From Myxococcota bacterium (GTDB lineage: Bacteria > Myxococcota_A > Polyangia > Nannocystales > Nannocystaceae): DNA of 64,000 nucleotides. A program made the translations under genes and the position numbers. The DNA lies in assembly GCA_039028615.1 (NCBI GenBank), contig JBCCHT010000041.1, forward strand, positions 1 to 64,000. Direction: 5' to 3'. Positions 1 through 64,000 of the stretch are shown here, in pieces (the first letter of the stretch is position 1; every line of letters starts with the position of its first letter). The notes beneath the pieces were generated by a model. That model was given only the letters and a program-made list of their open reading frames with translations, did not search any database and was not told the DNA's origin.

Positions 1-873
1 CCAGCGTTCGTGACGATCGGGCAGCCGTTCGTCGCGAACGCCCACGAAGTCGAACAGGTCGCAGCCATGCCGGACGGCGGCCTGAAGCGCAGCGAAGACC
101 ATGCCCGTGCCGACCTTGCTCGAGCGGGCGTCCGCCGAGCTCAACACCGCATAGTAGTGGGCCACTCCGTCGTGGCGGGGCACGTAGACCGCCCCCACCA
201 GCCGGCCCTCTTCTCGGGCGACCACGAGGTCCCCCGAGGCCTCGAACTGCCGGACGAGCTCCGCCCGGAACGCCCAGTCATCGCGAAGGTGGGGGCGCGC
301 GGCGTGGAATTGATCGTGGAGGGCTCGCAGCTGTGCGAGCAGCTCGGCCGAGACCTCCGCGAAGGGGCGGGCCGAGTACTCCACCCCGTCGCGGGTCGAC
401 CCTCGGACATTGCGGCGGGCCACCGAAGACGCCCCCGCCAGCGCCGCGTCGACGCCGTCTCGCAGATCGAGCACCCGGGTCTTGGTGTGCGTGCGAGCGC
501 GTCGGCTCACTCGCCACCCCAGCCCGGTCATCTGTTCTTCGAACGCCTGGGGCTTCGCCGGATCGAAGCGCCAGCGATGACGGTGCCCTTGGACATCGAC
601 GAGGGTACCGGAGGCCGCGGGCTCGACGAGCACCTGGGTGGCCTGCACGCGCTGCACCACGCCGTCGATCACCGCCATGTCGATCTGGCGAGGCCGCTGC
701 ATGCGAGCGATGAGCCCGTCCTTGCCCGGCTGCACCAGCAGCACCGCCGCGCCCGCCAGCAGGCACCCCACCCCCCGCGCCTGGAGGCTCGCGGCATAGG
801 CCAGCGACTGGGTCAGCGGCTCGCGCTGCCCGTGACGCTCGACCACGGTCGACTCGGCGTTCACGCGCCGCAT
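1..873 (-). CDS. FemAB/FemX-like GNAT-fold protein (3'-partial, runs off the window start)
   Basis: Not in the ORF track because it has no stop in the window. I translated it by hand as the reverse frame of the + ORF 10..1116: M(RRV)NAESTVVER...THTKTRVLDLRDGVDAALAGASSVARRNVRGSTRDGVEY...GVAHYYAVLSSADARSSKVGTGMVFAALQAAVRHGCDLFDFVGVRDERLPDRHERW. The T-x-VLDL...RRNVR and G-C-x-x-FDF-x-G motifs are FemAB-like. Alternative GTG start at 864. Confidence 0.7.
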   Translation of the reverse strand, partial: MRRVNAESTVVERHGQREPLTQSLAYAASLQARGVGCLLAGAAVLLVQPGKDGLIARMQRPRQIDMAVIDGVVQRVQATQVLVEPAASGTLVDVQGHRHRWRFDPAKPQAFEEQMTGLGWRVSRRARTHTKTRVLDLRDGVDAALAGASSVARRNVRGSTRDGVEYSARPFAEVSAELLAQLRALHDQFHAARPHLRDDWAFRAELVRQFEASGDLVVAREEGRLVGAVYVPRHDGVAHYYAVLSSADARSSKVGTGMVFAALQAAVRHGCDLFDFVGVRDERLPDRHERW

Positions 874-881
874 CGTAGCCG

Positions 882-2981
<2,100 letters not shown>

Positions 2982-3068
2982 ACCCGCGCAGGCTACCGCG
3001 GACGACCGCTGCGCGTCGCGGACCCCACGATGGTCTCCGAGCTGTCACGCACGGGCCAGCTCCCGAGT

Positions 3069-6000
3069 TCAGTGCGACGCCGGGTCGCGATGGCTGGCCG
3101 CCCACGCCCGCAGCTCGGCGAGATCGGCCGAGTCGGCGATATGGGGCTCCGCGCGGACGACCAAGGCTGCCGCCCGGGCTCGCGTCGCCGGGTCGGCCCA
3201 CAGCACTCGGGCCAGCTCGGCCTGCGCGAAGGCCAGGTCCTCGGGGCGAACGGGCGGGCGCGTGCGAATGTCCAGCGCCTGCTCGAGGAGATCTCGCGCC
3301 CGCTCGAGGTCGCCCTGCTCCCGCGCGATGATGCCGAGGTTGAGCAGCGGCAACGCCACATACGGGTGCTCTTCGCCGATCGCGGTGCGCATGTCGGCGA
3401 GCACCTTGCCCGACTCGGTCGCGGCCTCGTCGAAGCGCCCCTGCCGACGCGCCATGTCGGCCAGGTCCTGTCGAACACGCAAGGTCGACGGATGGTCGGG
3501 ACCGAGGCCCTTTCGCCGCAACGCCAGCGTGCGTCGGAAGTACCCCTCCGCGGTCTTCGGGTCGTCGTTGGCGTCGTGCAGGCGCCCCAGGTTGGCGAGC
3601 AAGATGCCGAACTGCGGGTGGTCGGCCCCCAGCGCCTGCTCCAGCAGTGGCTGCGCCCGCTCGTAGGTCTGCTGCGCTCGCTGCAGCTGGCCCGCTTGCT
3701 GCTGCACCGAACCGAGGTTGAGCAGCAACATGCTCACGCTGGGATCATCGACGCCGTGGGCCGCCTCGCCGACCTGCACCGACTCCGTGCACTCGGCCAG
3801 CGCTCGCTCGTAGTTGCCGGCATCGAGGCTCGACGTGCACAGGTTGCTCAGCGTACGGGCGAGCGCGGGGTGTCGTGCTCCCAGGGCCGCGCGCTGAATA
3901 TCGGCCGCGCGCGCGAACGAGGCGTGGGCCGTGTCCGCGTCGGACTTCGCCAGCGCGATCGCCCCGAGGTTGGCCCGCGACTGCGCGACGTCGGGATGGT
4001 CGGGTCCCAGCAGGGTCTCGCGCAGCGACAGCGCCGACTCACCGTGCTCGGCCGCCTCGTCGAGGTGCCCCTGGGTGTAAAGCAACGTGCCGACTTGCTG
4101 GAGCGCATCGGCGAGCAGCTGGCGGTCGGCGTCGGAGGCCTCGCGCATCAACGACAGCGCCTCGCGCGTGGCCAACAGGCCTTCGTCGTAGTCGCCCTGC
4201 CGAAACGCGATGCGCCCCTGAGCCAAGCGCAGGCGCCCGCGGGCCACCGCATCCGCCCCCGTCGCGGTCAGCAGGACCTCGGTGGCTTCGGCCATGGCCG
4301 CCGCCCGATCCGACTCGGCCGGCCGCGCCGTCACGGCATCGATCCGATCGATGGCGATGTCGGCCACCGCCGCCGTGTCGCGCAGCTCTCCCGCCAGCGT
4401 CAAAGCTCGATCGAAGTGCTTCACCGCGGCATCGGTATCGGCCGTCACCGCCGCGAGCTGACCTCGCAGGTGGTGGGCACGAGCGTCGAGCGGGGCGTGC
4501 TCGACCGCCCGCAGGTCGCCGTGCAGCGCCTCGAGCCGGGATTCCGCGTCACCGTAGCGAGCCAAGGTGAGCAGCGCATGCACGTCGGCGAGGCCCGCAT
4601 GGAGAGCATGCACCGCCTCGCGATGCTCGGGAGGCACGGGCACCTGTCGCTCGCGCAGGGCCAGCACGTCGTCGCACGCGGTGACCAGGGGTAGGCCGAG
4701 GGTGGAGTCGAGGGCGTGCTCCAGCCCGGCCGCATCGACCTCTCGCAGCCGACGCGTCAGCGCGGCGAGGGCATCGTGTTGATCGTCGAGGCATGCGATC
4801 CGCAGGTCGAGCGCCTCTTCGGATTGCTCGCCGGCCGCGGTGGCCCGGCACGCCCGCTGGCGACCGTCGAGCCATGACTCGCGGTAGCGATCGATCCGGT
4901 CGCGAACCTGGGGCCACACCGCGTCCGCGTAGTCGAGCTCGGTCGCCTCGAACGCCGCCCGGGTCGTCTCGCGCACCGCCGGATCCCAGACGTCCGCCAT
5001 GCGCTCGACCGCGGGCGGGCAGCCCGGCTCGGCCATCAACGCCGCCCCGGTGGCGACTCCCGCGGTGAGCAACGCCAACCCGCCGCCAGCCAGCGTCCGC
5101 CAGTGACGACGCGGCGGCGGGCTCAGGGCCATCAGCAACGCCTGCATCGACTCCGGCCGCTCGTCGGGGGCAGCGGCCAAGCCCCGGGCGATGGCCTCGA
5201 CCACCCGACGATCGACATCGTCCCGCTCCAGCGCAGGCGCGGGCGCCCGTGTGACCGGATGCTCTCGATCCGCCGCCAGCTCTTCGCTCGACCACGGGCG
5301 ATGCCCCGCCAGCGCTTCGAACAAGGCGACACAGAACGCAAACTGATCGGTCCGAGCGTCGACCGTCTCGCCGCGACACTGCTCGGGGGCCATATACGCG
5401 GGCGTGCCCGCCCGGGCCCATCCGCGCGGGCCTTCGCCGGCGTCGTGCGGTCGCAACCCCGTCGGCTGCTCCGCCGCGCTGACGACCCGAGCGAGCCCGA
5501 AGTCGGTCACCCGCACCGGAGCGTCCTCGGGGACCAGCACGTTCTCGGGCTTGAAATCCCGGTGTACCAGCCCGGCCTCGTGGGCCGCCGCTAGGCCTCG
5601 CCCCGCCTGCACGAACACGTCGAGGATCTCGTCGACCTCGCGAACGCCCTGGGACATCCACGCCCGCAGGGTCGGCGCCTCGACGTACTCCATCGCGATG
5701 AAGACCTCGTCGTCCTGCGTGTCGACCTCGAATACGGTGACCACGTGCGGATGCGACAGCCGAGCCATCGCCCGGGCCTCGGCCACCAGCTGAGCCCGCA
5801 ACGCCGGCCAGCGGTGCCGAACCACATCGGCCCGCAGCACCTTGATCGCCACCCGCCGGTCGAGCTGGGGATCGTAGGCCTGGTACACCTGCCCCATCCC
5901 GCCGCTGCCGACCCGCGCCAGGACCACGAAGCGCCCCAGCTGAGTGGTCTCGCTGCGCCGCCCGAACAGGCGCGCCTTGGCCCGAGCCCGACTCAGGCGA

Positions 6001-6128
6001 ACCTCTACCCGCTGGGTCTGCAGGCGGATCCCCTGGAGGGCGAGCGTGTCGTCGGTGCCGGACGGCAGCTCGTCGACCTCATCGTCGAGCGACGAGTCGT
6101 GCCGGGGGTCGGTCGGGGTCTCGGTCAT
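3069..6128 (-). CDS. Membrane Ser/Thr protein kinase with extracytoplasmic TPR repeats
   Basis: GSGGMGQVY, VAIKVL, HRDFKPEN, DFGL and GTPAYMAPEQ; a TM segment (LAGGGLALLTAGVATGAALMA); multiple 'LGPDHP' TPR_10/12-type repeats. Start is uncertain (ATG 6128 or 6149). Confidence 0.93.
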   Translation of the reverse strand: MTETPTDPRHDSSLDDEVDELPSGTDDTLALQGIRLQTQRVEVRLSRARAKARLFGRRSETTQLGRFVVLARVGSGGMGQVYQAYDPQLDRRVAIKVLRADVVRHRWPALRAQLVAEARAMARLSHPHVVTVFEVDTQDDEVFIAMEYVEAPTLRAWMSQGVREVDEILDVFVQAGRGLAAAHEAGLVHRDFKPENVLVPEDAPVRVTDFGLARVVSAAEQPTGLRPHDAGEGPRGWARAGTPAYMAPEQCRGETVDARTDQFAFCVALFEALAGHRPWSSEELAADREHPVTRAPAPALERDDVDRRVVEAIARGLAAAPDERPESMQALLMALSPPPRRHWRTLAGGGLALLTAGVATGAALMAEPGCPPAVERMADVWDPAVRETTRAAFEATELDYADAVWPQVRDRIDRYRESWLDGRQRACRATAAGEQSEEALDLRIACLDDQHDALAALTRRLREVDAAGLEHALDSTLGLPLVTACDDVLALRERQVPVPPEHREAVHALHAGLADVHALLTLARYGDAESRLEALHGDLRAVEHAPLDARAHHLRGQLAAVTADTDAAVKHFDRALTLAGELRDTAAVADIAIDRIDAVTARPAESDRAAAMAEATEVLLTATGADAVARGRLRLAQGRIAFRQGDYDEGLLATREALSLMREASDADRQLLADALQQVGTLLYTQGHLDEAAEHGESALSLRETLLGPDHPDVAQSRANLGAIALAKSDADTAHASFARAADIQRAALGARHPALARTLSNLCTSSLDAGNYERALAECTESVQVGEAAHGVDDPSVSMLLLNLGSVQQQAGQLQRAQQTYERAQPLLEQALGADHPQFGILLANLGRLHDANDDPKTAEGYFRRTLALRRKGLGPDHPSTLRVRQDLADMARRQGRFDEAATESGKVLADMRTAIGEEHPYVALPLLNLGIIAREQGDLERARDLLEQALDIRTRPPVRPEDLAFAQAELARVLWADPATRARAAALVVRAEPHIADSADLAELRAWAASHRDPASH

Positions 6129-6166
6129 GACCTGACGCGCTCCAGACATTGGTAGCATTGCCGGCC

Positions 6167-6811
6167 ATGGCGTCCAGCCCCACCGCGGCCGCGAGCGACC
6201 TCCAGCTTCTCGAGCAGTGGCGGGCGGGAGACGACGGCGCGGGCGAGGCTCTGTTCGAACGCCACTTCGAGGCGCTGTACCGCTTCTTCTGCAACAAGGT
6301 CGGCCGCGAGGTCGACGACCTGGTGCAGGAGACCTTCCTGGGCTGCGTGAAGGCCAAGGAGCGCTTCCGCGGGGACAGCAGCTTTCGCACCTTCTTGTTC
6401 GCCGTCGCCCGCAATCAGCTGTTCAAGCTCCGCGACCGCCACACGAAGAACGCCAAGCAAGACGACTTCCAAGAGACGCGGGTCGCCGATCTCGACGCCT
6501 CCCCCACCCAGCTGGCGGTCGAGCACGAGGAGCAGGCCCTGCTGCTCCGCGCCCTGCGGCGGCTGCCCATCGACCTCCAGATCGCGCTGGAGCTGTTTTA
6601 CTGGGAAGGCATGCAGTCCAAGGACATCGCGGTCGTCCTCGAGATCCCCCACGGGACCGTGCGCAGCCGGCTGCGGCGGGGCCGAACGATGCTCCGTGAG
6701 ATCGTGGAGCAGCTGGCCGAGTCCCCCAAGCTCCAGGAATCCACCCTCGCCGACTTCGAGGGCTGGCTGCGCTCCATCCAGGGCAAAGTGCCCCGTGCGG
6801 CCGAATCCTGA
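6167..6811 (+). CDS. ECF-type RNA polymerase sigma factor with C-terminal extension
   Basis: Region 2 (LFERHFEALYRFF...DDLVQETF...SSFRTFLFAVARN) and region 4 (LELFYWEGMQSKDIAVVLEIPHGTVRSRLRRGR); ATG at 6167. Confidence 0.93.
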   Translation: MASSPTAAASDLQLLEQWRAGDDGAGEALFERHFEALYRFFCNKVGREVDDLVQETFLGCVKAKERFRGDSSFRTFLFAVARNQLFKLRDRHTKNAKQDDFQETRVADLDASPTQLAVEHEEQALLLRALRRLPIDLQIALELFYWEGMQSKDIAVVLEIPHGTVRSRLRRGRTMLREIVEQLAESPKLQESTLADFEGWLRSIQGKVPRAAES

Positions 6812-6884
6812 GCCTCTCTGGGGCAAAGTGAAAAAAATGTGATCCCGGTGATCACGGCACGCCGGCTCCGTACTACCCGTGCCG

Positions 6885-8159
6885 ATGAAGCCTATCCACG
6901 CCCCCCTTGCCGTGTTGCCCTTCTTCCTCGCCGCGTGCCCCATCGTCATCGAAAACGGAGACGACGACGGCTCGGCCGAAGCCGGAGCCACCGAGGGCTC
7001 CGACGCCACGGCGGGTGACGAGACCGACGGCGCCGACGAGACCGCTGGCGTCGACGAGACGGCCGGCGCCAGCGGCCCCCAAAGCTGCGCCGAGATCGAC
7101 CGCACGATGGAGGGCGAGCTGCCCACCATCGAAGGCGACGAAATCACGTTGTCGGGCGTCTACCGCATCTCCGGGACGCTCATCTACGACCGCGGCCAGG
7201 TCGTCACCATCGAGCCGGGCACGGTGTTCCTGATGGAGTCCGACGCCCAGGTCTACTTCGGCTGGCGCAGCGACCCCGCCACCGTCTTCGCCGACGGCAC
7301 CGCCGAGCAGCCCATCATGTTCTGCGGCACCGAGGGCGAGCCCGGCCACTGGATCGACCTGCAGGTGCTGACCGGCACCACCACCGACAGCGTGTTCAGC
7401 CACGTGCGCATCGAGGACGGCGGCCAGGGTGACGTCCCCGCCCTGCTGCTCACCGTCGACGCCACCCTCGACGAGGTCACCGTCACGGGCAACGCGGGCC
7501 CCGGCTTCGAGCTGTCCGGCCTCGCCAACGACTCCACCGCGCTGTACTCGACGGGCAACCTCGGCGTGTCGGGCTGGCTGCTCGGCGAGTCGGCCATCAC
7601 CAACCTGCCCCCGGGCGACTACACGGGCAACGGCGAGGACATCCTGCTCGCCGACGAGTTCAGCGACACCAACGTGGTGTTCCACGAGCGCGGGGTGCCC
7701 TACCGCCAACTCGAGGAAGTGCTCGTATTCGGTGAGGCCGGCGGCGACGAGCGCTCGATCACCATCGAGGCCGGCGTCGAGTACCAGTTCTGCCAGGACT
7801 GCACGATGTTGGTCGGGTGGCGCACCGACCCGGCCGTGATCACGGTGCAGGGCACGGAGGATCAGCCCGTGGTGTTCACCTCGAGCCAGGCCTCGCCCTC
7901 GCCCGGCGACTGGAACGGCATCGTGCTCGAGCCGGGGACGCGCTCCAACTCCCGCATCGAGTTCGCCCGCTTCGAGTACGGCGGCAAGTCGGACGCCGCC
8001 AACCTGGTCATCGATGGCGGCACGGGCACCGTTCGCGACTCGGTGTTCGCCAACTCGGCCGGCTGGGGCGTGATGGTCGACGGCGAGCGCGAGCCCGGCT
8101 TCGAGCTGGCCAACAACGTGTACATCGACAACGCCCTGGGTGCGGTCAGCGACGAGTAG
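6885..8159 (+). CDS. Lipoprotein with duplicated right-handed beta-helix (pectin-lyase-like) modules
   Basis: Lipobox FLAA-C and an acidic linker. Two similar modules: TIEPG...GWRSDPA...GTAEQPIMF...PGHW and TIEAG...GWRTDPA...GTEDQPVVF...PGDW. Confidence 0.75.
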   Translation: MKPIHAPLAVLPFFLAACPIVIENGDDDGSAEAGATEGSDATAGDETDGADETAGVDETAGASGPQSCAEIDRTMEGELPTIEGDEITLSGVYRISGTLIYDRGQVVTIEPGTVFLMESDAQVYFGWRSDPATVFADGTAEQPIMFCGTEGEPGHWIDLQVLTGTTTDSVFSHVRIEDGGQGDVPALLLTVDATLDEVTVTGNAGPGFELSGLANDSTALYSTGNLGVSGWLLGESAITNLPPGDYTGNGEDILLADEFSDTNVVFHERGVPYRQLEEVLVFGEAGGDERSITIEAGVEYQFCQDCTMLVGWRTDPAVITVQGTEDQPVVFTSSQASPSPGDWNGIVLEPGTRSNSRIEFARFEYGGKSDAANLVIDGGTGTVRDSVFANSAGWGVMVDGEREPGFELANNVYIDNALGAVSDE

Positions 8160-8184
8160 ACCCATCCCCGGTGCACAGCGACGA

Positions 8185-8209
8185 AACGGGCGGCCCATGG
8201 TCGCCCGTT
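8185..8209. terminator. Hairpin between convergent genes (probable bidirectional terminator)
   Basis: AACGGGCGGCC-CAT-GGTCGCCCGTT inverted repeat between the stops at 8159 and 8225. Confidence 0.6.
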
Positions 8210-8224
8210 CGTTCGTGGTTGCGC

Positions 8225-9640
8225 CTACCCCAGCGCCAGCGGCTCGAGCTTGGCCACGTACCAGTCCCCCCACTCGAGGCGCAGGTGCAGGTCGTAGCGC
8301 GAGGCCGTCCCGTCGGGCTGCTTCACGTCCAGCTCGACCCGCGCCCCCGGGGTGTAGGCGCTGGGCACCAGCTCGATGCCCTCGATCGTCACCTCGCACT
8401 CGTCGAGGTCCACCACCAGCGCGGCCAGGGCGAAGCTCCGCGCGGCGTCGATGGTGTTCAGGCGGCTGATGGCCGCGCGCAGGGCTTGTTCGCGATCTTG
8501 CTCGGCGAAGACCCGCGACGACAGGTAGCCCTGACCGAGCTCGTGGAAGAAGGACAGCACCTGCCCCACGTCGACCTCGGGCCCGAGGTCGAGCACCTCG
8601 TGCAGATTGGGCTGGGCGACGCCGAGCAGCAGCGCGTCGAGGCCTTCTTCGACCACGCCCGCGTCGTCGGCCCGAATCGCCTCGGCCACCACCGCCTCCA
8701 TCGCGGTCACGAAGCTGGTCATCAGCTCCAGGCCATCGCCGCCCTGCAGCCGCGCCATGATGTGGGCCACGGTCTCTTCCCGCTGCGTGCGAGCCTGGCT
8801 GGGCGAAGTGAAGCGCCGCGCCGCCCCGCCGTCGCCTCGCGCGACCGCATCGAGGAACAGCTGGGCGCGCAGCGTGGCCCGGGCCTTGCGATCGACGTCG
8901 GCATCGAGCTGCGGACGCTCGGAGAGCATGCGCGTAGCGTCGGTGATGGGGATCGCGAAGCCCCCTTGTTTGTCGCGCCAGGCCCAGGTCACCACGCCCA
9001 CCGCCCGACCGTGCCGGTCGAGCACGGGCCCGCCGCTCTGGCCCCGCAGCACTTCGTTGGTCACCCCGACGAAGGCACCGGGGCCCGCCGCGGGGTTGTA
9101 GACCTCGACCTCCGAGACCTCACCTCGCAGGATTCGCAGCGACTCCTGCCCCTGGGCGTTGCGCTGCATCAGCACCACCGGATCCTCGCTGGCGAGGTAG
9201 CTCGACACGTGGTCGGGCTCGTCGGTGGCCAGCGGCACGGCGGTGAAAGGCTCGTCGGCGTGCACCTGCAGCAGGGCCAGGTCGCGAACCGGATCGATGT
9301 AGACCACGCGCACGCTGCCGTAGACCCGGTTCGGATCGCGAGCGGGAAACACGACGCCCTCGACGTGGTCGGCGTCTTCGATGACGTGCCGATTGGTCAG
9401 CAGGTACCCCGCCGGATCGATCACGAAGCCCATGCCGCGCGCGACATCGGTCTCGATGATCGCCACCGCAGCCGCGCTGCGTTGCAGGGCGAGCTCGCCC
9501 GCCTGGGCCCGCCGCAGCGAGCCCTCCATGACCTCGACCCCGTTGTAGTCGACCGGTCGGTGACTGCAGCCGAGGGCCATGCTCCCAGCCAGCGCGAGTA
9601 CCGCGAGTCCCCACTGGCCACGTCTCGAATGAGGACTCAT
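8225..9640 (-). CDS. Trypsin-like (S1C) serine protease lipoprotein
   Basis: Signal/lipobox MSPHSRRGQWGLAVLALAGSMALG-C from ATG 9640. Catalytic triad LLTNRHV / RDLALL / GQSGGP. The longer 10585 ORF start overlaps the ABC gene and is rejected. Confidence 0.85.
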   Translation of the reverse strand: MSPHSRRGQWGLAVLALAGSMALGCSHRPVDYNGVEVMEGSLRRAQAGELALQRSAAAVAIIETDVARGMGFVIDPAGYLLTNRHVIEDADHVEGVVFPARDPNRVYGSVRVVYIDPVRDLALLQVHADEPFTAVPLATDEPDHVSSYLASEDPVVLMQRNAQGQESLRILRGEVSEVEVYNPAAGPGAFVGVTNEVLRGQSGGPVLDRHGRAVGVVTWAWRDKQGGFAIPITDATRMLSERPQLDADVDRKARATLRAQLFLDAVARGDGGAARRFTSPSQARTQREETVAHIMARLQGGDGLELMTSFVTAMEAVVAEAIRADDAGVVEEGLDALLLGVAQPNLHEVLDLGPEVDVGQVLSFFHELGQGYLSSRVFAEQDREQALRAAISRLNTIDAARSFALAALVVDLDECEVTIEGIELVPSAYTPGARVELDVKQPDGTASRYDLHLRLEWGDWYVAKLEPLALG

Positions 9641-9823
9641 CGTATTCAAATTTAGGATCACTTTGTTGCCGGGGCCACGTCGATGAGACCGATTGATGGT
9701 CAGCCGCAGAGATTTGGGAGTTATCCTTACTTCCGAGACACGGAAAAATCGCGGCGGGGTTCCCGAAGGCGAAATCGATGGGTCGGTTGAGACGTTCGGG
9801 GGGCAGGCGAAGACGAGCAGCGC

Positions 9824-10780
9824 ATGCACATCGAGCTTCACGGGCTGGGCAAGACCTATGACGGCACCCAGTGGGCGGTCCGAGACCTGAACCTGGAGAT
9901 CCCCAGCGGGGCGATCTTCGGGCTCATCGGTCCCAACGGCGCGGGAAAGTCCACCACCCTGCGCATGATCGCCACGGTCATGGATCCGAGCGCGGGTGAG
10001 GTCGTGTACGACGGCCAGCGCAGCGGCGAAGCCCAGGCGCGTCGCACCACCGAGCTGCGGCGCCGCATCGGCTTCTTGGGAGACGGCAATCCTCTCTACA
10101 AGCAGATGAGCCCGGTCGAGTACCTGCGCTTTTTCGGGCAGTGCTTCCGCATCGAGCGGGCCAAGCTCGAGCAGGCCATCGAGCAAACGCTGGTCACCTT
10201 CGACCTCACGGGCAAGGCCGATACCCCCGCGGGCGCGCTGTCCAAGGGCATGCGTCAGCGCCTGCTCATCGCCCGCTGCCTGCTGCACGACCCTTCGCTG
10301 CTGATCCTCGACGAGCCCGCCGATGGCCTCGATCCCCGCGGGCGCAACGACCTGCGGCGCGTGCTCGAGCGGGTCCGCCAGCGTGGGGTCACCGTCATCA
10401 TCTCCTCCCACATCCTGCGCGAGCTCGACGACCTGTGCGACCAGGTCGCCATCGTGCAGCGCGGTCGCTTGGTGGTCGGGGGCGACGTCTCCGACATCAT
10501 CGATCGCTACGAGGTCGGCCGCTTCGTCTACGAGCTGCGCATCCTGGAGTGTCTGCCCATCGCCCGCCAGGTGCTCGCCCGCCACGGCGCGCTCATCGAG
10601 ACCGAGACCGAAAGCGACGGCCTGCCCACGCTCGGCATCCAGGTTCGTGGAGACGAGGCCGTCATGGCTCAGATCCTCACCGACCTCATCGGAGCCGGGG
10701 TCCGCATCGTCACTGCCAGCCGCGTTCGTAGCCGCCTCGAAGACGTCTACGACCGGATCTCCGAAGACCGCGTCAACTAG
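9824..10780 (+). CDS. ABC transporter ATP-binding protein (ABC-2/DrrA type)
   Basis: Walker A GPNGAGKST, signature LSKGMRQR, Walker B LLILDEP, H-loop ISSH. Confidence 0.95.
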   Translation: MHIELHGLGKTYDGTQWAVRDLNLEIPSGAIFGLIGPNGAGKSTTLRMIATVMDPSAGEVVYDGQRSGEAQARRTTELRRRIGFLGDGNPLYKQMSPVEYLRFFGQCFRIERAKLEQAIEQTLVTFDLTGKADTPAGALSKGMRQRLLIARCLLHDPSLLILDEPADGLDPRGRNDLRRVLERVRQRGVTVIISSHILRELDDLCDQVAIVQRGRLVVGGDVSDIIDRYEVGRFVYELRILECLPIARQVLARHGALIETETESDGLPTLGIQVRGDEAVMAQILTDLIGAGVRIVTASRVRSRLEDVYDRISEDRVN

Positions 10781-10791
10781 CCCGCTGCCCC

Positions 10792-12618
10792 ATGACCATG
10801 TCCGACCGCATTCGTGAGCTCCGCGCTGCCTGCCTCCCCTTCGTGACCCGAAGCCTCCGGGGTGCGAGGGCCCGTCGTTTGTGGTTCGGGGCCGGCTTGC
10901 TCGCCCTGCTGGTGCTGATCTGCGGCACCTATATGGGCAAGTCCCCCGGCAGCATGGCCCGCGGGCTGCGGGTCGACTTCGGGCTGGAGGCCTCGCGCTG
11001 GGAACAGAGCGACCGCGACTTCAGCATCATCGTCGACACCCCGGACGAAAAGCTCCGTGTGATGCGACGAGCCGAGAGCAGCCCTCACGATCCCCCCGGC
11101 GGTCGCATCCACAACCGGGCCGTCCAGGGCTGGCTGCTGCTCGACCACGTCAGCGGACCCCACGTGATCCCGCCGCGGGACAAGCAAGGCCTGCAGCAGC
11201 GCGCCCGGGCCCTCCGCCATGCTCGCGTCGACCTGGCGCCCCCCGACCTCGCGCATCGTCGCCAGTACGAGCACTACAACTGGTACAGCCCGCAGGACCA
11301 GCAGCGACTCGAGGCGATCATCGATGCCGAGCTGAAGCCCTCGGTCGTCGTCTACAAGTCTCCGCTCGACGGCGCGACCACGCTGCGCCTCATCGGCACG
11401 ATGGCGGGTGGGCTGCTGCTGCTGCTCGCCATGGTCATCGCGCCGCTGTGGGTCGGCGTCAAGGTGGCGCAGGAGCTGCACGAGAACACCCTGCAGCCGC
11501 TGACCGGCACCGCACTGACCGCCCGCCAGCTGGTGATCGGGCTCATCGTGGGCGCCTTGGTCCCCGTGGCCATCGTCGCCACGCCCCTGGCCGCCATCGT
11601 GCTCGCCACCGCATTCGGCTGGGGCAGCCCGCTCCCCGCGGTGGGGCTGATGCTCGAGCTGGTCGCCATGTCGACCATGCTGATCGCGCTCGCGATGCTG
11701 GCCGCCATGTCGGCCGGTCGTCGGCGTGCGCCCGGCCTCATCGGCATCGCCCTGCTCGCGCTGCTCGGCGGCATGGCGCTGCTCGGCGCGTCCATCGGCC
11801 TGCACCTGTCGCCCGACACGCTCGGCGCGGTCACCCTGGCCCCCGCCGCGAGCTCGGCCCACCTGCTCGCCGAGACCTTCTTCCCCGTCAACCACTTCGG
11901 CTTCGACGATGCGCTCGGCCTCGACTTCCGCTTGGCCCTGGTCGCCGTGGGTGCGGCCGTGCTCTCGGCGATCGGACTCCGGGCCATCGAGCGGTCGATC
12001 AGCGGTGACAGCAAGTCCGGCGTGCTGCGTCGAGGTGAAGCTGGGCTGGCTGCGGCCGTGCTGATGGTGCTGGCCTCGGCGTCGATCCCCGAGCTCGACG
12101 ACTACGGCCCGACCGCGCTGCTCACCTTGGGCATCGCCATGACCCCGGTACTGCTGGTCTTCATGGGTCGGGTGCCCGGGGGCGACGTCCCGCCCTCGAT
12201 GCGGCGCATCCCGGTCAAGGCGTTGCTCGGCGAGCTCGCGGTGTGGTGCACCTTGCCGCTGCTGTTGGCGGTGCTCGTGTCCGCGGACCTGCCCGAGTTC
12301 CGGGCCGGCGCCATCGTGGGCACCTTGCACCTGCTGTGGGCCTTGGGCGTGTTCGGCCTCGTCGCCATCCGCATCGTGGCCCTGCCCACCACCATCCTCC
12401 AGAAGGTCTGGGTGGCGGTGTGCATCGGCTTCGCAGTCCTGGGCTACGTCACCGGCGCCATCTGGTGCTTCGAGCCGACCGAGATCGAGTTCCTGTTCCC
12501 CCTCGCCGCGGCGACACCGATCCTGGGGGTGGTGCACATCTCGCTATACATGTGGATCCCCGTCTCGTTGCTACAGCCGTTGTTGCCCCCTGCGGCTCCC
12601 GCTGACGCACAGGGGTGA
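10792..12618 (+). CDS. Polytopic membrane protein, probable ABC-2 permease partner
   Basis: More than 10 hydrophobic segments. The AQELHENTLQPLTGTALTARQLVIG motif resembles ABC-2 permease 'E.e.gTl..L..tp'. Lies 11 bp downstream of the ATPase. Confidence 0.7.
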   Translation: MTMSDRIRELRAACLPFVTRSLRGARARRLWFGAGLLALLVLICGTYMGKSPGSMARGLRVDFGLEASRWEQSDRDFSIIVDTPDEKLRVMRRAESSPHDPPGGRIHNRAVQGWLLLDHVSGPHVIPPRDKQGLQQRARALRHARVDLAPPDLAHRRQYEHYNWYSPQDQQRLEAIIDAELKPSVVVYKSPLDGATTLRLIGTMAGGLLLLLAMVIAPLWVGVKVAQELHENTLQPLTGTALTARQLVIGLIVGALVPVAIVATPLAAIVLATAFGWGSPLPAVGLMLELVAMSTMLIALAMLAAMSAGRRRAPGLIGIALLALLGGMALLGASIGLHLSPDTLGAVTLAPAASSAHLLAETFFPVNHFGFDDALGLDFRLALVAVGAAVLSAIGLRAIERSISGDSKSGVLRRGEAGLAAAVLMVLASASIPELDDYGPTALLTLGIAMTPVLLVFMGRVPGGDVPPSMRRIPVKALLGELAVWCTLPLLLAVLVSADLPEFRAGAIVGTLHLLWALGVFGLVAIRIVALPTTILQKVWVAVCIGFAVLGYVTGAIWCFEPTEIEFLFPLAAATPILGVVHISLYMWIPVSLLQPLLPPAAPADAQG

Positions 12619-12649
12619 GCCGAGCCCGCGATCTGCTACGCTGCCCGGC

Positions 12650-13225
12650 ATGCGACGACTCTTGCTCGCGTGGATGCCCCTTGTCGCGGTGTCATCGGCC
12701 GGCTGCGTCGGTGGCTCGGCCCCCGCTCCCGAAAAGGTCCCCGCACAATCGTCGGCCCCCAATGCGGCCGTGACCCCGGCCGACTCCGCCGCGGCCGGGC
12801 CGGCCGACGGCGCCCCCTCGGGCCCGGAAGCGGCCAAAGAGGCCGAGGCGCAGGCCCGACTCGAGGCCGACGCCGAGTACGTGCCGCCCGAGCTCACCGA
12901 AGAAGACCTCGCTCTCATCGCGGCCGACCCCAAAGACTTGACCCCGGAGATGCGGCGCAAGCGGGCCTACGCGCGGCGTCGCCAGATCATGCAGAACCCG
13001 GACTCGCCCACCGCCCGTGCGCTGCGGGACCTGTCCGCCGCCCATCAGTCGGGCAACCTCGACGTCGCGCCCAAGGGCAACGGCGTCTGGTTCCATACCC
13101 CGGGTAGCAAGCCCAAGGGGGGCATCCCGCCCGCGGGCTGGCGCCCCTCCGACGACGAGCCCAAAGAGTCCAAAGAAGAGGCCAGCACGCCTCCTTCCCC
13201 TCCCGCCGCGACGCCCTCGCCGTGA
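12650..13225 (+). CDS. Hypothetical lipoprotein
   Basis: Lipobox SAG-C, Pro/Ala-rich termini; GTGA overlap with the next gene. Confidence 0.7.
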   Translation: MRRLLLAWMPLVAVSSAGCVGGSAPAPEKVPAQSSAPNAAVTPADSAAAGPADGAPSGPEAAKEAEAQARLEADAEYVPPELTEEDLALIAADPKDLTPEMRRKRAYARRRQIMQNPDSPTARALRDLSAAHQSGNLDVAPKGNGVWFHTPGSKPKGGIPPAGWRPSDDEPKESKEEASTPPSPPAATPSP

Positions 13226-14016
13226 ACGCCACGGCAGCAGTCGAGGTCGCCCCCGGCTTTCGGACGCAAGTCGGAGCCCACGGGATTCAGCACTGGTGGC
13301 TGAGCAACGAAGCCCGCCGCAACGCGGTGAGCCCCGCCGCCCTCGAGTGGATCGCCATGGCCTGCGCAGGCCTGCGCGGCGAAGTCGTGGTGCTGCGGGG
13401 CGCGGGCGGCCGCGCCTTCTGTGCCGGGTTCGACCTCACCGCGCTGACGGTCCCCGCGCCCGAGGGCAGCCTCCCCGACTCACCGCTCATCGCCGCCACC
13501 ACGGCGATGCAGCAGGCCGACGCGACCTTCGTCGCCGTGATCGAGGGCTATGCCATCGGGGCCGGCGTCGAGCTGGCGTGCGCCTGTGACCTGAGAATCG
13601 CTCGCCAGGGGGCATTTTTCGCCATTCCTGCCGCCGAGCTCGGCGTCGTCTATCACGCCCACGGCCTGCAAACGATCCGCGAGGTCTTCGGCCCCGCCGG
13701 GGTTCGTCGCCTGTTGCTGCTGGGCGACCGCATCACCGCCCAGGAGGCCTACGACGCGGGGGCGCTGGTTCGCCTGCCGGACACCGAAAGCCTCGAGAGC
13801 ACCGTCGACGACGTCATCGCTCGCCTCCGCCGGGCCGCACCGCTGTCGATTCAGGGCAACCGCGATCTGCTGCGCACGCTCGATCGCGGGCCAGTGCCTC
13901 CCGAGGTCGCGACCGAGCACGAAGCTCGACGTCGCGCCTCGTATACGAGCGAAGATCAGGTCGAAGCCCGGCAGGCCCGGCTCCAAGGTCGTCGCCCCAA
14001 GTTCCGCGGGCGCTGA
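13222..14016 (+). CDS. Enoyl-CoA hydratase/isomerase (crotonase) family
   Basis: RRNAVS, AFCAGFDL, GYAIGAGVELACACDLRIA, C-terminal RRPKFRGR. Confidence 0.92.
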   Translation: MNATAAVEVAPGFRTQVGAHGIQHWWLSNEARRNAVSPAALEWIAMACAGLRGEVVVLRGAGGRAFCAGFDLTALTVPAPEGSLPDSPLIAATTAMQQADATFVAVIEGYAIGAGVELACACDLRIARQGAFFAIPAAELGVVYHAHGLQTIREVFGPAGVRRLLLLGDRITAQEAYDAGALVRLPDTESLESTVDDVIARLRRAAPLSIQGNRDLLRTLDRGPVPPEVATEHEARRRASYTSEDQVEARQARLQGRRPKFRGR

Positions 14017-14182
14017 GCCGCCCGACCAGGTGGGCGCCGTGGGGTCGCGAGCACCCGATGGCTCGCGAGCGCGCCCGGGTGCGCGATGGCCTTCACGCGT
14101 CCAAGTCACCCGGGAAATGGACATCCCGCGCGTGCATTCGCGGTACTGTGGCAGCGTTTCGTAGCAACCCAGGAGTACGCCC

Positions 14183-15523
14183 TTGTCGAGCGCCGTCGAT
14201 ACATTCATGGAGCGAGTTCGGTCAAAGAACCCCGCGGAGGACGAGTTCCTTCAAGCGGTCCGGGAAGTCGCCGAGTCGGTCATGCCGCTGGTCGAGACCA
14301 CCCCCGCCTATCGCCAGGCCAAGATCCTCGAGCGCATGGTGGAGCCGGAGCGCGTGCTGATGTTCCGCGTGCCCTGGGTCGACGACCGCGGGGAGATCCA
14401 TGTCAACCGTGGCTTCCGCGTGGAGATGAGCAGCGCCATCGGCCCCTACAAAGGCGGCCTGCGGTTCCACCCCAGCGTCACGCTGGGCACGCTCAAGTTC
14501 CTCGCCTTCGAGCAGGTCTTCAAGAACAGCCTGACCACGCTGCCGCTGGGCGGGGGCAAGGGCGGGTCGGACTTCGATCCCAAGGGCAAGAGCGATGGCG
14601 AGGTCATGCGCTTTTGTCAGTCCTTCATGTCGGAGCTGTTCCGCCACATCGGGCCCAACACCGACGTGCCCGCGGGCGACGTCGGGGTCGGCGGTCGCGA
14701 GATCGGCTACCTCTTCGGCCAGTACAAAAAGCTCAGCAACACCTTCACCGGGGTCCTCACCGGCAAGGGCCTGGGCTGGGGCGGCTCCCTCATCCGCCCC
14801 GAAGCGACCGGCTACGGCGCGGTCTACTTCGCCCAGGAGATGCTCGCCCACCGCGACGACGGCCTGAAGGACAAGGTCGCCACCGTGTCCGGCTCGGGCA
14901 ACGTCGCCCAGTTCGCCGTCGAGAAGCTCAACGAGCTCGGGGCCAAGGTCGTGACCATGTCCGACTCCAACGGCACCATCGTCGACGAGGCGGGCATCGG
15001 CCCCGACAAGCTCGCCTGGATCATGGAACTCAAAAACCAGCGCCGCGGTCGGATCCGGGAGTACGCCGAGAAGTTCCCCGGCAGCCAGTACCTCGAGGGC
15101 GAGCGGCCGTGGAAGGTGCCCTGCGCCATCGCCCTGCCCTGCGCCATCCAGAACGAAATCTCGGCCGACGACGCCAAGACGCTGCTGGACAACGGCTGCA
15201 ACTGCATCTCCGAAGGCGCCAACATGCCCACCGTGCCCGCGGGGGTCGAGCTGTTCCTCGATGCGAAGGTGCTCTACGGTCCGGGCAAGGCCGCCAACGC
15301 AGGCGGGGTGGCGACCTCGGGCCTCGAGATGTCGCAGAACGCGACCCACCTCAACTGGACCCGTAAGGAAGTCGACGCGCGCCTGCACCTCATCATGAAG
15401 TCGATCCACGCCGCGTGCGTCGAGCACGGCACCGACAAGGATCACGTCGACTACGTGCGCGGGGCCAACATCGCAGGCTTCATCAAGGTCGCCGACGCGA
15501 TGATCGACCACGGTGTGGTCTGA
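14183..15523 (+). CDS. gdhA: NADP-specific glutamate dehydrogenase
   Basis: GPYKGGLRFHPSV, GGGKGGSDFDPK, DVPAGDVGVG, RPEATGYG, GSGNVAQ, EGANMP, KAANAGGV. AGGAG RBS upstream of a TTG start. Confidence 0.97.
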   Translation: MSSAVDTFMERVRSKNPAEDEFLQAVREVAESVMPLVETTPAYRQAKILERMVEPERVLMFRVPWVDDRGEIHVNRGFRVEMSSAIGPYKGGLRFHPSVTLGTLKFLAFEQVFKNSLTTLPLGGGKGGSDFDPKGKSDGEVMRFCQSFMSELFRHIGPNTDVPAGDVGVGGREIGYLFGQYKKLSNTFTGVLTGKGLGWGGSLIRPEATGYGAVYFAQEMLAHRDDGLKDKVATVSGSGNVAQFAVEKLNELGAKVVTMSDSNGTIVDEAGIGPDKLAWIMELKNQRRGRIREYAEKFPGSQYLEGERPWKVPCAIALPCAIQNEISADDAKTLLDNGCNCISEGANMPTVPAGVELFLDAKVLYGPGKAANAGGVATSGLEMSQNATHLNWTRKEVDARLHLIMKSIHAACVEHGTDKDHVDYVRGANIAGFIKVADAMIDHGVV

Positions 15524-18491
15524 CCACCTGCAGGGCCTGGTCCCCAACCGGGTCCAGGAGATTCTGCTCGTCTCGTCGGCCTACGACGCCTTCGTCCTCG
15601 AAGAGGGCGGAGCGCTGACCGACCGGCTCTTCACCGAGTACAGCGAGCTTCAGCTCTCCGGCGTGCCGCGGGTCACCCACGTGACCTCGGCCGCGGGGGC
15701 GCTCACGCTGCTGGGGCAGCGGCGCTTCGACATGGTGGTGACCGTCGTCCGCGTCGAGGACACGGGGGTCACCGAGCTGAGCCAGCGGATCCGGGCCGCC
15801 CACCCCGAGCTGCCCATCGTCCTGCTCACCTTCGACGAGAGCGACCTCGACCACTTCCCGCACGGACGCCTGCCGCCGACCATCGACCGGGCGTTCTTGT
15901 GGACGGGGGACGCCCGCACGCTGCTCGCCGCCATCAAGCTGACCGAGGACCGCCTCAACGTCGACCACGACGCGGCGGGCGGGGTGCACGTGATCTTGCT
16001 GGTCGAGGATCACCTGCGCGTCTACTCCAACTTCCTCGCGATGCTCTACCCGGAGCTTCTGTCGCAGACGCAATCGATCATCGGTGACGGGCTCAACGAC
16101 GCCGAGCGGGTGACCCGGATGCGCATGCGCCCCAAGATCCTGCTGGCGCACTCCTACGAGGAGGGCCTCGCCCTGTTCGAGACCCACCGCGAGCACCTGA
16201 TGGCGCTCATCAGCGACGTCCGCTTTCGCAAGGGGGGCAAGGAGACGGCGGACGCGGGCCTGCTGCTGGCGCGGCACGTGGCGGAGCAGCTGCCCTGGCT
16301 GCCCACGCTGCTGCAATCCACCGAGGCTCAGGACCCCGACGCCCTGCCCCCGCGCACTTGGTTCTTGGACAAGCGCTCCCCGACCTACCGCGCGGGCCTG
16401 CGGGGTTTTCTGGAGGTGCGGCTCGGCTTCGGCGACTTCGTGTTTCGACTCCCCAACGACAAGCAGGTGGGGCGGGCCAGCGACATCTTCGAGCTCTACC
16501 ACGCGATCGAGACGGTGCCCGCGACGTCGTTGGCCATGCACGCGGGGCAGAACGATTTTTCGACCTGGCTGACCGCGCGCAGCCGTCATCGCCTGGCGGC
16601 CAAGCTGCGCGCCCAGTCCTCCGACGAATTCGACGACCCCGAGGGCATTCGCCAGTACCTGCTCGACGTCATCGGCCAAGCGCGGCGACGCGAGCAGGAG
16701 GGGGTCATCGCCGACTTCGTGGCGCGGCGCACCGGACCGCAAAATCGCTTCGTTCGCCTCGGCACGGGCTCGCTGGGCGGCAAGGGTCGTAGCGTCGCGT
16801 TCTTGGCGGCACAGATCGTCCGCCACGGCCTGCTCGACAAGTACCCCGGCATCGAGATTCGAATCCCCAAGACGGTCGTGCTCGGCACCGACGTGTTCGA
16901 CGAGTTCATGGCGCAGTACGACCTGCGCGAGCTGTTCGATGTCGAAGACGACGCCGAAATCCTGTCACGGATCCTCGCCGGTCAGCTGCCCCAAGCGGTC
17001 CTGCTCGACCTGCCCACGCCCATGGCGAGGCTCCGGGGGCCCATCGCGGTGCGTTCGTCCAGCATCGTGGAGGACTCGCGTTTTCAGCCCTTCGCGGGCG
17101 TCTACGCGACCTACATGCTGCCCAACAACCACCCCGATCCCGAGGTGCGCTTCCAGGAGCTATGCCGCGCCATCAAGGGGGTGTACGCGTCGGCGTTCTC
17201 TCGCGAGGCTCGCAACTACGCCGCGGGCACGCCCCACGCCATCGCCGGCCAGAAGATGGCGGTGGTGATCCAGCAGGTCGTCGGCCAGACCCACGGCAGC
17301 CGGCACTACCCCAACGCGTCCGGCGTGGCCCAGTCGCACAACGACTACCCCATCGGCAGCCAGATCGCCGAGGACGGCGTCGCGGTCATCGCCCTGGGCA
17401 TGGGAGAGACGGTCGTCAGCGGTCGCTCGGCCCTGCGTTTTTCCCCGGGGGCTCCCGGTGTGCTCCCGCAATTTCCCACCGCGCGCGCCATGTTCCGTGG
17501 CTCGCAGACCGAGTACTACGCGGTGGACCTCAGCCGCTCGCGACTCGACCTGCACGCCGGCCCCGACAGCTCGCTGGTGCTGTGTACGCTGGCCGACGCC
17601 GAGGCCGACGGCACGCTAGCCCCCGTCGCCAGCGTGTACTCGGCCCAGGACGACATGATCCGCGACAACCTCAAGCTCGCGGGGCCGCGGGTGGTGTCGT
17701 TTCGCAACCTGCTCGAGTGGAACTCGGTGCCGCTGGCCCCCGCGCTCGAGGGGCTGCTCAAGCTGCTGCGAGAGTCGATGGGCGGCGAGGTCGAGCTCGA
17801 GTTCGCCCTCGATCTGGCCGACTGGGGCACCTACGTCCGACGCGGGCCTCGTCGTACGCCGCGGCTGTTCTTGCTGCAGGCCCGGCCGCTGGCCTCACCC
17901 GAGCTGTATCCGCTGGACGTCGATCTCGAGCGGATCGGCGAGGGCGAGATTTTGTGCCGGACCGAGTGTTCGCTGGGGCACGGGGCCATCGATGGCATCC
18001 GCGACATCGTGTACGTGCAGCGCGACGACCCGCCCGCCACCATCACCCCCGCCATCGCGCGGGAGGTCGGGGCACTCAACACCGAGCTCCAGGCCGCGCG
18101 GCGCCCCTACCTGCTGATCGGACCCGGCCGCTGGGGCACCTCGGACCCGGCGATGGGCGTGCCGGTCGAGTACTCGGACATCGCGGGCGCGCGGGTGATC
18201 GTGGAGACAGCCATGGGTCACCGACCGGTCGAGCACTCGCAGGGCACCCACTTCTTCCAGAACGTCACCTCGCGACGCATCGGCTACCTGACCGTCGCTC
18301 CGCGCTTCGACGGCACGCTGGACCGACCATGGCTGGCCACGCTGCCCAGCGCCCACGACGGCGAGCATGTGCGGCACGTCCAGCTGGAGACCCCGCTCTC
18401 CGTGCACCTGGACGGTCGCAAGCGCCGGGCCGTGATCCTCAAGCACCCCCGGCCCGCGCCGCACGACGACGACTTCGAAGAGCCCTACTGA
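15513..18491 (+). CDS. Receiver-like domains fused to a PEP/pyruvate-binding (PPDK_N, ATP-grasp) domain; function unknown
   Basis: Two REC-like N-terminal units (ILLVSS.YD; VILLVED...ISDVRF). PPDK_N motifs LGGKG, IAVRSSS..EDS...FAG.Y, MAVVIQQ, ELEFA, LLQARP. C-terminal GPGRWG...SQGTHFF. Overlaps the gdhA stop by 11 nt. Confidence 0.85.
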   Translation: MWSDHLQGLVPNRVQEILLVSSAYDAFVLEEGGALTDRLFTEYSELQLSGVPRVTHVTSAAGALTLLGQRRFDMVVTVVRVEDTGVTELSQRIRAAHPELPIVLLTFDESDLDHFPHGRLPPTIDRAFLWTGDARTLLAAIKLTEDRLNVDHDAAGGVHVILLVEDHLRVYSNFLAMLYPELLSQTQSIIGDGLNDAERVTRMRMRPKILLAHSYEEGLALFETHREHLMALISDVRFRKGGKETADAGLLLARHVAEQLPWLPTLLQSTEAQDPDALPPRTWFLDKRSPTYRAGLRGFLEVRLGFGDFVFRLPNDKQVGRASDIFELYHAIETVPATSLAMHAGQNDFSTWLTARSRHRLAAKLRAQSSDEFDDPEGIRQYLLDVIGQARRREQEGVIADFVARRTGPQNRFVRLGTGSLGGKGRSVAFLAAQIVRHGLLDKYPGIEIRIPKTVVLGTDVFDEFMAQYDLRELFDVEDDAEILSRILAGQLPQAVLLDLPTPMARLRGPIAVRSSSIVEDSRFQPFAGVYATYMLPNNHPDPEVRFQELCRAIKGVYASAFSREARNYAAGTPHAIAGQKMAVVIQQVVGQTHGSRHYPNASGVAQSHNDYPIGSQIAEDGVAVIALGMGETVVSGRSALRFSPGAPGVLPQFPTARAMFRGSQTEYYAVDLSRSRLDLHAGPDSSLVLCTLADAEADGTLAPVASVYSAQDDMIRDNLKLAGPRVVSFRNLLEWNSVPLAPALEGLLKLLRESMGGEVELEFALDLADWGTYVRRGPRRTPRLFLLQARPLASPELYPLDVDLERIGEGEILCRTECSLGHGAIDGIRDIVYVQRDDPPATITPAIAREVGALNTELQAARRPYLLIGPGRWGTSDPAMGVPVEYSDIAGARVIVETAMGHRPVEHSQGTHFFQNVTSRRIGYLTVAPRFDGTLDRPWLATLPSAHDGEHVRHVQLETPLSVHLDGRKRRAVILKHPRPAPHDDDFEEPY

Positions 18492-18500
18492 CCTCGGAAC

Positions 18501-20648
18501 TCAGAAGTTGATGCTGCCCGCCACGCGCACCATCCGGGGTGGGCCCGCGACATAGTGAATCGTCGGCAGGCGGCTGGCGGCCTGGCTGCGATCCCAATAG
18601 GAGGCGAAGTGATACTCGCCGTCGCGCCAGCGCGTGCCCAGCAGGTTGTCCACGCTCAGATCGACGCCGAACCACTTCCACTGGTAGCCCACGGAGGCGT
18701 CGACCACCGTCACTGCGCCCGCGGTGGCGCCGTACGACAACGGGCGGCGCCCCATCGCGAACCATCGCAGCCCCGCGCGCCAGCCCTTGGGGTGCATCAG
18801 CGTGCCCTGCACCTGGGCGAGCAGCGGCGGCGCGCCGGGGATCGGTGCCCCCGTCTGCGAGAAGCGAGCATGGTTGCCCACGAGCGACAGGCCGAGCCCC
18901 ATCCACGGGGTGGGACGAACCTGCACGTCGGCTTCGACGCCCAGCCGTCGCGAGGCGCCCCGCTCGATGTTGAAGCCCGAGACGTGGTCGAACACGCTCT
19001 CGCGCCCGATCCAGGTGCCGAACATCGCCGCGCCGAAGTCCAAAAAATGAGCGGGCTGCCAGCGCGCGCCGACCTCGGCGCCATCGGCCAGCGTCATGCG
19101 TGGCTGGCCGCCGCGGAAGCGATCGAGTTCGACGTCCTCGGGCACCTCGGTCGGCAACGTGTGAGCCCGAGCCTCCGGGGGCCGGAAGCCGCGACCGTAC
19201 GAGGCAAACAACTGCCATCGCGACCCGAGCAGGGCCTGGGCGGCGAACCGCGGCGCCGCGGCCACCTGGGTCCCCGTAAAGACCTGGTCCGCCTGCAGAC
19301 GATCGCGAACCCGAGAGTGCACCGCCTCGACCCGCACGCCGGCCTCCATGCGCAGCCAGGGCAGCGTCCGCCAGCGCAAGCCGGGGCCGATGCCGAGCTC
19401 GTGCTGCTGCACCAGCTGATCGTGACTCACCCCCCACCGCTGCCCGGTGGTCGTCACCCGATCGATGCGTTGGTCGAGAGCGGTCCCCGTCCAGTGCCCC
19501 TCGAGCCGCAGGCCGAGCTTGGGGTGCGCCTGCCACCATCCATGCAGTCGTAGGCCGCCGATGCCCGCGTCCTGGGACTGCACGTTGCGATCGCCGTACG
19601 CAGCGCGCGGGTCGTCCCGACCGAACTCGGAGTCGGTGCCGGAGAAGCCGGTGAAGTTCTCGTCGAGCGACAACCGCCGGGCTTGGGCATGCGCGGTGAC
19701 GGCCAGGCCTCCTTTGTCGCGCTCGACGCCCGCCTTCACGCTGGCGATGGCGCGCGACGACTCGCCGCCCGTATCGTGCAGGTGCGCATCGTAGAAACCG
19801 ACGCGCCCCGTCTTGTAGTCGTCCAGCCGCAGCGTGCCCGGCAGGCCGAAACGAGCGGTGTAGACCCCACCGAGCGCATCGACCCACGCTCCCCGGCCTT
19901 CCCACAGACGGGCCTTGCCCAGGGTCGACAGCCCCTGCGCCTCGCGATTCTCTCCGTAGCCCCGATCGGTGAAGGCAGAGACGGCCACGAAGGTCTCTTC
20001 GCCTCGGTCCTTGGGCGCGTGCACGACCACCGCGCGGTGACGGCCGGTCGAGCCGAACTCGTAGCCGGCCCGAGTCCCCCGCAGCGGCCCGGGCACGCCG
20101 AGCCGATACTCGACCGATCCCGCGGTGGCGAAGGCTCCCTGCTCGAGCCGCGCCGAGCCTTTTTTCACCTCGAGCTGCTGCACGACCTCGGGGATCACGA
20201 ACGACAGATCGAGATACCCGTGCGCGTGCACGTTGGAGCGCTCGTTCATCGGGATGTCGTCCACGAGCAGCTCGAGGTCGGCCCCGTGGGCCGCGTCGAA
20301 GCCTCGGATGTAGTACTGCTGGCCCTTGCCCTGGTTGCCGTGCTGCACGACGAGCATGCCCGGCACCAAGCGCAGCAAGTCCTCGGCGCTGCGCTTGGGC
20401 GTGGTACGAATGGTGGCCGAGTCGACCCGGTGCGAGGTCGCGGTGAGCCCATCGCCGCTGGTGGTCTCGACGGTGACGACCCGGGTCTCGTCGGCGGCGG
20501 GCGGGGCAGCAGCAGGCTCGGCCTCGCGCTCCGCCTCCCCTTCGCTCGGAACCTCGTCGGTGGGGTCGGCCGCATGGGCGCGCGCCGAGAGCCCCAGCGA
20601 GAGGCAGGAAACGAGCAGCAGCGGCCCGGTGGTGTGCAATCTCGGCAT
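18501..20648 (-). CDS. TonB-dependent receptor with His-rich plug
   Basis: Signal peptide (..ARAHA). Plug motifs LLRLVPG, YYIRGFDAAHGAD, NERSNVHAHGYLDL..IPE, LEVKKG. C-terminal VDNLL..Y and a terminal Phe. Confidence 0.93.
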   Translation of the reverse strand: MPRLHTTGPLLLVSCLSLGLSARAHAADPTDEVPSEGEAEREAEPAAAPPAADETRVVTVETTSGDGLTATSHRVDSATIRTTPKRSAEDLLRLVPGMLVVQHGNQGKGQQYYIRGFDAAHGADLELLVDDIPMNERSNVHAHGYLDLSFVIPEVVQQLEVKKGSARLEQGAFATAGSVEYRLGVPGPLRGTRAGYEFGSTGRHRAVVVHAPKDRGEETFVAVSAFTDRGYGENREAQGLSTLGKARLWEGRGAWVDALGGVYTARFGLPGTLRLDDYKTGRVGFYDAHLHDTGGESSRAIASVKAGVERDKGGLAVTAHAQARRLSLDENFTGFSGTDSEFGRDDPRAAYGDRNVQSQDAGIGGLRLHGWWQAHPKLGLRLEGHWTGTALDQRIDRVTTTGQRWGVSHDQLVQQHELGIGPGLRWRTLPWLRMEAGVRVEAVHSRVRDRLQADQVFTGTQVAAAPRFAAQALLGSRWQLFASYGRGFRPPEARAHTLPTEVPEDVELDRFRGGQPRMTLADGAEVGARWQPAHFLDFGAAMFGTWIGRESVFDHVSGFNIERGASRRLGVEADVQVRPTPWMGLGLSLVGNHARFSQTGAPIPGAPPLLAQVQGTLMHPKGWRAGLRWFAMGRRPLSYGATAGAVTVVDASVGYQWKWFGVDLSVDNLLGTRWRDGEYHFASYWDRSQAASRLPTIHYVAGPPRMVRVAGSINF

Positions 20649-20782
20649 GCGCGCGCCGGGTACGAGCCAGACCCCCGAACGGTTCGATGACACCGCCGAC
20701 AATGTGGGTCGATCCAGACGAGGCGGACCACCGTATGCACCGCAGACCCCCCGCTGCGGGCCCCCTTCCCCCTGAAACTGCC

Positions 20783-21607
20783 ATGAGAACCCCGTTTTTC
20801 ATCCCTCCGACCCCGCTCGCATCCGCCTCCGCGCGCCTGGCCGTGGCGCTCGGTCTGGGTACCGCCCTGAGCGCGGGCTGTGCCTTCGACAGCGAAGTGG
20901 CCGACCGCACCGCGGTCGATGTCGTCGTGGACAGCAGCGCCATCGTCACCTCGGAGACCGACATGGGCTACCGAGTGGAGCTGTCGCGCTGCCGCATGGC
21001 CATCGATGGTGTCCAGTTCACCACCGATGGGGAGCAGCATGCGACCTTGATGGGTCCGGTCATGGACCTGCTCATCCCCACCGCCCACGCCCACCCCGGG
21101 CACTACGGTGGTGGCGAGGTGGTGGGCGAGCTGCGTGAGCGCACCGTGTTCGACTGGCGTGCCGACGGCACCATGCTGGGTGAGGCCATCTTGCTGGACG
21201 CGAAGTACACGGGGGCCAACTTCGGCTTCACCCGGGCCCGCGTCGAAGACGGGGTTCATCCCGACGACCCCATCGTGGGCCATACCTTTCAGATCGAAGG
21301 CACGGCGACCCTCGATGGTGAGCGCTGGGAGTTTTCCGTGCTGCTCGACCAAGACGAAGGGCGCCGCGTCGTCGGCCTGCCGCTATCCCTCGATGTCGAC
21401 CCGAGCGAAGACCAGGCGCTGGTGCTCGGCCTGGAACTTCGCGTGGACGATCCCGTGGAAGGAGATTCCCTGTTCGACGGAGTCGACTTCGCCATGCTCG
21501 ACGAGGACGGGGACCACGTGGTGGTGCTCGAGCCGGGCTCGGACGCCTACAACCGCGTGCGCCGTAACACCCAGGGGCACGACCACTACGGAGTCGCGCC
21601 GCTATGA
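20783..21607 (+). CDS. His-rich lipoprotein, putative metal-binding TBDR partner
   Basis: Lipobox LSAG-C; AHAHPGH and GHDHY motifs. Confidence 0.7.
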   Translation: MRTPFFIPPTPLASASARLAVALGLGTALSAGCAFDSEVADRTAVDVVVDSSAIVTSETDMGYRVELSRCRMAIDGVQFTTDGEQHATLMGPVMDLLIPTAHAHPGHYGGGEVVGELRERTVFDWRADGTMLGEAILLDAKYTGANFGFTRARVEDGVHPDDPIVGHTFQIEGTATLDGERWEFSVLLDQDEGRRVVGLPLSLDVDPSEDQALVLGLELRVDDPVEGDSLFDGVDFAMLDEDGDHVVVLEPGSDAYNRVRRNTQGHDHYGVAPL

Positions 21608-22371
21608 TCCGCGCGTCCCACGGGCGAGCGGCGTGGTTGCTCGCCACCACCATCAGCGCCAGCGCCTGTGACCCCGAAGCGCTCGCGGTCGTCGAGCTGA
21701 CCGCCTACGGCGAAGAATTCGTCGAGGACGAAATCCCGGCCTCCGCCTTCGTCGACGGCTGGAGCATCGAGTTCTCGCGCTTCGTCGTGGCCCTGACCGA
21801 CATCGAAGTCGACGGCGAGCCCCTGCCCGGCCACTTCGCCATCGACCTGCGCGACGACTCTAGCGGCGAAGGACATCATTTGGGCGAGGTCGTGGTGCCC
21901 GCGGGCGCCCGGCCCCAGATCACCTACCGCGTCGCGCCCTTGCCCGAGCCCGGCCTCATGCCCGAGCCCGGTGCGTCGCTCGTGGTCGAGGGTCGCGCCC
22001 AGCGAGGGGAGCAAACCATCTCGTTCGCCTGGAGCTTCGACACCGACACCCGCTACGAGCACTGCGAGGGCGTGGAAGCGCTGGACTCCGACCTCGGCAA
22101 CCGCAGCGAGCTGACGCTGCACGCCGATCACCTGTTTTATGACGATCTCGAGGCCCCGGATCCCAACCTCGCCTTCGACGCGATCGCGGCCGCCGATACC
22201 GATGGCGACGGCGATGTCACCATGGACGAACTCGACGCGGTGCAGCTCGGCGCCGCCGAGCGGTACCAGGGCGGGGGCGGCCAGATCACCGATTTAGGCC
22301 ACTTCATCCGGGCTTTGACCCGCACGCTGGGCCATATCGACGGCGAAGGACACTGCGAAATCGGGCGCTGA
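21604..22371 (+). CDS. His-rich lipoprotein with EF-hand-like loop, putative metal-binding TBDR partner
   Basis: Lipobox ASA-C; GHHLG, LHADHLF, DTDGDGDVTMDEL and GHIDGEGHC; ATGA overlap with the previous gene. Confidence 0.7.
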   Translation: MIRASHGRAAWLLATTISASACDPEALAVVELTAYGEEFVEDEIPASAFVDGWSIEFSRFVVALTDIEVDGEPLPGHFAIDLRDDSSGEGHHLGEVVVPAGARPQITYRVAPLPEPGLMPEPGASLVVEGRAQRGEQTISFAWSFDTDTRYEHCEGVEALDSDLGNRSELTLHADHLFYDDLEAPDPNLAFDAIAAADTDGDGDVTMDELDAVQLGAAERYQGGGGQITDLGHFIRALTRTLGHIDGEGHCEIGR

Positions 22372-22389
22372 CTTTTTTCTCCATGCGCC

Positions 22390-22416
22390 TGTAAGAGCCT
22401 CGCGCGGGCCGGCGTT
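22390..22416 (+). promoter_or_regulatory. Candidate ECF-type promoter (TGTAAG-N17-CGTT) for the VWA gene
   Basis: Resembles ECF -35/-10 pairs (GTAA...CGT), is preceded by a T-tract and lies 16 nt before ATG 22433. Pattern match only. Confidence 0.25.
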
Positions 22417-22432
22417 CCGGGGCCGAACCGCC

Positions 22433-24379
22433 ATGCGACGCCCCACTCGAACCATCGTAGCCCTCGCCACTCCCCTGCTGGTCCTGCTCGCCTTCGGCTG
22501 CAAGAAATCCGCCGCTCCCGGCACGATGCCGCCGAGTGACATGAGCTACGAGGACGCCGACTACCCGGCCTACGAGGAGTCGACCAAGACGGCGTACGAC
22601 TACGACTACGACTACGAGGACGACGCGGGCGAAGCGGCGGAGTACGACGCGGACGACGGGGCCGACATCGCGCTCGCGAGCGAGGCGCCCGAGCCCATGG
22701 CGAGGTCGGCGGAGAGGAATGTAGTCGCGCTGGACAGCCGGAGCTCGCGGCGACGCGATCGCCGGTCCGCGCGCAAGGATCGCCGCAGCCGCAACAAAGC
22801 GAAGAACCGCGCGATGGCGGAGGCCCCCGCCTCTCCCTCGAGCCCGAGCGCGGCCGGGGCCTACGTGACCGACAGCTCGGCGACCGCCGTCGCCCCCGTC
22901 GCCGTAGCGCCCATGCCCACGCCGACCCACAACACCGAGGGCTACGACCACATCCAGGAAAACGACTTCATCGCGGTCGCCGACGACCCGCGCTCGACCT
23001 TCTCCATCGACGTCGACACGGCGTCCTACAGCAACATGCGTCGCTTCATTCGCGACGGCCAGCTGCCTCCCGCCGACGCGGTGCGCATCGAGGAGCTGGT
23101 GAACTACTTCGACTACGACTACGCCCAACCCACCGGCGACGACCCCTTCTCCGTGACCACCGAGGTCGCGCCTTGCCCCTGGGCGCCCGACCATCGCCTG
23201 GTGCACGTGGGCCTACAGGGCAAGGACGTGTCCGCCAAAGCGGTGCCTCCTCGCAACCTGGTGTTCCTGCTCGACGTGTCCGGCTCGATGAGCAGCCACG
23301 ACAAGCTGCCGCTGCTCAAGCGCGGGCTGGGCATGCTCGCCGACCAGCTCCGCCCGCAGGACCGCGTCTCCATCGTGGTCTACGCCGGAGCCTCGGGCGT
23401 GGTGCTCGACCCCACCTCCGACCGGGCCGAGATCAAGCACGCGCTCGGCCGCCTCGACGCGGGCGGCTCGACCAACGGCGGCGCGGGCATCGAGCTGGCC
23501 TATGAGCTCGCCAACCGCAACTTCAAAAAGGGCGGCATCAACCGCGTGATCCTGGCCACCGACGGCGACTTCAACGTCGGAGTGACCAGCCAGGGCGACC
23601 TCATCCGGCTCATCGAGTCCAAGCGCGAGTCGGGCGTATTCCTGTCGGTGCTCGGCTTCGGCACGGGCAACCTCCAGGACTCCACAATGGAGCAGCTGGC
23701 CGACAAGGGCAACGGTAACTACGCGTACATCGACAGCGCCACCGAGGCGCACAAGGTGCTGGTGGAGCAGGCGGGCGCGACCCTGATGACCATCGCCAAG
23801 GACGTGAAGATCCAGGTCGAGTTCAACCCGGTGGAGGTCTCGTCCTACCGTCTCGTCGGCTACGAGAACCGAGCCCTCGCCCATCGCGACTTCAACGACG
23901 ACACCAAGGACGCGGGCGAGATCGGGGCGGGCCACACCGTGACCGCGCTGTACGAGGTGGTGCCGACCGGCCGGGGCGTGGCCCCCGAGGTCGACCCCCT
24001 CAAGTACCAGGACTCGCCCACGGTGGCGGCCGCCGCCGACAGCGGCGAGCTGATGACGGTGAAGCTGCGCTACAAAAAGCCCGCCGGCTCACGCAGCAAG
24101 CTGCTCAGCGTGGCCATCGAGGACGACGACGGCTCCGTCGCCGACAGCTCCGCCGACTTCCGCTTCTCCGCCGCCGTGGCCGAGATGGGCCTTTTGCTCC
24201 GCAACAGCAAGTGGCGCGGGCAGGCCACGTGGGCCCAGGCCTACGAGCTGGCCAGCAGCGCGCAGGGGCACGATCCGGCGGGACGACGCGCCGAGTTCAA
24301 GAACCTCATCCGCCAGGCGGCCGAGCTTTCCGGGGGCAGCATCCGCAGCGCCCAGCGAGACGCCAAGATCGCTCGCTGA
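22433..24379 (+). CDS. VWA-domain lipoprotein (YfbK family: vWF_A-associated + VWA + DUF3520)
   Basis: Lipobox AFG-C; STFSIDVDTASY, VRIEELVNYF, MIDAS DVSGSM, ILATDGDFNVG, TIAKDVKIQVEFNP, YRLVGYENR, DAGEIG. Confidence 0.92.
   Translation: MRRPTRTIVALATPLLVLLAFGCKKSAAPGTMPPSDMSYEDADYPAYEESTKTAYDYDYDYEDDAGEAAEYDADDGADIALASEAPEPMARSAERNVVALDSRSSRRRDRRSARKDRRSRNKAKNRAMAEAPASPSSPSAAGAYVTDSSATAVAPVAVAPMPTPTHNTEGYDHIQENDFIAVADDPRSTFSIDVDTASYSNMRRFIRDGQLPPADAVRIEELVNYFDYDYAQPTGDDPFSVTTEVAPCPWAPDHRLVHVGLQGKDVSAKAVPPRNLVFLLDVSGSMSSHDKLPLLKRGLGMLADQLRPQDRVSIVVYAGASGVVLDPTSDRAEIKHALGRLDAGGSTNGGAGIELAYELANRNFKKGGINRVILATDGDFNVGVTSQGDLIRLIESKRESGVFLSVLGFGTGNLQDSTMEQLADKGNGNYAYIDSATEAHKVLVEQAGATLMTIAKDVKIQVEFNPVEVSSYRLVGYENRALAHRDFNDDTKDAGEIGAGHTVTALYEVVPTGRGVAPEVDPLKYQDSPTVAAAADSGELMTVKLRYKKPAGSRSKLLSVAIEDDDGSVADSSADFRFSAAVAEMGLLLRNSKWRGQATWAQAYELASSAQGHDPAGRRAEFKNLIRQAAELSGGSIRSAQRDAKIAR
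22595..22617 (+). repeat. (TACGAC)x~4 coding microsatellite (YDYDYDY)
   Basis: TACGAC TACGAC TACGAC TACGA seen directly. Confidence 0.8.
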
Positions 24380-24399
24380 GCCCCACCCGCTTCATCGTC

Positions 24400-24443
24400 G
24401 AGGACGCAGACTCCCGGGCCACCCGGCGAGTCTGCGTTCTTCG
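24400..24443. terminator. Long hairpin between convergent genes
   Basis: GACGCAGACTC-CCGGG-CCA-CCCGG-C-GAGTCTGCGTT inverted repeat between the stops at 24379 and 24448. Confidence 0.65.
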
Positions 24444-24447
24444 TGGT

Positions 24448-26051
24448 TCAGGGGACGTCCGCGCCCGCGTAGTCCATGGAGCGGTCGACGGTCGGGCGGG
24501 CATCGCCTTCGATGTCCGTGCGCGGATCCTCGACGGCCCCCCCGGCTTGCCACTGCGCCACGCCTTCGAGGGCCGAGCCGGCCGTGGTGTGCAGGTCGTT
24601 CGTGCTGACGAACACCGAGCCGTCGATCTCCACATTGCCCGTGCCGCCGATGAAGTTCATGTCGTCGGTCCCGGTGTAGGTCACGCTCGCGACCTCGGCC
24701 GTACACCCGATCGTCCCCGGCGTGGGCGAGACCACGGCCGAATTGCGAATGGTGCCCAGGGTGAACTCGTCGCAGATGATCCCGTCGGCGCCCGACGACG
24801 AGTTGAAGGCGATGGAGGTGTACAGGACCTCGAAGTTCCCCTGCTCGAAGCGCAGGCCCGACACGTTGGACACGCCCGGGAAGCCGTTGCCCCGGATGAA
24901 GCAGTTGACGATGTGGCTCTCGGAGGTGTCGGCATCGATGCCGCCGCCGCGGTTGCCCACGATCTCGGAACGGCGCACCCACAGCGGGGCGCAGGCGTCC
25001 CCGCTGATCGCGACCCCCTGGTCGGCGTCGTTGCCCGTGAGCCTCGAGTCGTCGACCCACAGCGAGCTGTTGTTGCAGCGCAGGTTGGCCCCCCCACCCC
25101 GCCGTCGCCGACGAAGTGCATGCCCGCGAAGTACGCGGTGGAGTTCAGCACCCGCACGATTTCCGGATCGCCGGCGTTGCCCGGCTCGACGGTGGGCTCC
25201 CCCGTCCATCCCATGATCGCGACCGTCTGCCCGGTGACGATGTTGACGGGCGGTGCGTAGTTCCCGGGGAATACCCGTACCGTACCCAGCTCGCCCACGG
25301 CCGAGATGCCGGCCCCGATGGTGCACAGCGGCATCTTCAGCGAGCCGTCCCCGCTGCCGCAGTCGGCGAAGGTGTTGTCCACGTAGACGACCGCGTCGGT
25401 GGGCATGCACGAGCCCACGTCGAGATTGCACGCGCTGTCGGGGCACTGCGCGTGCTCGAAACACGCCACGCAGGTGTCGTCGATGCACGCGGGGGTGTCC
25501 CCGCTGCACGCGCTCGCTTCTTCCGCGGTGCACAGCTGACAGCTCCCCGTGTCGGGGTTGCACGCCGGGGTCGCCTCATCGAGACCAGCGCAAAACGTGT
25601 CGGGCAGCGCCTCGCAGCCCACACACATGCCCGTGCCCTCGTCGCAGTACGGAGTCGACCCCCCGCAGTCGTCACAGCCCGCCCCCGACGTGGTGGTCGT
25701 GTCCGGGTCCGTGCTCACGGTGGTGTCGGGCTGCGGCGAGGTCTCGTCGCCGGTCGTGCTCTCGTCGACGGTGGTGGTCGCCGTGCCCTGGGTGGTCGGC
25801 GTATCGGTGGACACCCCGTCGAGCTGACAACCGGCCTGGCCCGGATCTTGGTCGACCGCCTCGGCCGTGGCCACGCATCCGTTGACCGCCGGGGTCTGGC
25901 TGCTCGGCGTACACGGGTCGCAGACCTGCGCCGCGAGGCAGGGTTCGTCACTATTGGCGCAGTGGTTGGGGTCCGCGATGATGCACCCCGGTGCCGCCAT
26001 CAGCCCCGCACTCACGGGTAACGTCGAGATGAGCCAGCGTAGGTAAGCCAT
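24448..26051 (-). pseudogene. Cys-rich lipoprotein with C-terminal beta-helix domain, split by a 1-nt frameshift in a G7 run (pseudogene, phase-variable gene or assembly error)
   Basis: The N-half (ORF from 26051, lipobox APG-C, Cys-rich repeats, VYVD...GDGS...P...I) reads sensibly to ...FVGDGGVGG. The C-half (ANLRCNNSSLWVDDSRLTGN...DIEGDARP...YAGADVP) continues in another frame. The junction is the C7 run at 25089-25095. Confidence 0.8.
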
Positions 26052-26105
26052 GGGCGGGCCCAGGGTGCCACGGGCCCGTGGGGCGCGGCAACGAGCCGCA
26101 TGACG

Positions 26106-26981
26106 CTAAAAACGGCCGTACATTCCGATCCCGCCGCTGCCACGACCCACCCACGGGTGCAGCGAGACGGTGGAATCGGCGGGGCTCGCCGGCTTTTTCG
26201 CGGTAGCGGCCTTGGCCCGACGGCGATCGACGCCCCACAGCACCGCTCCGACCACGGCGAACACGACCCCAGCGCCGAGCGCCGCGTAGCCGACAGGGCG
26301 AGTGGTGACCGCGTTGGTGGCCTCGAGCGGATCATCCTCCACGGGACGCGGCGACGGAACGATGAGCCCCACTCCGGTCAGCGCCGCGGCACCACCCACG
26401 ACGACCAACGACACGCCGGCCTTGCCCATCGGACCCAGGCCCTTGCGATCGTCGGTACCCGTCTCGGGGGCGGGCTCGGGTTCCGGCTCCGGCTCGGGTT
26501 CCGGCTCCGGCTCGGGCTCCGGCTGCGGCTCGACCATCAGCGGCGCGACCTCGACGGCCAACGCGGAGACCCGCTCGATGAGTTCGTCTTCGGTGCAGAG
26601 CCGACAATCGGAGCGACCCGCTCCGCCTTCGACGATCTCACCGTCATAGATGATCTCGTAGAGGATCGCGTAGCCGCCTGCCTTCTCGGGCTCGAGCACG
26701 AGACGAAGCTCGGGGCCCGCGGCGGCATCGGTGGGCTCGACGCCCTGCCCCTGCATGGACTCGGTGGCGAGCTTGGTGGCACGCCCGGCCAGCACCGGAC
26801 CGCCGTCGCCCAGCGCAGACGCGTCGACGAACACTCGACCGCGACGCGGCGGATCGCCCTGCGCGTCGAGGGCCGCCGTGCTCATCGTGCTCGTCGCCGC
26901 TTCGGCTCGTATCGGCGTGCCCACCACGGCGAGCGCGAGGGAACAGGCGAGGCTGGAGGGCAGAGCGATGACACGCATCAC
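26106..26981 (-). CDS. Secreted/membrane hypothetical protein with PE-repeat linker
   Basis: Signal peptide, CRLC motif, (PE)n linker, two hydrophobic segments, and C-terminal beta-strands ending in Phe. Confidence 0.75.
   Translation of the reverse strand: MMRVIALPSSLACSLALAVVGTPIRAEAATSTMSTAALDAQGDPPRRGRVFVDASALGDGGPVLAGRATKLATESMQGQGVEPTDAAAGPELRLVLEPEKAGGYAILYEIIYDGEIVEGGAGRSDCRLCTEDELIERVSALAVEVAPLMVEPQPEPEPEPEPEPEPEPEPAPETGTDDRKGLGPMGKAGVSLVVVGGAAALTGVGLIVPSPRPVEDDPLEATNAVTTRPVGYAALGAGVVFAVVGAVLWGVDRRRAKAATAKKPASPADSTVSLHPWVGRGSGGIGMYGRF
26473..26531 (-). repeat. Tandem 6/18-bp coding repeat (EPEPEP linker)
   Basis: GGCTCGGGTTCCGGCTCC occurs twice exactly (26473-26508), followed by degenerate hexamers. 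Confidence 0.85.
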
Positions 26982-27064
26982 GGTCAGCCATCAGCACACT
27001 ACGAATCGCCGGCGCCCGCAAGGGTCAGGACGCTACACCCAGGCCGTGCGACCCGGCTCGCACC

Positions 27065-29878
<2,814 letters not shown>

Positions 29879-29964
29879 GGCGCAAACGCTACCACGGACC
29901 CCGGGTTTGTGAGTATGCTGGGCGCCCCACCACGAGGGTGGGCTGCGAAAACCCTTTCCGTCCC

Positions 29965-31278
29965 ATGGCCGCAACGACTTCGACGGGCGCTCCGGGCATC
30001 CTCTATTTCGACCCCAACGCCACCACTGCCAAGCTCGCCACGGCTGGCTTGCATCTGGCGGGCTACCGGGTGTTCCACGCCTCCACCCAAGAAGAGGCGG
30101 TGAGCCTGTGTTCCGCGCACGGCCCCGGCGGTGACGCGAGCATCGTGGCGCTGCTGCTCGATACCGCGAGTTCGGCATCGGTCGCGGGGGCGACCCTCCG
30201 AGCGCTGGTCACCGTGCCCGGAGCAGCCGAGCTGCCCGGCATCCTTCTCGTCAGCCGAGCCAACCCCACGCCGATCCCCGGAGCCGAGGGCCTGCCCTCG
30301 CTCAAGCGGCCCTTCACGATCCCCGCCCTGCACAAAGTGTTGCGCGAGGCGATCGAAAGCGCGCCCAAGCCGGTCGCCGTGAGGCAAACCGCACCCAACG
30401 ACGAGATTCAAAAGCGGATCACCCAGGTGCTGTCGGAGATCATTCCGGGCATCGAGACCCCCGAGCCCAACATGGCTCGGCTCGCGTCGATCCTCGTCGA
30501 GGACGCCAAGCTCCCCACGCCCGCCACCGGCATCGCGATTTCCGGCGACGTGGCCAGCCTCCGCCTCGAGTCCGTGCTCTCCATGCTCGCCGACGACGGA
30601 GCCCGCGGGGTGTTCACCGTCGAGCACGGCGAGCGCTACAGCCGGCTGCACCTGGACCAGAGCTTCATCCGCTTCGCCGAGGTTCGAAACATCGACGAAG
30701 AAGATCTACGCCTCGGCCGCTTCATCGTGGAGGACGGCTTCTTGCCGCCCGAGATCGTCGAGGCGATCGCCGGCGAGGCCGACCCGCGCGGTCGCGTGCT
30801 CGGCCAGCGACTCGTCGACGGCGGCCAGCTCCAGCCCGGCGAGCTCGCCCAGGTGCTCGTGCACCAGGCTCGCGAGGTCACCTGTCACCTGCTTCGCTGG
30901 ACCGAGGGACGCATGACCTTCGCGCCCACCTCCGGCTTGCACCCGCTGGCCAAGGCGGTCGTCGAGGCGAAGGCCGAGCTGCGCATCTCCGAGGCCCTGC
31001 TCGACGCCCTGCGTCGCCACCATGAAGAGGCCGCCATGGGTCCTCACATGGCCGGGGTCGACGACGTCTATCTGCGGGTCGACAGCGAGGTCGCCAAGCT
31101 CGGTCGCCAGGCCTTCACCCGCCACGAGCTCGGCGTGCTCGAGCTGCTCAACGGTCGCCACAGCGTCAAGGAGATCGCCCGCAAGACCCGGTCGGGCACA
31201 TTCTCCGTGGCCACGATGCTCTACCGCCTGACCCGAGCCGGACTCACGCGCCCGCGCGTCGAGCCGCTGCAAACCTGA
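29965..31278 (+). CDS. Pseudo-receiver + DUF4388 (PATAN-like) + C-terminal wHTH-like protein
   Basis: REC-like N-terminus (ILYFDPN...LLLD...LKRPF). ISGDVASLRLESVLSML...GVFTV, RLGRFIVEDG, LGQRLVDGG, LLRWTEGRMTF. C-terminal ELLNGRHSVKEI. Confidence 0.75.
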   Translation: MAATTSTGAPGILYFDPNATTAKLATAGLHLAGYRVFHASTQEEAVSLCSAHGPGGDASIVALLLDTASSASVAGATLRALVTVPGAAELPGILLVSRANPTPIPGAEGLPSLKRPFTIPALHKVLREAIESAPKPVAVRQTAPNDEIQKRITQVLSEIIPGIETPEPNMARLASILVEDAKLPTPATGIAISGDVASLRLESVLSMLADDGARGVFTVEHGERYSRLHLDQSFIRFAEVRNIDEEDLRLGRFIVEDGFLPPEIVEAIAGEADPRGRVLGQRLVDGGQLQPGELAQVLVHQAREVTCHLLRWTEGRMTFAPTSGLHPLAKAVVEAKAELRISEALLDALRRHHEEAAMGPHMAGVDDVYLRVDSEVAKLGRQAFTRHELGVLELLNGRHSVKEIARKTRSGTFSVATMLYRLTRAGLTRPRVEPLQT

Positions 31279-31296
31279 GCCGCGAGCCCCTCCGCC

Positions 31297-31719
31297 ATGG
31301 CCTCCGCCCATCGTGTCCTGATCGCCGAGCCCGACGCCGATGAGCGCGAGCGGCTCTCGTCCGTGGTGCGTAGCGCGGGCGAAGCCGCCGGCCACGAGCT
31401 CGCCATCGACGAGGCCGGCGACGGCACCACGGCGCTCGCGCTATGGACTTCGGGTCAACCGCAGCTGGTGGTCTGCGAGATCCTGCTCGACGGTCTGTCC
31501 GGCCTCGCCCTGCTGCGGCGCATGAAGAACGAGCCCGGCGAGACGCCGCCCGTGATCTTCGTGACCCGCATGTCTCGCGAGAGCGATCGCTACTGGGGCC
31601 TACGCAACGGCGCCCACGCCTACTTGGCCAAGCCCTACGACGACGAGCAGCTCCGCTCCCGCGTCCGCGATCTGCTGGAAAAAGGCGTCGAGGCCTCGCG
31701 CCAGCGACCGCTCGACTAG
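31297..31719 (+). CDS. Single-domain response regulator, PilH-like, atypical (phospho-Asp replaced by Glu)
   Basis: VLIAEPD, PQLVVCEILLDGLSGL, VIFVT, DRYWGLRNGAHAYLAKP. Confidence 0.85.
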   Translation: MASAHRVLIAEPDADERERLSSVVRSAGEAAGHELAIDEAGDGTTALALWTSGQPQLVVCEILLDGLSGLALLRRMKNEPGETPPVIFVTRMSRESDRYWGLRNGAHAYLAKPYDDEQLRSRVRDLLEKGVEASRQRPLD

Positions 31720-31726
31720 CGCCACG

Positions 31727-32362
31727 CTAGCCGCAGCCGGCCAGCTCTTCTTTGGGGTAGTGGCCGAGCAGCTCCTCGACCAAGGGGCGCCGTTGATCTC
31801 GGCGCTCGATCCGTTTGGGCAAGACCTGGTGGAGCACGGACTCGAGCGAGACCCCCTGATAGAAGGTCAGCCGCTCCACGATCCAGCGATCGAGGCGGAC
31901 CCGCTTGCCCTCGATCGTGTCGACCGGGGTGTCGGCTGCCTCGGCGTGCAGCTCGGCGCGGAGCCGAGACGCCGCGCGGGTCATGGTCTGCACGTCGGCC
32001 TCGCGCCAGTCCACGTACAGCGAGTCGTGGCACCCGGCGAGGAACATCAAGCGCTTGAAGGGCATGTGCGCGCGGATCATCAAGATCGCGAGCTCGCGGC
32101 GCTGCGCATCGTCGAGCGCGTCGTCGAAGCGCCAGGTGCCGCGACCGTCGGGTGAAGTGCCCAGCATGACGAAGCCGTGCAGGTCCGGGTTGGCACGCGC
32201 GACCGCGAGCAGCTCCTCGTCGACCTGGCTGGCTGCGACCCGCTCACGCAGAGCTTGGAGTCGATCTCGTCCCACGACGATGTGCTCGACCGGCGTCACG
32301 ACCAACACCGCCCGCTTCCCGGTCGAGGTGTCCACCACCCGGGGTTCGATTTTCACGCTCAC
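31727..32362 (-). CDS. Hypothetical protein
   Basis: 211-aa ORF with globular composition, AAGGA upstream of GTG, fills the gap between genes; no motif recognised. Confidence 0.75.
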   Translation of the reverse strand: MSVKIEPRVVDTSTGKRAVLVVTPVEHIVVGRDRLQALRERVAASQVDEELLAVARANPDLHGFVMLGTSPDGRGTWRFDDALDDAQRRELAILMIRAHMPFKRLMFLAGCHDSLYVDWREADVQTMTRAASRLRAELHAEAADTPVDTIEGKRVRLDRWIVERLTFYQGVSLESVLHQVLPKRIERRDQRRPLVEELLGHYPKEELAGCG

Positions 32363-32560
32363 GCAATCCTTGCGATAGCACGGGTACCCGGCGGCATCGA
32401 GGCGCCACGATCACCTGCGAATCATCGCAAAGACACGGCGCCTCAAACGCCTCGGTGGGGCCCCTACGAGCCTCTATCGTTGCGAATTCGCGGATATTCG
32501 TTTCGAAGGGGAGAACGACGTCCATGTCGATTTTCGCCGTCCACCACAGGGTATCGGCAC

Positions 32561-34117
32561 TCACGGATCGGATAGCAACATGTCCACGACGAACATGTCC
32601 GTCGCTCCCGAGTCGGCGACGAACACATCGTCCACGCCATCGCCATTGACGTCTCGAGCCCAGATGGCGGTGGGAATCGGATCGCTGATGCCGAGGCCAT
32701 CGTAGAGCAGCTCCGTGGGCCCGAACACACCCGCGCCCAGGCCACGTGCCGTGTAGGCGGCGATCGTGGCCCCCGTGGGCAGCGTCCACAGCAGGTCGAG
32801 GATCCCGTCGCCATCCACGTCGCCGAAGCCGGTGCGCTCGGGCAACGTGGCCGGAGAAGTCACCGTGACGGGGGGCTCGAAGGTGGCATCGCCCAGGCCG
32901 AAGTGAAGGTCCAGCACGCCGCCGTCGTTGCAGACGAGGTCGACGACGTCGTCGCCGTCGAGGTCGCGCGCCGACATCTGCCCCGAGCAGTCGGGTGCCG
33001 CGACCTCCACGAACGTCCCCCCGGGTTGCCCGAGCCAGAGGCCCGCGCTGCCCCCCGCTTCGAGCCACAGATCGGTCAGCGCATCGCCATCGAACGCTCG
33101 CGCCAAGACGTCGCTCGGGTCCGAGGGCATCGGCGACGGCAAGGGCATGCCCAGTTGCCCCCCGCCGATGCCCGGCCAGACCTGCATGCCGATCGAGTCG
33201 TACGTGAGCACGTCCGGGAGGCCATCACCCGTGAACTCCCCGGTGACGGCATGCACGTCGGTGAACGGGGTGAACGGATGTGTGAAGGTCTCGTTGAAGT
33301 CGGTGTTCCCCAGGCTGGTCCAGATCTGCAGGTGAGGATGAAAACCGAGGAAGTCGTCGCGCATCTCGATGAACGCCAGATCCGTCCGGCCGTCGCCATC
33401 GAAGTCCTCGCCGTGCATCGAGCCCGGCTGCACCCCACCGCGCGCCCCGGGGGCGAGGATGGGATGCGTTGCGGCGTCGATCAGCCCGACCGTGGCGTCC
33501 CCCGTGTGCACGCCGATGTCCGCGATGATGGAGTTGTTGAACGTGCGGAGTGAGCCCTCGACGTAGTCGCCCACCCCATCGTCGTCGAAGTCGGCGTAGA
33601 CGAGCCCGGCGGGGCGCTGCCCCGGGCCCTCGAACACCATGGGGATCCGGGTAAAGCACAGCCCGGGCGGCTCGACGACCCCGTCGCCGCAGCTGGCGGG
33701 CCCGCCCCCTGTGCCCGTGCTCGAACCGGACGCGATACCTCCGTCGGAGTCCGACGCCCCCTCGTCCGTCCCCGACGACTCGCTCGCCGGACCGGTGCTG
33801 GACGAGCCATCGGTGCTCGAGCCGGAGGTCGTGAATCCGCCCGTCTCCGAGCTCGATGTGCCGCTCGTCGTCGACCCAGTCGTCGCGGGCGCTCCCGTCG
33901 AGGTCGACTCTCCGCTCCCCATCGAGCCCGATTCCGTGCCCTCCGAACCCACTTCCGACACAGTCTCGGCGGAGCCGCTCGTGGCCCCCGCGTCCGTGTC
34001 CTCGTCGTCGTCCGACTCCGGGGTGACGACGACGGTGATGCACCCACCCGCCAGCAACAACGAACCCAGACCCAGCACGCGAGCCACCTCGCGCGGGCCG
34101 GCAACCGCGACCGCCAT
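32561..34117 (-). CDS. FG-GAP/VCBS-repeat lipoprotein
   Basis: Lipobox AGG-C; Ser/Thr/Gly-rich linker; CGDGVVE motif; about seven D[FLV]DGDG..D repeats. Confidence 0.88.
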   Translation of the reverse strand: MAVAVAGPREVARVLGLGSLLLAGGCITVVVTPESDDDEDTDAGATSGSAETVSEVGSEGTESGSMGSGESTSTGAPATTGSTTSGTSSSETGGFTTSGSSTDGSSSTGPASESSGTDEGASDSDGGIASGSSTGTGGGPASCGDGVVEPPGLCFTRIPMVFEGPGQRPAGLVYADFDDDGVGDYVEGSLRTFNNSIIADIGVHTGDATVGLIDAATHPILAPGARGGVQPGSMHGEDFDGDGRTDLAFIEMRDDFLGFHPHLQIWTSLGNTDFNETFTHPFTPFTDVHAVTGEFTGDGLPDVLTYDSIGMQVWPGIGGGQLGMPLPSPMPSDPSDVLARAFDGDALTDLWLEAGGSAGLWLGQPGGTFVEVAAPDCSGQMSARDLDGDDVVDLVCNDGGVLDLHFGLGDATFEPPVTVTSPATLPERTGFGDVDGDGILDLLWTLPTGATIAAYTARGLGAGVFGPTELLYDGLGISDPIPTAIWARDVNGDGVDDVFVADSGATDMFVVDMLLSDP

Positions 34118-34184
34118 GCCCCATCCACGCTCAGCCGCGCGCTCGGTTTCCCCGCGGCGAGCGAGGCCGCGTCGCGGGTCCCGC

Positions 34185-34664
34185 TCAGGCGGGCGGAGGA
34201 AAGGTCTGGACGGCCGAGACGATCGCCTGGCGGATCGTGGCCGCGTTGGCGTAGTCGGGGCAGTAGCGCAGCGCCGGGTCGCGGGCCGACAACGCCCGGA
34301 AGCGACGCTCCTCGGGGCCGAAGTCGTAGCTGAGGATCACGGGACCGGTGTAGCCCGCCTCCCGAAGGCTCCGCAGCACGAAGAGCCCCTGGTTATCCTG
34401 CTGGAACCGCCGCGCTCGCGCGACGTCGCCGTTGAAGCGGGCCGCGAGCTCCACCAGGTTGCCGAGCAGGGCTTCCTCGGGCGTTCGATCGAAGCGCATG
34501 TCGAGATAGACCAAGTCGGGTCGACGCTCGGCCATCATCTGGCACGCCGCGCCTCCGCTCTGGGCCTGCCGATAGACGAAGCCGTCGGCGACGAAGGTCG
34601 ACAGGTTGGTCAGGTACTCGTTGCCGTCTTCGACGACGAGCACGTCGATGGGGCGCTGGTTCAC
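34185..34664 (-). CDS. Single-domain receiver (REC) protein with ~30-aa insertion
   Basis: VLVVEDG, PDLVYLDMRFD...QGLFVLRSLR...PVILS. The GTG at 34664 overlaps the upstream TGA (GTGA). Confidence 0.85.
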   Translation of the reverse strand: MNQRPIDVLVVEDGNEYLTNLSTFVADGFVYRQAQSGGAACQMMAERRPDLVYLDMRFDRTPEEALLGNLVELAARFNGDVARARRFQQDNQGLFVLRSLREAGYTGPVILSYDFGPEERRFRALSARDPALRYCPDYANAATIRQAIVSAVQTFPPPA

Positions 34665-37600
34665 GCGGCCTCCACGGCGGCACTGATCTCGTCTTCGACG
34701 GTAAAGAAACGCAGCACTACGGCCTTGCTCCACCCCGGGGCGGTCTCCACCGAGATGGCGCCATCATAGCGCGACAACAGGTCGACCGTGATCCCCATAC
34801 CGCGCTCGACATAACGACCACGCAACATCTCGTTGGACAGCTGCTCGGGTGAGCGATCCATCACACGAATGGCCAGCGATGCGAGCCCGGTGATTTCGTC
34901 GAGCTCCAGCTCGAGATCGATGCCGAGGCCGACCGGAGGCGTCGCATACTGCACGCTCGAGCGCAGCGAGTTGCGAATCACGTTAGCCAGAATGTCCTCG
35001 AAATCGGTACGAAAGATGCGGACGAGCCCCCCGTGCCCGGTACGCCGCAGCGGCGCCAGGCTGTGGCCCACGAACTGCTCCTCGCCCGTGACCTGATCGT
35101 AGATCTCTTGGACGAGGTCGTCGTCGATGTTCACCACGCACAGCTCGCGGATCATCCCCGACAGGTGCTCGAAGGCTTGCCGCCCCAGCACGTGCCCACT
35201 GCGACCGAGCACCTTGGCCAGCTCGAGCTTGCGACCCGACCGGAGTCGCTCGGGTCGCCGGAGCTGATCGGCCCGCGCCGCGAGGTCCTCGAACGCCTTG
35301 ATCATCGGGCGGAAGATGGGGTCCTTGCGATAGAGGTTGAGGGTCACCCGGTGTGCACGAGCGACCTGCTCGAGCTCTTCGAGGTAGCCGAGAAAGCGCC
35401 CGTAGATGCCGCCTGCGACGCGTCCACGGCGATCTCGGGTGTCGCGACGGCGGCGATCGTCGATGCCGCTGCCGTCGCCGAACATCCGCTGGGCCAACAC
35501 CGCCGCCCGCTGGTCGGCATCGGGTGCCTCGAACTCGAGGGCCCGCCCCACGTCGGCCAAAAATGCGGTGTTGTGCTTGAGGATCTCGTGGCGAATCAGG
35601 CTGAGGATCCGCGCCACTTCGGGGAAGCTCTTGGGATCGCGCTCGAGCAGCTGGGCGAGCGAGGCCCCTCGGTAGTGCCGATACAGCCGCCACGAGGGCA
35701 CGATGATGATGAGCGCGAGCACCAGGCCCGCCGCGAGGAAGAACTGGGTGAAGCGCTCGTCCATCTCGACCCGCAGCGCCTGGGCTCGATCCCAGTGCAG
35801 GTCGTAGTCCCCCGCTTCGTTGAGGTACAGGTCGAGCTCGCGCGAGGCCTCGATGGGCTGGTTGAGCGCCCACAACAGCTCGGCCAGGGTGAAGCGAGCG
35901 GTCAGGGAGCGCAGCTCGGCTGCACGCGCCAGGTGGGGAATGGCCTCGTCGGGCAGGTCTTCGCGCAGCAACAATCCGAGCCGCTCGTGGACCTCGGCTT
36001 GGTCCTCGCGCTTTTCGAGGCTCTGCTCCCAGTACTGCCGCGCGTCACCGCTGCGCTCCTGGGCGAACACCACCCGTGCCAGCTGGTTGAGCACCTCGGG
36101 CTCGTCGGGAAACTCGTCGCGGGCCCCCAGCAGGATCTTCTCGGCCTCGCCCCAGTCCTGGTGCTCGGTGCCGTGCAGATAGGCCATGTTGATGAGCTTC
36201 TGCAGCTTGGGGTCGAGCATCCGCAGCGAGTTTTCCGGGGGCGGCGGAATGGCGGGCAGCTCGTCGCGCCGGATCGCGCGCTCGAGCTCGGCCAGCGCCT
36301 GCTCGGCTCGCTGGAGATCGGGGTCCTCGGGGTCGGCCAGCTCCTGGAAGCGATCGTAGTGCTCGCGCGCCTTCTCGCGATCGGTGCGGGCGTAGAGCTC
36401 TCCGAGCAGCAAGTGCAGCCGATAGAGGTCGGGGCGCAGCCGCAGCGCGGCCACCAGGTGCTCGATGGCTCGCATGTCCTCGGCCCCCGCGAACTCCTTT
36501 TTGTAGATGAGCCCGAGGGTCATGTGGGCCTGGTAGTTCGAGCGATCCATGCCCACGGAGCGCTTGAGGTCCTCGACCGCGTTGAGCAGCCGACCCGTGC
36601 GCGCCAGCACGACCCCGCGCAGGTGATAGGCCCGCGGAAACCATCGCGAGGCCCCGATGGCGGAATCGAGCTCGGCCTCGGCCCGCTCGAGGTCGCCGGC
36701 TCGCAGCGCCGCCTCGCCCCGCAGATACGCGGCTTCGGCCGCCTCGCTCGGCACGAAACCGGTGGTCTTCTCGAGGTCGCGCAGGCTCAGCTCGAACTCG
36801 AGGTCGGCGATGATCTTGTCGACCCCCTTGGTCTCGGGCGCGGCGGGATGGCGCTCTTGCAGCTCGCGGTAGGCCTCGGCGGCCACGCCGAGGTCATCGA
36901 TCTGGCGCAGCAGGTCGGCGCGCAGGCGAAGCGGGCTCGGCAGCGGCTCTCGGCCCGCCCGTCGCGACTCCTCGCGGTAGCGATCGACCTCGGCCAGCGA
37001 CTCGGCCAGCAACAGCTCGCGCTCGCTGCCCTTGGTCTGCTCGGCGCTCTCGTACAGCAGCTGGGCAACCGTGGCGCGCACGTCATCGGGGCGCCACTGC
37101 GAGCCGGGCTTCTCTGCGGCGAGTTCCTTGGCCAGGGCCAGCCGCTCCTTGGCGTACTTGCGACCGCAAAGGCCCATCCACTCCAGCGCCACCTTGCGCT
37201 GCTCGACCCACAGGACCTTCGGGTCGTAGGTCGAAAGCGCGAGCAAATCCTTGAGGGCCCGCCGCGGGCATCGGCCCTTGGGGCTGCGAGCCTTGCTCGA
37301 CTCCGCTCGCCCCAGCAACGCCTCGGGGTCGCCGGGTTGCAGCTCGAGCGCCGCGGTGTACTCGCGAATGGCCTGCTCGTGTCGGTCCTTGCGAGAGGCG
37401 AGCTGAGCCGCCCGGATGTGCTGATCGAAGTAGCGCTTGCGGGCCTGAAGTTTTTCTTCTTCGGTGGGTTCCGGGTCCTCGCCCGAGCCACCCGCCTCGT
37501 CGGAGTCTTCGCCGTCGTCACCACCGCCCGAGGTGGTGCCGTCGTCGTCCTCGAGCCCGGGCAGCAGCGTACGCGGATCGGGAGCAGCCGAGACCGCGCC

Positions 37601-37699
37601 GACGCGGGTGCCGAGCCACAGCCCGAGACCCAGGCCGCCGAGCACCCGAAGCATCGAGCGCCGCGCCCCGCCGCGCAGCCATGGTCGCCAACCGGTCAT
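34661..37699 (-). CDS. Membrane sensor with large extracytoplasmic TPR region and atypical histidine-kinase-like cytoplasmic module
   Basis: Signal/TM N-terminus, many TPRs (AIREYTAALELQP, AYHLRGVVLAR, AHMTLGLIY), TM (FFLAAGLVLALIIIV). H-box-like IRHEILKH, N-box ILANVIRNSL, IRVMD, G2-like GMGI...YDGAISV. ATGA overlap with the upstream gene. Confidence 0.8.
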   Translation of the reverse strand: MTGWRPWLRGGARRSMLRVLGGLGLGLWLGTRVGAVSAAPDPRTLLPGLEDDDGTTSGGGDDGEDSDEAGGSGEDPEPTEEEKLQARKRYFDQHIRAAQLASRKDRHEQAIREYTAALELQPGDPEALLGRAESSKARSPKGRCPRRALKDLLALSTYDPKVLWVEQRKVALEWMGLCGRKYAKERLALAKELAAEKPGSQWRPDDVRATVAQLLYESAEQTKGSERELLLAESLAEVDRYREESRRAGREPLPSPLRLRADLLRQIDDLGVAAEAYRELQERHPAAPETKGVDKIIADLEFELSLRDLEKTTGFVPSEAAEAAYLRGEAALRAGDLERAEAELDSAIGASRWFPRAYHLRGVVLARTGRLLNAVEDLKRSVGMDRSNYQAHMTLGLIYKKEFAGAEDMRAIEHLVAALRLRPDLYRLHLLLGELYARTDREKAREHYDRFQELADPEDPDLQRAEQALAELERAIRRDELPAIPPPPENSLRMLDPKLQKLINMAYLHGTEHQDWGEAEKILLGARDEFPDEPEVLNQLARVVFAQERSGDARQYWEQSLEKREDQAEVHERLGLLLREDLPDEAIPHLARAAELRSLTARFTLAELLWALNQPIEASRELDLYLNEAGDYDLHWDRAQALRVEMDERFTQFFLAAGLVLALIIIVPSWRLYRHYRGASLAQLLERDPKSFPEVARILSLIRHEILKHNTAFLADVGRALEFEAPDADQRAAVLAQRMFGDGSGIDDRRRRDTRDRRGRVAGGIYGRFLGYLEELEQVARAHRVTLNLYRKDPIFRPMIKAFEDLAARADQLRRPERLRSGRKLELAKVLGRSGHVLGRQAFEHLSGMIRELCVVNIDDDLVQEIYDQVTGEEQFVGHSLAPLRRTGHGGLVRIFRTDFEDILANVIRNSLRSSVQYATPPVGLGIDLELELDEITGLASLAIRVMDRSPEQLSNEMLRGRYVERGMGITVDLLSRYDGAISVETAPGWSKAVVLRFFTVEDEISAAVEAA

Positions 37700-39402
37700 C
37701 GTTTCGTGCGTCGCTTGAGTGTACGCAGCTTGATGCCCAGTTGGTTCATGCGCAGCTGCACCTTGCGCCCCGCGCCTGGATCGTCGAGCAGAGCTTCGGC
37801 CATACGCCCCAGTTCGCCCGAGTATTTCCGATACAGACCTTCGAGGTATTGGCGCTCGACCGCGCAGCTGACCGCGTTGAGCGACTCCCCCGTGGGCAAA
37901 TCGACCATCAAGCGCAGGCTGCCGTCCTCGGCCTCGACCACGCCCTCCAGCGCAGCCGGCGACGCGGTCTGCAGCGGCTGCATGGGTCGCAACAGCTCCC
38001 GCACGGTACGGGGCGGAATGGGGACCACGTCGGGGCGACTGGCCTGGCCCGGATCTTCGGGCTCGACCTGCTCCGCGCGATCGACCAGCTCGACCATGGT
38101 CAGCGCCAGCAGGTTCGAAAGCGTCATCTCGAGCTGACGGAAGTTGCCCGGCCACGGGAACTCGTGCAGCTGCTTGAAGCTACTGGGCTGGAGCAGCAGG
38201 TAGATCCGCCGCGGGTCGACGCGCGCGGGCACCTTGGCGCCGACGGTGATCGGCATGGTGTCGCCCTTGCCCGGCACGCGTAGGCCTCGCTGCTCGGCGT
38301 ACTGCACCAGCAGGTCGCGGTTGTAGGGATCGGCCGCCACGCGGTTGAGGAAGGTCCGCAGCAGCTCCTCGAAGTCGTCCCGACGCTCGCGCAAGCTCGG
38401 CAGGGTCAGCGCGGTCGCGGGGTTGAGCCGCATGTACAGGTCCTCGCGGAACTTGCCGTCGCGGACCATGGTGGGCAGGTCCTCGTTGGTCGCCACCACG
38501 ATCTTGACGTCGACCTGCCGCTCCTCGACCGAGCCCACCGGGTGATAGCGGCTGTCCTGCAGCACGGTGAGCAACGACTTCTGCACGTCGAGGCTCAGGT
38601 TGCCGATCTCGTCGAGGAACAGCGTGCCCTGGTGGGCGCGCGCGAGCACACCGTCGCGAGTCGCGGTGGCCCCCGTATACGCCCCCTTCACCACGCCGAA
38701 CAGGTGCGCGGCCATCAGGTCCCGGGGGATCGTGGACAGGTCCACCGCCACGAAGGGCCCGGTTCGCTGCGACCGTTCGTGGATGAACTCGCGGGCGAGC
38801 AGGGTCTTACCCGTGCCCGTCTCCCCCGCCAGGATGATCGGCAGGCGCCCGCGCGCGAGGATGGAGAGCCGCCGCCGCGTGGCCAGCATCGATGGCGTGG
38901 CGCCCCAGAAAAAGGGCTCGTCGCTAGGCTCCGACGGACGCTGCGTCCGCGCGAGGATGCCCTCGACCTGCAGCTTGAGCGCGCGCGCGTCGAGGTAGTC
39001 GTCGTCGAGCAGGTACGTGTAGTCCTGCGCGTTGAGCCGCTCGGCATCGACCTCGAGCGGCAGGTCGTCGCGCGAGGTCATCACGATGACCGGCAGGTCG
39101 GGGTAGGCCCGGCGCAGGTGATCGAGGATGTGCAGGCCCTGCCCCCGCCGCAGCCGCTCCATCGCCCGCTTGGGGTCGCCCTTGGCCAGCAGCGCGGCCT
39201 TGTCGTAGGGCAGCAGCTCGTCTTCGGGGATGTCGAAGTGGACGTCGAGCAGCACCAGGTCGACGCCGTCGCCGTGGCGCCCGAGCAATCCCACCGCCTC
39301 GCGATAATTGCGAGCGGGCGGCAGGAACACGTGCTCCGACATGAAGCGCTTGCACAGCTCGAGGTACTTGTCCTCGTCGTCGACGATCAGGATCGACGAC
39401 AT
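37696..39402 (-). CDS. Sigma54-dependent transcriptional activator (REC-AAA+-HTH, NtrC family), atypical
   Basis: ILIVDDE, GETGTGKT, LFG..KGAYTGA, LFLDEIG, VVATN, FREDLY.RL, LPSLRER, WPGNFRQL. Confidence 0.93.
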   Translation of the reverse strand: MSSILIVDDEDKYLELCKRFMSEHVFLPPARNYREAVGLLGRHGDGVDLVLLDVHFDIPEDELLPYDKAALLAKGDPKRAMERLRRGQGLHILDHLRRAYPDLPVIVMTSRDDLPLEVDAERLNAQDYTYLLDDDYLDARALKLQVEGILARTQRPSEPSDEPFFWGATPSMLATRRRLSILARGRLPIILAGETGTGKTLLAREFIHERSQRTGPFVAVDLSTIPRDLMAAHLFGVVKGAYTGATATRDGVLARAHQGTLFLDEIGNLSLDVQKSLLTVLQDSRYHPVGSVEERQVDVKIVVATNEDLPTMVRDGKFREDLYMRLNPATALTLPSLRERRDDFEELLRTFLNRVAADPYNRDLLVQYAEQRGLRVPGKGDTMPITVGAKVPARVDPRRIYLLLQPSSFKQLHEFPWPGNFRQLEMTLSNLLALTMVELVDRAEQVEPEDPGQASRPDVVPIPPRTVRELLRPMQPLQTASPAALEGVVEAEDGSLRLMVDLPTGESLNAVSCAVERQYLEGLYRKYSGELGRMAEALLDDPGAGRKVQLRMNQLGIKLRTLKRRTKR

Positions 39403-39408
39403 GGCGGA

Positions 39409-39804
39409 TCAGGCTCCTCGCAGCAAGCGACGGTGAAAGTCTCGGAGGGCGCGGCGAATGTCCTGCTGCGCCTGGCGGATCTCGGAGCGCGCCTCGGCCA
39501 GGCCGGCTCGATCTTCGGCACGCAGAGCGGCTTCATGGGAGCGCAGGACCTGCACCGCGTCTTCCACGACCACGAGCTCGGGCTCGGTCAGCGGCCGCGG
39601 CAACTCCTCGGTATGCGCCGCCCAGACCTCCCACGCGCTCTCGTCCCCCTCGGAGCGCGAGCGCGTGCGCAGGATGTCGGCGCGCAGGGCCTCGACGAAG
39701 GTGTCGTCGAGCGGACCCTCCCAAGCATCGTCCTCGAAGTTCGCCGACTGCCAGGCGACGTACTTGCCGAGGTCGTGCTTGAGGGCGGCCGCTCGCTCCA
39801 GCAT
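39409..39804 (-). CDS. Small helical protein with H-box-like motif (ALKHDLGKY); possible stand-alone DHp/phosphotransfer protein
   Basis: 131 aa, helical composition; 6 bp from the activator and 18 bp from the upstream gene. Confidence 0.7.
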   Translation of the reverse strand: MLERAAALKHDLGKYVAWQSANFEDDAWEGPLDDTFVEALRADILRTRSRSEGDESAWEVWAAHTEELPRPLTEPELVVVEDAVQVLRSHEAALRAEDRAGLAEARSEIRQAQQDIRRALRDFHRRLLRGA

Positions 39805-39822
39805 GCGCTCCAGGGTCCGCGC

Positions 39823-40344
39823 TCAGGCGGACGCGATTTGGTACCGGGTGGCTCGCGCGCGACCGGTCGAGATGACCTTGCCCTCGTTCTTCATCCAGAC
39901 GAGGTAGTCGCGCAGCTCTTTGGTCTCGAGCTCGAGGCGCTTGGCGAGCTGACCGATGGTGAGCGGCTCGTCGGACATCGCATCGAGGATGCGACGATAG
40001 AGCTGAGCCTCGCGGCTCTCTTGACGGATGGGATCGGCGGCCGGAGCCACCACCCGCTTGCGCCCGCCCGCCGCGGCGACCACGGTGGGCGTGCTCGCGC
40101 CATTGCTCGGGGTCGACGCAATGGCGCGCTGCGGCAGCGACAGCGTGCCCCGAGAACGCAGGCCGCCGTCTTGAAGCGCCTGCGCCAGATCCCGCAGGCT
40201 GAGCGCTCGCACGGCATCGCCGGCGTCGCTGCTCAGCAGCTCTCGCAAGGTGGTCTCGGCGGGCATGCGGGCAACCGTGCCCATTGCGGCCTTGGCTTGG
40301 TTCTGTCGGAGGGCCGACTCGAACAGCTGAGCAATCTCGGTCAT
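39823..40344 (-). CDS. Putative DNA-binding protein (N-terminal helical domain, low-complexity linker, C-terminal winged HTH)
   Basis: C-terminus RILDAMSDEPLTIGQLAKRLELETKELRDYLVWMKNEGKVISTGRARATRY fits a wHTH with a basic wing. Confidence 0.8.
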   Translation of the reverse strand: MTEIAQLFESALRQNQAKAAMGTVARMPAETTLRELLSSDAGDAVRALSLRDLAQALQDGGLRSRGTLSLPQRAIASTPSNGASTPTVVAAAGGRKRVVAPAADPIRQESREAQLYRRILDAMSDEPLTIGQLAKRLELETKELRDYLVWMKNEGKVISTGRARATRYQIASA

Positions 40345-40389
40345 GGCTAGCGCACCTGGCGGGGAGTACCCGCAAATCGGGCGCCGGGG

Positions 40390-40418
40390 ACTATGCCACC
40401 TGGGCCCGGGGGCGTCCA
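40390..40418 (-). promoter_or_regulatory. Candidate sigma70-type promoter for the 40344-34185 operon
   Basis: On the minus strand TGGACG-N17-CATAGT with TG at the extended -10 position, about 45 nt before ATG 40344. Pattern match only. Confidence 0.3.
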
Positions 40419-40437
40419 GGCGACGCGCGTGGCGACA

Positions 40438-41166
40438 TCACTCACATGTCAACGCGCCCAGATCGACGGGGTCGTCCCCACAACGGAAACAACAATCCTC
40501 GCACGTACGACTGGCATCGAGGCCAATCCCCCACTCGAGGCCATCGGCAGCCGCGCCGTAGCAGATCCACTCGCGCCCGAGGCACTCGATCTCTTCGTGG
40601 CTGGGCACACCGATCCCGGACGTCACGAATGTTTCATTCGCGCTCGGCCACGCCCAGTCGCGGTCGCGTGAGAACAGCCGCCACTCCATGTCGAAACCGT
40701 CGCGACAGTCGTCGGTGAGCGTCCACTGTTGAACGCGCGGCGGGTTGCAGGTCTGAAGGGACTCGTCCGCGTGGTTGGGGCAATCCGGCACGCCGTCGCA
40801 CAGCTGCCGCAGCGCGAGGCAATCGCCCGTGCCGCACACCGCGATGAAGCCCTGCTCGCATACGCATGCACCCTGCTCACAGTAGGAATTGAGCCCGCAC
40901 GTAGTGGTGCAGCCGCGTCCCGCCTGCGTGGTCTGACACCCATGCAGCGCATAGGGGTTGCCGAAGAACCCGCGCTCGCAGAAGCAGTCACCGTCACGGC
41001 AATAGCCGTCGATCGAGCAGCGCACGTCGGCGCACGCTCCTTCGTCCGCGTCGTCGTCGGGAATCTCGATGACGCAGCCGGAAAGCAGCAGCCCGACGCC
41101 CGACGCCCAGGCCCCGGCCAGTGCTCGGGCCCAGACCGATCTCGTCGCGCGGTGCGGCGTCCTCAT
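40438..41166 (-). CDS. Cys-rich lipoprotein with EGF-like and LDL-receptor class A-like modules
   Basis: Lipobox LSG-C; C..G.C.C..GF.G EGF-like units; CGTGDCLALRQLCDGVPDCPNHADES matches the LDLa consensus. Confidence 0.8.
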   Translation of the reverse strand: MRTPHRATRSVWARALAGAWASGVGLLLSGCVIEIPDDDADEGACADVRCSIDGYCRDGDCFCERGFFGNPYALHGCQTTQAGRGCTTTCGLNSYCEQGACVCEQGFIAVCGTGDCLALRQLCDGVPDCPNHADESLQTCNPPRVQQWTLTDDCRDGFDMEWRLFSRDRDWAWPSANETFVTSGIGVPSHEEIECLGREWICYGAAADGLEWGIGLDASRTCEDCCFRCGDDPVDLGALTCE

Positions 41167-41305
41167 GCTCCGATCGTAGGCCGCCGCGGTCGCTTCGTCA
41201 CGGCGGGAGTCCCCCTGCCCGTGCGCCTCGATCGTGCGGGTTTTCCCCCCATCCTGCGGCAAATCTCCCCCGTCGCCGCCGTGCTCGCGCTAGAACCGAG
41301 CCACC

Positions 41306-43024
41306 ATGGGCCCCGCTTCCGTCGCGCTCTGCGCCTTTGCCGCCTACTTTCTGGGCTATCGGATTTACTCGCGCTTCCTCGCGCGCAGCGTGTTCAAGCT
41401 CGACGACTCGCGCCCCACGCCCGCCCATACCCTCCGCGACGAAGTCGACTACGTCCCCACGCGCCCGTCGATCCTCTTTGGCCATCACTTCGCCTCGATC
41501 ACCGGGCTCGCCCCGATGCTGGGCCCCGCCGTGGCGGTGATCTGGGGCTGGCTCCCCGCCGTGTTGTGGGTCGTGTTCGGAGCGATCTTCGTCGGCTGCG
41601 TGCACGACTTCTCCGCGATGGTCTTGTCGGTGCGCAACGACGGCAAGTCCGTCGGCGAGGTCGCGCGCGACGTCATCAGCCCCACCGCACGCACGCTGTT
41701 TCACTTCATCATCTTCTTCGGCGTCGCGCTGGCGATGGGCGTGTTCGTCTTCATCATCGCCAAGCTCTTCTCGCTCGAGCTTTCCAAGGGTCACCCCGGC
41801 TATCCGCAGGCGGTGCTGCCCTCGGGGTTGCTGATCGTGGTGGCGATGATCGGCGGCTGGCTGCTGTACCGCCGCGGCATCCCGCTTTTGTGGGTCGCGA
41901 TCGTCGGCTTCGTGCTCGAGCTGGTGGGGATCGGCCTGGGCATGGCCTTCCCGACCCTCGGGCTCGACCCCTCGGCCTGGCCCACGGGCGGCACCTGGAC
42001 CCTCATCCTGCTCGGCTATGCGTTCATCGCCTCGGTCTTGCCGGTCTGGGCCCTGCTGCAGGCCCGCGACTTCCTCAACGCGCTGCTGCTGTACCTGGGG
42101 CTGGGCCTGGCGTTCCTCGGCCTGCTCTTCGGCGGGCACGAGTTTGCCGCGCCCGCCACCCGCTTCTCCCCCGACGGCGCGCCGTCCATCGTGCCCTTCG
42201 TGTTCATCGTGGTCGCATGCGGGGCGGCGAGCGGCTTCCACGGGCTGGTCAGCTCCGGCACCACCGCCAAGCAACTCGACAAGGAGACCGACGCGCGCCC
42301 GGTGGGCTACGGAGCGATGATCGGCGAGAGCCTGCTGGGCCTTTTGGCCACGCTGGCCTGCACCGCGGGCATCAGCACCCCCGAGCGTTGGCACAGCGTC
42401 TATCACGACTGGAGCGGCGTGCAGGCGCTCGAGATGAAGATCGACACCTTCATCCAGGGCACCACCACCTTCCTCGTCAGCCTGGGCCTGCCCGCCGATG
42501 CTTCGGCCGCCCTCATCGCCATGGTGGTCGTGTCGTTCGCGTTGACCACCCTCGACTCCGCGACGCGACTGCTTCGCTTCAACATCGAGGAGATCGGAGC
42601 CACGTTCCGCATCCCCGGCAGCAGCAATCGCTACGTCGCGTCCGCTCTCGCGTGTGCCGTGATCGCGGTGTTCGCTTTCTACGAGGTCGACGTGGTCGGA
42701 CCCGGCGGCGCGGTGAGCCAGCGCCCGGCCGGCCTCGCGCTGTGGCAGCTGTTCGGCACCACCAACCAGCTACTCGCGGGACTCACCCTGGTGATGGTCA
42801 CGCTGTACCTTCGCCACCGACGCCTGCCCGCCTGGCCCGCCGCGCTGCCCGCCATCGGCATGCTCGCCTCGACCATCGGGGCGATGGTGGTGAACCTCTC
42901 CAAGTTCACCGATCCCCTCCTCCGCGGCGTGGGGATCGTCCTGATCGTGCTCGGCGTCGGCGTCCTGCTGGAGAGCGCGCGAGCGATGTTGCGCCCCCGC
43001 CCCGCCCCTCCCACGGACCCATAG
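41306..43024 (+). CDS. cstA: Carbon starvation protein A (peptide/pyruvate transporter family)
   Basis: TPAH...[76 protein letters not shown]. Confidence 0.95.
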
Positions 43025-43187
43025 CGAGTCGCCATTTGCGCATGAGCCCGCTCACATCCGCCCCAACAGGCGTGAGCAGGGTGCGTCACGGCCCGCACGC
43101 CGACATGTGCATTTGCCCTCGCGCCCGCGGAGCCATCGGTCTAAAACGCGGGGCGTGACCCCAAGGCGTTCGCGCCAAGGAGGATTG

Positions 43188-44468
<1,281 letters not shown>

Positions 44469-44495
44469 CGCGACCCACCCGACTCGGGTGAAGCC

Positions 44496-44527
44496 AAGAG
44501 CCGCGGCACCATGCTGCGGCTCTTTTG
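44496..44527 (+). terminator. Rho-independent terminator after gltA
   Basis: AAGAGCCGCGGCA-CCA-TGCTGCGGCTCTT ending in a short T-run. Confidence 0.8.
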
Positions 44528-44603
44528 CGTGGTGGGTCGGGCCGCCGTGCGGAGGGCTGCGCGTGGTGGTCGTGGACGGGCCCTGCTACCGTCGCGGGCG
44601 CTC

Positions 44604-45941
44604 ATGGACGATCTGGTTGCTCGCGATAGTCGTGTGCTGTGGCACCCGGCCACCCACTTCGAGGACCTGGCGCGGCTGCCGGTCACGCCGATCGTGGAGG
44701 CCCAGGGGGTCTGGCTCATCGCCGAGGACGGGACGCGGATCCTCGATGGGATCGGGTCGTGGTGGACCTCCATCCACGGGCACGGACACCCGCGGATCGT
44801 CGAAGCGATCCAGCAGCAGGTCGCTCGGCTCGACCACGTGATGTTCGCTGGGTTCACCCATCGGCCCGCGGTGGAGCTGGCGGAGAAGCTCATCGAGGTG
44901 GCGCCGCCCGGCTACGGCAAGGTGTTCTTTGCCGACTGTGGCTCGGCCGCGATCGAGGTGGGGCTGAAGCTGGCGTTTCAGTCCCACCACCAGCGGGGCG
45001 CCACCGAGCGCACGCGCTTTGCCGCGCTGAACAACAGCTACCACGGCGAGACCCTGGGCGCGCTGGCGGTGTCCGGCAGCGACGCCTACCGCAGCACCTT
45101 CGCCCCGCTGCTGCTGAAGCCGCTGTACCTGCCCGTACCCGCGTTCGACGACCACGACCTCGAGGACATCGGCGCCGAGCAGGGCGCGGACAGTGCCGAG
45201 GCGGACGCAGCCGTGGCCGCGTTGACCGAGCACGCCGACGAGCTCGCGGCGCTCATCGTGGAGCCCCTGGTGCAGTGTGCGGGGCGCATGCGCATGATGG
45301 GCACCGGTTTCTACCGCCGCATCGTCGAGCACGCGCAGAGCCTCGGCATCGTGGTCATCGCCGACGAGATCGCGGTGGGCTTCGGCCGCACGGGGCGGCT
45401 GTTCGCCAGCGAGCACGCCGCGGTGCGCCCCGACCTGCTGTGCCTGAGCAAGGGCCTGTCGGGCGGCGTGCTGCCGCTCTCGGCCGTGCTGGTTCGGGCC
45501 GGGTTCGAAGACGACTTCAAGGGCTCTCCCGCCCGCAGCTTCCTGCACAGCCACACCTTCACCGCCAACCCGGTCACCTGCGCGGCGGGGCGGGCGAGCC
45601 TCGGGATCTTCGAGGACGAGGACGTCATCGCTCGGCTGCCCGCCCGGGCGGCCGCCATGGCCGAGCGACGCCGGGAAGTCGCGCGCCGCTGCCCCGCCAT
45701 CGTGCACCACCGCCAGGCGGGCATGATCACGGCGTTCGAAGTCGCTCCACGCGCCGGGCACCCGGGGCCCAAGGACGGCCGCCTCGGCCTGGCCCTGCGC
45801 GAGGCCGCGTTGCGACGAGGGGTGCTGCTGCGCCCACTTCATGACACGATCTACTGGATGCCGGCCCTGTGCATGGACGACGACGCGCTCGACCGCCTGG
45901 CGCAGGTCACCATCGAAGTGGTCGAGGAGGTCCTGGGATGA
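44604..45941 (+). CDS. bioA: Adenosylmethionine-8-amino-7-oxononanoate (DAPA) aminotransferase
   Basis: LWHP.T, DGIGSWWT..HGH, LDHVMFAGFTH, SYHGET, IVEPLVQCAG.M, IADEIAVGFGRTG, CLSKGLSGG, FLHSHT..NP. Confidence 0.93.
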   Translation: MDDLVARDSRVLWHPATHFEDLARLPVTPIVEAQGVWLIAEDGTRILDGIGSWWTSIHGHGHPRIVEAIQQQVARLDHVMFAGFTHRPAVELAEKLIEVAPPGYGKVFFADCGSAAIEVGLKLAFQSHHQRGATERTRFAALNNSYHGETLGALAVSGSDAYRSTFAPLLLKPLYLPVPAFDDHDLEDIGAEQGADSAEADAAVAALTEHADELAALIVEPLVQCAGRMRMMGTGFYRRIVEHAQSLGIVVIADEIAVGFGRTGRLFASEHAAVRPDLLCLSKGLSGGVLPLSAVLVRAGFEDDFKGSPARSFLHSHTFTANPVTCAAGRASLGIFEDEDVIARLPARAAAMAERRREVARRCPAIVHHRQAGMITAFEVAPRAGHPGPKDGRLGLALREAALRRGVLLRPLHDTIYWMPALCMDDDALDRLAQVTIEVVEEVLG

Positions 45942-47308
45942 AGACTCGGGTCGGGCTCGCCGCGGCGCTGCTGCTGCTCACCAGCTGTGGTGAGAGCCTG
46001 CCCACCGTCTCGCTCAAGCTCTCGAAGAACTGCAACCAGCTCGAGGTCGTCACGCTGGCGCCCGCGGTCGGTCAGGGCGAGGACGAAATCGTGCTCGACG
46101 TGGCCGCCGACAGCGGCGTGGGCGACACGGCGTGGGTCTTGGTCCGGCGCACCAACGTGCCCAGCTCCGATGCGCTGGTCGTGCAGAGGGTCGGTCAGCA
46201 GGGCGTGCTCTTCGAGCAGCCGCTGCCCTTTCCCGACGACCTTTGGCCCGCGCTGTCGCTCCAGCCCGATCCAGAGTCGGGACGTGTCTGGGTCATCCGT
46301 CGCGAGCCTGGCGTCTACGAGCTGGTTCGCATCGCGCCCGACGACCTGGCTCGACCGATCCTCGGCTCCGACAACCTCATCGACTTTCCCAGCGACGGGG
46401 GCCTGTGCGCCCCCGTGCCCTGCGACACCAACAACTGGCCGCGCACGCTGATCTTCCTGCCCAACGGGCCCTTGCTGGCCTCGATGCCCCCCTTCTCCGT
46501 CGACGCGGCGCTCACCGTGGAGGTGACGGTCCTCGATACCGACGGCGCGCTCATCCGGCGCACGAACGAGCAGACGCTGAGCTTCGAGCCGCCCTGCTCC
46601 TCCGAGGGTCCCGAGGGCGAGGCGTTCTGTCAGGAGGAGCGCGACAGCCTGCTGTACCCGCAGATCACCATGCTGGGCGTGCAGCAGGACCCGCGCCAAG
46701 ACCAAACCGTGATCTTCGGCCATCGCACGCGACGCATGGTGTTCATGGAGCAGGAGTTCCCCATCGACTCCGCCGACGTGTTCATGGTCACCATCTCGCT
46801 CGAGGGTCAGACGCCGGCCGGGGTGCTGCGCTCGTACTCGGGCTTTTTCTCCGGCTCCGACGGGGCACCCGTTGGGCACTCCCCCACCCCCACCACCGAG
46901 CCCCCCTTCGGCGTGGCCATCGATCGCTTCGCGTCCTACGGCTTGTTCACCAACGGCGGCGTCGTGCCACGCCTGGTGCAGCTGCCCTACGACAACCCCG
47001 ACTTCGAAGAGCTCACCGCCCGCTCGCCGCTGTCGCTCGACTCCCAGTTGCTGCAAATGGACCGCGATCTGGCGCTGGGGCACGTCCGCGACGGGAACTG
47101 GGAGCTCATCAAGTTCTTCCCCGACGATCCGTCTCGCTCGGGCGAGTTCACCTACCGCACCGACGCCCCCATCGAAGAGGCGGTCGCGGGCGGCGTGGGC
47201 ACCTTCATGCTGCGCAAGACCGACACCGTGCCCGAGGTCGTGCGCGTGCGCTGCGTGGAGGACGAGGCCGAGCTCGAGCCCGAGCTCGACGTCGAGACCA
47301 CCAACTGA
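45938..47308 (+). CDS. Hypothetical lipoprotein
   Basis: MKTRVGLAAALLLLTS-C lipobox; ATGA overlap with the bioA stop; GAGGAGG upstream. Confidence 0.8.
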   Translation: MKTRVGLAAALLLLTSCGESLPTVSLKLSKNCNQLEVVTLAPAVGQGEDEIVLDVAADSGVGDTAWVLVRRTNVPSSDALVVQRVGQQGVLFEQPLPFPDDLWPALSLQPDPESGRVWVIRREPGVYELVRIAPDDLARPILGSDNLIDFPSDGGLCAPVPCDTNNWPRTLIFLPNGPLLASMPPFSVDAALTVEVTVLDTDGALIRRTNEQTLSFEPPCSSEGPEGEAFCQEERDSLLYPQITMLGVQQDPRQDQTVIFGHRTRRMVFMEQEFPIDSADVFMVTISLEGQTPAGVLRSYSGFFSGSDGAPVGHSPTPTTEPPFGVAIDRFASYGLFTNGGVVPRLVQLPYDNPDFEELTARSPLSLDSQLLQMDRDLALGHVRDGNWELIKFFPDDPSRSGEFTYRTDAPIEEAVAGGVGTFMLRKTDTVPEVVRVRCVEDEAELEPELDVETTN

Positions 47309-47325
47309 GCGGTGTTCGAAACGAA

Positions 47326-47365
47326 CGAAGCGACCGGTGAACCCGTGGGTTCACCCGCCGCTTCG
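47326..47365. terminator. Hairpin between convergent genes
   Basis: CGAAGCG-acc-GGTGAACCC-gt-GGGTTCACC-cgc-CGCTTCG. Confidence 0.65.
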
Positions 47366-47389
47366 GGTGGGCCGTAGCCGAGGGCCGAA

Positions 47390-48511
47390 TCAGCCGCCGT
47401 CGACCGCGGTGGCCACGTCGCGCAGGTTCTCGGGCGGGAAGAACGCCTGGGCCGGGATGGTCTCCTTGGCCCCGCCGTCCTTGGACCAGCTGAGGGTCAG
47501 GCCCGCCTCGGTGTCGGCGCCCTGGTAGTACAGCAAGTCCAGACCGTACTCGCCGGGCTCGACGAACAGGACCTCGCACTCTTCACGGGTCGCTCCCGAG
47601 CCGTCGACGTCGACGATGGGCGTCTGGTCGAGGAAGAGCAGCGCGCCGTCGCCCGCCGCCAGGCAAATCTCGTACTCACCGCTCTCGACGATGTTGAGCG
47701 AGCCCTGGAAGTGGATGCCGAAGCTCTGGGTCAGGCCCGCGACGCCGTTGGCCGCTTCACCGGCCGGGACATCGAGGTCGTCGACGCCGATGAGTGCCAC
47801 GGGGGCGCCGAGCTCGTTGAAGTTCGGCACCTCGGTCGCGCCCGCGTCGACGGGGTAGACCATGCCCATCAGGCCGTGACCGACGATGGTGCGCGGCTGG
47901 CCGAAGGCGCCGTCGGCCGCGGTGCCGACGAAGGTCCCCTGGCTCTTGGCTCGGTTGCGCTTGTTCATGCGCTTGGTGCCCTTGCCGACCTCGGCGGCGC
48001 CCTTCCCCTCGGCGAGGACCTTGGCCACGATGACGCCCGGAGTGACCTCGACCACCTCGGCCTTCTTGCCGCCGATGAAGACGTTGGCCTTCGAGGCGTC
48101 CTCGGGGAAATCCGAGCCGTAGATTTCGACCACGCTGCCCACGGGAGCGGAGGTCGGGAACATACCGGCGACCTCGAACTCGGCCTTGAGGTTGGTGGGC
48201 GTCGGTCGGGGCTTGTCGCCACCCGAGACCGGAGGCTTCGCTGTGGTCAGGGTCACTCGCTTACCGAGTCGACCACCGCCGTCGCGCGTCGAGGTGGAGG
48301 AGCGGGGCTTGGGCCGCTCGGTGGGCGTGGCCGCCGTGTTGCCACCGTCGGCCGGGGTCGAACCCCCGTCCGCGGCTCCACCCTCGTCGGTCTCGGAGTA
48401 GAAACCGTCGTAGGTGCCGGCGTCGGGGTTCTCGGAGTCTTGCGACTTGTTGGAGGCGCAAGCGACGCTCAGCGCGAGACAGGCGAGCAGGAAGGAATGC
48501 GAGCGAATCAT
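47390..48511 (-). CDS. Lipoprotein with IPT/TIG and PA14 domains
   Basis: Lipobox SVA-C; TIG-like (P.SAPVGSVVEIYGSDF...V.IGG..A.V); PA14-like (FGIHFQGSLNI..SGEY....GDGA.LFLD...L.L.YYQ...L.LSW). Confidence 0.8.
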   Translation of the reverse strand: MIRSHSFLLACLALSVACASNKSQDSENPDAGTYDGFYSETDEGGAADGGSTPADGGNTAATPTERPKPRSSTSTRDGGGRLGKRVTLTTAKPPVSGGDKPRPTPTNLKAEFEVAGMFPTSAPVGSVVEIYGSDFPEDASKANVFIGGKKAEVVEVTPGVIVAKVLAEGKGAAEVGKGTKRMNKRNRAKSQGTFVGTAADGAFGQPRTIVGHGLMGMVYPVDAGATEVPNFNELGAPVALIGVDDLDVPAGEAANGVAGLTQSFGIHFQGSLNIVESGEYEICLAAGDGALLFLDQTPIVDVDGSGATREECEVLFVEPGEYGLDLLYYQGADTEAGLTLSWSKDGGAKETIPAQAFFPPENLRDVATAVDGG

Positions 48512-48710
48512 GGTGATGCTGTCCTTGGTCCTTGCGGGTGCGGGTGGTCAGACGCAGGTCCGTGGGGCGGCATTCAGGCCCTAGCGCTGATGGCGCAAAA
48601 TGCCCCGCTGTGGCCCTGCGGGTGCCACGCCCGGGCATCATCGGGCACCGCGCCCAGGGCTGCAACTGGCGCTTCGGGCCGGTCGCCACAGTGGAGCCCA
48701 ACGCTCCCGC

Positions 48711-49457
48711 TCACGTGTCGCGATTGCGGGCGCGCAGGCGAACTTTGCCCCGCACCGTGGCGACCTCGAACTCGACCTTGGAGCCATGTCGCTCGCGGAG
48801 CTTGGGCAGCTCACGGCTGAGTTTTCGCGCCAGGGCCCGCACGGTGAGCCCCTGGGTGTCCTCGCCCGCCGCCTTCTTGGCCTGAACGAGGTTATCGAAC
48901 AGCTGTTTGACCTCGGTGTTCTTCATGCCGGGCACCGCCTGAGCGGGCGACGGACGCTTGCCCGCGCGCGGCGGCGGGGGTGGAGGCGGCACCCCGGGGG
49001 GACGTGGCGTGGTCGGGTTTGCCGCAGCGGCCACGGACGGCGATGCGGCGGCCTCGGCCTCCTCGGGCGTCGGCTCGGGGACCCGCCGGGTCTTCTCGAG
49101 CGCGGCAATCGCCTCCTGGCGACGGGCCGATCTCATCTGGAGATCTCGACGGTACGTGCCCTTTTCGATCTGCCCCAGGATCCGGGTCCAGTAGTGCTGG
49201 TACGTGACCAGCCGCGCCCGCAGGCCCTGCATCCGAAAGCGCAGGACCGTGGTGCGCATGTGCTCTTTTTGGAGCTGCCTCAGGTGCAGCTTGACCTTGC
49301 GATGCCTCGCGGTCGGAGGCGTGCGCTCGACCCCGAGAAAGTACTTTTCGTACGCAATGCGCAGATCCTCGATCGCCTCCTCGAAGGCATCGAGCAAGCG
49401 AGCCAGCTCCGCAGACGAAGCCGTGTTGTCGCCCCCCTTGGCCAAGCGTGCGGGCAT
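48711..49457 (-). CDS. MXAN_5187 C-terminal domain-like protein
   Basis: LR..YE.YFLG.ER.PP, FR...L.AR...Y..YW.R.L..IE.G.Y.RD, and C-terminal KQLF..L..AK...GE...VEFEV....GKV.LRA. Recognised by resemblance; start uncertain. Confidence 0.65.
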   Translation of the reverse strand: MPARLAKGGDNTASSAELARLLDAFEEAIEDLRIAYEKYFLGVERTPPTARHRKVKLHLRQLQKEHMRTTVLRFRMQGLRARLVTYQHYWTRILGQIEKGTYRRDLQMRSARRQEAIAALEKTRRVPEPTPEEAEAAASPSVAAAANPTTPRPPGVPPPPPPPRAGKRPSPAQAVPGMKNTEVKQLFDNLVQAKKAAGEDTQGLTVRALARKLSRELPKLRERHGSKVEFEVATVRGKVRLRARNRDT

Positions 49458-49562
49458 CGTAGCACGCAGACCCACCCCCGCGATGACGCAGCTCCCGCAC
49501 TCGAACGCATCGAGCGGACTTTGCGCCAGACAACTCCGCTCCGTGATCTATGCTCGCGGTTC

Positions 49563-51206
49563 GTGGGCAACTTCTGGGCCTTCATCCTGCTCATCGGGCC
49601 ACTCATCCTGATCCATGAGCTCGGGCATCTGATCGCGGCCAAGCTGGTCGACGTCAAGGCGCCGCGTTTTTCCATCGGCTTCGGGCCCGCCCTGCTCAAG
49701 TTCCGACTGGGCGAGACGGAGTACTGGCTCGCCCCGATCTTGCTCGGCGGCTACGTCAAGCTGCTCGGTCAGGATCCCAGCGAACGCGTCTCGCCCGGCG
49801 AGGCCGATCGGTCGCTGTCGTCCAAGCCGATGTGGGCCCGCATGTTCGTGCTCAGCGCGGGGCCGGCCGCCAACCTGCTGCTGCCCATCTTCCTGTACTT
49901 CCTGTACTTCCTCGCACTGGCTCCGACTGCGGTGCCCCCAGCCGTGATCGGTACCGTCGTCGACGGCACCGCGGCCGACCAGGCCGAGCTGCAGCAGGGC
50001 GACCGCATCGTCGCCATCGATGGCGAGGACGTTCGCTCGTGGCGGGACATGAGTCAGCGAATCGCCGACGCGCCCGGGCGCGAGCTGGAGCTACAGATCG
50101 AGCGGGACAGCGAGCGCATCGACCGCGTCGTCACGCCGCAGAAGCGAATGCACCGCAACGCGCTCGGGGTTTCCATCCCCATGGGCCGCCTGGGCGTGCT
50201 GCGGCGCTTCTACGCTCCGCAGATCGGCATCATCGACGACGAGTCGCCCGCCTACGCCGAAGGCCTGCGTACCGGAGACGTCATCACCTCGATCAACGGC
50301 GAGCCCGTGCGCACCATCGAGGAGCTCGAGCGCATGCTCGAGGGTACGGGCGACAGCCTCGTGCGCCTGACCTACCTGCGCGCCGAGCCGGTGGCGGGTC
50401 CGCTGGGCACCTACTTGTTCTACGAGTCGGCCCACGCCCAGCTGCTGCCGCGCAAGGACGAGGACGGCAAGCTCACCACCGGGCTGCTGCCCGCCAACGC
50501 CTTCATTCGCCACGTCGACGCGGGCTCACCCGCCGAGCGAGCGGGCATTCGCTCCGGCGACCGCATCCTCGAGGTCGACGACGTCGCCTTCTCCAAGTGG
50601 GAGTTCTTGCGCGAGGTCCTGTACCAGAAGCAGGAACGCCCCATCACCCTGGTCGTGCAGTCGCTGGGCGAGGCCAAGCCCCGCAAGATCGAAGTCGCCC
50701 AAGAGATTCGAACGTGGCGCGACATCTACAAGCAGGATCGCCAGTCGCTGTGGTTCGGGGCCACGCCCTACGAAAAGTGGACCCTCGCCCCGCCCGAGCC
50801 CATCCGCGGCCGCTTCACCTACGCCCTGGCCTCCGCCCTCGAGGAGACGGGCGCGGTCATGTCGATGATGTGGACCACCCTGCAGCAGCTGCTGACCTTC
50901 GAGCGTGGCGTCGAAGACCTCTCCAGCGTCGTCGGCCTGTTCAACGTGGCGGGCACCGCCGCCGAGCAAGGGCCCTCCGAGTTCCTGATCTTGATGGCCT
51001 TGCTGTCCATCAACCTCGGCTTCGTGAACCTGCTGCCGATCCCCGTGCTCGATGGCGGGCATCTCATGCTCTACGCGATCGAGACCGTGCGTAGAAAACC
51101 GCTCGGGCAGCGGGCACGGGAGATCACGACCGCCGTCGGCTTGGTGATCATCTTGCTGCTGGTGCTCATCGCGGCGCGCAACGACATCGTGCGGTACTGG
51201 CTATGA
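49563..51206 (+). CDS. rseP: RIP metalloprotease RseP (M50B) with multiple PDZ domains
   Basis: HELGH, FSIGFGP, LGGYVK, AGP.AN, three PDZ-like G-D-[RV]-I repeats, NLG..NLLPIPVLDGG; GTG start at 49563. Confidence 0.93.
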   Translation: MGNFWAFILLIGPLILIHELGHLIAAKLVDVKAPRFSIGFGPALLKFRLGETEYWLAPILLGGYVKLLGQDPSERVSPGEADRSLSSKPMWARMFVLSAGPAANLLLPIFLYFLYFLALAPTAVPPAVIGTVVDGTAADQAELQQGDRIVAIDGEDVRSWRDMSQRIADAPGRELELQIERDSERIDRVVTPQKRMHRNALGVSIPMGRLGVLRRFYAPQIGIIDDESPAYAEGLRTGDVITSINGEPVRTIEELERMLEGTGDSLVRLTYLRAEPVAGPLGTYLFYESAHAQLLPRKDEDGKLTTGLLPANAFIRHVDAGSPAERAGIRSGDRILEVDDVAFSKWEFLREVLYQKQERPITLVVQSLGEAKPRKIEVAQEIRTWRDIYKQDRQSLWFGATPYEKWTLAPPEPIRGRFTYALASALEETGAVMSMMWTTLQQLLTFERGVEDLSSVVGLFNVAGTAAEQGPSEFLILMALLSINLGFVNLLPIPVLDGGHLMLYAIETVRRKPLGQRAREITTAVGLVIILLLVLIAARNDIVRYWL

Positions 51207-51952
51207 AGTGGCTCCTGGCCTTCGATGCCTCGACGCCGCGCTGCGTGATCGCCCTGGGGCGAGCAAGCGCCGAGCGTCACGAGCTGGTCGTTGCCGACGA
51301 CCAGGACGAGGTCCAGAACCAGGCCTCCGTACGGCTGTTTCCGCGGATCGAGCAGGTACTGTCGCAGGCGGGGATCGAGGCGAACGAGCTGGCGGCCGTC
51401 GCCTGCGGCCGTGGGCCGGGTACCTTCACCGGGACTCGAGTCGCGGTCGCGAGCGCCAAGGGGCTGGCCTATGGGCTCGGGTGTCCCGTCGTCCCGATCA
51501 GCACGCTCGGGGCGGTCGCCGCCAGTGCCGATCACGAGGGCTCGGTGTTGGCGATCACCGACGCGCGACGCAGCGAGGTCTACGGCGGGCTGTGGCGCTG
51601 CGTGGGGCTGTCGGGCAATGCTACTCCAACCGTCGAGGCGGTCGATGACGAACAGGTCATCGGTCTGTCGGCGCTGCTCGAGGGCCTCGCCCCGCGACCG
51701 GAGGACCTGCGAGTCGTCGGTAGTGGGGTCGAGCCTTATCGGCAGGTCTTGGTCGACGCGGGACTCGAGGGCCAATCGCAGGCGCTGCCCGGACCGAGCG
51801 CGAAGGGTCTGTGGGCGGTCGCCACGGCCGCGTGGGTCGCCGAGCAAGCGTGTCATCCCGCCGCGCTCGATGCCGTGTACCTGCGAGCCAGCTACGCCGA
51901 GATGGGGCTCAACACGCCCAAGCGCCCCTTCGTGAAGAGCCCCTTCGTGTGA
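51203..51952 (+). CDS. tsaB: tRNA t6A biosynthesis protein TsaB
   Basis: LLAFDAST, VACGRGPGTFTG.RV....AKGLA, ISTL, DARR.EVY; ATGA overlap with rseP. Confidence 0.92.
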   Translation: MKWLLAFDASTPRCVIALGRASAERHELVVADDQDEVQNQASVRLFPRIEQVLSQAGIEANELAAVACGRGPGTFTGTRVAVASAKGLAYGLGCPVVPISTLGAVAASADHEGSVLAITDARRSEVYGGLWRCVGLSGNATPTVEAVDDEQVIGLSALLEGLAPRPEDLRVVGSGVEPYRQVLVDAGLEGQSQALPGPSAKGLWAVATAAWVAEQACHPAALDAVYLRASYAEMGLNTPKRPFVKSPFV

Positions 51953-51963
51953 TCACGACCCGG

Positions 51964-53328
51964 CTACGCGGGTGGCTCGGGCAGGTCGACGATGACGAGC
52001 TTGAGGAACTCGTCGCCGGCCGTCATCTCGTAGGGCGTCGCGGCGGGCACCCGCACGCAGACGCCGGGTCGCAAGTCCCGAGTGTCGTCGCCCTGCCGCA
52101 GGGTCCCCTGGCCGACGGTCACCACCCAGCAGCGGTCGCGGTCGTGCGAGCCGGCGAGGACCTGTCCCGGGCGAATCTCCACCGCGCCCACGTCGGCGCC
52201 CACCGAGGTCCCGAGGTGCTCCTGCCGGCCCCACGCGTGATGCCGGATGGGATGAGCCTCGGCTTCGACCCGCCCCTGCCCGCGCAGCGTCTCGACGATG
52301 CCCTTGACCTGCTGGCTTCGCTTGCGCGGGGCGACGAGGACGGAGTCGGCCGTCTCGACGACGACCATGTCCTGCAGACCGACGGCGGTCAGCAGGCGAT
52401 GGCGAGCGTGCAGCAGGGTGCCGCGGCAGTCGGTGGCGATGACGTCGCCTTCGCAGACGTTGTCGTCGGCGTCTTTGGTGCCGACCTCGTGCAGCGCCGC
52501 CCACGAGCCGACATCGCTCCAGCCCGCGTCCAGCGGCACCACGACCGCGCGCGAGGTCTTTTCCATGACGGCATAGTCGATCGAGTCGGACGGGCAGGCC
52601 TCGAAGGCATCGGCGTCGACGTCCACCACGACGCCACGACGGGTCGCGGCCTCGAAGGCCCGTTCGCAGGCCTCGCGCATCTTCGGCCGATGCTGCCGCA
52701 GCTCCTCGAGATAGGTCGCGGCCGAGAACAAGAACATGCCGCTGTTCCAGTAGTAGCCGCCGGAGTCGAGGTAGCGCTGCGCGGTGGCGGCATTGGGCTT
52801 CTCGACGAAGGACCGCACCCGGCTGGGCTGCCCCGGGGTGGCGGCCTTGATGTAGCCGTAGCCGGTGTGGGCGCTGCGGGGCACGACGCCGAAGGTCACC
52901 AGCTTGCCCGCCTCGGCCAGCGGGCGCCCCTCGTCCACGGCCGTACGAAAGGCGGGCTCGTCCAGCACGACGTGGTCCGCGGGCAGCACGAGCAGCAGCG
53001 GCGAAGGCTCGCCCGCGGGGGTGCTCGCCTGGGCGGCGAGGGCGGCCAGCGCGACGGCGGGCGCGGTGTTGCGCCCCATCGGCTCCACGAGGATCGCCGC
53101 GGCCGGGGCATCGATGTCGGCGAGCTGCTCCTGCACCAGCAGGCTCTGCTGTGCGTTGCAGGCCACGAGCGGGGACTCGAGTCCGCTGAGGCCCCGCAGG
53201 CGCTCGACCGTCTGTTGCAGCATGGTCGCGTCACCCACGAGCGGCAGCAGCTGCTTGGGGTGAAGACGACGCGAAACCGGCCATAGCCGTGTGCCCGACC
53301 CACCCGAGAGCACCACTGGGATCAGCAT
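51964..53328 (-). CDS. manC: Mannose-1-phosphate guanylyltransferase with degenerate C-terminal cupin
   Basis: PVVLSGGSGTRLWP.SR...PKQ, EP.GRNTAPA, PADH, TGYGYI, FVEKP, WNSGMF, SIDYAVMEK, GWSDVGSW. Confidence 0.92.
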   Translation of the reverse strand: MLIPVVLSGGSGTRLWPVSRRLHPKQLLPLVGDATMLQQTVERLRGLSGLESPLVACNAQQSLLVQEQLADIDAPAAAILVEPMGRNTAPAVALAALAAQASTPAGEPSPLLLVLPADHVVLDEPAFRTAVDEGRPLAEAGKLVTFGVVPRSAHTGYGYIKAATPGQPSRVRSFVEKPNAATAQRYLDSGGYYWNSGMFLFSAATYLEELRQHRPKMREACERAFEAATRRGVVVDVDADAFEACPSDSIDYAVMEKTSRAVVVPLDAGWSDVGSWAALHEVGTKDADDNVCEGDVIATDCRGTLLHARHRLLTAVGLQDMVVVETADSVLVAPRKRSQQVKGIVETLRGQGRVEAEAHPIRHHAWGRQEHLGTSVGADVGAVEIRPGQVLAGSHDRDRCWVVTVGQGTLRQGDDTRDLRPGVCVRVPAATPYEMTAGDEFLKLVIVDLPEPPA

Positions 53329-53478
53329 GGTCGCTCCGTAGCGGGTGGGTGGTGCACGTCGTGGTTCATGGTCGTGGTCAGCGCCGTTTTGCGCCCCGCA
53401 CCGTAGACCATCCCGCTCGGCTCGGACATCCCCGGCCGGGCTTGCGCGCGGGCCCGGCGACGGGCCAACGTCTCGGGG

Positions 53479-54249
53479 GTGAGCGCCGTCCAGATCGACC
53501 GCACGCCCCCGGTGACGACCGTCGTCCTGTCTCGCCCCGAGGTACGCAATGCAGTGGATGGTCCGACCGCTCAGGCGCTCGCGGATGCGTTTCGCGAGTT
53601 CGATGCCGACGAGCATGCTCACGCGGCGGTGCTGTGGGGCAATCACGGCTATTTCTGTGCCGGCGCCGATCTACAAGCGATCAGCCGCGGCACGCCCAAC
53701 CGGCTCGCCCCCGACGGCGACGGTCCCATGGGTCCCTCGCGCATGCGACTGAGCAAACCGGTGGTGGCGGCGATCTCCGGACACGCCGTCGCGGGTGGCC
53801 TCGAGCTCGCGTTGTGGTGCGACCTGCGGGTGATGGAGGAAGACGCGGTGCTCGGCGTGTTCTGTCGCCGCTTCGGCGTGCCGCTCATCGACGGCGGCAC
53901 GGTGAGGCTTCCGCAGGTCGTTGGGCTCGGGCGTGCGCTCGATCTGATCCTCACCGGGCGACCGGTGCACGCCGCCGAAGCGCTCGCGATGGGCCTGGTG
54001 AATCGGGTCGTCCCCAAGGGCCAGGCGCGCGAGGCCGCCGAGGCGCTCGCGAAGCAGATCAGCGGCTTTCCTCAGACCTGTGTACGCAGCGATCGGGCCG
54101 CGGTCTACGACGGGCTCGGGCTCCCGCTCGATGAGGCGTTGCGGGTGGAGTTCCAGCACGGTCAACGAGCGCTCACCGACCCCGATCTCATCGCCGGAGC
54201 GACGCGGTTTTCCCAGGGAGCCGGACGCGGCGGCTCCTTCGACGACTAA
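53479..54249 (+). CDS. Enoyl-CoA hydratase/isomerase family
   Basis: RPEVRNAVDG, FCAGADL, KPVVAAISGHAVAGGLELALWCDLR, GVPLIDGGTVRLP. Confidence 0.94.
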   Translation: MSAVQIDRTPPVTTVVLSRPEVRNAVDGPTAQALADAFREFDADEHAHAAVLWGNHGYFCAGADLQAISRGTPNRLAPDGDGPMGPSRMRLSKPVVAAISGHAVAGGLELALWCDLRVMEEDAVLGVFCRRFGVPLIDGGTVRLPQVVGLGRALDLILTGRPVHAAEALAMGLVNRVVPKGQAREAAEALAKQISGFPQTCVRSDRAAVYDGLGLPLDEALRVEFQHGQRALTDPDLIAGATRFSQGAGRGGSFDD

Positions 54250-54399
54250 CGGCTCATCTCGGAAACCCTCGTGGGGTGAGAACGTGGTCAGCGTCGGGGG
54301 CTGCAGGACGGTCGTGCGACCACGAGCGTGACCCGCCCGGACTCGTTTCGCTCCAAGCGTAACCCGCCGGCCCCCGGTGCCGATCCAGCTGCGACCCTC

Positions 54400-55491
54400 A
54401 TGGCTCTCATCGACCAGTCCTTCTCCCTTCGCTGCGGGCTCGAGGTGCCTCAACGCATCGCGATGGCCCCGCTGACCAACATCCAGAGCGAACCGGATGG
54501 CACCCTCGGGGAGCAAGAGCTGCGGTGGCTCGTGCGACGGGCTCGGGATGGCTTTCGCTGGATCAGCACCTGCGCCGCGTTCGTCAGCGAGGAGGGCCAT
54601 GCATGGCGAGGGCAGCTCGGAATCTCCAATGACGCTCAGCTACCGGGGCTCCGCCGGCTCGCCTCCGCGCTGCGGGGCCACGGCGCGGCGGCGGTCGTGC
54701 AGCTGCACCACGGAGGTGCCAAGGCGGACCTCGCTCCCGACCGTCGACTGAGCACTGCGGACGGAGGCCCCCAAGACAGCCGCGGCGCCTCCGAGGCCGA
54801 CATCCACCGCGTCATCGAGGACTTCGTGGCCGCCGCCCAGCGTGCCGAGCACGCCGGGTTCGCGGGCGTGGAGATCCATGGCGCCAACGGCTACCTGTTC
54901 ACGCAGTTCCTCGCCCCCGAGGACAACCCCCGCACCGATGCCTACGGCGGTGACCTGCCGGGGCGGGCGCGCTTCCTTCGGGAGACGCTCCGGGCCGTCC
55001 GAACCAGCGTCAGCCCGGGCTTCGCGGTGGGCGTCCGCATCTCACCCGTCGACGTGTGGAGCCGGCGGGGGCTCGTCCTCGCCGATGGTGTGCAGGTGGG
55101 CCAGTGGCTCGCCGACGACGGAGCGGACTTCGTGCACCTGTCGCTCATGGACGCCGGCGGTCCCGCCCCCCACGAGCCTGATGCCGGTCTCGTCGCTCGT
55201 GCGTTCCGCGACGCGCTGCCCGGCGACGTGCCGATCTTCGCCGCTGGCGGCATCTGGACCCGCGAGGACGCGCAGCGGGCCACCGAGGCCGGCGTCGACG
55301 TCGTCGTGCTGGGTCGAGCCGCGATTGCCCACCCCGACTGGCCGAGCGCCTCGGCCGACGCCAACTTCCAACCCGCGCGCCCCGTGTGGTCACGGAAGCA
55401 CATGCAAGAGGTCGACGTCGGTGACCGCTTGCTCGAGTACCTGGGCGGCTTCCCGGGCATGCTCGAAGGTGGAGCGCCCCCCCGGGGCTAG
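54400..55491 (+). CDS. NADH:flavin oxidoreductase (old yellow enzyme family)
   Basis: RIAMAPLT, VQLHHGG, GFAGVEIHGANGYL..QFL...N.RTD.YGG, GVRISP, LGRAAI. Confidence 0.93.
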   Translation: MALIDQSFSLRCGLEVPQRIAMAPLTNIQSEPDGTLGEQELRWLVRRARDGFRWISTCAAFVSEEGHAWRGQLGISNDAQLPGLRRLASALRGHGAAAVVQLHHGGAKADLAPDRRLSTADGGPQDSRGASEADIHRVIEDFVAAAQRAEHAGFAGVEIHGANGYLFTQFLAPEDNPRTDAYGGDLPGRARFLRETLRAVRTSVSPGFAVGVRISPVDVWSRRGLVLADGVQVGQWLADDGADFVHLSLMDAGGPAPHEPDAGLVARAFRDALPGDVPIFAAGGIWTREDAQRATEAGVDVVVLGRAAIAHPDWPSASADANFQPARPVWSRKHMQEVDVGDRLLEYLGGFPGMLEGGAPPRG

Positions 55492-55528
55492 CGGTCCGCC
55501 GCCGCCCGGCCCACGATTGCGAACAGGG

Positions 55529-55813
55529 CTACGGTCCGATCAACGCCTGGGTCGACAACACGGAACCGGTCTCGGGATCGAGCACCGCCACCACCAGGTG
55601 CGTCTTCACTCGGCGTTCGGTGAGCAGCACGATGAGCCCCTCGGGCCCGACGAACGCCTCGTGGGGCTCGGGCAGCGTGCCCTCGAATTCGTGCTCGGCC
55701 GGTCGCATCGCGTTCACGGGGGTCGTCCATCGACGACCACTGCTGCGGGTCGAGCGGGTGATTCCAACCCGTTGCGCGACCGCGTCGATGGCTGAGGTGC
55801 CCACGACAGCCAC
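55529..55813 (-). pseudogene. Possible gene fragment (beta-propeller-like C-terminus)
   Basis: ...LVVAVLDPETGSVLS resembles a PQQ-type blade. No convincing start, and the frame is closed shortly upstream. Confidence 0.25.
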
Positions 55814-55928
55814 CGCGCCCGCCCGTACGAGCGCGCCTACGAAATACGCGGTGTACCTCGAGAGTGGGCAACGCGGCCGCCGTCGGCGGGGACCACGTCA
55901 TCTCCTCGCGATGGTCTCGAGATGAGCG

Positions 55929-56615
55929 TCAGGCCTGGCCGCGCTTGGGTTTGCGACCACGGTCCTGCAGCGCGATCAGGCGACGGAACAAGCCCGGTCG
56001 GTGCAGGACCGAGGCGCCTCCCAACAAGGTGAGGGTAGCCGAGTACAGCGCCTCGTCTTCGAAGCCCGGTCCGTTGGTCCGTCGACGGGCCCACGACTCC
56101 AGCGCGACGAAGAAGCCATCGTGGAGTCGACGACCGAGGCGCACGGGATCGATCTCGAGCTCCAACGCGCCCTCGGCCCGCGCTCGCTCGAGCAACGGCA
56201 GGGCCATCTGCTCCGCCCGCAGCATCGCGGGCAGCGATGAAGCGCCGACCTGCCCGCGATGCTCGTGCACGGCCAACGCGAGCGCACGAAACGAGGGCGC
56301 GTCTTGCCGGGCGAGTCGCACCGCGGTTCGGGTCCTCTCGAGGATCGCCTCCAGGGGGTCGGCCGCGTCGACGAGGTGCGCGGTGGCGGTCGCGAGCCGA
56401 CCGAGCCCGTGGTCGACCAGCGCCCCGAGCACCGCGTCGCGATCGCCGATGAGGTTGTAGATGGTGTTGACGCTCAGCCCCGCCTCGTCGGCGAGCTTTC
56501 GCATCGACAGCGCCGCGGCGCCTCCGTTCGCGACCAGCGTGCGCGCCCCGGCCATGATCCGCGCCCGTCGATCCGCCTGGCTGCGCTGAAGCTGCGTCGT
56601 GCCGTCGCTGGCCAT
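55929..56615 (-). CDS. TetR/AcrR family transcriptional regulator
   Basis: RARIMAGARTLVANGGAAALSMRKLADEAGLSVNTIYNLIGDRDAVL HTH. Confidence 0.92.
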   Translation of the reverse strand: MASDGTTQLQRSQADRRARIMAGARTLVANGGAAALSMRKLADEAGLSVNTIYNLIGDRDAVLGALVDHGLGRLATATAHLVDAADPLEAILERTRTAVRLARQDAPSFRALALAVHEHRGQVGASSLPAMLRAEQMALPLLERARAEGALELEIDPVRLGRRLHDGFFVALESWARRRTNGPGFEDEALYSATLTLLGGASVLHRPGLFRRLIALQDRGRKPKRGQA

Positions 56616-56666
56616 GAGCTGACACAGCGTGTCAGTTCATGTGCCGAAGTCCAGCCCAATCCCGAT

Positions 56667-57239
56667 TCAGGGCTCGTTGGGGGCTTCGTCGGCCGCGGGC
56701 ACGCGCTCCAGCGCGCCCGGCAACGCCGGCAGCTCGACCACTTCGCCCTCGAACGCCTGGTCGAGATCGACGAAGCGCATCAGGTTGGTCCCCTGCCCGA
56801 TCGCGGGCCACGAGGGCAAGGGCGCCCGGGCCTGGCCCTGTTCGTCGAGCATGTGGCTGCGGTCGGTACACAGCGTGGCTCGGTAGCGCGCGGCGGAGAT
56901 CACTCGGCACCGAGCGGTGAACGGCGCCTCGAAGCCCGCGGGAAACGCCAAACTCTGCCGCAGGTAGATCGACATCGGCACGGGCATGCCGAGGGTGGAG
57001 TCGACGTCCCAGATCATCCACCCCGTCGGGCCGCGTGCGGCCATTACCACATGGTAATCCCAGACTACGGGCTGCTGAGGGGCAGGTGCGGCGCGTTGGT
57101 GCATCACCGCCACCGTGCGCGACGAGTTGGAGATGAAGATCGCGGCCCGCGGCTGCCCCTGCACCAACGGGTCCGCACACATCTGCCAGACGTTCTCCTC
57201 GCAGTAATAGGGCGCGGGCGTGAAGGATGGAGTGGTCAT
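56667..57239 (-). CDS. Protein N-terminal glutamine amidohydrolase homolog (WDYHV/NTAQ1 family)
   Basis: YYCEENVW, FISN, VVWDYHV, WDVDSTL..P, DRSHM, P.P.WP.I, NL..F.D in the order seen in NTAQ1; ATG 57239. Confidence 0.88.
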   Translation of the reverse strand: MTTPSFTPAPYYCEENVWQMCADPLVQGQPRAAIFISNSSRTVAVMHQRAAPAPQQPVVWDYHVVMAARGPTGWMIWDVDSTLGMPVPMSIYLRQSLAFPAGFEAPFTARCRVISAARYRATLCTDRSHMLDEQGQARAPLPSWPAIGQGTNLMRFVDLDQAFEGEVVELPALPGALERVPAADEAPNEP

Positions 57240-57379
57240 CGGAAAGCCGGGGATTCGGAGAGCGAATCGTACCGCACAACTCGCCGCAACCATCACGGGC
57301 ACGACCACGGGTGGCCCTGCGTGGAGTCGAACTGCGATACCGTTACGACTGGCGTAGTGGCCCAACGGGAGTCTCGACC

Positions 57380-58318
57380 ATGCCACACCAGCTGTGGGCA
57401 ACGTTCAGTGTCAAAGACCATTGTCGGCGGGGTTCGTTCATCGCGGAGGTCCTGCTCTACGACAAGTTGATCATCCCGGTCGTCCCGAAGGCCGAGGATG
57501 GCCTGCCCGAGGAAGAGGCCACCAAGGAATGGCAGCGGTGGACGGACAACGGGTGGGACCCCGAGCGACAGGACCGAGTCGTGGCGATCCTGGGAGACCT
57601 CGCCCGCCCGGTTCCCTGGATCCGAGAGCGCCAGGACGAATGGCAGCAAGAGAAAGTGCAGCAAGTGGCCGCCGATGCGCGCCGCGATGGCTATTTCATG
57701 ACCGGGACCGTGCTGGAGCGCTTCGCCCCAGCCATGGCCGAGACGGTGGTCGCGGTGTCGCACTACGACGACGTCGAAGCGCTGAAGCGAGGGCAGCACA
57801 TCCGCCGCACGACGCCCGAAGACAAGCTGCCTGGTAGCACCGTACTCGCCGTCCTCGGCCGTGAGTTGCTGGTGCCCGATCACGTGGGCAAAGACGACTT
57901 CGGCGCGCTGGAGGACGCGGTCGAGGTCGCTCGCACCACCGACTATCGCCAGCGTCGACGGTTGCTCTACGAATGGCAGAGGGACTTCATCAAAGACGGA
58001 GACTTCACCGACGCGACCGCGGTCATCGAAGCCGTCGAACACATGAAGACGCTCGTCGCCGACCTGGAGGAAGCCACTCGGCGCGCCAAACGATGGACCA
58101 CGATCAAGAAGATCTTCTCGTTCTTCAAGCTCGGCACGAAGGTCGCCTCGGTGACCGCGCCCGCCCTGGCTCCGATCACCAAGGGCGCAGAAGTGGTGGT
58201 GGACATCGGCACCTTCGCCGCGAACGCAATGGACAACGACCCGGTGCCGAGCGACGAGGGGCTGCCAGCCGCGACCTTGCTGCTCGATGCACGGCAACGG
58301 CTGGAGATCGAACAATGA
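57380..58318 (+). CDS. Hypothetical protein
   Basis: 312-aa ORF from ATG 57380 with GGAG upstream; WATFSV.DH, LLYDKLIIP; no family confidently recognised. Confidence 0.8.
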   Translation: MPHQLWATFSVKDHCRRGSFIAEVLLYDKLIIPVVPKAEDGLPEEEATKEWQRWTDNGWDPERQDRVVAILGDLARPVPWIRERQDEWQQEKVQQVAADARRDGYFMTGTVLERFAPAMAETVVAVSHYDDVEALKRGQHIRRTTPEDKLPGSTVLAVLGRELLVPDHVGKDDFGALEDAVEVARTTDYRQRRRLLYEWQRDFIKDGDFTDATAVIEAVEHMKTLVADLEEATRRAKRWTTIKKIFSFFKLGTKVASVTAPALAPITKGAEVVVDIGTFAANAMDNDPVPSDEGLPAATLLLDARQRLEIEQ

Positions 58319-60312
58319 GCGAGCGCGAGACCGTCGTGACCCTGTCCTGTCGAACCATGGCCGCGTGCCTCCCCTGCGTCGTGCTCGGGTGCGCACAACC
58401 GGAGCTCGACCCCGAGGTGGGACCAGCCCCGCAGGTGCAGCCCGATCTGCCCGAGGACCTGTGCGTGACCCCGCTGTCCGCCGACGAGCCCTACTGCAAC
58501 TCGAGCCTGGCCGATGGGCCCTGGGCCATGTCGCATCGCACGAGCTACGCCCAGGGCTCGTCGCCGCTGCCCGCCCCTGCCGCCGACGCAGTGAGCACGG
58601 CCGCCCGCCAGCAGGTGCCGGGCATCCCCGTGGTCTTGGCCACCACCGCGCCCTACGAGGACGGCGGTCGGGCGATCTGGGCCGCGGTGCAGGGCTTCGA
58701 CAACGCCATCGCCAAGCTGGATCACGAACGCTTCGAGATGGTCGACATCTACGTGCCGGCCGAGCGCGAGGACGACCCGCCCATGATCCCGCTGGGACTG
58801 ACGGGGGCCTACTCCCTCGTGGATGCGCAGGGGCGCTTCGTGGTGGCGCGTGCCCGGCTGCTGTCGCGCTACGGCGACGAAGTCCCGGGCCAGCGCGACT
58901 CGGCCATCGCCCTGCAAGACCGCACCACCCTGCCCGACGCGTGGTTCTGCACGGCCGACGATCTGGTGGCGGGCATCGGCCTCGCCTACGACGGCGCCCT
59001 CATCCTCGTCACCGAGCAGGGCCAGGTCATCGCGGTCGACGAAGGCCCCGAAGGCCTCGACCAAGCGGGAGCTCGCATCGCCTCGATCAACGGCCCGCGC
59101 TGCACCGACGGCACGCCCGCCGAAGAGCTCGAGGTCGTCTCCAACAACGTGGCCATCGACGAGTCGGGCGGGATCTTCGTGGTCTCGAGTACCTCGATGC
59201 ATCGCTTCGACCACCGCGACGGGACCCTGCAGCCGCGCTGGTCCGCGCCCTACGAAGGGGAAGGCAACCTCAGCCCGATTCGGCTCGGGCCGGGCTCGGG
59301 CTCGACCCCCAGCCTGATGGGTACACGCGCCGACGAGGACCGCTTCATCATCCTCACCGATGGCCAGCAGCTGATGCACCTGGTGTTCATGTGGGCGGAC
59401 GACATCCCCGAAGGGTGGACCCCCATCGCCGAGGGCAAGGACCCGCGCATCGCCTGCGAGGTGCCCATTCGCTTCGGCGACGCTTCGGCCACCGACTCGA
59501 TTTCCGAGCAATCGGTGCTGGTCCGAGGCCACGCCGCGGTGGTGGTCAACAACCTGGTCACGGACCCCACGCTGCTGGACGGAATCGCGGCGATTCAGAA
59601 CGTGGTGACCGCCCTGGAGAGCGGCGTCCCGGACAAGCAACCCTTCGGCATCCAGCGCGTCGACTGGGATCCCGAGGCCCGCGATTGCGTGGTGACCTGG
59701 GAAAATCCCGACATCAGCATCCCCAACGGCATCCCCACCATGAGCACCGCGACGGGGCTGTTTTATGGCATCGGCAAGCGCGACGGCGCGTGGGGCCTGG
59801 AGGCGGTGGACTTCGAGACGGGGCAGTCGCGAGGTTTTTCGCCCACCACCACGCAGTGTCCCGAGGACTACGCCGCGTTCGGTCCCGCCGCCGCGATCCC
59901 GGAGGTCGTGGCCGCGCTGCAGGCCGAGCCGCAGTACTGCGAGAACTCGCTGTACGCCGCGACCACGGTGGGCCCCGACGGCATGATCTACACGGGCACG
60001 CTGGGCGGCATCACCCGCTATGTGCCCGACACGGTCGGCGAAGCGAGCGTGGAGAGCCAGGTCGCCGGGGCCTTGGCTCAAGCCGACGACCTCATCGGGC
60101 GCGCGCAGCAGGGGGCCGATTCACAGCTCTTCGACGCGACCGAGGCCATGCAGCGCGCGCTGCTCCAGGTGCGCGAGCTCGGAGCCCTGGAGCTCGACGA
60201 AGACACCGAGGCCACCCGAGCGGAGGTCGAGGACGCCCTGGTCGTGGCCCTGCTCACCGAAGACGAGGCCGAGCGCGAGCAGGCCCTCGCCCGCGCCCGC
60301 GAAGTGCTATGA
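58315..60312 (+). CDS. Hypothetical lipoprotein, probable beta-propeller
   Basis: VLG-C lipobox; repeated beta-strand motifs (SNNVAIDESGGIFVV, GSGSTPSLMG, TVGPDGMIYTG); ATGA overlap. Confidence 0.75.
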   Translation: MSERETVVTLSCRTMAACLPCVVLGCAQPELDPEVGPAPQVQPDLPEDLCVTPLSADEPYCNSSLADGPWAMSHRTSYAQGSSPLPAPAADAVSTAARQQVPGIPVVLATTAPYEDGGRAIWAAVQGFDNAIAKLDHERFEMVDIYVPAEREDDPPMIPLGLTGAYSLVDAQGRFVVARARLLSRYGDEVPGQRDSAIALQDRTTLPDAWFCTADDLVAGIGLAYDGALILVTEQGQVIAVDEGPEGLDQAGARIASINGPRCTDGTPAEELEVVSNNVAIDESGGIFVVSSTSMHRFDHRDGTLQPRWSAPYEGEGNLSPIRLGPGSGSTPSLMGTRADEDRFIILTDGQQLMHLVFMWADDIPEGWTPIAEGKDPRIACEVPIRFGDASATDSISEQSVLVRGHAAVVVNNLVTDPTLLDGIAAIQNVVTALESGVPDKQPFGIQRVDWDPEARDCVVTWENPDISIPNGIPTMSTATGLFYGIGKRDGAWGLEAVDFETGQSRGFSPTTTQCPEDYAAFGPAAAIPEVVAALQAEPQYCENSLYAATTVGPDGMIYTGTLGGITRYVPDTVGEASVESQVAGALAQADDLIGRAQQGADSQLFDATEAMQRALLQVRELGALELDEDTEATRAEVEDALVVALLTEDEAEREQALARAREVL

Positions 60313-60322
60313 CCCCGATCGC

Positions 60323-60892
60323 ATGGCACTGACCGGCGACCGTCTCCCCGAGGTTCGTGCGCAGCGCGTCGCCCTGCGCTGGCTCACCGCCGCGGACACC
60401 GACGACATCTTTCGCATCTACTCCGATCCCGAGGTGATGGCGTACTGGAGCACGGTCCCCATGAAAGAGCGGGCTCAGGCAGGGGAGCTCATCGCCAGCG
60501 TGCACCGCCTGTACGCGGAGCACAGCCTGTACGAGTGGGGCGTGGTCCGGCTCGAGGACGAGCGGACCATCGGCACGCTGACGCTCGCGTCCATCGACAC
60601 CAGCAACAAGCGCACGGAGATCGGCTTCGCCCTCGCGCGCGATGCCTGGGGCCAGGGCTTCATGCGCGAGGCAGTCACGGCGGGCATCGACTTCGCCTTC
60701 GACACGCTGGGCCTGCAGCGCATCGAAGCGGACGTCGACCCGGACAACGCCGCCTCGCTGCGCCTGCTCGACACGCTCGGCTTCGTGCGCGAGGGGCTGC
60801 TCCGCGAGCGCTGGCGCGTGGGCGGCGGAGTGCAGGACTCGGTGATGCTCGGCCTGCTCCGCCGCGAGTGGACTGCCCGCGACCGAGGGTGA
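60323..60892 (+). CDS. GNAT N-acetyltransferase (RimJ/RimL family)
   Basis: R..LR.L...D, SDPEV..YW, EIGFAL....WGQG.M.EA, RIEADVDPDN.AS.RLL..LGF..EG.LRE. Confidence 0.92.
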   Translation: MALTGDRLPEVRAQRVALRWLTAADTDDIFRIYSDPEVMAYWSTVPMKERAQAGELIASVHRLYAEHSLYEWGVVRLEDERTIGTLTLASIDTSNKRTEIGFALARDAWGQGFMREAVTAGIDFAFDTLGLQRIEADVDPDNAASLRLLDTLGFVREGLLRERWRVGGGVQDSVMLGLLRREWTARDRG

Positions 60893-60916
60893 TGCCGACC
60901 GGCGCGACGGGGCGCC

Positions 60917-61912
60917 TCAGCTCATGCGAATTTCGGTGTGCGGCCCGATGCCCATCTGCGTGGCACCACCGCCCGGAGCCCGACGCACCAGCTCGACGCC
61001 GTCGAGCCCCGCTCGCACCAGATCGCGACGCAGCATGTGCAGCAGCAGGTTGAGGTCGGCGCTCGACTTTTCCTTGCCCGGCCACACCGTGTTCAGCACG
61101 GTGGAGTCGGGCACCAGGTCTCCCGCCCAGTAGGGCGCAGGCGGCTTGAGCAGGCACGCGAGCAGCTCGCGACACTCGTCGGAGACATAGGCGCTGTGAG
61201 CCGTGCCCGCGATGTGCAGGTGCAGCCGAGCCCCCCGCGGGAGCGTCTGCAGGTGCACCTGGGTGGGCGAGCCGGGGCGCGCGTTGTCTTGGGGCCCGAC
61301 GGTGGTGTCCGTATGCAGGCGCCCGGAGGTCATCACTTGCACCCGATGCCCCCCGACCACGATCACCGTGCCCGGGCCGATGGGTAGCACTTCGCCCACC
61401 TGGTGCGGCTTCGGGTTGCGACCGATCACCGCCTCCATACCGAGCTCGACGAACAGCCGCTGCTGCGCGCTCTGGAGCCGCAGCGCGGCCGGAGGCAGGT
61501 CGTCGAAGCGCACGTCGTCGTTGGGGCCTCCGCCCAGCGTCAGCGGGCTCTCGTCGACGCCGAACATGCCGCCGCCCACGACTCGCATGACCCACGCGGG
61601 TTCCTGCTGGACGCCCTCGGCTCGCTCGACCTGCACGGAGACCTCGAGGCCCGGCACCGCGATGCGGTCGCCCTCGGCCAGCGTGCTCCCGTCGACCGCC
61701 TCGCCGCCCACCCGCGTCGGCGCACGGCCCATGGCCACCACGTGCGGGCCTTCGGGGGTCACGTGCACGAGGGCGTGATGGCGGCTGGCCTGCGGGTCGT
61801 GGAGCACCACGTCGCAGTCGAGGCCTCGTCCAATGAGCACTCCGGCGCCGGCCACCCGCACCTTGCTTTCATCGGGAAGACAGAGCCACCAGGTTTCCAT
61901 CGAGGGTGTCAC
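60917..61912 (-). CDS. FHA-domain protein (FHA + FHA-like + C-terminal OmpR-like wHTH)
   Basis: LIGRGLDCDVVLHDPQASRHHA...LAEGDRI; a second degenerate FHA (LTLGGGPNDDVRF); C-terminal LLACLL...G.LV....L..VW......L.....LRR.L. Start 61912 or 61900. Confidence 0.8.
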   Translation of the reverse strand: MTPSMETWWLCLPDESKVRVAGAGVLIGRGLDCDVVLHDPQASRHHALVHVTPEGPHVVAMGRAPTRVGGEAVDGSTLAEGDRIAVPGLEVSVQVERAEGVQQEPAWVMRVVGGGMFGVDESPLTLGGGPNDDVRFDDLPPAALRLQSAQQRLFVELGMEAVIGRNPKPHQVGEVLPIGPGTVIVVGGHRVQVMTSGRLHTDTTVGPQDNARPGSPTQVHLQTLPRGARLHLHIAGTAHSAYVSDECRELLACLLKPPAPYWAGDLVPDSTVLNTVWPGKEKSSADLNLLLHMLRRDLVRAGLDGVELVRRAPGGGATQMGIGPHTEIRMS

Positions 61913-62082
61913 GCGCTGGATCAGCGTATCCGATGCGCGCCTTCGCGCCTCAAAGAATGACGAATCCGTAAAACGGAGCCCGTTCGATGCGTCCGAGCAT
62001 TGTTCCGCGCTGTGGGTGCTTTGCCCACCGCCGGCGACGCATCCCGAATTGTGGGGGAGAAATTTACACGCGAGACCGACCG

Positions 62083-62928
62083 CTACCCGAATACGGGGAG
62101 GACTCGTTCTGCGTACAAATGATCGAGCATGCCCTGCATCGTGGTCTGCGTGTGATGGGCGAGCTCGCCGGCGTGGTCCCAGGGGCCCGACGGCATGGCC
62201 TCACCGATCTGCACCGTGATCTTGGCGGGCAGCGGCAGGTAGGGCAGCGCGCAGGTGGGGCCGAGCAGCACGCCCCACGGAGCCGCGAGCACGATGGGCA
62301 GCGAGTGCACCCGCGCCCACCGAGGCAAGCGCAGCGCATTGGCGAGGCGACGACCCTGCCGCAGCACGACCAAGGTCTCGTGCGAGCCCGCGCCCACGAT
62401 GGGCACGATGGGCACGTCGTGCTCCTTGGCGAGGCGAGCGAAGCCTTCGCGTCCGGCCAGCACGACCTTGCGACGGTCGCGATAGGGACGGAGCGTCTCG
62501 ATGTCGCCGCCCGGGAACACGAGCAGCTTGTGGCCTTGCTCGAGCACTTGATGAGCGGTGTCGCGACTGGCGGGCACGATGCCCACCGAGCGCAAGACCT
62601 CGGCCACCTTGGGGTGCTTGAACAAGATGTCGTGCGCGAGGATGTAGACCGGCCGGTCGTACCCGCGCGTGCGGTAGTAGTGCACGAGGAACAACCCATC
62701 GACCGGGCTCAGCCCGCCGTTGTGATTGCCGACCAACACCGCCGGACCCTCGGGCACATGCTCGAGACCACGCACCTGCAGTCGGTGGTATCGCGCGAGC
62801 AACTCGAACCCCCGCACGCTGGCCTCGATTGCACTCGGTGAAACCGGAGTCAGCTCGGGTGCAACTTCGGCTCGCAGTGCGTCGACGATCGTTCGCACGC
62901 GACGACGAAGCGGACGCTCGCGAACCAA
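62083..62928 (-). CDS. Lysophospholipid acyltransferase family (PlsC/DAGAT-like)
   Basis: VRGLEHVPEGPAVLVGNHNGG...D, LVFPGG, GFARLA.....PIVP; start uncertain. Confidence 0.9.
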   Translation of the reverse strand: MVRERPLRRRVRTIVDALRAEVAPELTPVSPSAIEASVRGFELLARYHRLQVRGLEHVPEGPAVLVGNHNGGLSPVDGLFLVHYYRTRGYDRPVYILAHDILFKHPKVAEVLRSVGIVPASRDTAHQVLEQGHKLLVFPGGDIETLRPYRDRRKVVLAGREGFARLAKEHDVPIVPIVGAGSHETLVVLRQGRRLANALRLPRWARVHSLPIVLAAPWGVLLGPTCALPYLPLPAKITVQIGEAMPSGPWDHAGELAHHTQTTMQGMLDHLYAERVLPVFG

Positions 62929-62998
62929 GTCGCGGACGGCTCCCGCGAAATTCTCGAGCGGGGGCGTCGGGGTTGCGCCGACGTTGCCAAGGCCGGCG

Positions 62999-63952
62999 TT
63001 ACTGTAGGTGTGAACCTCGATGCGCAGACTGTGTCACACCCTGCGCAGGCGCGTCGACCTCGCGGGGTCGATTTCGTGAACTGGCCGAGATCGCCGTTCG
63101 AGCGAAGCTCACGACGCGATCGGTGACGGCCTGGGGCTGCTCGAGGTAGCCGCAGTGCCCAAAGTCGTTCCAGATCTCCACCTGCGCTTCTTGCGGAAGA
63201 TGGCGGAGGAAGAACTGCAGACTGGAGGGGGGAAGGATTCGTTCCTGGCGTCCCCAGAGCATCAGGGTGGGCATCGAGAGCCCGGACAGCTCCTCGGGTC
63301 GCAGCAGGTCGTCGGTGTCGAGGCTGTCGAGCATGCGCCGCAGCTGCTCGTTGGTGAAGCGCCCTCGGATCGCGTGGGCGAGCACGTGACGGAAGCCGGG
63401 CGGAGAGCTGGCGAGCATGCGGTCGACGAAGCGCAGCGCCTCGCCGTGCCGATCGACGCGGAAGGAATCGAGGAGCTGTTGCAAGCCCTGGTCATCCATC
63501 GGCGCGCCGCCGGGGCACACGAGCACCAGACCACGAACCTTGTGGGGCGAGCGGGCGGCGTAGCGAATCGCTCCGAAGCCACCCATGGAGGTGCCGAGCA
63601 AGATGACCGGCTCGTCGATGAGTCGATCGAGCACCTCGAACATGCCGTCTTGCATCGTCTGCCGACAAAGGCCCTGCGGCGGGACTTCGCTGAAGCCGTG
63701 ACCGGGGCAGTCGGGTGCGACGAGCCGACGGGTATGAGGAGCAAAGCGCCGCAGCAATCCCATGTAGGAGATGGCATTGGCCGAGAAGCCATGGAGCATG
63801 ACGACCGGCGGCAGGTCACCGCGGCCGGGGCCATCGAGCGCATGCAGCCGACCCACGCTGGTCTCCAGCCAACGGCTTCGCAGTCCCCAGGCGTTGAGGA
63901 CTCGTCTCGCTATGCGTTCGGACCGGGTCAGCATCGGACGAAGACCATCCAA
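62999..63952 (-). CDS. Alpha/beta fold hydrolase
   Basis: VVMLHGF, APDCPGHGFS, GTSMGG, PTLMLWG..E, GH...LEQP; start 63952 or 63934. Confidence 0.9.
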   Translation of the reverse strand: MDGLRPMLTRSERIARRVLNAWGLRSRWLETSVGRLHALDGPGRGDLPPVVMLHGFSANAISYMGLLRRFAPHTRRLVAPDCPGHGFSEVPPQGLCRQTMQDGMFEVLDRLIDEPVILLGTSMGGFGAIRYAARSPHKVRGLVLVCPGGAPMDDQGLQQLLDSFRVDRHGEALRFVDRMLASSPPGFRHVLAHAIRGRFTNEQLRRMLDSLDTDDLLRPEELSGLSMPTLMLWGRQERILPPSSLQFFLRHLPQEAQVEIWNDFGHCGYLEQPQAVTDRVVSFARTAISASSRNRPREVDAPAQGVTQSAHRGSHLQ

Positions 63953-64000
63953 GCAATTTGGACGCCGACCTGTCCATAAGTCGTCGTTTTTGGCGGGTGC

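Follow-up and report, generated by a model that had tools for sequence, protein, structure and literature searches.

The described systems closest to the locus analysed here are the phosphorelays KinA-Spo0F-Spo0B-Spo0A of Bacillus and CckA-ChpT-CtrA/CpdR of Caulobacter, which, in the excerpted text of PMC3433190 and PMC9981736, likewise combine a kinase, an intermediate receiver (REC) domain, a stand-alone kinase-like phosphotransferase and a terminal transcription factor. ChpT is built like a class I kinase, and according to the same excerpt of PMC3433190 the hairpins of the dimer form a four-helix bundle in both Spo0B and ChpT, with ChpT also keeping a CA-like domain. A multi-component phosphorelay that ends in an NtrC-like activator is known from Myxococcus xanthus; this system, NmpRSTU, differs in having two kinases (one of them a hybrid with HisKA-CA) and in sensing oxygen, and its abstract mentions neither a stand-alone His-bundle protein nor a TPR sensor (PMC11841059). 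Loss of the REC Lys characterises phosphorylation-independent regulators, among them the atypical regulator WhiI, in which, unlike here, the acidic pocket is degenerate and the gene is an orphan rather than adjacent to a kinase (PMC4125116, in part). Monomeric histidine phosphotransfer (HPt) proteins of the CheA P1 and ArcB/YPD1 types are up-down four-helix bundles with one conserved His. In HPt domains this His lies in the second helix (helix B), within an HxLKG motif.

We analysed a 64,000-nucleotide stretch of DNA from a Myxococcota bacterium (GCA_039028615.1 JBCCHT010000041.1:1-64000; the window). A first-pass annotation, made from the sequence alone, had proposed that five co-oriented genes in it form a self-contained signalling system. 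The arrangement that it reported is exact (Table 1), with gaps of 18 and 6 bp and two start/stop overlaps, ATGA at 37699-37696 and GTGA at 34664-34661. In 20/20 fetched loci of the window's family the genes run wHTH, small protein, activator, kinase, and the single REC comes next in 17 of these 20, the contig end being reached in the remaining three; this five-gene arrangement is far beyond chance. The FG-GAP gene that lies downstream in the window is present in none of the 20 family loci. In the source annotation the kinase homologues are named 'tetratricopeptide repeat protein' and the small-protein homologues 'hypothetical'.

Table 1. Features of the signalling locus, in window coordinates.
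Feature	Position	Strand	Description
wHTH gene	39823..40344	-	173 aa; helical N-domain, variable linker, C-terminal winged HTH
Small His protein gene	39409..39804	-	131 aa, stand-alone; His10 codon starts 39777
REC-AAA+ sigma54 activator gene	37696..39402	-	568 aa; D53 codon starts 39246
TPR-TM-histidine kinase gene	34661..37699	-	1012 aa; H704 codon starts 35590
Single-domain REC gene	34185..34664	-	159 aa; D55 codon starts 34502
Putative sigma70-type promoter	40390..40418	-	-35 TGGACG, 17-bp spacer, extended -10 TGgCATAGT

The conserved unit consists of four genes, not five: the small His protein, the activator, the kinase and the single REC. In a survey of 351 genomes of the phylum, in which the genomes counted are kin and not independent, the kinase was found in 76 genomes from 13 families, and 75 of these 76 also carry the small protein, the one without a small-protein match being G180. 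The small gene lies 1.5-6 kb upstream of the kinase, on the same strand, in 56 of the 75 genomes with both. The proposal of a conserved cluster thus survived the co-occurrence check. Cultured carriers include Nannocystis exedens DSM 71, Plesiocystis pacifica SIR-1, Enhygromyxa salina and Paraliomyxa miuraensis; no Myxococcus or Sorangium locus is among the 80 of 137 loci listed. Rearranged loci keep the parts together in the orders kinase-FIST-X-REC-small-activator (L131) and small-activator-REC-kinase (L134), or on mixed strands (L135). In two genomes, G188 (on one contig) and G336, [small + activator] lies away from [kinase + REC], a split that agrees with the relay proposed below and suggests that these are the cognate pairs. 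Elsewhere the small gene (G127) or the kinase (G255) stands alone; in three distant loci (L079, L091, L094) a kinase is missing from the 6.8-8 kb downstream, and one (L074) has the kinase and no REC. Percent identities of the four proteins correlate at r 0.90-0.95; since these correlations reflect shared ancestry, we did not use them as evidence of co-evolution. The module is apparently undescribed, as the first-pass annotation had suspected: no description of the four genes was found in the literature searched, which was covered mostly at abstract level and with few subscription papers. A PADLOC search returned generic AAA/REC/HTH matches only.

The fifth gene fared differently. The wHTH is present in 49/50 family loci and in none of 30 distant loci, and across the 351 genomes full matches to it are confined to the window's own family. 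Even there it is separable: it lies ~3.5 kb away from the small gene in one locus (L004), and an opposite-strand gene intervenes in another (L043). Its placement among the core components therefore has to be given up, and the claim of a self-contained module holds for the other four genes; the wHTH (Pfam HTH_5, E 1.2e-4; DprA_WH, E 1.7e-4) is probably a family-specific neighbour and not part of the relay. Nor does it replace the HTH of the activator, since the latter is conserved even at loci without the wHTH.

The element at 40390..40418 could act as a sigma70-type promoter. Of 56 distinct upstream regions in the family, 36 have its -10 motif or a close variant ahead of the wHTH gene, preceded at a distance of 17 bp by TTGNCN/TGGACG-like hexamers, and TGnCATAGT is found 29 times across the 12.3-Mb genome; a strict promoter scanner made no call at this position. 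A sigma54 -24/-12 element is not enriched 5' of the cluster, where a loose pattern matched 3/56 and 4/61 regions, and no conserved motif was found upstream of the small gene at the distant loci.

The small protein of the window has no Pfam or NCBIfam match. Its family comprises 400 representative clusters at E<=0.001, with members nearly all 110-180 aa long; when 125 members were compared with Pfam there was no consistent match, and among the 25 of 40 families listed none was common to more than two members and the Hpt model (PF01627) did not appear. The H-box-like HDLGKY pointed out earlier is real and conserved (H10 115/117, D11 115/117, K14 113/117 plus 2 R), and two homologues without the His (L138, L139) come from genomes that have no strong kinase or single-REC match. 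In the AF2 model (pLDDT 97.9) the protein is a complete single-chain four-helix bundle with no CA-like domain and with His10 in helix 1; it would thus differ from HPt proteins in the place of its His and in the Lys at +4, and from Spo0B and ChpT, whose bundle is dimeric and built of two hairpins (PMC3433190, in part), in being a 131-aa single chain. Fold searches found nothing beyond generic bundles of four helices (best Z 9.1-9.7), with no Foldseek hit at E<=0.001 and no ESM Atlas hit at >=0.9. CheA P1 (Z 7.8, rmsd 3.2, 101 aligned) and a Shewanella HPt (Z 7.3, rmsd 3.0, 93 aligned) tie with unrelated bundles, and from matches as generic as these one can argue neither for a novel fold nor for inclusion among HPt proteins. 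PDB sequence searches with the small-protein, kinase and HTH profiles gave nothing relevant, and no solved HTH was found for that of the activator.

A probable relative lies within the locus itself. Aligned with the His domain of the kinase by hhalign, the small protein scored 23.6-27.7 (E 0.001-0.004) with the two His in register, compared with maxima of 19.3 (60 shuffles) and 18.7 (99 shuffles) in block-shuffled controls and 12.8-14.5 in reversed ones; the hhalign probability of this match is only 8-19%. Helix order is colinear between the two AF2 models, and divergent members converge on similar motifs, HDWIKY as against HELIKH/HDIIKH. Alignment and models together make the small protein a probable stand-alone paralog of the non-HisKA His domain carried by the kinase. 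This probable relationship had escaped the first-pass annotation.

The kinase consists of a TPR ectodomain (~80-640), a TM segment (~650-670), a helical His domain of ~165 aa and a GHKL CA domain; it has one hydrophobic segment and, by inspection, a probable N-terminal signal peptide, and Pfam recognises only TPR families in the window protein. In the AF2 model (pLDDT 89) the CA domain has the fold of class I (HisKA) kinases (Z 15-16 to MprB, CusS, VanS and WalK; against MprB CA, Z 16.3, rmsd 2.7, 137 aligned), with which the protein also shares the H-box His and acidic residue, the N-box, the G1 Asp and G2. Conservation is near complete for H704, E/D705 and K708 (each 77/77) and for the ATP site (N906 77/77; N910, D948 and G967 + G969 each 76/77). 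A DxGxG G1 box is indeed lacking, as noted before, but its Asp, D948, is kept and is followed by R/N-S/A-P; the G1 glycines and the F-box are lost and the ATP lid is short. None of 51 kinase members matches the HisKA, HisKA_2, HisKA_3 or HWE models at E<=0.1, whereas HATPase_c is matched by 12 of the 51. Instead of the HisKA hairpin, the modelled His domain is ~165 aa of helices (14-32, 38-47, 53-65, 89-107, 121-133 and 146-179 before the CA domain). Because a second His, H709, is near-invariant (76/77), the assignment of H704 as the phospho-site rests on its alignment to His10. The top ESM-Atlas feature hit was HisKin-conflict (PF22561; 0.94, 198 of 256 features), for which the HMM had no match in the 51 members or the source genome, nor in the control genomes; the excerpted text of PMC7159879 describes no such system. 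Pyruvate dehydrogenase kinase and BCKDK resemble the kinase in joining a helical N-domain to GHKL; the Foldseek match to PDK4 (355-374 columns, E 2.7e-7 to 8e-7, TM 0.34-0.37, rmsd ~18) is a lead only, the VIA alignment covered the CA domain alone, and no sequence match was found.

The single REC (Pfam Response_reg, partial, E 2.7e-6) is a paralog of the activator REC, as their profiles align over 142 columns (hhalign probability 99.1, E 1.6e-18). Both oddities ascribed to the two RECs are borne out. A shared insertion sets the phospho-Asp 23-36 and 33-42 residues from the QG, as against ~6 in canonical RECs, and a Lys in the beta5 region occurs in only 1/114 and 1/75 distinct sequences, the register of the activator REC being set by alignment to Spo0F. 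The pocket is otherwise intact, with D8 110/114, D9 112/114 (the rest gaps), D53 114/114 and T/S109 111/114 in the activator, and E12, D13, D55, F58 and R60 (each 75/75) and S112 (64/75) in the single REC. CheY K109R is still phosphorylated, yet not activated (cited second-hand in PMC3203184), so the Lys-less activator REC needs another switch.

The activator (Pfam Sigma54_activat, E 7e-54; Response_reg, E 6e-9) has the REC-AAA+-HTH layout of the NtrC family, with Walker A GxTGxGK (95/96), Walker B DE (96/96), the R-finger R325 (96/96), the sensor II Arg R422 (108/109) and a GAFTGA-type loop. It departs from that family in its REC, in a lid insertion in AAA+, in VDLS at the position where the switch Asn is expected, in a diverged HTH and in the loop, which reads G-A/S-Y-T-G-A/S (Y in 93/96; GAYTGA in the window protein). 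HrpS with GAYTGA can interact with sigma54, according to the excerpt of PMC3105312. 'Degenerate', the earlier word for the Fis HTH, is too strong for a domain that is diverged (Pfam HTH_8 in 2/44 members, best E 0.016) yet strongly conserved, with R551, N553, G556 and R560 each in 90/91. A sigma54-type output is supported, with the AAA+ motifs kept and sigma54 present in the host: an RpoN box was found in the source genome, and PF04552 is present in all five other genomes examined, four of which carry the module. The source genome holds 18 strict sigma54-like sites, none of them attributable to this activator. Clustering of the flanking ORFs of 50 distant loci gave lineage-level neighbours only and no universal target gene.

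The reading that we favour, and hold to be somewhat probable, is a four-protein His-Asp-His-Asp phosphorelay, analogous to Spo0F/Spo0B, that starts at a membrane sensor and ends in a gene activator; it would differ from the Spo0F and ChpT relays in its sigma54 activator output, its Lys-less RECs and the clustering of all its parts. What was determined directly is conservation, linkage, the folds of models and the intactness of motifs; the transfer steps, the role of the Lys, and the protein ligand, branching and insulation named in the first-pass annotation are inferred. The periplasmic TPR array would respond to a cue in the envelope, probably some protein or peptide; the GHKL domain would phosphorylate His704 on the kinase's own helical bundle; the phosphoryl group would then move first to the single REC (Asp55), next to the free bundle protein (His10) and finally to the activator (Asp53), and the activator would drive sigma54 promoters at other sites of the genome. 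The module looks as if a pair of His bundle and REC had been duplicated, with the kinase and the single REC as one pair and the free bundle and the activator REC as the other. K708 and K14, one helical turn after each His, may replace in trans the Lys missing from both receivers.

The main competitor, which we hold to be rather unlikely, is a branched two-component system. Here the activator would receive its phosphoryl group straight from the kinase, the single REC would take up phosphate as a sink, and the small protein would act as a drain by reverse transfer, as a phosphatase, or as a competitive decoy that mimics the docking surface of the kinase. Cross-recognition is conceivable, since the RECs are paralogs and the His domains probably are as well, and the conservation and co-occurrence data fit it equally well. 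So does the complex predicted between the small protein and the activator REC, in which runs agree in at least 72% of contacts with partner pLDDT at least 89; it scored 0.53 against 0.00 for the best control, in a range (<=0.60) where only 18/157 solved pairs passed and where both passing mismatches (of 215) also scored, and it hints, in favour of the relay as much as of this competitor, that the two proteins bind. The cognate pairs suggested by the split loci speak against direct phosphorylation of the activator by the kinase. As for a phosphatase, the motif E/DxxT/N has T/N at His+4, whereas both His proteins have Lys there.

A complex independent of phosphorylation, in which the kinase serves as a scaffold or is a pseudokinase and binding controls the Lys-less RECs by partner switching, would account for the absent beta5 Lys, the missing G1 glycines and the short lid, and Lys-less WhiI does act without phosphorylation; WhiI, however, is an orphan and misses a residue of the acidic pocket as well (PMC4125116, in part). 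Here the acidic pocket, the phospho-Asp and the beta4 T/S are mostly kept, and even where pairwise identities fall to 11-26% there is hardly any change at the four phospho-sites (H704, H10, D53, D55) or at the N-box, G1 Asp and G2 residues. Since the phospho-sites are kept, we consider such a complex improbable, and the same residues speak against the first-pass suggestion of partial independence from phosphorylation. It is more improbable still, to the point that we give it little credence, that the small protein is no phospho-carrier and, under control of the system, acts as an enzyme of metal-binding or HD-like type or as a HEPN-like bundle. Its LxHDLGK resembles the HD-domain motif and HEPN chains are among its generic bundle matches (Z 7.5-8.2), but the family has a single conserved His and no further His ligands of the H...HD...D kind, no such Pfam family is among the 25 of 40 listed for the 125 members, and the His is in register with the kinase H-box.

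Returning to the phosphorelay, its parts can be read jointly as a new class of kinase whose phospho-His is borne by a self-contained four-helix bundle, together with a duplicated, free version of the bundle that became a phosphotransferase independently of HPt, Spo0B and ChpT, and an active-site Lys moved from the receivers to His+4 of the His donors, a chemistry that the many ordinary two-component systems of the cell cannot use. We put this combination forward as possible, though doubtful; with the phospho-His on a self-contained bundle, such a kinase may work without DHp dimerisation.

If the relay is correct, it would add a new type of kinase His domain and a phosphotransferase family missed by Pfam and NCBIfam. 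Receivers that keep the Asp and lack the near-universal Lys, beside apparently intact His partners, would allow a direct test of the role of the Lys and of relay insulation, and the soluble parts of the module are small enough for reconstitution. HMM-based censuses of the two-component systems of these bacteria would, moreover, omit a single-copy pathway of nearly all genomes of the window's family.

Re-checking the sequence bore out exactly the five minus-strand open reading frames (Table), their 18- and 6-bp gaps and the ATGA and GTGA overlaps. In the host genome (12.3 Mb, 68% GC; closest named relatives, the Nannocystaceae), tblastn found no further copy of the wHTH, small-protein or kinase genes, and the single receiver (REC) matched only itself and the activator REC. 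Pfam and NCBIfam recognised a sigma54 AAA+ domain with a partial REC, TPRs, another partial REC and a weak wHTH; neither library matched the small protein or the cytoplasmic third of the kinase. The candidate sigma70-type motif upstream of the cluster, or a close variant, recurs in 36 of the 56 upstream regions compared in the family. These regions show no enrichment of sigma54 sites, which argues that the activator's targets lie elsewhere. Past the REC stop codon by 67 bp, across a GC-rich, hairpin-like spacer, starts a gene for an FG-GAP repeat secreted protein, whose adjacency to the module is not conserved.

Features of the cluster and of related loci (L, locus handles outside the window)
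Feature	Position	Strand	Remark
wHTH gene	39823-40344	-
Small His protein gene	39409-39804	-	131 aa, His10
Sigma54-type activator gene	37696-39402	-	REC-AAA+, D53
Kinase gene	34661-37699	-	H704
Single REC gene	34185-34664	-	D55
Candidate sigma70-type promoter	40418-40390		upstream of wHTH; TGGACG, 17 bp, TG-extended CATAGT
Cys-rich EGF/LDL-receptor-A probable lipoprotein	40438-41172	-	directly upstream of wHTH
FG-GAP repeat secreted protein	32561-34117	-
FIST-domain gene	L131:9588-10697	-	with a large lipoprotein-like gene, separates kinase from REC in a rearranged locus
Divergent kinase	L134:8880-11114	+	N-terminal anchor only
Divergent kinase	L135:230-2416	-	N-terminal anchor only
Weak small-protein homolog without His	L138:6608-7060	+	no other components in genome
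Weak small-protein homolog without His	L139:8432-8878	-	no other components in genome
PAS-type ORF, about 700 aa (by inspection)	L148:9293-11413	-	between activator and kinase

Within the family, the small protein has a single match in each of 23 of 24 other genomes; as a single-sequence query it found none in 16 genomes from other families. In all 20 of the 23 family loci whose gene order was compared, wHTH, small protein, activator and kinase are intact in order, and REC follows in 17, the remaining three reaching contig ends. A genome scan found all five genes in 37 of 50 family-level loci; in the other 13 the sequence ends too soon past the small gene. Core four-gene junctions are mostly -4 to +20 bp, and the flanking genes (CstA, GltA, BioA, a Ser/Thr kinase) are shuffled between loci.

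We then searched with profiles (small-protein search, 400 representative clusters). Among 351 evenly drawn genomes of the phylum, the small protein matched in 82 (E<=0.001) and the kinase in 113, 76 of them at E<=3e-15 and the rest, at E>=1.6e-7, mostly CA-only. Homology search and gene neighbourhood upheld the proposal of a conserved cluster: the core co-occurs, with kinase and small protein together in 75 genomes of 13 families, counts that are not independent trials, the genomes being kin. Spacing is canonical (small gene 1.5-6 kb upstream of the kinase, same strand) in 56 of these 75; five of the other 19 were inspected, and 14 have the genes on different contigs. All four core genes occur in 18 of 30 distant loci (17 at the script threshold plus L075).

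Seven genomes match the small protein without the kinase: in G341 the REC lies near the start of a contig, G351 is assembled in 910 contigs, G087 and G057 hold weak homologs lacking the His and any kinase or REC partner, and the matches in G152, G212 and G342 are weak and partial; G180 has kinase and REC with no small-protein match. Small protein and activator lie apart from kinase and REC in G188 (on one contig) and G336, the small gene is on its own in G127 and the kinase in G255, and G275 reads kinase-FIST-X-REC-small-activator. Still other gene orders occur in G251 and G217, where the kinase has a long C-terminal extension and, at its N-terminus, just an anchor. The divergent kinases of L134 and L135 carry a C-terminal extension of about 400 aa, which includes a second hydrophobic segment and matches nothing in Pfam; the sensor module therefore appears to have moved behind the kinase. 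In L131 the N-domain of the kinase is short and lipoprotein-like. Downstream of REC, about 11 distant loci (L073, L078, L082, L085, L087, L096-L100, L140) share an aminopeptidase-P-like gene (by inspection), probably lineage-level synteny. Records titled Enterobacterales or Klebsiella (L073, L079-L082, L095) carry the myxobacterial-type module and are most likely mislabelled MAG titles.

Of the five-gene module originally proposed, four core genes stay together beyond the family, but the wHTH gene is family-restricted: it is absent from all 30 distant loci, and in the phylum sample its full matches are confined to the window's family, with weak matches (E>=1.9e-6) in eight unrelated places. 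The conserved system therefore comprises four genes. The gap between the wHTH and small genes ranges from 7 to 364 bp in the family; in L004 the two are separated by a 3.5-kb insertion, and in L043 a gene on the opposite strand lies between them. In the wHTH protein, a variable linker joins the conserved helical N-domain to a C-terminal region that bears the motif GRARATRY, an architecture similar to that of nucleoid-associated proteins. The gene for the probable EGF/LDL-receptor-A lipoprotein occurs at 18 of 20 family loci and was seen at none of the distant ones; its product is a possible periplasmic partner in this family only.

In the AF2 model of the small protein (pLDDT 97.9), a single chain forms a four-helix bundle, whose first helix carries His10. 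Profile comparison aligned His10 with His704 of the kinase over 91-95 columns (E 0.001-0.004, probability 8-19%, scores 23.6-27.7), against maxima of 19.3 and 18.7 for block shuffles, 12.8 and 14.5 for reversed profiles and 19.9 for non-overlapping domains of the same proteins, two TPR windows scoring 22 being left out since they include the H-box. Cross hmmsearch gave at best 15.0 and 13.7 bits versus 6.5 and 6.7 for reversed targets, and in the search with the small-protein profile one kinase His domain (G059, E 9e-4) turned up without being sought. The helix pattern is colinear between the models, and divergent members of both families converge on H-[DE]-x-x-K-[YH]. The small protein is thus quite probably a paralog of the kinase His domain.

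The kinase has a single hydrophobic segment (about 650-670) between TPRs and cytoplasmic part. Of 79 distinct kinases, 75 carry one ahead of the His domain, and 19 of the 23 distant kinases checked for TPRs (35 available) have them. The His domain spans about 165 aa and has six main helices; none of 51 members matched HisKA-type models. In the AF2 model (pLDDT 89.4), the GHKL CA domain resembles histidine kinase CA domains (Z 15-16). The DxGxG G1 box is indeed missing: its glycines are absent, as is the F-box, while the G1 Asp, D948, is kept in 76 of 77 distinct kinases. H709, N910, G967 and G969 are each equally frequent, lid R962 occurs in 73, and H704, E/D705, K708 and N906 are invariant. 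That the kinase would be enzymatically active is the simpler reading.

By profile comparison the two RECs are paralogs. As first described, they share a long insertion, located after beta3, and lack the conserved Lys, in beta5; the acidic pocket is retained in each, as for the most part is the beta4 T/S. The activator, whose REC is atypical, is a genuine sigma54 activator: its AAA+ motifs are intact, rpoN is present in the host genome, and its loop, GAYTGA, is also carried by HrpS, which can interact with sigma54 (excerpt of PMC3105312). Its HTH, initially called degenerate, has diverged from HTH_8 but is conserved across the phylum, so that the activator itself probably binds DNA.

The most likely mechanism, which we favour on balance, is a His-Asp-His-Asp relay in which kinase H704 would phosphorylate D55 of the single REC, the phosphoryl group would pass to H10 of the small protein and on to activator D53, and the phosphorylated activator would drive sigma54 transcription. 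The phospho-Asp is present in 114 of 114 activator RECs and 75 of 75 single RECs; scaffolding independent of phosphorylation is improbable. Complex prediction scored the small protein with the activator REC at 0.53, the highest-scoring of three controls reaching 0.00, which weakly suggests binding; scores <=0.60 take in 18 of 157 solved pairs, together with the two mismatches, among 215, that passed. A branched arrangement that includes a sink or decoy is possible though rather unlikely. Fold searches with the small protein returned generic bundles, with HPts present but tied with unrelated ones. We give very little credence to the small protein being an enzyme. As relayed second-hand in an excerpt of PMC3203184, loss of the Lys leaves CheY open to phosphorylation but not to activation; in the favoured relay the Lys-less activator here would therefore need another switch, for which candidates are the common insertion, conserved Arg residues (R57 and R60 of the single REC) and the Lys at His+4 of the donors.

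In its working, the module would resemble the Spo0F/Spo0B and CckA/ChpT relays as outlined in excerpts of PMC9981736 and PMC3433190; on the features tested, its components fall outside HisKA kinases, HPt and Spo0B/ChpT. The literature searched, mostly at the level of abstracts, gave no description of it, in line with the first-pass annotation, which had not recognised it. The module is real, and at least two of the families that make it up lack library models.

What the first reader, a model, noticed from the sequence alone, without database searches (positions are those of the whole stretch)
56667..57239. Bacterial homolog of eukaryotic N-terminal glutamine amidohydrolase (NTAQ1/WDYHV1)
Seen: all hallmark motifs with the putative Cys-His-Asp triad intact (YCEEN, WDYHV, WDVDS), plus FISN and DRSHM; no signal peptide. 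Established: NTAQ1 converts Nt-Gln to Nt-Glu in the eukaryotic Arg/N-degron pathway, and some bacteria have Bpt transferases that leucylate Nt-Asp/Glu for ClpS-ClpAP. Inference: an undescribed tertiary-residue (Gln to Glu) branch of a bacterial N-degron pathway, or a gene exchanged with eukaryotes. Bacterial homologs may already be annotated, but I know of no functional study.
Basis: partly seen in the sequence, partly recalled or inferred. Interest (0 to 1): 0.7.

Follow-up and report, generated by a model that had tools for sequence, protein, structure and literature searches.

The report
Bacterial N-terminal glutamine amidase (NTAQ1)
A marine myxobacterium carries an intact relative of the animal enzyme that turns a protein's first glutamine into glutamate, which would likely add an untested extra step to its "first residue sets lifetime" degradation rule; two other bacteria keep this gene fused or adjacent to an enzyme predicted to do the next step, but many carriers show no such partner.

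Summary
Observation confirmed. 56667-57239 (-) encodes a 190-aa stand-alone NTAQ1-family protein (PF09764, 135 bits; model TM 0.81 to human NTAQ1). The catalytic triad and all five reported alpha-amino-gripping residues are kept. It is native, not contamination: 40 of 73 genomes of the order carry it, synteny is shared, and a GTDB scan gave 452 loci in many phyla. This genome also has bpt, aat and clpS-clpA, so a Gln-to-Glu-to-Leu-to-ClpS route is likely (about 0.55, untested). New support: an Achromatium protein fuses this amidase to an atypical Leu/Phe-transferase-fold enzyme, and a metagenome contig has the same two genes 18 bp apart; that enzyme lacks the basic-residue acceptor site. Against a universal coupling: in 251 phylum genomes only 10 of 31 carriers have a Bpt-type gene (background 61 of 220), the rest also lack the atypical transferase, and other fusion partners exist. 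All 31 carriers have clpS and aat matches. Databases already name bacterial members, and this scan noted the family in at least nine other genomes; I found no functional paper. New variant of a known kind.

The parts
56667..57239 (-). Gene for a 190-aa stand-alone NTAQ1-family (PF09764) N-terminal glutamine amidase, P0001
57198..57203 (-). Codons for Cys13 (nucleophile; human Cys28) and Glu14 (human Glu29, water-mediated alpha-amino grip)
   Evidence: sequence, alignment, roles from PMC4214742 and PMC11168063
57051..57068 (-). V58-V59-W60-D61-Y62-H63 substrate-binding strand with catalytic His63 (human V76-I77-W78-D79-Y80-H81)
   Evidence: W60, D61, Y62, H63 invariant in the 49-sequence alignment A1
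57006..57008 (-). Codon for catalytic Asp78 (human Asp97)
   Evidence: invariant in A1
56850..56864 (-). DRSHM motif; His129 and Met130 equal human His148 and Met149, which contact the substrate's N-terminus
   Evidence: invariant in A1

Best explanation
The gene encodes an intact NTAQ1-family protein predicted to be a cytosolic Cys-His-Asp amidase that would convert an exposed N-terminal Gln to Glu, and in this genome the Glu end would likely be leucylated by Bpt and delivered by ClpS to ClpAP. Steps: (1) a protease cut exposes Nt-Gln (inferred; no substrate known); (2) the WDYH strand with E14, H129 and M130 grips the free alpha-amino end and C13 attacks the side-chain amide, releasing ammonia (residues shown conserved; chemistry inferred from human NTAQ1, about 0.9); (3) Bpt adds Leu to Nt-Glu (gene shown, activity inferred from the Vibrio enzyme); (4) ClpS binds Nt-Leu and ClpAP degrades (clpS-clpA shown, activity inferred). 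If steps 2 and 3 work in one cytosol, Gln becomes a tertiary destabilising residue here whether or not that is what selects for the gene in every lineage.
For: Triad and all five reported N-terminus contacts (human E29, D79, Y80, H148, M149) conserved. Both CE[ED]N and WDYH are present in 253 of 261 homologs checked. Fold TM 0.81 to human NTAQ1. Own genome: bpt above the NCBIfam PRK01305.2-3 cut-off (306.7 against 170 bits), canonical aat, clpS followed by a clpA-like ORF. In the order all 40 carriers have bpt (background 30 of 33, so weak). In the phylum sample all 31 carriers have clpS (background 184 of 220) and an aat match (178 of 220; one carrier's match is weak, one is in pieces) (Fisher p 0.011 and 0.004, overstated because kin are not independent). 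Gene-linkage evidence: P0126/P0321 (named Achromatium sp. WMS3) is one ORF with PF09764 at 8-169 and PF03588 at 249-419; contig L238 has the same two domains as co-directional genes 18 bp apart, 42% identical to the fusion. That partner lacks the E. coli acceptor residues E156 and Q188 and has Glu at donor-pocket M144 (roles from PMC4964394), and a relative is named arginyl-tRNA-protein transferase by JGI.
Against: No association with bpt in the phylum: 10 of 31 carriers (8 classic, 2 with only a long paralog) against 61 of 220 non-carriers, p=0.67. The 21 Bpt-less carriers and 15 further Bpt-less genomes showed only canonical aat or nothing with the atypical-transferase profile (at most 69 bits against 315 for the fusion); the long paralog was not found in them (0 of 10). 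The complete Sulfidibacter corallicola chromosome has the amidase, aat and clpS but no ATE_C match. Across phyla 35 of 50 carrier genomes tested (50 of 80 loci given) had ATE_C over the cut-off. No aat, bpt or clpS lies beside the gene in about 150 loci, apart from the two linked cases. Only 1 of 80 atypical-transferase loci has the amidase (57 had 900 bp or more upstream). Of about ten long bacterial-type forms, the others join UDPGP, an ABC permease, a PrmA-like or an FMN-reductase domain, so fusion alone is a noisy signal. The window's genome lacks the atypical transferase. No activity, expression or substrate data.
Confidence: 0.55

Rival explanations
1. Same chemistry, different purpose: the enzyme is an end-repair or peptide-recycling enzyme. 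It removes the amide from Nt-Gln before the residue cyclises to pyroglutamate, so that peptides from prey or turnover stay open to aminopeptidases; any Bpt coupling is incidental.
For: Two thirds of phylum carriers lack any acidic-end transferase I could detect. Pyroglutamyl peptidase PF01470 is in 21 of 31 carriers against 80 of 220 others (confounded by family, e.g. 22 of 24 in f15). Two clusters fuse the amidase to an ABC permease domain, PF00528 (P0143, P0144). Single neighbours include PCMT, asparaginase_2, gamma-glutamyltranspeptidase and a DPP IV domain. Fast cyclisation of Nt-Gln is from my own knowledge, not from a call.
Against: The window's genome has no PF01470 match. All 31 phylum carriers keep clpS and aat. 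The fusion and adjacent pair with a protein transferase are not explained. The repair-type neighbours are scattered single cases.
Confidence: 0.27
2. The amidase always feeds a degron pathway, but Bpt-less carriers use a second-step enzyme or adaptor that my profiles missed, or a canonical-looking Aat that accepts Glu.
For: At least three acidic-end transferase-like families surfaced here (classic Bpt, a long paralog, the atypical Aat-fold type) plus a weak 254-aa ATE_C-like protein, so more may exist. clpS and aat are present in 31 of 31 carriers. An earlier scan note (e1-9866403) claims such a stand-in.
Against: Three profiles found nothing in the Bpt-less carriers, and the 254-aa protein found 0 of 5 as a single query (no positive control). 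Of 29 Aat loci inspected, 25 gave a motif match and all kept the Glu of the [GA]ES[MC] motif. No recurrent transferase lies within about 1.5 kb of aat in 28 loci of Bpt-less carriers.
Confidence: 0.1
3. The bacterial proteins have shifted to another substrate (internal Gln as in protein-glutaminase, a small amide, or a metabolite).
For: The nearest other fold is bacterial protein-glutaminase (TM 0.36). Neighbourhoods are heterogeneous.
Against: Residues that grip the free N-terminus are invariant or nearly so across bacterial homologs. The fold is far closer to NTAQ1 than to protein-glutaminase.
Confidence: 0.07
4. Eukaryotic contamination or a recent gene capture from a eukaryote.
For: The family is characterised only in eukaryotes in the papers I saw.
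Against: Bacterial neighbours on both sides, matching GC3, no intron, 40 of 73 relatives carry it, shared synteny with ECH and tsaB, and it nests with Nannocystaceae at 100/97 and 100/98.
Confidence: 0.01

Closest known systems
Human/mouse NTAQ1 (WDYHV1, C8orf32; protein N-terminal glutamine amidohydrolase; Pfam PF09764; PDB 4W79, 3C9Q, 6KGJ, 8JJF-8JK2)
   Same: Single-domain size, fold (TM 0.81), Cys-His-Asp triad, VxWDYH strand, and the E29, D79, Y80, H148, M149 N-terminus contacts.
   Different: Bacterial host without a ubiquitin-based Arg/N-degron route; about 31% identity in the structural alignment; next step would be Bpt/ClpS/ClpAP rather than ATE1/UBR; activity untested; no NTAN1 match in the genome (but the control was empty too).
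Vibrio vulnificus-type Leu/N-degron pathway (Aat for Nt-Arg/Lys, Bpt for Nt-Asp/Glu, ClpS, ClpAP), as described in PMC3692480 and 10.1101/2021.07.26.453911
   Same: This genome has bpt, aat and clpS-clpA.
   Different: The passages I read list only primary and secondary destabilising residues for bacteria; an Nt-Gln amidase would add a tertiary tier. The genes are unlinked here and do not co-occur across the phylum.
Aat-fold transferases of the Plasmodium ATEL1 type (recalled from Graciet et al. 2006; paper not held)
   Same: The partner of the amidase in P0126 and L238 is PF03588 but far below the aat equivalog cut-off (47 against 143.55 bits), lacks E156 and Q188, and has relatives in EukProt and one named arginyl-tRNA-protein transferase.
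   Different: No Plasmodium sequence was compared here; donor and acceptor specificity of the bacterial proteins are inferred; the window's genome does not have this type.
Chryseobacterium protein-glutaminase (PDB 2ZK9, 3A54)
   Same: Bacterial Cys-His-Asp deamidase of protein Gln; nearest other fold.
   Different: TM about 0.35 and 10-13% identity; made as a pro-enzyme; no WDYH N-terminus grip.

Membership tests
NTAQ1 / Nt_Gln_amidase (PF09764) | Pfam score over the curated cut-off across the domain | tested here: met
   135.2 bits against 27; profile 3-177 of 184
NTAQ1 / Nt_Gln_amidase (PF09764) | Catalytic triad Cys28-His81-Asp97 | tested here: met
   C13, H63, D78 by alignment; roles from PMC4214742
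NTAQ1 / Nt_Gln_amidase (PF09764) | Residues that hold the free alpha-amino end (E29, D79, Y80, H148, M149) | tested here: met
   E14, D61, Y62, H129, M130
NTAQ1 / Nt_Gln_amidase (PF09764) | NTAQ1 fold | tested here: met
   predicted model pLDDT 95.5; Foldseek TM 0.77-0.81 to human NTAQ1
NTAQ1 / Nt_Gln_amidase (PF09764) | Deamidates Nt-Gln but not Nt-Asn or internal Gln | not testable with these tools
   needs an enzyme assay
Bacterial Leu/N-degron pathway, Bpt type | bpt, aat, clpS and clpA in the same genome | tested here: met
   C52:34803-35561, C2 about 577.2-578.0 kb, C33 about 35.5-38.3 kb; clpA identified by reading the ORF, not by a profile
Bacterial Leu/N-degron pathway, Bpt type | Amidase gene linked to or co-occurring with bpt | tested here: not met
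   unlinked in all loci seen; 10 of 31 against 61 of 220
Bacterial Leu/N-degron pathway, Bpt type | Nt-Gln proteins are short-lived in a way that needs the amidase, Bpt and ClpS | not testable with these tools
   needs reporter assays
ATEL1-type Aat-fold transferase (fusion partner, not in the window) | Aat fold without the basic-residue acceptor site | tested here: met
   PF03588 82.6 and 89.6 bits; E156 to Leu, Q188 to Gly, M144 to Glu (roles)
ATEL1-type Aat-fold transferase (fusion partner, not in the window) | Orthology to Plasmodium ATEL1 and Arg transfer to Nt-Asp/Glu | tested here: inconclusive
   no Plasmodium hit among the 10 proteins; one JGI name fits; Atlas clusters are bacterial PF03588; the activity is recalled
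Protein-glutaminase (Chryseobacterium type) | Protein-glutaminase fold and exported pro-enzyme | tested here: not met
   TM 0.34-0.36; Cys at residue 13 leaves no leader or pro-region

The most novel reading that the evidence does not exclude
Bacteria run the two front steps of the eukaryotic Arg/N-degron pathway. An NTAQ1 amidase turns Nt-Gln into Nt-Glu, and a partner transferase extends it: Bpt adds Leu in this myxobacterium, while in Achromatium and the L238 organism a fused or adjacent Aat-fold enzyme adds Arg, which canonical Aat then leucylates for ClpS (Gln, Glu, Arg-Glu, Leu-Arg-Glu: a four-step degron; G442 has the fusion, canonical aat and clpS and no classic bpt match). Eukaryotes would then have inherited NTAQ1 from such a bacterial module.
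Probability: 0.25. Interest if true: 0.82.

Novelty: new variant of a known kind. Interest (0 to 1): 0.58.

Why it matters
Bacterial N-degron pathways are described with primary and secondary destabilising residues only, and Nt-arginylation is described as absent from bacteria (PMC9351520). An active NTAQ1 in hundreds of bacterial species would add a tertiary tier and extend the rule to Gln, and the fusion points to a possible bacterial Arg-adding step. Both can be tested directly with existing E. coli reporter systems (PMC3692480, PMC13478464). The many carriers without a known next enzyme mean either a second role for Nt-Gln deamidation or an undiscovered transferase. The gene itself is already named in public databases, so the surprise lies in function and evolution, not in existence.

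Tried and rejected
Conserved operon context across phyla: none; 141 of 165 representative neighbours scanned gave heterogeneous families. Complementary distribution (Bpt or atypical transferase or long paralog): rejected in the genomes searched. A stand-in transferase beside aat in Bpt-less carriers: none recurrent. NTAN1 in the genome: no match, but nothing rang in the controls either. Viral and plasmid copies: none in viral contigs (100 pattern hits, 0 confirmed) or plasmids. Promoter and terminator scan: nothing. Sequencing runs: no RNA holder listed. Complex prediction of the amidase with Bpt: tool not available, nothing folded. AU test of tree alternatives: no answer came back. The mixture-model careful tree did not finish; the LG+G4 careful tree did, with unsettled bootstrap; L071 was left out of the trees for lacking the WxYH motif. 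Whether the two transferase-linked amidases are sisters is unresolved. L077 (labelled Oligoflexales) and L034 (labelled Bathyarchaeota) are 95-96% identical in DNA to Melainabacteria and gammaproteobacterial loci, so I do not count them as range extensions; L077's genome still sits among the 15 of 50 without ATE_C over the cut-off. Graciet 2006 and Wang 2009 are not held.

Full report
Observation. It scores 135.2 bits on PF09764 against a cut-off of 27, matches human NTAQ1 at E=4.6e-23, and its AlphaFold2 model (pLDDT 95.5) superposes on human NTAQ1 with TM 0.77-0.81, while the next fold, protein-glutaminase, reaches 0.36. C13, H63 and D78 align with the human triad C28, H81 and D97 (PMC4214742, parts 2 and 3 of 4 read). 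The residues reported to hold the substrate's free alpha-amino end in human NTAQ1, E29, D79, Y80, H148 and M149 (PMC11168063, passages and parts 2 and 3 of 7 read), map to E14, D61, Y62, H129 and M130; four are invariant and E14 is at least 90% conserved in a 49-sequence alignment. Both CE[ED]N and WDYH occur in 253 of 261 homologs, and the Cys lies within the first 30 residues in 238 of 258, so these are stand-alone proteins without a leader.

Origin and range. The host assembly is 12.3 Mb, 96.7% complete and 1.8% contaminated. The closest named homolog is from Paraliomyxa miuraensis (66%), already named protein N-terminal glutamine amidohydrolase by NCBI. The family is in 40 of 73 genomes of the order and 31 of 251 sampled from the phylum. 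A pattern scan of GTDB confirmed 452 of 469 candidate stretches; the 80 kept include Myxococcota, Planctomycetota, Melainabacteria, Chromatiaceae and other Gammaproteobacteria, Acanthopleuribacteraceae, Lentisphaeria, Bradymonadales and Spirochaetales. A profile search found 3001 clusters at 50% identity, eukaryotes not separated. No viral or plasmid copy was found. In Nannocystaceae the gene usually follows an alpha/beta-hydrolase gene and converges on an enoyl-CoA hydratase gene followed by tsaB; in the window a TetR, small-ORF and flavin-oxidoreductase block lies between it and that hydratase. GC3 matches its neighbours. In a 91-sequence tree the query groups with Nannocystaceae (100/97 and 100/98); the 17 eukaryotic domains form one side of a branch with modest support (70/91; 72% of bootstrap trees), bootstrap unsettled and no outgroup. 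The eukaryotic rows came from long or merged gene models, a thin sample. Contamination and recent capture are excluded; the direction of ancient transfer is open.

Pathway partners in this genome. There is one bpt-type gene (ATE_C 123.9 bits; over the cut-off of NCBIfam PRK01305.2-3), one canonical aat with GESMF, and clpS directly followed by a clpA-like ORF. All lie on other contigs. Bpt is described as adding Leu to Nt-Asp and Nt-Glu in Vibrio vulnificus (passages of PMC3692480, 10.1101/2021.07.26.453911 and PMC9351520). No NTAN1 match was found, but that search had no ringing control. No pyroglutamyl peptidase match was found.

Linkage evidence for a degron role. A search for longer forms gave 59 proteins. 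One, P0126, named Achromatium sp. WMS3, joins PF09764 (8-169) to PF03588 (249-419); it is a single stop-free ORF in genome G442, which also has a canonical aat and clpS but only a weak, sub-threshold ATE_C match. A metagenome scan with the fusion's alignment returned contig L238, where a 179-aa amidase gene is followed 18 bp later by a 283-aa gene of the same transferase type, 42% identical to the fusion overall. This transferase is far below the aat equivalog cut-off. Against E. coli Aat it has Leu for E156, Gly for Q188 and Glu for M144; a review assigns E156 and Q188 to binding Nt-Arg/Lys and M144 to the hydrophobic donor pocket (PMC4964394, passage). One relative carries the JGI name arginyl-tRNA-protein transferase and one is from EukProt. 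I recall that Plasmodium ATEL1 is an Aat-like enzyme that arginylates Nt-Asp/Glu (Graciet et al. 2006); that paper is not held and searches found no text on it, so this link is a lead. Limits: two cases, possibly one event; 1 of 80 transferase loci (57 with 900 bp or more upstream); and the other long bacterial forms join UDPGP, an ABC permease, PrmA-like, MMACHC-like or FMN-reductase domains.

Evidence against a universal Bpt coupling. In the same 251 genomes ATE_C was found in 71, but in only 10 of the 31 carriers against 61 of 220 others (Fisher p=0.67); two of the ten have only a long paralog. A profile of that paralog rang in the same 71 genomes and no more and in 0 of 10 further Bpt-less carriers. 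The atypical-transferase profile found its own type only in G442 among 46 genomes. A third, 254-aa ATE_C-like protein found 0 of 5 (weak test). Across phyla 35 of 50 carrier genomes passed the ATE_C cut-off (50 of 80 loci given); those without include the complete Sulfidibacter corallicola chromosome, which has aat and clpS. Within the window's order all 40 carriers have bpt, but so do 30 of 33 non-carriers. Carriers do all have clpS (31 of 31 against 184 of 220) and an aat match (31 of 31 against 178 of 220), and more often PF01470 (21 of 31 against 80 of 220); these counts are confounded by kinship and genome size. Neighbouring genes are heterogeneous (141 of 165 representatives scanned) and include no aat, bpt or clpS apart from the two linked cases.

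Mechanism. Shown: an intact NTAQ1-type active site and N-terminus grip; presence of bpt, aat and clpS-clpA. Inferred: C13 attacks the side-chain amide of a free Nt-Gln, ammonia leaves and Nt-Glu results (about 0.9); Bpt leucylates it and ClpS-ClpAP degrade the protein (overall about 0.55). The main rival keeps the chemistry and changes the purpose: pre-empting pyroglutamate so that peptides stay recyclable (0.27). The two are not exclusive. A missed second-step enzyme (0.1), another substrate (0.07) and contamination (0.01) follow.

Comparison and novelty. It is a member of PF09764 by every feature I could test; activity is untested. As a pathway it would be a Vibrio-type Leu/N-degron system with an added tertiary tier, but the linkage and co-occurrence test with bpt failed. 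Ten literature searches (listings and abstract starts only) showed no paper on bacterial NTAQ1. Passages of PMC11441550, PMC10318531 and PMC13478464 mention NTAQ1 only as a eukaryotic enzyme, and 'bacteri' does not occur in PMC11168063. I read no supplements; those of PMC10318531 and PMC11441550 may list bacterial members, and subscription papers are not searched. This scan has noted the family in at least nine other genomes, with both Bpt-positive and Bpt-less cases; 'Achromatium' occurs in no earlier finding. One note claims that a stand-in transferase covers Bpt-less carriers; my profiles did not find one, but I could not see which family it means.

Verdict. Real, native, intact; new variant of a known kind; interest 0.58. 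The fusion and adjacent pair are the best new argument for a bacterial Gln tier, and the Bpt-less majority in the phylum is the best argument that the story is incomplete.

Noticed in passing
L162:1501-2883 (G442:C92:7750-9129) and L238:1791-3200: NTAQ1-family amidase fused to, or 18 bp upstream of, an atypical Leu/Phe-transferase-fold gene that lacks the E. coli acceptor residues.
   Followed up: yes
L222-L227, L230, L232-L235: A long (about 350 aa) Bpt-like paralog family with a weak ATE_C match and an unnamed C-terminal extension; strong matches in 23 of 251 phylum genomes, mostly beside a classic bpt in the same genome.
   Followed up: partly
L237:1084-1848: A 254-aa protein with a sub-threshold ATE_C match, a possible third Bpt-like family, in the genome that carries the fusion.
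   Followed up: partly
P0143, P0144; P0122, P0123; P0121: Other bacterial fusions of the amidase: to an ABC permease domain (two clusters), to UDP-glucose pyrophosphorylase (two clusters) and to a PrmA-like methyltransferase, which also occurs as a separate downstream gene in four loci.
   Followed up: no
window 54328-56615: A flavin oxidoreductase (OYE), a small ORF and a TetR gene lie between the amidase and the enoyl-CoA hydratase gene that is its direct neighbour in relatives; none of 128 related loci matched them, so this looks like an insertion.
   Followed up: partly
window 57380-58318 and 58338-60312: Two plus-strand ORFs (about 312 and 657 aa) with no Pfam match; the second begins with a lipoprotein-like leader.
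   Followed up: no
L002:1159-3252 (G000:C52): The genome's bpt gene is directly followed by an arginine deiminase-family gene and preceded by an alpha/beta hydrolase.
   Followed up: no
L005-L024 and related Nannocystaceae loci: In most Nannocystaceae the amidase follows an alpha/beta-hydrolase gene closely on the same strand (26 loci, some duplicated); the link is absent in the window.
   Followed up: partly
L030, L036, L048, L092: An FHA-domain gene lies directly upstream on the same strand in four loci.
   Followed up: no
L077 and L034: Contigs labelled Oligoflexales and Bathyarchaeota are 95-96% identical to Melainabacteria and gammaproteobacterial loci, probably misbinned.
   Followed up: yes
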